Position numbers and translations under genes: made by a program. Source: Malacoraja senta (lineage: Eukaryota). Taken from it: a stretch of DNA of 60,000 nucleotides. The stretch spans positions 11,782,001 to 11,842,000 of the forward strand of contig CM075991.1 in the NCBI GenBank assembly GCA_038087875.1, read 5' to 3'. A model generated the notes under the pieces. That model was not told where the DNA came from, did no database searches, and worked only from the letters and a program-made list of their open reading frames with translations. Shown piece after piece: positions 1 to 60,000 of this stretch (positions are counted from its first letter, which is position 1; each line of letters begins with the position of its first letter).

Positions 1-725
1 TATTTATAGAATGCCTTGTAGTCAATGATAGATATTTATTTGTTGTCATTTGAACCTAAGTTCAAACGAAATTCTGTTTCTGCAGTCATACAAACAAATA
101 AAAGAACCAAGACACAACACAATTTACACAAACATCGATCACAGTGAATCTCCTCCTCACTGTGATGGAAGGCAAAGTCTTATCTCTCCCCTGCACTCCA
201 CATTCTCCTCCCGATGTCAAAGTCAAAGCCCCCGGCGGGCGATTGCAGACATGTCCCGCGGCCATTAAAGCCGCGCCGGGCGATGCAAGGCCACGCTCCG
301 GGTCTTGATGTTGTAGCCCCCGGTAGCGCCAGCAAGTCCCACAGCCACCAATGCCGCGCCGGGCGATGCCAGACCCCGCTCCAGGTCATCCCCAACCCCG
401 CAACTCGGGCGGGAGTAGCTGCCGTTGCGGGAGCCCCGAAAAGCGGTCTCCCACCATGGACCCACGAGCTCCCGATGTCACCGTCCACCAGACCTGCGGC
501 TGGAGCCTCCGAATCTCCGGGGTCGGGTAGCAGCAGCTCCTCCTGCTCCGAACTCGGCCAGCTCCGCGATGGCGAGTAGTCCGCAGGCTCCGCGACTGGA
601 GCCCCAGGTCGTTCCGGTTGGAGGCCGCTCCACGGTGCTAGGCCCCAACGACAACGGAGACCCGACAGAGAAAGGTCGGGTCTCCCGTGCAGGGAAAAGA
701 TTTTAAAAGTTTCCCCACCCCCACC
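1..725 (-). mobile_element. GC-rich non-autonomous retroposon-like repeat; related copies at ~37945-38250 and ~46645-47095
   Basis: Shares the block aacatc..cacagtga..cactgtgatggaag and a minus-strand AATAAA tail region with two other loci in the window. The GC-rich ORFs here show no recognisable protein motif. Confidence 0.55.
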
Positions 726-810
726 CAATGCCTACTATGTTCTGTGTGCTGAAGCAAAGCAAGACTTTCATTGTCCTATCAGGGACTCATGACAATAAAC
801 TCACTTGAAC

Positions 811-1851
811 TAGGTATGTTACAATACTTGCCTTCAGCGGCGCTGTAATTCTGTCACTGGCCGTGTGTGCGATTTTGGCGCCTTTAAGGGGGGGCGGGGT
901 TAAAGCGCGGGTTTCTCCTCCCTTGTCCTGAATTATACTTTGTTGGAGTACCAGCTTCTCTGGAAGAAGCGTTCCGAGTGCCGTTTTGCGTAGTTTGTTT
1001 TAAAAATCTCCCAACAAGTTCAGCGTTGGAATCATTTTTAAATCATCTTCTGAAGCGTCAACGCCAACAACGGGGACGGATTTCACACAAGGGAAAGGTA
1101 AACGAAAGTGCTTTATGTTAATGTATAAACGTTCTCCTTAAGTGACCTTTAATTCACATTTTTACATGCGACACGGTGATTTTATTCCCCGAATTAACGG
1201 CAGTATTTTTCATGCCAATACGGGGTTAAATTCACCGCAAATGAACGTTCCAAAAGATCGCGTTCCAGAAATCCTCACTCGCAAGATGAATTAAATCCCC
1301 ATTAATTTACAGGTATTAAACATTCAATTCCTTCCATTTGGCCTGTAAATTCATGAAAATTAGATTTAAAAATTATGTTATATTGTGAATTATTGTGTGA
1401 ATGTTATTTGGACACTTAGGCTATTTAAAAATGTTAATCTATTCTTAAGAAATTGATAGATGTTTAGATCTAGTAATTGAATTTTGTAATTAGCTACAAT
1501 TAGGTAACTAACTAATTATATGCTTTGCTTTCATGTCTTCGAAGTAAGATTGTTTCATATTTGTTTCAGAATGTTTCAATCTATAATAACTGAAAATTTC
1601 TTTCGGTTATCATAATTTTTAAGAAAGTTATGGGCTTTTAACTGTCCTCGATCACAGCTTTTGTGTTAAGTCAATGGAAAAGCAATAGGGAACTAGATGC
1701 TAATTTCTGAGTATGATAATGGCCATAGCTTTTTTAATACTGACGATATGAAAGTGAATTAGGTGTCAAATTAAACTTCTTTTTATGCTTTATCTGATGG
1801 GATAAATTGCAGACTTTATTTTTAAAATCTCAAACATTTGTAACATTGCTA
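811..1851. mobile_element. Non-autonomous DNA transposon (MITE-like, 1041 bp) with imperfect 14-bp TIRs
   Basis: Begins TAGGTATGTTACAA and ends TTGTAACATTGCTA (reverse complement TAGCAATGTTACAA). AT-rich interior with no ORF. Flanked by a perfect 35-bp direct repeat at 776-810 and 1852-1886. Confidence 0.7.
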
Positions 1852-2016
1852 CTATCAGGGACTCATGACAATAAACTCACTTGAACTTGAGATTATTATA
1901 TCAATCAATGCCCCCTTGTATTTGCCGCCATAAATAAACCTCACACATTGATCTCTATCCACCCTTGTGCCCCCCCTGCTCTTCCCCCCGCAGGTCTCTC
2001 CTTCTCCGGCGCCGCC

Positions 2017-2136
2017 ATGACGAGTGAGCGGCCGAGGCCGAGCCCCGACGGGTGGGCGGAGGCGGAGGCGGAGGCGGGCAGTGCGGCGAGCGGCGGCGGC
2101 GGCGGCGGCGGCGGCGGAGGACCATGGAGCCGGTGA
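2017..2136 (+). CDS. 39-aa upstream ORF with (GGC)8(GGA)2 poly-Gly, overlapping the main ATG out of frame; alternatively the true N-terminus of the 2124 ORF separated by a 1-nt error
   Basis: gccgccATG Kozak context 23 nt after a polypyrimidine/CAG acceptor (1991-1993). Encodes [39 protein letters not shown]. Confidence 0.4.
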   Translation: MTSERPRPSPDGWAEAEAEAGSAASGGGGGGGGGGPWSR

Positions 2137-3377
2137 GCAGCGGCGAGGGCTGCTCGCGGGGGCTGGAGGCGCGGCGGGGCGGCCTCCGCAAGCACCGGCG
2201 AGGGACGGAGGGGGACGCGGACGAGGACATGGACTCACCCGGCGCCCACAACCGGTCGTGGTGGAAGGAGCTGGTGGAGCCGCCGGCCGCCTGCAGCAAT
2301 GGCCGCCGTCGCCAAGGCAACCGGGCGGAAGTGGAGACGGAGAGCGATCCGGATGTGGAGGCGCTGCCGGCGGCGTGTGCGTCGATGGCCGGGGTCCCCC
2401 GCGACTGCAAGAAGAGCCGCGGCAAGAGGAAGAACTTGGATGATTGCGACGACGAGGAGGAGGCGGAGGAGGAGGAGGAGATGGAGGAGAGGAGGAGGAG
2501 ATGCAACAACAACAACAACCGCAAGAAGCTGGTGAGGGACCGGGGGCTGCCGCTCAAGCGCACGCAAGGCGACACCCGCATGGGGCGGCTACTGGCGGCG
2601 GCTAGGCCCAGGCCTCCGTGTCCGTGTCCAGGCCTCCGGCCTCCGGACGGGCTGCCCCTCCCCCCCGGGCGCAGGGCCTCGGCCCCGCAGCCTCCTCCAC
2701 ATCCACCTCCGCCGCCGCTCACCTCGGCCAAGGTGCGGCTGAAGATGTGGGGCCGGGGCCGCGGGCGAGTGCGGGGATCTGGGCCTTGGGAGCGGGGCAA
2801 GAGCCGCCCGCCGGGCGCCGTCTGCCGGTCGGACGCCCAGACTCAGACCGACGAGGGGACCCCCAGCTGCTCCGACCCGTCCACCTCCGAGTCGAGCGCC
2901 GACCAGGGGGGGCCCCAGCCCTGCTCCCTCCGCATCCACACGCCGCCGGCCGCCGGGATGGGGATGGGGATGGGGAGGGTGGTGGAGCAGGAGGGGGGGG
3001 AGGAGGAGGAGGAGGAGAGCAGCAGCTCCGACTCCTGCACCAGCAGCAAGGACAGCTCGCAGCGGCTGGTGACTCCGGCCGGTTACCCCCGCCAATCCTT
3101 CCGGGCCTCAGCCGCCCGCCTGCCGTCCTTGTGCGACCCCCCGCCGCTGCCGACTCAGCCGGGCGGCATCTCCGGCCTGTGCCCCGGCGGCAGGGCGGGG
3201 ATCGCGGCCGGGGCCGGGGCCAGGGGCAGGGGCGGGCAACGACGGCGGAGAATGGCCTCGCCGGCCGACAACAGGTCGATGTGCTACACGGACAGATCGC
3301 GCCGGAGGAGAATGAACCGGGAGACGAACTGCCCGCCTCAGGACTTCCAGGAAAACTGGAGCTGTCTGATATTCTGA
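2124..3377 (+). CDS. Unidentified 417-aa low-complexity protein with C-terminal CaaX box (CLIF)
   Basis: Uninterrupted 1.25-kb ORF in a CpG island, with accATGG Kozak context and GC3-rich codons. Contains acidic runs, a Pro-rich segment, RG repeats and DAQTQTD, and ends ...QENWSCLIF*. AATAAA at 3430-3435. Family not recognised. Confidence 0.65.
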   Translation: MEPVSSGEGCSRGLEARRGGLRKHRRGTEGDADEDMDSPGAHNRSWWKELVEPPAACSNGRRRQGNRAEVETESDPDVEALPAACASMAGVPRDCKKSRGKRKNLDDCDDEEEAEEEEEMEERRRRCNNNNNRKKLVRDRGLPLKRTQGDTRMGRLLAAARPRPPCPCPGLRPPDGLPLPPGRRASAPQPPPHPPPPPLTSAKVRLKMWGRGRGRVRGSGPWERGKSRPPGAVCRSDAQTQTDEGTPSCSDPSTSESSADQGGPQPCSLRIHTPPAAGMGMGMGRVVEQEGGEEEEEESSSSDSCTSSKDSSQRLVTPAGYPRQSFRASAARLPSLCDPPPLPTQPGGISGLCPGGRAGIAAGAGARGRGGQRRRRMASPADNRSMCYTDRSRRRRMNRETNCPPQDFQENWSCLIF

Positions 3378-3429
3378 CCTCACGCTGAAGCCGTGGGACA
3401 CAGAGGCTCTGTAAATAGGGGAGAACGTA

Positions 3430-3435
3430 AATAAA
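3430..3435 (+). terminator. Candidate polyadenylation signal for the CaaX ORF
   Basis: AATAAA about 50 nt after the TGA, followed by GT-rich sequence. Confidence 0.35.
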
Positions 3436-4731
3436 GTGGAGGTGGGGTTGATGGAGGACGTGGAGACAGCCTCGGGGGGTGGGAGCATCGCCCCGGCAAT
3501 CAGCTCAGCCTGGATGCGGAGTGGGTAGCGGGCTACCAGACACCCGGGTTTCCCCCTCAGCATTAAAACAATCGCAACATCAGGTTGATTGTCATTTATT
3601 AAATTGGAAATCAATTGATCCTTCACCACCGGTCTGACAGTCCCTCAGGACCACCTCTCCTCTCCCTCTGGGGTTGGGGCTCCAAGTTGTCTTGACTGTT
3701 TTGGACAATGTTGGGTGGGTGATCTGCAGCCGACCCAAGAGGCTGCCTTCTGGCTGGTGAGCAAAGCCGAGACCTGGAGTGGCCCTGATCCCCAAATGAC
3801 TTCTTCACGGACCCCAATCCTCCAGCACCTGGCACATGGGTGCCTGATCACAGAGAGCTGGAACACTTGAGTGACTGAGGCCTGGGGGTGCTGTAGAGAG
3901 CCCACAAGCTCTTGATCCCACACTGGTTGAGTGCAGACAATCGTCAAAAGCTCAGGGGGATGTACCACCTTTCCTGCAGATTAGTTGACTTCAATTGACG
4001 GCAAAGATAGAACAACTCCGTGAGTGTGTACGTGTGTGTGTATGTATGTGTGTGTTTACATATGTATGTGTGCAGCATATGGGTGTGAGTATATGTTCAA
4101 ATGCTATGTTTGTATATGTTTGGCAGTATGTATGTTTCTGTATGTGCACACACGCACATGTGTGCACTTTACCACATAAAGTCACTGCTTGGTCTGCCCT
4201 GCTGCAGTACTTTCAGAAAGCTCTGATCAGTAGCAGTCCCCTCTTTATGTGTTCAATTCCCCATTGATCATTCACTATTTGAAGTAGCTTGTTTCAAATC
4301 AAGACAAGAATGAAGGGAAAAAACCTTCTCACCTCTCCTTTGTTTCATTTGTTTATTATATAAATTCTGCATCTACTGATTAATATTACTTGAAACATCT
4401 TTTTTGTGTCTAACTATATCTGATTTTGTACTAATCACTTTTAAAATCTCCCATCAATCGGCTCTGGTCTAACTCATCTTCAGTATCTTCATTGAATTCC
4501 CTCATTCTATTGCTTGTTAGTAAATCTCAGATCTCTACCTAACATCCTGCCTAAAGTGGCTAGATTTGAACACAGGTTTTAGAAAGGTTCAGCTTCAGTT
4601 CCTTGTTGGATTTTTTGTTTTGATTTATGAAGCCTGGAATTCTTTATTTTTAACAGCTTTCTCAGTATTGTCAGTTTAGGAATATACATGCCCCAGATTT
4701 TGGTGTGCCCTTTTCACTTGGTATCGTCTTG

Positions 4732-5256
4732 ATGTGTGTGTGTGTGTATATGTACAAGTGAGCGTATATGTGTGCAGGTGTGTGCGTATGTGTGTGTGCG
4801 CGTGTATATGTAAGTGTGTGTGCAGGTGTATATGCAGGTGTGTGCGTATGTGTATGTATGTAAGTGTGCATGTGTATATGCAGGTGTGTGCGTATGTGTG
4901 TATAAATGTGTGCATGTATATATGTAAGTGCATGTGTATATGCAGGTGTGTGCAAATGTGTGTGTATGTAAGTGTGTGTGCATGTGTATATGCAGGTGTG
5001 TGCATATTTGTGTGTATGTAAGTTTGTGCATGTGTATATGCAGGTGTGTGCGTATATGTAAGTGTGTGTATATGCGGGTGTGTGCATGTGTATATGTAAG
5101 TGCGTGTATATATGTAAGTGTGTACATGTGTATATGCAATTATGTGCGTGTGTATATGTAAGTGTGTAAATGTGTATATGCAGCTGTGTGCGTGTGTATA
5201 TGTAAGTGTACATGTGTACATGCAGTTATGTGCGTGTGTGTATATGTGTGTGTGTG
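4732..5256. repeat. Degenerate (TG/TA)n microsatellite
   Basis: Continuous tgtgta/tgtgca-type repeats; explains the His/Thr- and Cys/Val-rich ORFs. Confidence 0.9.
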
Positions 5257-5564
5257 CTTGGTTGTTGATGGAAGAAAGTGTATTCCATTCCTGGTGGGTG
5301 CACGAGCTGCTTCACCGCAGTTGGTGTAAAGAGTCAGAGAGAGAAGGCAGAGGAGCAGATGCTGTTAGATTGAGGTAAAACTCCTCCATCGGATCCCACC
5401 TGTAATCCACTGTCTTTTTTTTTACCCCGTCACATACAATCTCACTAATAAAATATAAATGGGAATTTTGAAACCGAAGTTTACAAAAGTGATTGACCAC
5501 TTCACTCTGAGGCGGAAGAGCCACAGAAGCAGCAGTTGCGATTCGGTGGGAGTTCGTGTGTCTT

Positions 5565-6325
5565 TGGTGGCAAGAACAGGAAGGCAGATAATTATCCGAA
5601 TGGTGTCAGATTAGGAAAGGTGGAAGGTGCAACTGCAGTCACTGAAAGTAAGCATGCAGGTACAGCGGGCAGTGAAGAAAGCTAATGGCATGTTGGCCTT
5701 CATTGCCAGAGGATTTGAGTTTAGGAGCAAGGAGGTCCTACTGCAGTGAGGGCCCTGGTGAGACCGCACCTGGAGTATTTGCGCAGTTTTGGTCTCCTAA
5801 TTTGAGGAAGGACATTCTTGCTATTGAGGGAGTGCAGCAAAGGTTCACCACGTTAATTCCCGGGATGGTGGGACTGACATATGATGAAAGAATGGGTCGA
5901 CTGGGCTTGTATTCACTGGAATTTAGAAGGATGAAAGGGTATCTTATAGAAACACAGAAATTTCTTAAAGGATAGGACAGGCTAGATGCAGGAAAAAAAT
6001 TCCAGATGTTGGGGGAGTCCAGAACCAGGGGTCACAGTTTAAGAATAAGGGGTAGGCCTTTTAGGATTGAAATGAGGACAAACTTTTTGCTTAGAGAGTT
6101 GTGAATCTGTGGAATTCTCTGCCACAGGTGGCAGTGGAGGCCAATTTACTGAATGTTTTCAAGGGAGAGTTAGATTTAGCCCTTTGGACTAAAAGAATCA
6201 AGGGATATGGGGGGAAAAAGCAGGAACGGGGTACTGATTTTGGATGATCAGCCATGATCATATTGAATGGCGGCGCTGGCTCGAAGGGCCGAACGGCCTA
6301 CTCCTGAACCTATGTTTCTATGTCT
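5565..6325 (+). mobile_element. CR1/HER1 LINE 3' fragment
   Basis: ORF2 C-terminal peptide QFWSPNLRKDILAIEGVQQRFT..LGLYSLEFRRMKG, plus the conserved 3' tail gatcagccatgatcatattgaatggcgg. Confidence 0.9.
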
Positions 6326-6626
6326 AACCCTGACTTGTGTCCGCCCGATTGGTTCAGAAACCTGCTGCGATGTGTGGTCCCACGGACACGAGCTGCTAAC
6401 AGCCCACTCGGGCACTGAGGTAGACAGGACTGCCATGATTTGGTTGAGTAGCGTAACATGTACCTAGGTAAAAGAAAACAGTGCAAAATGTAGTGCTGGA
6501 GCTACAGACAGTGCACATTCAAAAAAAAAAGTGCAAGGGCCGCACGCAGGTAGATTGGAAGATCAAGAGGTTATCCTTTGCATATGAGAGGCCCATTCAA
6601 GAGTGGTAATAGAAAGATGCGGTTAC

Positions 6627-6912
6627 TGGTGGTGCAGCGGTAGAGTTGCTGCCTCACAGCACCAGAGACCCGGGTTCGATCCTGACGACTGATGCTGCCT
6701 GTATGGAGTTTGCATGTTCTCCCTGTGACTGCGTGGGTTTCCTCCGGGTGCTCTGGTTTCCTCCCACACCTCAAAGCTATGTGGGTTTATAGGTTAATTT
6801 GTTACTGTAAATTGTTCCTAGCGTGTAGGATAGAGCTAGTGTACTTGGGGGATTGATGTTCGGCATGGACACGGTGGACCTGTTGCCATGCTGTATATCT
6901 AAACTAATCTAA
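6627..6912 (+). mobile_element. HE1-type tRNA-derived V-SINE
   Basis: Box A tggtgcagcgg, box B ggttcgatcc, V-domain ggagtttgcatgttctccctgtgactgcgtggg, and ctaaa-type tail. Confidence 0.85.
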
Positions 6913-7084
6913 ATGTTTAAAATGGGGTACAAATGTTCAGGCGTTTGTATCTTCTACTTGACAGGAGAGGGGAGAAGGAATGCCCGGGATGCAAGTGGTT
7001 CTTTATTGCCTTGACTGCTTTCCTGAGGCAGCATGAAGTTTAGATGGAGTCAGTGGTGGTGAGGCTGGTCTGTGTGCTGGACTC

Positions 7085-7490
7085 ATAAGAGCAGAATTAG
7101 GCCATTCAGCCCATCGAGTCCACTCCACCATTCAATCATGGCTGACCTATCTTTCCCTCTCAACCCCATCCTCCTGCCCTCTCCCCACCACCATTGACGC
7201 CCGTACTAATCAAGAATCTGTCATCTGCTTTAAAAAATACCCAATGGCTTGGCTTCCACCGCCTTCTTGGCAATGAATTCCACAGATCCACCACCCTCTG
7301 AATAAAGAAATTCCTCCTCATCTCCTTTCCAATGGTGCGTCCTTTTTTTCTGAGGCTGTGCTCTCTGGTCCTAGACTCTCCCACTCGTGGATGCAGCCTC
7401 TCCACATCCACTCTATCCAGGCCTATCATTATTTACTAAGTTTCAATGAGGTCCCCCCTCATCCATCTAAACTCCAGTGAGTGCCGTCAA
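7085..7490 (-). mobile_element. CR1 LINE 3' fragment
   Basis: Translates to GLDRVDVERL.PRVGESRTREHSL..EMRRNFFIQRVVDLWNSLP. Confidence 0.85.
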
Positions 7491-10400
7491 ACGCTCCTCA
7501 TACATGGATTGGGCTACATCCACATCTCTGCCGTCCCTTGCGGGCGTGGGCAGAGGTGTGACAAACCAGGCTGTGATGCCACCCTCGGGTGCACCTGGCA
7601 TCGTGTCTGCTGTGGACCTGCTGTGACAGTCGGCAAACTGCAGTGGGCCCAGGCTGTCCGAGAGGCTGGAGTTAACATCAACCACAACCAGCCTCCTGTG
7701 GAACTTCTTGCTGGTGTATCTGTAGCCAGGCAGCGATCATTAAGGCCCACTGCCTGCCTTGGAAGGTGGCACAGTGGCGCAGCGGGTAGAGCTGCTGCCT
7801 CAGCGCCAGTGACCCGGGTTCCATCCTGACCTCTGGTCTTGTTTATTGTCACGTGTACATGGCTACTATGTTTTTTGTCCAGTCAACTAAAATACTGTAA
7901 CTGATTACAAGCCGTCCACAGTGTACCGATGCAGGATACATAAATGGTAAGTGCATTTAGTGCAAGATAATATCAGATTAAAGATAGTCCAAAGGTCTTC
8001 AATGAAGTACATGGGAGGTCAGGGCTGATCTCTAGTTGATGGTTCAGTTGCCTGATAACTGCTGGGAAGAAACTCGCTGAATCTGGAGGTGTGCGTTTTC
8101 ACACTTCTGTACCCCTTGTCTGATGGGAGACGGGAGAAGAGGGTGAGACAATAATAGACAATAGGTGCAGGAGTAGGCCATTTGGCCCTTTGAGCCAGCA
8201 CCGCCATTCAATGTGATCATGGCTGATCATCCCCAATCAGTACCCCGTTCCTGCCTTCTCCCCATGGTCCTTGATCATGCTCCTGGCCTTGCTGAGACAG
8301 CGTGAAGTGTAGATGGGAGGAAAAGCTGGGAGAGAAGTGTGGCAGGTAACATTTTGGGCAGCAGATTGGCACAGCTTTCTCTTCTTCCCCCCCACACACA
8401 CACAATCATTTATGGAGGGTCCCGACCTTAAAACATCTCATATCCATGTTCTCCAGATATGCTGCCTGACCCGCTGAGTTACTCCAGCACTCTGTGTCTT
8501 TTTGGGGGAATCTTACCAGCAGATTCAGGAGTCACCAGAGGGTGGTGGCAGTGTCCATTCATGCCTGACACCAAGGAAGGTTTGATCGCGTTCAGCACAA
8601 TAGTCAAGAGTGTTTTATTGTCATATGGCCCAAAACGGAACAATGGAATTCTTGCTTGCAGCAGCGCAACAGACAAGCGGACAGAGTAGGCTGTGGACAT
8701 CATAATAGACAACAAAAAGTTCAGGGGTTACGGGGGGAGGGCCGGAGAATGGGGTTAGGAGGGAGAGATACATCAGGCATGATTGAATGGCGGAGTAGAC
8801 TTGATGGGCTGATTGGCCTAATTCTGCTCCTATCTCGTATGGTCAACCAAATCAATACAGTGCAGAAACAACTATTAGCGTCTCGACCCGAAACGTCGCC
8901 TATTCCTTCGGTCCATAGATGCTGGCTCACCCACTGAGTTTCTCCAGCACTTTTGTCTGCCTTCGATTTTTCCCGCATCTGCAGTTCTTTCTTAAACAGG
9001 CTTGTAGGTTAATTGGCTTGGTATAAAGGGGAGGCCATTTAAGACTGAGGCGAGAAAAAACTTTTTCACCCAGAGAGTTGTGAATTTGTGGAATTCCCTG
9101 CCACAGAGGGCAGTGGAGGCCAAGTCACTGGGTGGATTTAAGAGAGAGTTAGATAGAGCTCTAGGGGCTAGTGGTATCAAGGGATATGGGGAGATGGCAG
9201 GCACGGGCTATTGATTGGGGACGATCAGCCATGATCACAATGAATGGCGGTGCTGGCTCGAAGGACCGAATGGCCTCCTCCTGCACCTATTTCCTATGTT
9301 TCTATAAGTGTAAATTTCCCCAGCGTGTGTATGGTAGTGTTAGTGTGCGGGGATCGCTGGTCGGTGCGGGCCCGGTGGGCCGAAGGGCCTGTTTGGGACG
9401 CAGTATCTCTAAACTAAACTAAACTCGTTCATGGACCCCAGAGTCTGTTTGGGATGAATCACAAAGGAAGATTGAAGGCGCAACAGAAAGATGGGCCTGT
9501 CTTTTTGGGAGGTGCTGGTCTCATGCTCTGACTGCCTTTGTGCCCATCAGAGTAATGTGGGTCGGTGCCCAGATTGCTGCTGGTCCTCATTGACTCTTTT
9601 TGTCTTCCTTTGTATGAGACTTTAAACCACCGACAATCAGCCTATTGAACCGCTGAGTGGCAGTGGAAAGGCAGGAGGCTGGTTGGCCTTTGCTGCGGTA
9701 CTTTATCCCATGTCCCAGAGACTGCTCACTGCACGAAGTCTGGTGCCGGGAGCAGTGTGGTGGAACAAAGACAAAGGCGATCTCCATGCTGTACACATAC
9801 ACCAGTGAGTCATCAGATGTCGGGCATGTTTGTTCATTATATCAAGATGGATGTAAGACATCTTTTAGCAAGCGCTTGGCAGCACGCCGAGTTTCACAGT
9901 GAAAAGCTTCTGTTGCCAGCTATCCAGTCAGCAGAAAGACAATACACGATTACAATCGACCCATTTACAGTGAACGGATACATGATAAGGGAATAACGTT
10001 TAGTGCAAGGTGTAGCCAGCGACGTCTGATCAAGGACAGACAACAGGTGCAGGAGTAGGCGGCCGTTCGGCCCTTCGAGCCAGCACCGCCATTCAATGTG
10101 ATCATGGCTCACCATCCAAGTCAAGTCAAGTCAACTTTATTTGTCACATACACATACAAGATGTGCAGTGAAATGAAAATGGCAATGCCTGCGGATTGTG
10201 CAAAAACTACAGAACAGAATCAGTATTTACATAATAGAAAAAAACAATAATTAAAAAAAACCACAACACAACGGTAAATTAGTACCGCAAATTAGTCCCT
10301 GGTGAGTCAGTACCTCGTTCCTGCCTTATCTCCGCTATCCCTAAGAGCTCCATCTAACTCTCTCTTGAAAGCATCCAGAGAACCGCCCTCCACCGCCCTG

Positions 10401-10764
10401 AGGCAGAGAATTCCACACATTCACAACTCTTGTGTGAAAAAGTTTTTCTTTATCTCCGTTCTAAATGGCTTACCACTTATTCTTAAACTGTGGCCCCTGG
10501 TTCTGGACTCCCCCAACATGTTGGCCGGCGTGGGCAAGTTGGGCCTGTTTCCACTCTGTATCACTCGCTGACTTTTCAATCCTCTCCCACACCGCACCAG
10601 GCAGTTTGGTCGGTGCCAGATGTAGTGAGAGGAATGACTCGCAGAGTTAGCCAGAGGGAAGCCACAGGGCAGCTGTGAATGTGGAGCAGAAGTCTGCTCT
10701 CCTGCCAAGCAGTTCCATTGCATGACAATCCTGGAGGGCCCCAGCAACGTGGAGCACCGCCCAG

Positions 10765-11320
10765 ATAGAAACATAGAAAATAGGTGCAGGAGTAGGCCAT
10801 TCGGCCCTTCGAGCTTGCACCGCCATTCAATATGATCATGGCTGATCATCCAACTCAGTATCCTGTACCCGCCTTCTCTCCATACCCCCTGATCCCTTTA
10901 GCCACAAAGGCCACATCTAACTCCCTCTTAAATATAGCCAATGAACTGGCCTCAACTACTTTCTGTGGCAGAGAATTCCACAGATTCAACACTCTCTGTG
11001 AAATTTTTGTTCTCATCTCGGTCCTAAAAGACATCCCCCTTATCTTTAAACTGTGACCCCTTGTTCCGTGACTGCAGAACCGAACTAATCCAATCTGTCT
11101 CATTGCCTGTGGAATTCTCTGCCTCAGAGGGCGGTGGAGGCCGGTTCTCTGGATGCTTTCAAGAGAGAGCTAGATAGGGCTCATAGATAGCGGAGTCAGG
11201 GGATTTGGGGAGAAGGCAGGAACGGGGTACTGATTGGGGATGATCAGCCATGATCACATTGAATGGCGGTGCTGGCTCGAAGGGCCGAATGGCCTACTCC
11301 TGCACCTATTGTCTATTGCC
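10765..11320. mobile_element. Two CR1 3' fragments in opposite orientation
   Basis: Minus copy ~10765-11070 (TRGHSLKIRG..RVLNLWNSLPQKVVEASSL) and plus copy ~11105-11320. Confidence 0.8.
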
Positions 11321-11984
11321 AGTCACTTACTTGATTAGACCTTCCCCACCAACAATACTCACCCTTAGACACAAAAAGCTGGGGTCAGGCAGCATCTCTG
11401 GAGAAAAGGAATAGGCGACGTTTCAAGTCAAGACCCTTCTTCAGACTTAAGAGACTGAAGAAGGGTCTTGACCCAAAACATTACTCTACCTTTCTCTGTT
11501 TCACTCCTTATACCTCTCATTTTTCTCTTTATCTCCCCTTCTCACTCTATCTCTCTCTACCTCTCTTCTCCATCTCCTCCCTCTACCCCGCTCTCATGTT
11601 TATCCAGGGTAGACAAAGATGGTGGAGAAGCTCAGCGGGTGAGGCAGCATCGCTGAGTTTCTCCAGCATCTTTGTCGACCTTCGATTTTTTCCAGCATCT
11701 GCACTTCTTTCTTATACATCATGCTTATCCAGTCTCTGTTGTCGGAGCTCGCTCTGCAGTTTCCCAGGACTCTGCACCAACTGCGATGTATTAGCTGTAG
11801 AATGTTGCATAGTTTGTGGTCTGTTGTCTCCCTGCATGTAAATCACAGACACCACTGCAGAGGAAAGCAGCCACGTTAATAAAAGTTGCGGCCAAACAAA
11901 CATCTGCTCCAAAAACACCACAGTCTCGGCCAGAGAGGTTGGAAATAAATTACTGTAACTACTCCAGAATTGTGGGTGGTGTCA

Positions 11985-12430
11985 GAGTGTGTGAGAGCGC
12001 GAGTGTGTGTATGTGTGTGTGTGTGTGTGCGTACGAGTGGAAAGATCATGAGTGTGTGTGAGTATCTGTGTGGGTGTCTGTGAGAGTGTGGGTGGGTGTC
12101 CGTTTGTGTGGCCACGTGCCTGTGTGTGTGTGTGTGTGTGTGTGTATCAGTCAGTGTCCCTCTGTGTGTGTGTGAGAGAGTGCCTGTGTAGGTATCTGTG
12201 TCTGCCTCTGTGTGTGTGTCTCTGTCTGTGTCTGCCTGTGTCTCTGTCGATGCCTGTGTCTCTGTCTCTGACTGCGTGTGTGTGTGCCTGTCTGTGTCTG
12301 CCTGCGTGTGTGTCTCTGTCTGCGTGTGTGTCTCTGTCTGCGCGTGTGTATGTGTGTGTGTGTCTGCCTGTGTCTCTGTCTCTGCGTGTGTCTCTGTCTC
12401 TGCCTGTCTGTGTCTGCCAGTGTCTGTGCC
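11985..12430. repeat. (TG)n/(TGTCTC)n compound microsatellite
   Basis: Direct inspection. Confidence 0.9.
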
Positions 12431-12929
12431 GAACATGATGTCAAGACCAACAATAATTGCTTGCACACTATCTATATTCCTCCATTCACTGCATATCCAT
12501 GTGTATATCCGCGTCTATTAAATGCCACTATGGTATCTGCCTCCACCACCACCCCGGGAAGTGTCTTCCAGGCCCCATCACCCTGCATGTATAAACACTC
12601 GCCCCGCACATCTCCTTTAAACATTTATCCTCGCACTTCAAAACAATTATTTCTAATGGGCTGCACAGCGGCGCAGCGGGTAGAGCGGCTGCCTCACAGC
12701 ACCAGAGACTGGGGTTCGAACATGAACATGAACTGGGGTTCGAACATCTGTGTGGAGTTTGCACGTTCTCCCTGTGACCGCGTGGTGGTCCAGTTTCCTC
12801 CCGCATCCGCGTGTGTGAGTGTCCTTGGTGCAGCCCAGTCATGGCTGTGATGGCTGCTGTACATGGCTCACCTGGGCGATGCCAGCTGTAGTTGCCTCAC
12901 CTGGGTAATGCCAGCTGTACATGCCTCAC

Positions 12930-13295
12930 ATAGAAACATAGAAACATAGAAAATAGGTGCATGAGTAGGCCATTCGGCCCTTCGAGCCTGCACCGCCATT
13001 CAATATGATCATAGCTGATCATCCAACTCAGTATCCGGTACCTGCCTTCTCTCCATACCCCCTGATCCTTTAGCCACAAGGGCCACATCTAACTCCCTCT
13101 TAAATATAGCCAATGAACTGGCCTCAACTACTTTCTGTGGCAGAGAATTCCACAGATTCACCACTCTCTGTGTGATTTTTTTTAAATTATCATCTCGGTC
13201 CTAAAAGACTTCCCCCTTATCCTTAAACTGTGACCCCTTGTTCTGGACTTCCCCAACATCGGGAACAATCTTCTTGCATCTAGCCTGTCCAACCC
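12930..13295 (-). mobile_element. CR1 LINE 3' fragment
   Basis: GLDRLDARRLFPMLGKSRTRGHSLRIRGKSFRTEM, plus tail. Confidence 0.85.
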
Positions 13296-14956
13296 CTCAC
13301 CTGGGCGATGCCAGGGATAGAGTACTTTCCCCGCAGTTGTAGTCATGTCTGGGTGGGGTGGGAACGGAGATGGTTCTCTGCGTGAATCCGCGTCAATGCA
13401 GGCCGGCACCTGCAGCCAAGTAACTGCATGGCTGCGATCCAACATCCAGCATTAAGCCTTGCTGCCTGCGATACTCTGAACTGTCACCTGCACCAAAAGT
13501 GGTCCCTGGACCGGTTTCTCCACCCACCTGCGATGAGCAGGTTTACCAGGGAAAGGCGGTGTTCACCGTGGGAATATCATGCGGCAACACGGAGAGACAG
13601 GGAACTGCAGATCCTGGCTTATACAAAAAAAACACACAAAGTGCTGGAGTAACTCAACGGGTCAGGCAGCATCTGTGGAGAACATGGATCAGTGACGTTT
13701 CGGATCGGGACCCTTCCTAGTTGATGCTTTCAAGAGGGAGCTAGATGGAGCTCTTAAAAATAGCGGAGTCAGGGGATATGGGGAGAAGGCAGGAACGGGG
13801 TACTGATTGGGGATGATCAGCCATGATCACATTGAATGGCGGTGCTGGCTCGAAGGGCAAAATGGCCTACTTCTGCACCTATTGTCTATTGTCTATAGTT
13901 AGACTGGTGGGCTGAGGATCTGAAACATCACCCATCCCTTCTCTCCAGAGATGCTGCCTGTCCCGCTGAGTTACTCCAGCATTTTGTGTCTATCTTAGGT
14001 TGAAACCAGCATCTGCAGTTCCTCCTACTGTTCTAAGCGTCTCATTGCACTGGCTGGGATCCCGGCCTGGTGTATAAATGACTCACTGGATTTCCTTCCT
14101 CTTCAACAGGAAACTCATTGTTGTGGTTTTTAACTTTCGAACGGTTGTCAAGGGTAAGGGGGAGAAGGCAAGAAAATGGGATTAGGAGTTCAGCCACGGT
14201 TGAATGGCGGGGTAGCATTGATGGGCTGAATGGCCTAATTCTACTCCTATATCTTGTGAACTTGCTGACCACTTCTAGTGACATCGCTTGATGGCGAGTG
14301 AAACCTGGACAACAATCCAAACCCGTTCCTTCTCTCCAGAGATGCTGCCTGTCCCGCTGAGTTACTCCAGCATTTTGTGTCTATGAAGGGAATAACGTTC
14401 AGTGCAAGATTAAGCCCGATTAAAGATAGTCCGGGGGTCTCCAGTAGAGTAGACGGGAGGTCAGGTGGTTCAGAAGGTGTGTCCTTTACTCCAGTGCAAA
14501 TCACCAAGAAATTGGTGCATCTCCAGGCGGGACTAGGGTAGATGGGGTGTGTTGGTCGGTATTGGCAAGGTGGGCCGAAGAGGGAGGGGACCTTGTGTGT
14601 CTCCGCTACAAGGTCCAACCTCGCGACCACACACTCCCGGCTTTCTCTCTCCCCCCCCCCCCCCACCATCCTGATGCAAGATCCCCTCCCTCTCCGCTCC
14701 TCCGGGAGTGAGCCTGGCTCCAAACCGCGTCTCCTCTCATAGCCTGAAGCAGGGAATGTACAGATTGGATCTCCCTGACTCACAGACCAGCAATGCGCCG
14801 CTCTGCAAGAACTGTGGAGGGAGATGGTAGTCGCTGGGGGAGGTTTTCACAAGATGGGCTTTGGACAGGAGACCCCAGACAGACTCCCCCCCCCCACCGG
14901 GAAATGCCAGACAAACAGAGAGACGCTGACCAGAGGAGTAAGCAAATAGTTCAATT

Positions 14957-14962
14957 TTTATT
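14957..14962 (-). terminator. PLAT: Probable PLAT polyadenylation signal (3' UTR about 1.5 kb)
   Basis: Minus-strand AATAAA (plus tttatt), preceded by U-rich/ATTTA sequence and followed by a GU/U-rich downstream element. Confidence 0.55.
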
Positions 14963-15492
14963 CTTGTTCTTTGAAAAAGAAGACACGTTGCAAAAAAATA
15001 TTTAAATATTGTATTAATATAATCCAGAAAAAAAAGCTAAAACATCCAAAATACAGAACAATAAATAGTTTAGTATGAACGGAAGTGTGAACTGTGAAGG
15101 TGGATTGTGTGTTGTCACTCACTCACACAGGCGTGCCTGCACACTCACTCCCAAACAGGCTCGCACACTTGCTCACAACCAGTGCGAGTTTGCAAATACA
15201 CTTGCACAACAGAATCCAGATTCTCGTGCATTTTTGTTTAGACACAGCAAGGAAATAGGCCTTCGGCCCACCGAGTCCATGCCGACCATCGATCAAAGGT
15301 TCACACTAGTTCTATGTTATCCCACTTTCTCATCCACTCCCTACCAACGAGGGGGCAATTTACAGAGGGCCGATTAATCTACAAACTCTCCGCTGACTGG
15401 ATAGCGCGAAACAAAAAGCGTTTCACTGTACCTCGGTGCACGGGCCAATAAAGTAAACTGAACCTTCGTGAGGTTGCTCGCTCGGTCACTGG

Positions 15493-15993
15493 CACGCACA
15501 CGCAGTCACACGCACACACGCAGTCACACGCACACACGCACACACGCAGTCACACGCACACGCACGCACACGCACACGCGGTCACACGCACACGCAGTCA
15601 CACGCACACGCACACACGCGTACACACACACGCAGTCACACGCACACGCAGTCACACGCACACGCAGTCACACGCACACGCAGTCACACGCACGCACACG
15701 CAGTCACACGCATACACACGCAGGCAGGCAAAAGCAGCAAATGATGAATTCACAGTAGTCTTGAAGCAAAGATTGATGTTGCTAATGCCAGCTAACTGAG
15801 GAAGGGGAGGGGGAGGGGGAGGGGCGGGCGGGCGGACTGTCCCAGTGCCGGACTGAGACGGTGTGTAGCTGTGGGTCAGGTACAGGCAGAATGTTCGTGC
15901 AGTGTGGGCACCCCCCAGGCACAACCTGTGTGTGTGTGTGTGTGTGTCTGTGAGCGTGCGTGTGTGTGTGTGTGTGTGTGTGTGTCTGTGAGC

Positions 15994-16036
<43 letters not shown>

Positions 16037-16043
16037 TGTGAGC

Positions 16044-16078
<35 letters not shown>

Positions 16079-16094
16079 CGCGTGTGTGTCTGTG

Positions 16095-16140
<46 letters not shown>

Positions 16141-16148
16141 TGTCTATG
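15493..16148. repeat. (CACG/CAGT)n tract (15493-15722) and (TG)n tract (15926-16148) in the probable PLAT 3' UTR
   Basis: Direct inspection. Confidence 0.85.
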
Positions 16149-16420
16149 CGAGTGGGAGATTGACTCCAGACCCAGGTTCAGTAGCCAGAGCTGCCAGTCT
16201 GACCAGATTGATCGGTGCGGTGGGGAGTGTGGGGGTGGGGAGTGTGGGGGTGGGGGTGGAGGAGACTGTGGAGGGGTAGTGTCCCCCCTGCCCGCGGGAG
16301 GGTGGGGACAGGAGCGCTGAGATTCTGCCGAAGGCGCTGGGGGGCTAAGGGCTACAGACAGACAGACAGCAGTGACCGACACCTCCAACCCCCGGGCCAA
16401 GGCCAATCTGCCCTGCCCTG

Positions 16421-16611
16421 CTATTCCTTCCAGTGATGACTCTTGCTGCTGTCCGGCGCTGTCATCAGCTTCTGCATCCAGTCCAGGTAGTTATGTACCT
16501 TGGTGTAGACGCCCGGCATATCCTTCTTGCCGCAGCCCACCCCCAGCTGATCACCCCCTGCAGGCGCATCCGATCCCCCTCCAGGCACACCAGCGGGCCC
16601 CCAGAGTCCCC
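16421..16611 (-). CDS. PLAT: PLAT last coding exon (catalytic Ser); 1-nt deletion in G-run at 16540-16544
   Basis: ctacag|[24 protein letters not shown] [shift] [39 protein letters not shown]. Confidence 0.9.
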
Positions 16612-19600
16612 CTGTAGAACAGACAGCAGCGTCAGGGTGGGGGCAGGTCAACATCCACACCCCATCCTCTACCCCCTCCCCTCCCCCACCACCACCTCCT
16701 CCCTCCCTCACCCACCATCCCTCCCCTCCCCCCCTCCCTCCCCCACCAGCCACTCCCCACCAGCACCCCATCACCCACTCCCCCACCCACCCTCCCCTCC
16801 CCCACCACCCCCTCCCCTCACCCACCATCCACTCCTCTCCCCCACCACCCCCTCCTTCCTCCCTCACCCACCATCCACTCCCCATCAATCCCATCAGCCC
16901 CCCCCTCACCCTCCCCTCCATAACCTCCCCCACGCACCCATCCCACCACCCCTCCCCTCCCCCCCATCCATTCCCCCACCCACCCTCCCCTCCCCCACCC
17001 ACCCTCCCCTCACCCACCATCCACTCCCCATCAATCCCTCCCCTCCCCCATCAGCCCCCCTCACCCTCCCCTCCATAACCTCCCCCACGCACCCACCCCC
17101 CCACTAATCAACCCCCCCCATCCATCTCAACCTCCCCCTCCACTAGATACCCCCCCCTCACCTTGCAGGCATCGCTGGTGCCGATGGTATCCCCGGCACA
17201 GATCATGTTGCCGGTGACGGTTCGGTTCTCGAGCCGAGCGGGGGTACACTGGCTCTCGGGGTACAGGCGCACGTTGGCCGTCTTCAGCTGCTTCGAGTAC
17301 CCGGGGCCGTCTGTGGGGGGACGGAGTGGGGGGGGGTCAGGGACGGCAACTCACCCTCCCCCCTCCTCCATACACACACACCCCCTCCCCAACCCCCCCC
17401 CCCACCCATCTCCTCCACAGCGAGTCCAGGAGTGAGGGAAGTACCACTCCCCTCTAGGCTCCCCCAGCCCCTTCTCCCTCCACCCTCCCCCCCCACACCC
17501 CATCACAGGAGCAAGATTATTGCGGCACGGTGGCGCAGCGGTAGAGACCCGGGTTCCATCCTAACTACGGGTGCTGTCTGTATGGAGTTTGTACTTTCTC
17601 CCTGTGACCTGCGTGGGTTTTCTCCGGGTGCTCCGGTTTCCCCCCACACTCCAAAGACGTGCAGGTTTGTAGGTTAATTGGCTTCTGCAAATTGTCCCTA
17701 ATGTGTGTAGGATAGTGCTAGTGTATGGGGTGATCGCTGGTCGGCACGGACCCGGTGGGCCGAAGGGCCTGTTTCCGTGCTGTATCTGTTAAGTCGTATG
17801 GATGGGCGAGGGTCAGAGGTCGTCTGTCCATTCCCTCCCTGGACGCTGACCGACCCGCTGCACCCCCCCCCCCCACACACAGTCAGTGCGGACAGTGGTC
17901 ACTCACATGCGTGCTCACGGCCATAGCCGGAGATCTCACACTCCATCCAGTCGGCTAGACGCTGGCCTCTCCGCGGCAGACACACCGGCCTCACCTGGCG
18001 AGTGGGGCGGGCACATACACCATCCTGGGGTCGCAGCTGGAGCAGCGCTGGGGGGAGAGAAACCATCACAGGAGGGTCACCGCATGGCACAGGGACACAG
18101 GCACACATACACTAGCACAGACACAGACACACAGACACTAGCACAGACACACAGACACAGACACACAGACACTAGCACAGACACACAGACACAGACACAC
18201 AGACACCAGCACAGACACAGACACACACACACTAGCCCAGTGGCACAGACACACAGACACTAGCACAGACACAGAGACACTAGCACATACACACAGACAC
18301 AGACACAGACACAGACACAGATACACAGACACTAGCACAGAGACACAGACACAGACACACAGACACAAGCACAGTGGCACAGACGCATACACAGACACAG
18401 ACACACAGACACAAGCACAGACACACAGACACAGACACAAGCACAGACACAGACACACAGACACTAGCACAGACACACAGACACAGACACAGACACAGTG
18501 ACACAGACACAGACACAAGCACAGTGGCACAGACACATACACTAGCACAGACACAGACATTAGCACCGTGACACAGACACAGACATTAGCACCGTGACAC
18601 AGACACAGACATTAGCACAGACACAGACACTAGCACAGTAGCACAGACACAGTGGCACAGACACACAGACACACAGACACACAGACACACAGACACACAG
18701 ACACAAGCACAGACACACAGACACACAGACACAAGCACAGTGGCACAGACACACAGACACAAGCACAGTGGCACAGACACACAGACACACAGACACAAGC
18801 ACAGACACAGACACTAGCACAGTGGCACAGACACACAGACACACAGACACAAGCACACAGACACAGTTGCACAGACACACAGACACAAGCACAGTTGCAC
18901 AGTGGCACAGACACACAGACACACAGACACAAGCACACAGACACAGTGGCACAGACACACAGACACAAGCACAGTTGCACAGACACACAGATACAGACAC
19001 AGACACACAGACACACAGACACAAGCACACAGACACAGTTGCACAGACACACAGACACAAGCACAGACACACAGACGCACAGATACAGACGCCAGCTTGG
19101 GGTCGCAGCAGCAGGGGGAGATAAACCATTATAGGAGGGTCACTGTATGGCACAAACACTCAGAAGGGGGGGGGGGTTATGGTGGGTGGAGGTGTGAGGA
19201 GGAGAGATGTGGGGGCATTAAGGGCAGGCAGGGTTGGTTTGGGGGGGTATGGAGGGAGTGGGGAGAGAGGGGGAGTAGGAGTGGCCCGGGTTCGGGGGGG
19301 GGGGGCTGGTGGGGGGAGAGGAGGGGGGTGGTAGGGTCCGGGGAGGGAGGGAGGGGGGGCAGGGGTGGTAGGGTCCGGGGGGAGGGGGAGAGGGTTGTAC
19401 CCATACCGATGTCGTGGTCGAAGGTATCGCCGTCGAAGTCCTTATGCAGGAAGTAGTCGTCCACCCGGAGCAGCTGCTCTGCTGCCGATTCCCGCTCGCT
19501 CAGCGTGCGGCCCAGTGCCACCCGCAATCCCCAGGCTTCTCTCCCTGTGGCACAGAGACTGGACGTTAGCCCCGACACCCTGTACCCAGCCCTGCCCTGT

Positions 19601-22600
19601 ACCCCCTTCACCCACCCAGCGCCACCCGTCACTGCCCCCTGTAGGTGTGCCCACACCCAGGGGCGGAAATCCTGGGGGGTACAGGGGGTGGGGGGGGGGG
19701 GGGGCACGTCCCCCTCATGTTTTGATAGCGATTTCCGTGCCTGCCCACACCCTGCCACCGAACCACTCTCCCCGAGACCCGCCTCGCAGACAGCTGTGGG
19801 TCAAATGCAGGCAACTAAAAATAGTTCCGTTGGCCACAGTATGGAAATTGGGAGGTCATGTTGCAGTTGTACAAGACGTTGGTGATACCGCATTTAGAAT
19901 ATTGTGTTTAGTTCTGGGCACCATGTTAGAAACATAGAAAATAGGTGCAGGAGGAGGCCATTCGGCCTTCGAGCCAGCACCGCCATTCATTGTGATCATG
20001 GCTGATCTTCCCCAATCAATAACCCGTGCCCGCCTTCTCCCCATATCCCTTGATTCCACTAGCCCCTAGAGCTCTATCTATAGAAACATAGAAAATATGT
20101 TGTAGGAAATATATTGTCAAGCTTGAAAGGGTTCAGAAAAGATTTACGAGGATGCTGCCAGAGGGTCTGAGCTATAGGGAGAGGTTGAGTAGGCTGGGTC
20201 TCTATTCCATGGAGCGCAGGAGGATGAGGGGAGATCTTGTAGAGGTATACAGAATCATGAGAGGAATAGATCGGGTAGATGCACAGAGTCTTCTACCCAG
20301 AGTAGGGGAATTGAGGACCAGAGGACATGTTTCAAGGTGAAGGGGAAAAGATTTAATAGGAATCCGAGGCGTGACTTTTTCACACGGAGGGTGGTGGGTG
20401 TATGGAACAAGCTGCCAGAGGAGGTAGTTCAGGCTGGGACCAACCCATCGTTTAAGAAACAGGTGCATGGATAGGTCAGGTTTGGACCAAGCGCAGGCAA
20501 ATGGGACTAGTGTAGCTGGGACATTATTGGCCGGTGTGGGCGAGTTGGGCCGAAGGGCCTGTTTCCACACTGTATCACTCTGTGACTCTATGACACCTTG
20601 GTCAGCTGGCTGCCCATTTGCCCCCGGCCGCCTTACCTGTTCTCGAAGCAGTGGGCAGCAGAGACAACCCAGCAGGAGCGGATCAGGCTTCCTCCACAAT
20701 GGAAGTTCCACGACTTAGCCCTGCGGTTGAAGGTTAAGATGGCAACCTGCCAGGGGTGGGAGCTGATGTCCACGGGCGACCCGCCCAGGATGCGGAACTG
20801 CGCCATCTCCGGCTCCCTCTTGCCACACATCTTCTCTGCACACAGAGACACACACACACACCAGAGTCAACACTGCCTCTCGCCAGACTAAAACCATCGC
20901 GCAAACCAACCTTCCCTCCATCCACCCCATCTACACCTCACGCTGAAGACAGACACAAAAAGCTGGAGTAACTCAGCTGGACGGGCAGCATCTCTGAAGA
21001 AGAGGTCTCGACCCGAAACGTCACCCATTCCTTCTCTCCTGAGATGCTGCCTGTCGCGCTGAGTTACTCCAGATGTTTGTGTCTATCTTCCGTTAAAAAC
21101 CAGCATCGGCAGTCCCTTCCCACACCGCAAGGCCAGCAGCATCATCAAGGACCAGTCGCACCCCGGCCACTCCCTCTTCTCCCCTCTCCCATCGGGCAAG
21201 ATGTACAGAAGTGTGAAAACTCACACCTCCAGATTCAGGGACAGTTTCTTTCCAGCTGTTATCAGGCAACTGAACCATCCCCTCACGAACTAGAGAGTGG
21301 TCCTGACCTCCCATCTACTGAGTACAGACTGAACCCAAAACATCACCTATCCATGTTCTCCAAAGATGCTGCCTGACCCGCTGAGTTACTCCAGCATTTC
21401 TGTGTCTTTCTCTGAAGTGTCATATTCAGCACGAACACCTAATTTAGTTTCGAGACACAGCACGGAAACAGGCCCTTCGGCCCACCGAGTCCGCACACTG
21501 GTTCTATGTTATCCTCATCCATTAGGGGGCAATTTACAGAGGGGGCAATTAACCAACAAACCTGCACGTCTTTGGGATGTGGGTGGAAACCGGAGCACCC
21601 GGAGGAAACCCACGCAGTCACAAGGAGAACACGCAAACTCCACCAGAGGTCAGGATCGAACCTGGGGCTCTGGCACTGTGAGGCAGCGGCACTACCTGCC
21701 GCCCCATCAGTATTGTGTGTCGTGCTGTGCTGCTGATCTATGTTCTAAGCCAGACCCACCACCCTCTGCTTTAACTTTCTAACTCGTTTTTCTTCAAGAC
21801 AGCAAGGGATTGGAGTTCCCTCCCAGCCAGCATCAGAGGTCTCCAAAACATCAACACATCCAAAGATGCAACTCCAAAAGCATTTCCACCTCCACTAGGT
21901 GGGGGGGGGGGGTTTGGGGGAGGGGTATTCTCACCGTCTGGGTCACAGGATTGGATGCCACAATGCTCCTTGATAGCCCTGCGTCCCTTCCTGATGTAGC
22001 ACCACGGCTCACTGTCTCCACTGGGATTCCTGCAACGACACACAGCCACCGTTAAAGGGCCTGTGCCACTTCCCCCGATTTTTTTTCGCCGACTTGCCGG
22101 CACTCGTCATTGTCGCAGCAGGTCGCCGAAAGTTTTCAACACTTTGGAAATTTTTGGCGACCTGCTGCGACTATGACGCCTGTTGGGTCGTGAGTAGTCG
22201 CCCAAAGAGTCGTACCTTTTTCCGGTCGCCGCTGGATTTTCAGCATAATGAAATTTTTCGGCAACCTGCTGCGACTATGACGGGTGGCGGCAAGTCGCCG
22301 AAAAAATTCGCGTAAGTGGGACAGGCCCTTAAGTGGGACAACGTCTTTGCGTTGAGCTTCCAATGGATGTCCTTCCACCATTTGACACCAAGTGACCTCA
22401 CCGCCACTCATTGCCCCACCCTCTCCTTCGACCCCTACTCTCCCTCCCACCCCCTCCCTTCATGCTCCCCTCCCTCAACACCCCCCACCCTCCCACCCGT
22501 ACCTGCAGTATCTGTGGCTGCCCAGGTCCAGTTCATGGGCCTTGTTTGACCAGGCGTTGTACAGCCGCGCCCGCAGCTCCTCGCTGTCCCAGCTCAGGCA

Positions 22601-23016
22601 CAATCTCCCCGACACTGAGCGGCTCACCGTGCCCCGGTAATCCCCGCCGCCGCCCGACACGCACTCCGAGGCTGCTTCTGTGGGGAAGAGGGGCCGGAAT
22701 CAGCACCGTGGGGGTGTGTGGGGGGTGGGGGGGGTTAGTGGGGGTGACGGTGGGGGCGCCGCAGTCAGACGCGTCATATCATTATGATGGGCGGGGGAAT
22801 CCCCCTCCCTGCCCTTGCCCACCCTCCCCCTTATCCCTATCGCCCCCTCCCCGTATCTCCCTCCTCGCCCTATCCCCCCACCCCCTGTTCCTCTCACCCC
22901 CCCCCTGTGGCGGTGGTCACTCACGGTCGGGGCAGGGGTCCAGGCGGCATCTCTCCCAGCCCACCACGTGCCCAATGTAGACGTGGCACCAGGGCGTCGT
23001 GTCATCGTCGGGGTTC
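16421..23016 (-). CDS. PLAT: Tissue-type plasminogen activator, 3' part of gene (8 exons: kringle half, full kringle, serine protease domain)
   Basis: Two kringles, QFR|ILGG activation site, catalytic AAHC / DHDI / GDSGGP, S1 Asp (DACK) and conserved NRT glycosylation site. Exon phases match tPA, and the gene lies next to IKBKB. Confidence 0.9.
17162..17310 (-). CDS. PLAT: PLAT protease exon (149 nt)
   Basis: cccacag|(Y)[49 protein letters not shown]|gtgagg. Confidence 0.93.
17523..17790 (+). mobile_element. HE1-type V-SINE
   Basis: tRNA-like head, V-domain, and gggccgaagggcctgtttcc tail. Confidence 0.85.
17907..18047 (-). CDS. PLAT: PLAT protease exon (141 nt)
   Basis: cccccag|[47 protein letters not shown]|gtgagt. 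Confidence 0.93.
18095..19085. repeat. (CACAGA)n-type satellite, about 1 kb, in a PLAT intron
   Basis: Direct inspection; source of the TDTQTHRH and CLCV ORFs. Confidence 0.9.
19407..19544 (-). CDS. PLAT: PLAT protease exon with catalytic Asp; 138 nt from the best acceptor, 1 nt out of phase
   Basis: ccacag|gg [45 protein letters not shown] g|gtatgg. Confidence 0.88.
19830..20590 (+). mobile_element. CR1 LINE 3' fragment with a nested antisense CR1 tail (~19927-20090)
   Basis: [38 protein letters not shown]. Confidence 0.85.
20637..20835 (-). CDS. PLAT: PLAT exon: activation site and catalytic His (199 nt)
   Basis: gtgcag|[66 protein letters not shown] ag|gtaagg. Confidence 0.95.
21935..22029 (-). 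CDS. PLAT: PLAT protease-proximal kringle, second half (95 nt)
   Basis: ttgcag|[32 protein letters not shown]|gtgaga. Confidence 0.93.
22056..22329. mobile_element. PIF/Harbinger-type MITE (274 bp)
   Basis: TIRs AGGGCCTGTGCCACTT...AAGTGGGACAGGCCCT flanked by TAA on both sides (22053-55, 22330-32); interior is largely self-complementary. Confidence 0.8.
22503..22677 (-). CDS. PLAT: PLAT protease-proximal kringle, first half (175 nt; tandem CAG-AAG-CAG acceptors)
   Basis: cccacag|[59 protein letters not shown]|gtacgg. Confidence 0.93.
22925..23016 (-). CDS. PLAT: PLAT upstream kringle, second half (92 nt)
   Basis: ttgcag|[31 protein letters not shown]|gtgagt. Confidence 0.93.
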
Positions 23017-23055
23017 CTGCAACGGGCACACGTTACACAGTGTCTCCCCCACATT

Positions 23056-23255
23056 NNNNNNNNNNNNNNNNNNNNNNNNNNNNNNNNNNNNNNNNNNNNN
23101 NNNNNNNNNNNNNNNNNNNNNNNNNNNNNNNNNNNNNNNNNNNNNNNNNNNNNNNNNNNNNNNNNNNNNNNNNNNNNNNNNNNNNNNNNNNNNNNNNNNN
23201 NNNNNNNNNNNNNNNNNNNNNNNNNNNNNNNNNNNNNNNNNNNNNNNNNNNNNNN
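23056..23255. other. Assembly gap (200 N)
   Basis: Run of exactly 200 N, a round placeholder length. Confidence 0.99.
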
Positions 23256-23294
23256 AGACTGATATCCTGGGATGGCAATACTTTCTTCTGAAGA

Positions 23295-23720
23295 GAGACC
23301 GGATAGACTTGGCTTGTACTCGCCTAGAATTTAGAAGATTGAGGGGGGATCTTATAGAAATTTAGAAAATTCTTAATGGGTTGGACAGGCTAGATGCAGG
23401 AAGATTGTTCCCGATGTTGGGGAAGTCCAGAACAAGGGGCCACAGTTTAAGGATAAGGGGGAAGTCTTTTAGGACCGAGATGAGAATTTTTTTTTCACAC
23501 AGAGAGTGGTGAATCTGTGGAATTCTCTGCCACAGAAAGTAGTTGAGGCCAGTTCATTGGCTATATTTAAGAGGGAGTTAGATGTGGCCCTTGTGGCTAA
23601 AGGGATCAGGGGGTATGGAGAGAAGGCAGGTACAGGATACTGAGTTGGATGATCAGCCATGATCATATTGAATGGCGGTGCAGGCTCGAAGGACCGAATG
23701 GCCTACTCCTGCACCTATTT
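23295..23720 (+). mobile_element. CR1 LINE 3' fragment
   Basis: LEFRRLRGDLIE.. through the conserved tail. Confidence 0.85.
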
Positions 23721-25374
23721 TCTAGGTTTCTATGTTTCTATGAGACCCACGCAGTCACCGGGAGAACGTGCAAACTCCACACAGACAGCATCTGAGGCGA
23801 GGATCGAACCCGGGTCTCTGGCGCCGGGAGGAAGCAGCTCTATCACTGCGTTGCTGTGACTCCCTGTGGGAATACAGTCATCTCGGGCAGTGAAGGCGTT
23901 GGCGCGCTGTCGGGATTGTGGAGTCAGTGCGATGGGAACTAACACAAACATTTGTGTGATTCCAATGCCTGGGAACATGGAGCTGGCGACTATCTCCATG
24001 GACGCCACCCCATTTCCTAAAGCGGATGACTAGTTCTTTCATCTTGCGGCCTTTGAGGGGAGGGGTTGTTGTCGTGACACCATGCTCCCCATCCCATGGA
24101 TGAACGCTCCATTTCCACTTTGATTAGTCAGAGAGATCAGGTGGAGAACTGGGTGGAACATTTGGCAGATGCAATTTAATTCCCAGCAGGTTTGTGATCA
24201 TGTATTTTGGGGCAGACATGTGCCCTGAATGGTTGGGCACTAAGGATAAACGGAGGGATCAAGGCCCCTCTTCAAGGCATTGTGCGTCTATCTTCGGTGT
24301 AAACCAGCATCTGTAGTTCCTTCTTCCACAATGGAACATGCAGTTCTTACTCGCTACAGCACAACGGGCCTGTAAACACAACACATAAATAACATACAAA
24401 TGCAATTCAATAACTCTAGACTTTAGAGATAGAGTGTGTAAACAGGCCCTTCAGTCCCAGCGAGTCCGCTCCAACCAGAAATCACTCCATACACAAGCAC
24501 TATCCTTCTGAATCAGTCTGAAGATGGGTTTCGGGCCGAAACGTTGCCTATTTCCTTCGCTCCATAGATGCTGCTGCACCCGCTGAGTTTCTCCAGCACT
24601 TTTGTCTAGCTTCGATATTCCAGCATCTGCAGTTCCTTCTTGAGCACTATCCTTCACACTAGGGACAATTTACAATTTGCAGAAGCCAATTAACCTACAT
24701 ATCTGCACGTCTTTGCGATGTGGGAGGAAACCGGAGCACCCGGAGGAAACCCACGCGGTCACAGGGAGAGCGTGCAGGGAGATCGAACCCGGGGTGTCTG
24801 GCGCTGCAAGGCAGCAGCTCTACCCGCTGCACCACCTTTGATGACCATAATAGTTAATAACTATAATACAAGTGTGAGTCTGTGAACTGTAATCGGCGGC
24901 TAGTTTTGGCGCCGTTTCACAGTCCCAGCTGTAGCTGGCCATCAAGGCCCGTGCCATCGTCCCCAGAACCATCGTCCCTCTCCTTGCCCGGCCACCGAGG
25001 TTACACAAGGTCCTTGGTGCGACTGAGAACAGAAGGGGGGGGGGGGGGGTCCCAGAAAATGCTGCAAAGGGGCGAGAGGACAACCAACTAAAAACTAAAA
25101 CGTACATAACGTCATTCGGCCCTCTTGTCTCTGATTGAAAACATGCGATCAAACACGCAAACGAGCATTGCGAAAGATTTTCTAACTAAATTGTAACTGT
25201 TCTTGGAAAACTGATCATCGTGTTAATGTAAAATAGGGCATTGAACCTCATGCTGAATTATAATCTATTTTTAATGATATCGCCAGTGGAATAAAAGTAA
25301 CATGAATCTGGGGCAAAAAATCCATGAAGATCAATGTAAATAAAATAGCTGAGAATAAGGAAGTCATGAAGTTG

Positions 25375-25745
25375 CCAGCGTTTGGCCAATTCACGTCTCA
25401 TACCCTGAAAGTTACATTTCTTTAAGTTCAGAACCATTGTTTCTGAATTAACAAAGTCACTCTCCATCCTAATGAAGAACTCACCCTATTATGGTCACTC
25501 TTGCCCAAGGGGGCACGTACAACAAGACTGCTAACTAACCCTTCCTCATTACTCAATACCCAGTGTAAAATAGCCTGCTCTCTCGTTGGTTCCTCTACAT
25601 GTTGATTTAGATAACTATCCCGCATGTTGGCGTTGAACCGGCCGACCCCTGTAAGCAGCCGGTTCAGGGCGACCCACTCTTTGCGGGGCAGGTCCCAGCC
25701 GGGTGGGGCTGTGGTGTTTGGTGCAACAGTGAATTGTGGAGGTCG
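25375..25745 (-). mobile_element. Adjacent RTE-like fragment (~25620-25745) and CR1 endonuclease fragment (~25375-25620)
   Basis: PPGWDLPRKEWVALNRLLTGVGRF (RTE-type C-terminus) joined to DSYLNQHVEEPTREQAIL..LGKSDHN (APE SDH motif). Confidence 0.65.
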
Positions 25746-27279
25746 TGAAATCTGACATTCAATCCGTTCCATTCACGTTACAGAAACTTGCCCTTCCAGA
25801 ATCCAGGGATCATGACCTAACAATTTCAGATAGGGATTAAAGTTGCTCTCATTGGAACTTATGCATCTGAAGGGTCTGAAAAACAGTTGCTGTTTTCGTG
25901 GTGAATGGAGGGGGTTGAGGCTGGAATGTTGGAGTAAGGAGTGAACGATAACATTGTGTTTTCACAAGAGGGTGATACAGGGGACCGGTGAATGTTTGTT
26001 CAACATGTCAGGCACAATGAGCTCTGGGTTCTGTTCGGAAGGAAGCAATTGAATAGAGTTTTTCTTGGTAATGAATCAGAAACCCCAGAGGATTTCTTTT
26101 ATGCGAATTGCATTTTTAAATATAAATAATTCTTGGTCGATGCTGGGGACCGGTTAAAGGCTCCTGGACATCGCCAGGACAACAGACCTTCATGGTCAGA
26201 TCAAGATCCCTGCACTTACTACAACTGAGGCATGATAATGGCGCCAAACTGGCGAGGCTGCACACTCTGTAGGAAGGAACTGCAGATGCTGCTTTACACA
26301 GAAGATAGACACAAAATGCTGGAGTAACTCCGCAGGACAGGCAGCATCTCTGGAGAGAAGGAATGGGAGATGCTGCCTGTCCTGCTGAGTTACTCCAGCT
26401 GTTTGTGTCTATCTTTGGTTTGAACCAGCAACTGCAGTTCCTTCCTACACACTGCTAGACAGTTGTACTGTATCTCAGCGGGTGCGGCAGCATCTATGGA
26501 GCGAAGGAAATAGGCAACTTTTCAGGCCGATACCCTTCTTCAGACCTGAAGAAGGGGTTCGACTCGAAACGTTGCCTATTTCCTTCACTCCATAGATGCT
26601 GCTGCACCCGCTTAGTTTCTCCAGCATTTTTGTCTACCTTCGATTTTCCAGCATCTGCGCTTCCTTCTTGAACAGTTGTACTGTAACTGATGGTAGACAA
26701 AAAAGCAGGAGAAACTCAGCGGGTGAGGCAGCATCTATGGAGCAAAGGAATAGGTGACGTTTGGGGTCGAGACCCTTCTTATCTGAGATGCTTGTCTAAG
26801 GTATCTGAGAATCTAGGGATATGGGGAAAAAGCAGGAACGTCCTGAGGTTTATCATCGATTGAAAGATACAGCACAGAAACTTCAGCCCACTGAGTCTTT
26901 GCTATTGAGGGAGTGCAGCGTAGGTTCACCAGATTAATTCCCGGGATGGCGGGACTGTCATATGCTGAGAGAATGGAGCGGCTGGGCTTGTACACTCTGG
27001 GAATTTAGAAGGATGAGAGGGGTTCTTATTGAAACATATAAGATTGTTACGGGTTTTTCAACCAAGCTCTCCTGCTCGACATATGCCTCCCATCCTCTAC
27101 TCCCAACATTATAAACATATTATACTAAATTATTGTGGAGTCATAGAGAGATACAGCACTGAAACGGGCCCTTCCGGCCCACTGACTCCATACTGACCAT
27201 CAATCACCCACTATTCATATCCAACTTTTCTCTCTCCATATTGTCATCAATTCCCTACACACAATTTACAGCACCAGGA

Positions 27280-27850
27280 GCACCTGGAGTATTGTGTGCA
27301 GTTTTGGTCCCCTAATTTGAGGAAGGACATTCTTGCTATTGAGGGAGTGCAGCGTAGGTTTACAAGGTTAATTCCCGGGATGGCGGGACTGTCATATGCT
27401 GAGAGAATGGAGCGGCTGGGCTTGTACACTCTGGAATTTAGAAGGATGAGAGGGTTTCTTATTGAAACATATAAGATTGTTAAGGGTTTGGACACGCTAG
27501 AGGCAGGAAAACATGTTCCCGATGTTGGGGGAGTCAGAACCAGGGACCACAGTTTAAAAATAAACAGTTTATACACAGTTTAATAAACCATTTTAGAACG
27601 GAGATGAGGAAACACTTTTTCACAGAGAGGTTATGAATCTGTGGAATTCTCTGCCTCAGAGGCCGGTTCTCTGGATATTTTCAAGAGAGAGCTAGATAGG
27701 GCTCTTAAAAATAGCGGAGTCAGGGGATATGGGGAGAAAGCAGGAACGGGGTACTGATTGGGGATGATCAGCCATGATCACATTGAATGGCAGTGCTGGC
27801 TCGAAGGGCCAAATGGCCTGCTCCTGCACCTATTGTATATTGTTTATTGT
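27280..27850 (+). mobile_element. CR1 LINE 3' fragment
   Basis: QFWSPNLRKDILAIEGVQRRFTRLIPGMAGLSYAERMERLGLYTLEFRRMRG. Confidence 0.9.
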
Positions 27851-29062
27851 CTATGCCGACATCGATCACATGTTCACGATAGTTTTCTCTTTTCCCACTT
27901 TCTCATCCACTCCCTACACAGTAGACGCTGTTTACAGAGGGACAATTAACCTACAAACCCGCACGTCTTCGGGACGTGGGAGGAAACCGGAGCACCCGGA
28001 GGAAACCCGCGCGGTCACAGGGAGAAGGTGTAAAAACTCCTCACAGACAGCACCAGAGGTCGGGATTGGACCCGGGTCACTGGCGCTGTGAGGCGGTAGT
28101 TTTACCAGCTGCGCCACCCTCTTTGCCTCTCACACTGCCCCACTGTGGCTGAAACCCTCGGTCACGGAGGGGAGGGGAGGGGAGGGGGAGGGGAGGGGAG
28201 GGGAGAGCAAGGCTGTGAACCCCTTGCACTCTGGCGCCCACAGACAGACGTGAACGTGAGTCTTTCACACGGAGGACGGGAGGTGGAGGAAGCTCCCTGG
28301 GGGATGAGTTGGTCGGAGGAGTGCAGAGGCAGCTATGTGTAAGTGTCAGGGGCAGCACAGTGACACAGCGGTAGTGTTTTGCTGTCTTACAGCACCAGAG
28401 ACCTGGCTTTGATCTTAACCTCGGTACAGAATTTGCACGTTCTCCCTGTGACTGCGTGGGTTTCCTCCTGGTGTTCCGGTTTCCCCCCACATCACAAAGA
28501 CGTGCAGGTTTGTAGGTTAATTGGCTTCTTAAATCGTCGCTGGTGTGTGTAGGGTGAGCAGGTGATCATTGGTCAACATGGTCTCGATGGGCCGAAGGGC
28601 CTGTTTCCACGCTGTATCTCTAAACTAAACTGATCTAAATGTGCAGATTTACAGGTTAAGAGGCTTCTGTAAATTAATAATAAATACTTTATTGATCCCC
28701 TCAGGGAAATTCAGATGTCCAGTAGCCCCCAACCAACAAACCCACACATTCAAAACGAACGCAGACAGAAAATACATAAAATACCATGTGGACAATACCT
28801 GAGAGCAATATATACTTAAAAAGACAAATAATTAAGAATTATTGTCCCTAGTGTGTTGGATAGATCTAGTGTACTGGCGATCCCTGGTTGGCGCGGACTC
28901 GTTGGGCCTGAGGACTGTTTCCACGCTGTATTCTCTAAACTAAACTAAAGTGATGTTGTAACTGTGAGCTGTCCGTGGTAAAGCACATCTGAGCGGAGTG
29001 TACTCTGCAGAGGCAGAGTGTAGGACAGGCCGGTGCTGGACAAGACACTTGTCAGTCTGAAG

Positions 29063-29423
29063 CAAAGATCCTATAGCAGAGCAAGATAGACCACTCCTTC
29101 TAAATGCAATGGGGCTGACGTGTAGTACGCAACGGAGCCCGACCCGACCCGACCCGCAGTGTAATCAACGTTGCGGGGGAACAGTTTGTGTTAATAAATT
29201 ATAATTCTGAAAATGAGGAGAAGATTTTTCCCAAATAACTTTTATTTTTACGAGGATGTTTCCGTAACCGGCTTCCGTCTCCGCACCAGTATCCTATGGG
29301 ATCTTTGGTGCGGAGACGGAAGCTGCTTACGGAAATGGGGCCAAAAATTAACCATGGATCTGCCCTTGACCGTACTATGTCTTTCTCGTCGAGTGATGTA
29401 TCTTGCCTGCTATAGGATCTTAG
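29063..29423. mobile_element. Non-autonomous DNA transposon (361 bp), ~30-bp TIRs, 8-bp TSD GTCTGAAG; P- or hAT-superfamily-like
   Basis: CAAAGATCCTATAGCAGAGCAAGATA...TATCTTGCCTGCTATAGGATCTTAG, with GTCTGAAG at 29055-62 and 29424-31. Confidence 0.8.
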
Positions 29424-30060
29424 GTCTGAAGAAGGGTCTTGACCCGAAATGTCACCCATTCCTTCTCACCAGAGATGCTGCCTGTCCCGCTGAGTTACTC
29501 CAGCATTTTGCGTCTACACGGTGCTGGGCAAGATGCATTCCTTTAGTTACTGGCCGGATGCTTCCTGAACTATGTGGAAGCAGGAAGGAAGGTGAGTGTA
29601 GGAGGCCAGGACATTGTATGAATGTAAGGGAAGGCTATGACGTGCCAACGCTGGGTGTGTCTCGGATGTGAGAATCCGCTGATACTAGTGTGAGGCTGCC
29701 TGTCTGAAGAAGGGTCTCGACCCGAAACGTCATCCATTCCTTCTCTCCAGAGATGCTGCCTGTCTCGCTGAGTTACTCCCCAGCGGTATGAACATAGACT
29801 TCTCCAATTTCAGGTAGTCCCTGCTTTCTCCCTCCTTCCCTCCCCCTTCCCAGCCCACGGTCTCCGCCTCTTCCTTTCATCTTCCCGCCCCCCCCACATC
29901 AATCTGAAGAAGGGTCTCGACCCGAAATGTTACCTATTCCTTCGCTCCATTGATGCTGCCTCACCCGCTGAGTTTCTCCAGCATTTTTGTCTACCTTCGC
30001 TGAGTTACTCCAGCTTTTTGTGCCTATCTTCGGTTTAAACCAGCATCTGCAGTTCGTGCC
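29424..30060 (+). mobile_element. Cluster of Penelope-like short elements with hammerhead motifs (cores at 29426, 29704, 29904)
   Basis: Three copies of CTGAAGA-A-GGGTCTyGACCC-GAAAyGTy, each followed by the conserved body ..ttcc..agatgctgcct....cgctgagtt.ctcc.. Confidence 0.7.
29704..29731 (+). ncRNA. Minimal type I hammerhead ribozyme motif (best copy of a multi-copy family)
   Basis: CUGAAGA, extra A, stem II GGGU-CUCG-ACCC, GAAAC, GUC cleavage triplet. Confidence 0.6.
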
Positions 30061-30139
30061 TACATATTCTGTTGTGCTGCAGCAAGCAAGAATTTCATTG
30101 TTCTATCTGGGACATATGTCAATAAAACACTTTAAAAAA

Positions 30140-30585
30140 ATATATATATTTTTTATTAGAAGCAAAGACATATTATGGTTTATCAATCATACATTATTAA
30201 TATTATCAATTGTGGATTGATTCTGCTACTAGTTTTTTTTTTATAGATAGAAAGTGAGAAAGAAAGAGAGAAAAAAATAAAATAAAACACAAATGTCAAG
30301 ATAAAAAATAAAAGAGGGGAATAATTTACTAATAATACGTCATTGGAGAAGGGTTCGTAGGTTATAAAGTATATCTTTTCATCTAATCCTGAGTTCAAGC
30401 TTCAGTTAGGTTCCCGTGCCAAACCTATCTACCCCTTCAAATAGTCAATGAATGGAGACCATATTCGAACAAAAAGTTGTTGTTTGTCCATTAAGACAAG
30501 TCTGATTCTTTCCAGGTGTAGGGTCTCCGACATTTCCATAATCCACATTTTAATTGTGGAGGTTATAGGACCTTTCCAAAATGTT
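30140..30585 (-). mobile_element. L1/Tx1-like LINE 3' fragment
   Basis: Minus strand reads FWKGPITSTIKMWIMEMSETLHLERIRLVLMDKQQLFVRIWSPFIDYLKG, resembling fish L1 ORF2 C-termini, followed by a T-rich UTR and A-rich tail. Confidence 0.6.
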
Positions 30586-30824
30586 GACAATAAAACACTC
30601 TTGACTCATGAGCAACGTCTTGTATAACTGTAACATTGATTTTCAACTTCTATACTCAATGTCCTGACTGATGAAGACCACTGTGTCAAAAGCCTTCTTC
30701 ATCACCCTGCCCACCACCAAGGGGCCGAATGGCCTCTTCCTTGCCCCTGGTTTGTGTGTTCATGTGAGGGGGGGGGGGGGGAGATAATTATGTAACCAAA
30801 TATCCAAGAACCTTTTGGAAACAC

Positions 30825-32080
30825 AAGGAAACATGTTCCCGATGTTGGGGGAGTCCAGAACCAGAGGTCACAATTTAAGAATAAGGGGTAACCCATTTAG
30901 GACTGAGATGAGGGAAAACTTTTTCACCCAGAGAGTTGTGAATCTGTGGAATTCTCTGCCTCAGAAGGCGGTGGAGGCCAATTCTCTGGATGCTTTCAAG
31001 AGAGAGTTCGATAGAGCTCTTAAAGATAGCGGAGTCAGAGGATATGGCGAGAAGGCAGGAACGGGTTACTGATTGGGGATGATCAGCCGTGATCACAGTG
31101 AATGGCGGTGCTGGCTCGAAGGGCCGAATGGCCCACTCCTGCACCTGTTGTCTATTGTCGGTTCTGCTTCAGTACATTGAGCGAGCGGGCCGACCGGACT
31201 GGACTTTGAATAAAGGCACCAAAGATGGTGGCGGATGCGTGTGTAACAAATGCAAACATAATTTCACTGTGCAATCGTGTACGTGACAAATAAAACACCA
31301 ATATGGAAAATGCTGTAGTTTCCATCTCTTGCCTTCGCCACTGAAAACCAACATCAAGATGTTTTCGGTGGTGAGACGTGGAGATAAGGGACTAAACTTA
31401 ATCAGATCGCCACATGATGCTTAGCTGACAGCAAGGTGAAATGAATGTTGTTAATGCAAAGAACAAACAAATAAACTCCAGATTTATCTCAACAACTTGC
31501 AGGCTTCTCCCTCACGAGTGTGGAGCACGGCAGCAACACAAGTGAATACTCAGCCGTCACCAGTTGCAACACATCATGGCAAAGCCATGGAGCCAAGATT
31601 CACTGGGATTTAGAAGGATGAGAGGGGATCTTCTGGATCTGGATGTAATACACTGAAAAGCTCCAGGTAGAGCAATACTCAGCACTATGATGGTGCTGGA
31701 TAAATCAGGGAACCAGATATCCAAGAACCTCTTGGAGACACAAGGAAAAATGTTCCCGATGTTGGGGGAGTCCAGAACCAGGGGTCACAATTTTAGGATA
31801 AGGGGTAACCCATTTAGGACTGAGATGAGGAAAAACTTTTTCACCCAGAGAGTTGTGAATCTGTGGAATTTTCTGCCACAGACAGCAGTGGAGGCCAATT
31901 CACTGGATGTTTTCAAGAGAGAGTCAGATTTAGCTCTTAGGGCTAATGGAATCAAGGGATATGGGGAGAAGGCAGGAACAGGGTACTGATTGTGGATGAT
32001 CAGCCATGATCATATTGAATGACGGTGCAGGCATGAAGGGCCGAATGGCCTCCTTCTGCAACTATTTTCTATGTTACTAT
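30825..32080 (+). mobile_element. Two CR1 3' fragments (~30825-31160, ~31745-32080)
   Basis: MFPMLGESRTRGHN.RIRGNPFRTEMR.NFFTQRVVNLWN in both. Confidence 0.85.
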
Positions 32081-32199
32081 GACACAAAATGCTGGAGTAA
32101 CTCAACAGGTCAGGCAGTATCTCTGGAGAACATGGATTGGTGATGCTTCAGGTCGGGACTGGGACAGAAGGAAAATGGTCTGAAGAAGGGTCTTGATCT

Positions 32200-32463
32200 G
32201 TAACGTTACCCATCCATGTTCTCCACAGATGCTGCCTGACCCGCTGAGTTACTCCAGCACTCTGTGAAACGTCACCTATCCATGTTCTCCACAGATGCTG
32301 CCTGACCCGCTGAGTTACTCCAGCACTCTGTGAAACGTCACCTATCCATGTTCTCCACAGATGCTGCCTGACCCGCTGAGTTACTCCAGCACTCTGTGAA
32401 ACGTCACCTATCCATGTTCTCCACAGATGCTGCCTGACCCGCTGAGTTACTCCAGCACTCTAT
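32200..32463 (+). repeat. Tandem repeat, 4 x 66 nt, derived from the hammerhead-bearing element
   Basis: Units start at 32200, 32266, 32332 and 32398: gaaacgtcacctatccatgttctccacagatgctgcctgacccgctgagttactccagcactctgt. Confidence 0.9.
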
Positions 32464-32669
32464 GTCCAGTACTGAAGTGGAATCCCAACCCAAAAGGCCG
32501 CCTGTCTCCTCGGCCTCCGCAGAAGCTGCTCCACCCGCTGAGTTGCTGCGGCCGTTTGTTTTTGCCTGAGAACCTCTTGCCTCCCCGGGAGGAGCGCCGG
32601 GGAACGTGTGCGGGCTTGCTGCCAACGCGACCCTCTAACCCGCCTCTGTTGCCCACAGGGTGAGTGAGG

Positions 32670-58798
<26,129 letters not shown>

Positions 58799-59159
58799 GT
58801 GAGTACCCGCGCAGAGCGGTCGCGGCAAACCCAGCACGGGCGCGGGCCAGAACACCGCCTGCGTCCGGCGAGGTGGGGGGGGGGGGGGGGAATTATCCAC
58901 GGGTTCAGCCCGTCCACCCAATGATTAGATTGGCCAGTTGAATTGAATTGAATACTTTATTGTCACATGTGACAAGTCACAGTGAAATTCTGTGCTTGCA
59001 TGACCACGGTATGCGAATAGTCGCTACATAAAGGGCACTTACAAGGTTACAAATCCCCTCCCCCCCCCTCCCCCCACTGGGTCCCCATTGTTTTTTCCGC
59101 TTCCCGCACCAAGAGCCTTTCCCTTTCCCTCGGGTGAGTCCGCTCCTCCTTTGGGTCGG

Positions 59160-59447
59160 CGCGGTGACGCAGCGGGTGGAGCTGCTGCCTCACAGCGCCA
59201 GAGACCCGGGTTAGACCCTGACCTCGGGCGCTGTCTGCACGGAGTCTTCACGTCCTCCCCGTGACCTGCGTGGGTTTTCTCCGGGTGCTCCGGTTTCCTC
59301 CCACACTCCAAAACGTGCAGGTTTGTAGGTTAATTGGCTTCGGTAAATTGTAAATTGTCCCTGGTGTGTGCAGGATCGTGCTAGTGTGCGGGGATCGCTG
59401 GTCGGCGCGGACCCGGTGGGCCGAAGGGCCTGTTCTCTAAAGTCTAA
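59160..59447 (+). mobile_element. HE1-type V-SINE
   Basis: tRNA-like head, V-domain, gggccgaagggcctgtt tail. Confidence 0.85.
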
Positions 59448-60000
59448 AGTCTCGGGAGATTTTCAGACATCCCTGTGTGTATCTATGTCCGCCACATGAC
59501 TGAATGGATGTGCAGTTTTTGGAGAGGGTGCAGAGGAAGTTCACCAAAATACCACCCCCGATTAGACGGTGTTAAGGAGAGGTGGATTGTTTTCTCTGGA
59601 GCATCGGAGGCTGATGGGAGACGCATATAAAATGATGAGAGGTGTAGAGAGGTGGACAGTCAGAACCTATTTCCCCCCCCAGGGTGAACATGGTCAACAC
59701 CAGAAGGGCATAATGTCAAGGGGAGAAGGGCTAAGTTTAAAGGAGATTTGCATGGTAATTATTTTACACAGAGGGTGGTGGGTGCCTGCCAAGAGTCAAG
59801 TCAAGAGAGTCTATTGTCGTGTTGTCCCTGACAGGACAATGAAATTCTTGCTTTGCTTCAGCACAACAGAACATAGTCGGCCATTGACTACAAAACAGAT
59901 CAGTGTGTCCATATACCATTATATACGTAAATACACACATGAAGAAATGAACTGATAATGTGCAAATAACAGATAATGGGCTATTAATGTTCAGAGTTTT

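Follow-up and report, generated by a model that had tools for sequence, protein, structure and literature searches.

We are confident that the hammerhead-like repeat scattered through a 60,000-nt stretch of the Malacoraja senta genome (assembly GCA_038087875.1, contig CM075991.1, positions 11,782,001 to 11,842,000; hereafter the window) is the hammerhead-bearing pLTR of a Penelope-like retrotransposon with a Neptune-type linker, and that its short copies are likely by-products of TPRT on uncut RNA.

Hammerhead cores in the window

A loose scan for CTGANGA..GAAA gave 15 matches in the window: the 12 cores listed by the initial annotation, two copies missing from that list (minus 26543 and minus 11444) and an unrelated one at minus 52619. 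The 10 listed plus cores sit exactly where they had been placed, and the two minus cores are likewise real, with positions refined to 37939-37915 and 47495-47472. The high copy number was borne out by a profile built from the repeat copies themselves, which found 52 fragments in the window and none in the reversed sequence. A strict descriptor was also applied, demanding an intact core, stem II of at least 4 bp, a paired stem III and stem I of at least 2 bp. It was passed by three of the 12 listed cores (29426, 29704 and 50271), as well as by minus 11444, and by nothing in 20 shuffles of the window. The repeated hammerhead-like feature is real and far above chance. An Rfam scan returned no hammerhead family at E<=1, because minimal hammerhead motifs are too short for it.

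As first suggested, and in agreement with the motif of PMC4209133, the architecture is that of a minimal type I hammerhead: CUGANGA, an extra nucleotide, the G10.1-C11.1 pair, GAAA, a palindromic 15.2-16.2 and UH. The extra nucleotide after A9 is A in 280 of 298 distinct copies. In the core at 29704, H17 is C29731, the position at which the cut had been predicted. Two points of the first description need amending. Stem III, given as ACGU, reads AUGU at 29426 and 29904 owing to CpG decay; and the element length is not a continuum of 110-150 nt, as the copies end at about +95 or about +132. Copies and neighbouring features are collected in Table 1.

Table 1. Copies of the repeat, and their context, in the window (window coordinates).
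Positions	Strand	Feature	Match
11351..11486	both	Head-to-head pair; strict minus core 11444	
20944..21117	both	Head-to-head pair, tail on + arm; core 20994 with an extra stem II base	
24516..24648	+	Solo pLTR with tail, young subfamily, 13-bp target-site duplication on its flanks	
26427..26677	both	Head-to-head pair, cores 26546 (+) and 26543 (-)	
29424..29516	+	Tailless solo pLTR head; 3-bp stem I and AUGU stem III in core 29426-29453	
29702..29781	+	pLTR head, positions +1 to +80; its core 29704-29731 would be cut after C29731	
29779..29817	+	Penelope RT-GIY-YIG ORF, final 12 codons with stop, from a 5'-truncated copy	82% to endonuclease C-terminus (tblastn)
29818..29901	+	Pyrimidine-rich 3' UTR of the element, last bases a TCAGT-like motif	
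29902..29998	+	Truncated copy's 3' pLTR, from the other subfamily; core 29904-29931 with 1 bp of stem I in cis	
29998..30060	+	Duplicated pLTR end bearing a ~35-nt tail	
32081..32476	both	Head-to-head pair, then three more 66-nt head-to-tail part copies lacking the core 5' half	
32670..32775	+	First IKBKB coding exon (context)	E 4.6e-11 to IKK-beta, 1.5e-4 to IKK-alpha
37839..37941	-	Solo pLTR, 10-bp target-site duplication	
40467..40568	+	Solo pLTR in IKBKB intron; small duplication breaks stem III	
47400..47568	-	Element 5' UTR and ORF start (47568-47494) joined to pLTR head, core 47495	
50162..50354	both	Head-to-head pair in IKBKB intron; strict core 50271 on + arm, tail on - arm	
53570..53811	both	Short head (core 53572) plus head-to-head pair	
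56877..57011	+	Tailed pLTR plus part of the 3' UTR; no pairing in stem I of core 56893	

The parent element

A GIY-YIG search of the genome recovered two families. At 16 of the 17 loci of the dispersed family that were examined, the repeat lies on the same strand 80-230 nt (mostly 100-120) past the ORF end. With an RT piece of this family as query, many long open frames were located; the repeat is present downstream at all 20 long-ORF loci examined and also directly upstream at 6 of them. Since six pLTR-ORF-pLTR units (3918-4152 nt) are 98.8-99.7% alike, the family is probably young and active. Thus, the link to Penelope and to RT and GIY-YIG ORFs, raised by the initial annotation, holds: intact RT-GIY-YIG ORFs adjoin the repeat in the same genome.

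The 1212-aa protein carries DKG, YIDD, a CX4CxxC linker at residue 1079 and a CxxC between the GIY/YIG-like halves. Pfam RVT_1 and GIY-YIG match the full protein with scores under the curated cut-offs, and GIY-YIG lies above its cut-off in one copy (L052). [quoted passage not shown] The CX2-5CxxC linker between RT and EN is a mark of the Neptune clade that is common to Nematis, and this motif points to one of these two clades. Among 240 protein homologues, the best 120 are 38-55% identical and nearly all unnamed, with no clade-labelled Neptune or Nematis protein among these 120. The young element's protein (L101:3337-6972) also has a long Pro/Ser-rich insert at residues about 175-480, in which 78-nt units have expanded with the frame kept; the lengths are 1224-1302 codons, compared with mostly 700-950 aa for the homologues.

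The other, telomeric GIY-YIG family was considered as the parent and rejected: a profile check of loci L031, L032 and L034-L051 gave only two weak matches (L039), neither adjoining the ORF end. This second Penelope-like family consists of tandem arrays of a near-identical 759-aa RT plus GIY-YIG ORF with a Cys linker, found on contig 14 (18.24-18.41 Mb), contigs 5550 and 2147 and the start of contig 17 (L051, L054, L068). The ORF is preceded by a 528-codon frame with a weak GDSL/SGNH match (E 0.004), several arrays adjoin telomere-like hexamer repeats, and the family has its own hammerhead-like core, with a poor stem I. Our literature search met no report of such an element in fish, and this family is possibly more novel than the pLTR finding.

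The 200-nt pair and the retrozyme question

In the stretch at 29424-30060, the head at 29702-29781 is joined to the ORF-end part through about 12 nt of microhomology with the ORF, and the truncated copy shows 87% DNA identity to an element copy (L060) over 127 nt. A CpG-rich stretch with a short CCCGA repeat lies just 5' of it (window 29100-29400) and may be another repeat or a promoter. The initial annotation had pointed out that two cores here are exactly 200 nt apart, in the manner of tandem retrozyme monomers. The spacing is correct; the monomer repeat is not. The copies with cores 29704 and 29904 are identical at 66 of 80 positions, are 82% and 92% identical to the young element, and are of different subfamilies (clustering put the 29902 copy in the young cluster, the 29702 head being too short to cluster). 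Because the subfamilies differ and the ORF end and 3' UTR lie between the cores, the 200-nt spacing is the length of the truncated copy.

A wider form of the same idea is that the short copies are non-LTR retrozymes, produced when hammerheads in tandem units cleave the RNA into small circles, which are then reverse transcribed by rolling circle. Retrozymes have been derived from pLTRs, and reported in one chondrichthyan, in a preprint (10.64898/2026.07.22.740005). Retrozyme-like arrays of the pLTR family do exist elsewhere in this genome, one of 13 x 384 nt (L183, contig 1:28901500-28908500) and one of 3 x 254 nt (L184), with an intact core in every unit. Their units are internally deleted young elements, and each array ends at the +98 or +132 site, with an 11-bp duplication on its flanks. 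Judged by sequence, these arrays of complete hammerheads in at least two consecutive units fit the retrozyme definition, in-place expansion being another possibility. The window, however, holds no such tandem: the unit between its two cores lacks the +95/+132 priming sites, no spacing is common or recurrent among the 24 same-strand neighbours up to 800 nt away (window and spaced stretches, 660 kb), and solo copies begin at TCAGT rather than at arbitrary points of a circle. We consider a retrozyme origin of the short copies highly improbable and retain the reading of TPRT by-products.

Abundance and anatomy of the insertions

Abundance was estimated from 60 samples of 10 kb placed at round coordinates, of which 55 came from large contigs and 5 from smaller ones; small contigs are under-represented. 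The profile found 303 fragments in these 600 kb, that is 5.05 per 10 kb (bootstrap 4.1-6.1), covering 4.8% of bases; scaled to 1.94 Gb, this amounts to roughly 0.8-1.2 million fragments. The strict descriptor found 28 motifs in the same sample, as opposed to none in five shuffles, which scales to a rough figure of about 90,000 strict minimal hammerheads genome-wide. Fragment density elsewhere ranges over 0-16 per 10 kb, as compared with 52 fragments in the 60-kb window. The last residues of the ORF were covered by just 16 alignments in the 600 kb, and therefore most fragments have no detectable attached ORF. Another abundant repeat, with RT-like frames upstream of its 3' ends, has at least 11-14 such ends in the window (e.g. 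27659-27849, 30786-31164 and 34507-34885); its copies are presumably CR1/L2-type LINEs.

The anatomy of the insertions was examined in 569 fragments from 1.1 Mb, comprising the window, spaced stretches and the flanks of targeted loci. Pairs among them are head-to-head in 83 cases and tail-to-tail in 3. Fragment 3' ends (n=355) fall at model positions 86-108 in 171 cases and 129-139 in 136, so that two clusters hold 307 of the 355; the second cluster is the model's end, and the position of about +132 was set by full-length copies and flank duplications. The two 3' ends are about 35 nt apart, which corresponds to the 30-40 nt tail of EN+ Penelope-like elements; the inverted pairs and target-site duplications that vary in length are likewise marks of that group. 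Penelope elements are known for their tails, inverted copies and duplications (PMC8557442, PMC3846280). Of 80 pairs, 55 have exactly one tailed arm (49.8% expected, P=0.0007); the tail tends to be on the arm whose 5' end is the shorter (31/45, P=0.016). The flanks share words of at least 7 bp in 33 of 69 pairs, compared with 2.6% of control pairings, and in 33 of 113 solo heads, for which the controls gave 3.7%. Since flank duplications surround both solos and pairs, these are insertions in their own right and not only leftovers of recombination. The duplications are AT-rich (68% AT vs 56%).

5' ends and a proposed route of insertion

Among 163 copies reaching CTGA, 37 run on into the native, pyrimidine-rich 3' UTR and 126 are preceded by unrelated sequence. 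Base identity upstream of CTGA is 82% at -1 and falls to background by -6/-7. Copy 5' ends pile up at TCAGT, and the next 62 positions hold only 138 spread starts. Duplications of at least 9 bp flank 17 of the 112 solo copies examined, and 10 of these 17 junctions lie within -4..+2 of CTGA. No pile-up occurs at the cut site, near which only 6 starts and 2 ends were counted among 355 fragments; the templates therefore carried an uncut hammerhead. This agrees with the Anolis Poseidon element PAc, whose HHR mutants insert normally and from which no reads begin at the cut site (PMC11167929).

In a cap-G test, the base before AGT was A in 12 cases, G in 11 and T in 3, and the base before GT was G in 13, T in 6 and C in 2; a clean extra cap-derived G was seen at none of the 17 duplication-defined junctions. 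Contigs of other organisms from four guessed-RNA runs show the same element boundaries, with loose ends at the same places, although assembled contigs cannot reveal transcript starts, ends or levels. TCAGT resembles the initiator (Inr) consensus. An Inr-like TCACT occurs in a rotifer pLTR (PMC3846280), and Penelope of D. virilis has an internal promoter (PMC2377424).

We propose the following route. TCAGT would act as an initiator-like transcription start. By analogy with PAc, the element protein would nick DNA and start cDNA synthesis at internal points of the RNA, which lie about 95 or 132 nt downstream of TCAGT. If the first pLTR is primed, synthesis would run off at the RNA 5' end after 95-135 nt, and a solo head would be inserted; priming at the second pLTR would give ordinary 5'-truncated copies, such as 29779-29998. 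Both nicked strands might prime, mostly one per start site, and the cDNA ends would then anneal by microhomology into one-tailed inverted pairs. The hammerhead of the master element is probably real yet weak, and would need protein or a dimer.

The sharp 5' end and the inverted pairs might be explained otherwise, by an RT stop or a splice acceptor in the first case and by snap-back or self-priming on an antisense template in the second. The native context before the core is a pyrimidine tract closing in CAG, and in D. virilis an intron has its 3' end at the 5' end of helix I (PMC4209133). For head-to-head pairs, antisense self-priming has been suggested (PMC3846280), and the arms of the present pairs share subfamily-diagnostic bases (78% vs 51% at random). 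However, bases upstream of the supposed acceptor (T, C, A or G) are often retained at the junctions, where no constant first exon is seen, and plain snap-back alone does not predict a tail on a single arm. The joined donor-acceptor form was found at 2 places in one inverted locus, as opposed to 884 unspliced ORF-start matches, which makes splicing or back-splicing unlikely as the main origin of the 5' end. At that locus (L161:1386-1871), a donor-like site at the ORF start is joined exactly to the acceptor-like site before the core in both arms of one inverted insertion; spliced or circular RNA may have been retrocopied there, or a 2-nt jump may have arisen by chance. Overall, we regard this group of explanations as unlikely and prefer initiation at TCAGT with priming at two sites.

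The proposal can be carried further, with a good deal of doubt on our side. Possibly the first 95-135 nt are captured as 'strong-stop'-like cDNA, perhaps as a SINE-like self-transcribed unit mobilised in trans, reaching about a million copies and carrying a built-in anti-ribozyme helix, with the arrays as nascent retrozymes. If true, the copies would record the RNA start, two priming sites and two-ended priming; the anti-ribozyme helix would keep the templates uncut; this would be the most abundant hammerhead family that we found reported for any genome; and the duplication-flanked arrays of 254- and 384-nt units would be retrozymes arising from a still-active parent.

Is the core a ribozyme?

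Whether the motif cleaves is a separate question for master elements and for single copies. The consensuses of six subfamilies vary in 1 of 13 columns of the core and in 25 of 71 elsewhere, a borderline difference (P=0.056); the single variable core column is a CpG, in a small old cluster. The large subfamilies keep all catalytic nucleotides, the extra nucleotide after A9, the G10.1-C11.1 pair and the 15.2-16.2 palindrome, and H17 varies almost wholly within the allowed bases (C 207, U 72, A 7, G 1).

Two lines of support anticipated by the initial annotation were absent among the copies. First, the core nucleotides show no excess conservation. Raw divergence is 5.4% in the core vs 9.0% outside it, and 4.9% vs 6.7% after subfamily-variable and CpG columns are removed (7 vs 43 columns, P=0.11). 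Mutation has struck the CpG at G12 in 78 of 327 copies, a share no lower than that of CpGs at non-core positions. Second, covariation in the helices was not found among the 298 distinct copies, in which the paired cells match the expectation under independence; one subfamily U-A to U-G change is the only one in the helices. The copies decay neutrally. This is what is expected of dead copies, and it is therefore no argument against activity of the masters.

Pairing in stem I is poor. It amounts to 2 bp in 25 of 28 strict motifs, short of the 4-5 bp of a usual helix I, and the third pair is A-C in 148/163 copies. Predicted folding yields stem II for no more than the first ~32 nt; thereafter a helix formed with the downstream pyrimidine tract replaces it. 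For 29695-29945, the double-hammerhead fold is predicted at -20.6 kcal/mol vs a minimum of -43.0, about 22 kcal/mol above it.

It could be argued that the motif is no ribozyme even in the masters and was kept as a promoter or protein-binding sequence. The stem I of the masters is only 2 bp, stem II is predicted to be disrupted, after synthesis of about 40 nt, by pairing between the downstream pyrimidine tract and the 5' core, and the copies lack covariation. In addition, HHR mutants of PAc still insert in vitro (PMC11167929), and 8 of 9 Xenopus dimers did not cleave (preprint 10.64898/2026.07.22.740005). Against this stand the retention of the whole catalytic layout in the large subfamilies, the restricted variation at H17 and the behaviour of the PAc motif, which cleaves with protein and responds to C3G/G8C rescue (PMC11167929). 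We think it doubtful that the motif is no ribozyme at all, and favour, as reasonably probable, weak cleavage in master elements that is assisted by protein or depends on dimers. Cleavage by single genomic copies is very unlikely; these copies, including those in IKBKB introns, are likely inert, in keeping with an early caveat that many would be inactive.

Host context

The assignment of IKBKB to the plus strand was correct, with the start codon at 32670, later exons at 56138 and 58645 and the C-terminal domain 4 kb past the window. An elasmobranch host had also been deduced; the best named match of one IKBKB exon is electric ray IKBKB (94%). That sense copies lie inside IKBKB pre-mRNA is true of 10 fragments in the coding span. 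The copies at 29426-29935 come 2.7-3.2 kb before the start codon; with an acceptor-like site in front of the first coding exon, it is possible that they lie within a 5' UTR intron of IKBKB.

Some copies might be thought to have been co-opted as cleaving regulators of IKBKB pre-mRNA, given one strict sense core (50271) in an IKBKB intron. We find this scarcely credible, for the copies occur at ordinary density and without strand bias (10 sense vs 13 antisense fragments in the coding span), decay neutrally and are predicted to misfold. To IKBKB they look like ordinary repeat debris.

Several other features were noted. Four 66-nt head-to-tail pLTR part copies (32178-32476) lie 200 nt upstream of the first IKBKB coding exon. 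Minus-strand exons of a kringle and trypsin protease, probably tissue plasminogen activator, lie head to head with IKBKB (window 16468-23054); the two genes are neighbours in human as well. A GC-rich open frame of 449 codons with acidic and basic runs occupies window 2028-3377 (+). The other IKK paralogue occurs twice with the same exon spacing (contig 14:14.36-14.39 Mb and contig 3009), probably as an uncollapsed haplotype.

Comparison with known systems

The role of the hammerhead and the origin of tails and inverted ends in Penelope-like elements can be approached in this genome, where a young, intact element is accompanied by hundreds of thousands of insertions. Their ends are readable as a record of the reaction: the templates were uncut, the 5' end is fixed, and the arms of inverted pairs divide two priming sites between them. 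Hammerheads in pLTRs are themselves known; the novelty lies in the scale, in the intact parent and in the statistics of the ends.

Hammerheads have been described in the Penelope pLTRs of fish, coelacanth, frogs and reptiles (PMC4209133), and the portion of that report used here mentions none in chondrichthyans. Our search of literature on shark, skate or ray Penelope hammerheads met no description of the present family, which Repbase/Dfam and the preprint supplements, lying outside that search, may catalogue. The minimal type I motifs of that report and ours have in common the missing helix III loop, the palindromic 15.2-16.2, the nucleotide between 9 and 10.1, the G10.1-C11.1 pair, a hammerhead in both pLTRs and a predominance of single dispersed motifs. 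Helix I of 2 bp is like that of D. virilis, whereas helix II has 4 bp here and 7-8 in Schistosoma (PMC4209133). The ~90,000 strict motifs compare with about 4,000 in coelacanth and 9,000 in Xenopus (PMC4209133), counts obtained with different descriptors.

PAc (PMC11167929) is similar: its HHR lies where pLTR and ORF meet, two 3' ends follow downstream with 30-40 nt between them, and uncut RNA is inserted into AT-rich targets. It differs from the present element in several respects. First, the Cys linker found here is absent in Penelope/Poseidon (PMC8557442). Second, the ORF starts about 165 nt past the core here and in stem II in PAc. Third, the present protein has 1212 aa with a long Pro-rich insert, and copies consisting of the pLTR alone are in huge excess. 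With the EN+ elements Neptune and Nematis (PMC8557442), it shares a C-terminal GIY-YIG with cysteines between the halves, the CX2-5CxxC linker, DKG, partial tandems, an inverted 5'-truncated copy, a tail at one end and a pLTR HHR; unlike in those elements, no (TA)n bias was seen in the target-site duplications listed here.

Finally, non-LTR retrozymes (PMC7229834; preprint 10.64898/2026.07.22.740005) likewise carry a type I HHR and derive from pLTRs. They form arrays of repeated monomers, such HHR arrays being reported by the preprint for one chondrichthyan, whereas the copies in the window are solo heads, inverted pairs and truncated copies. The arrays found elsewhere in the present genome link the pLTRs to retrozymes.
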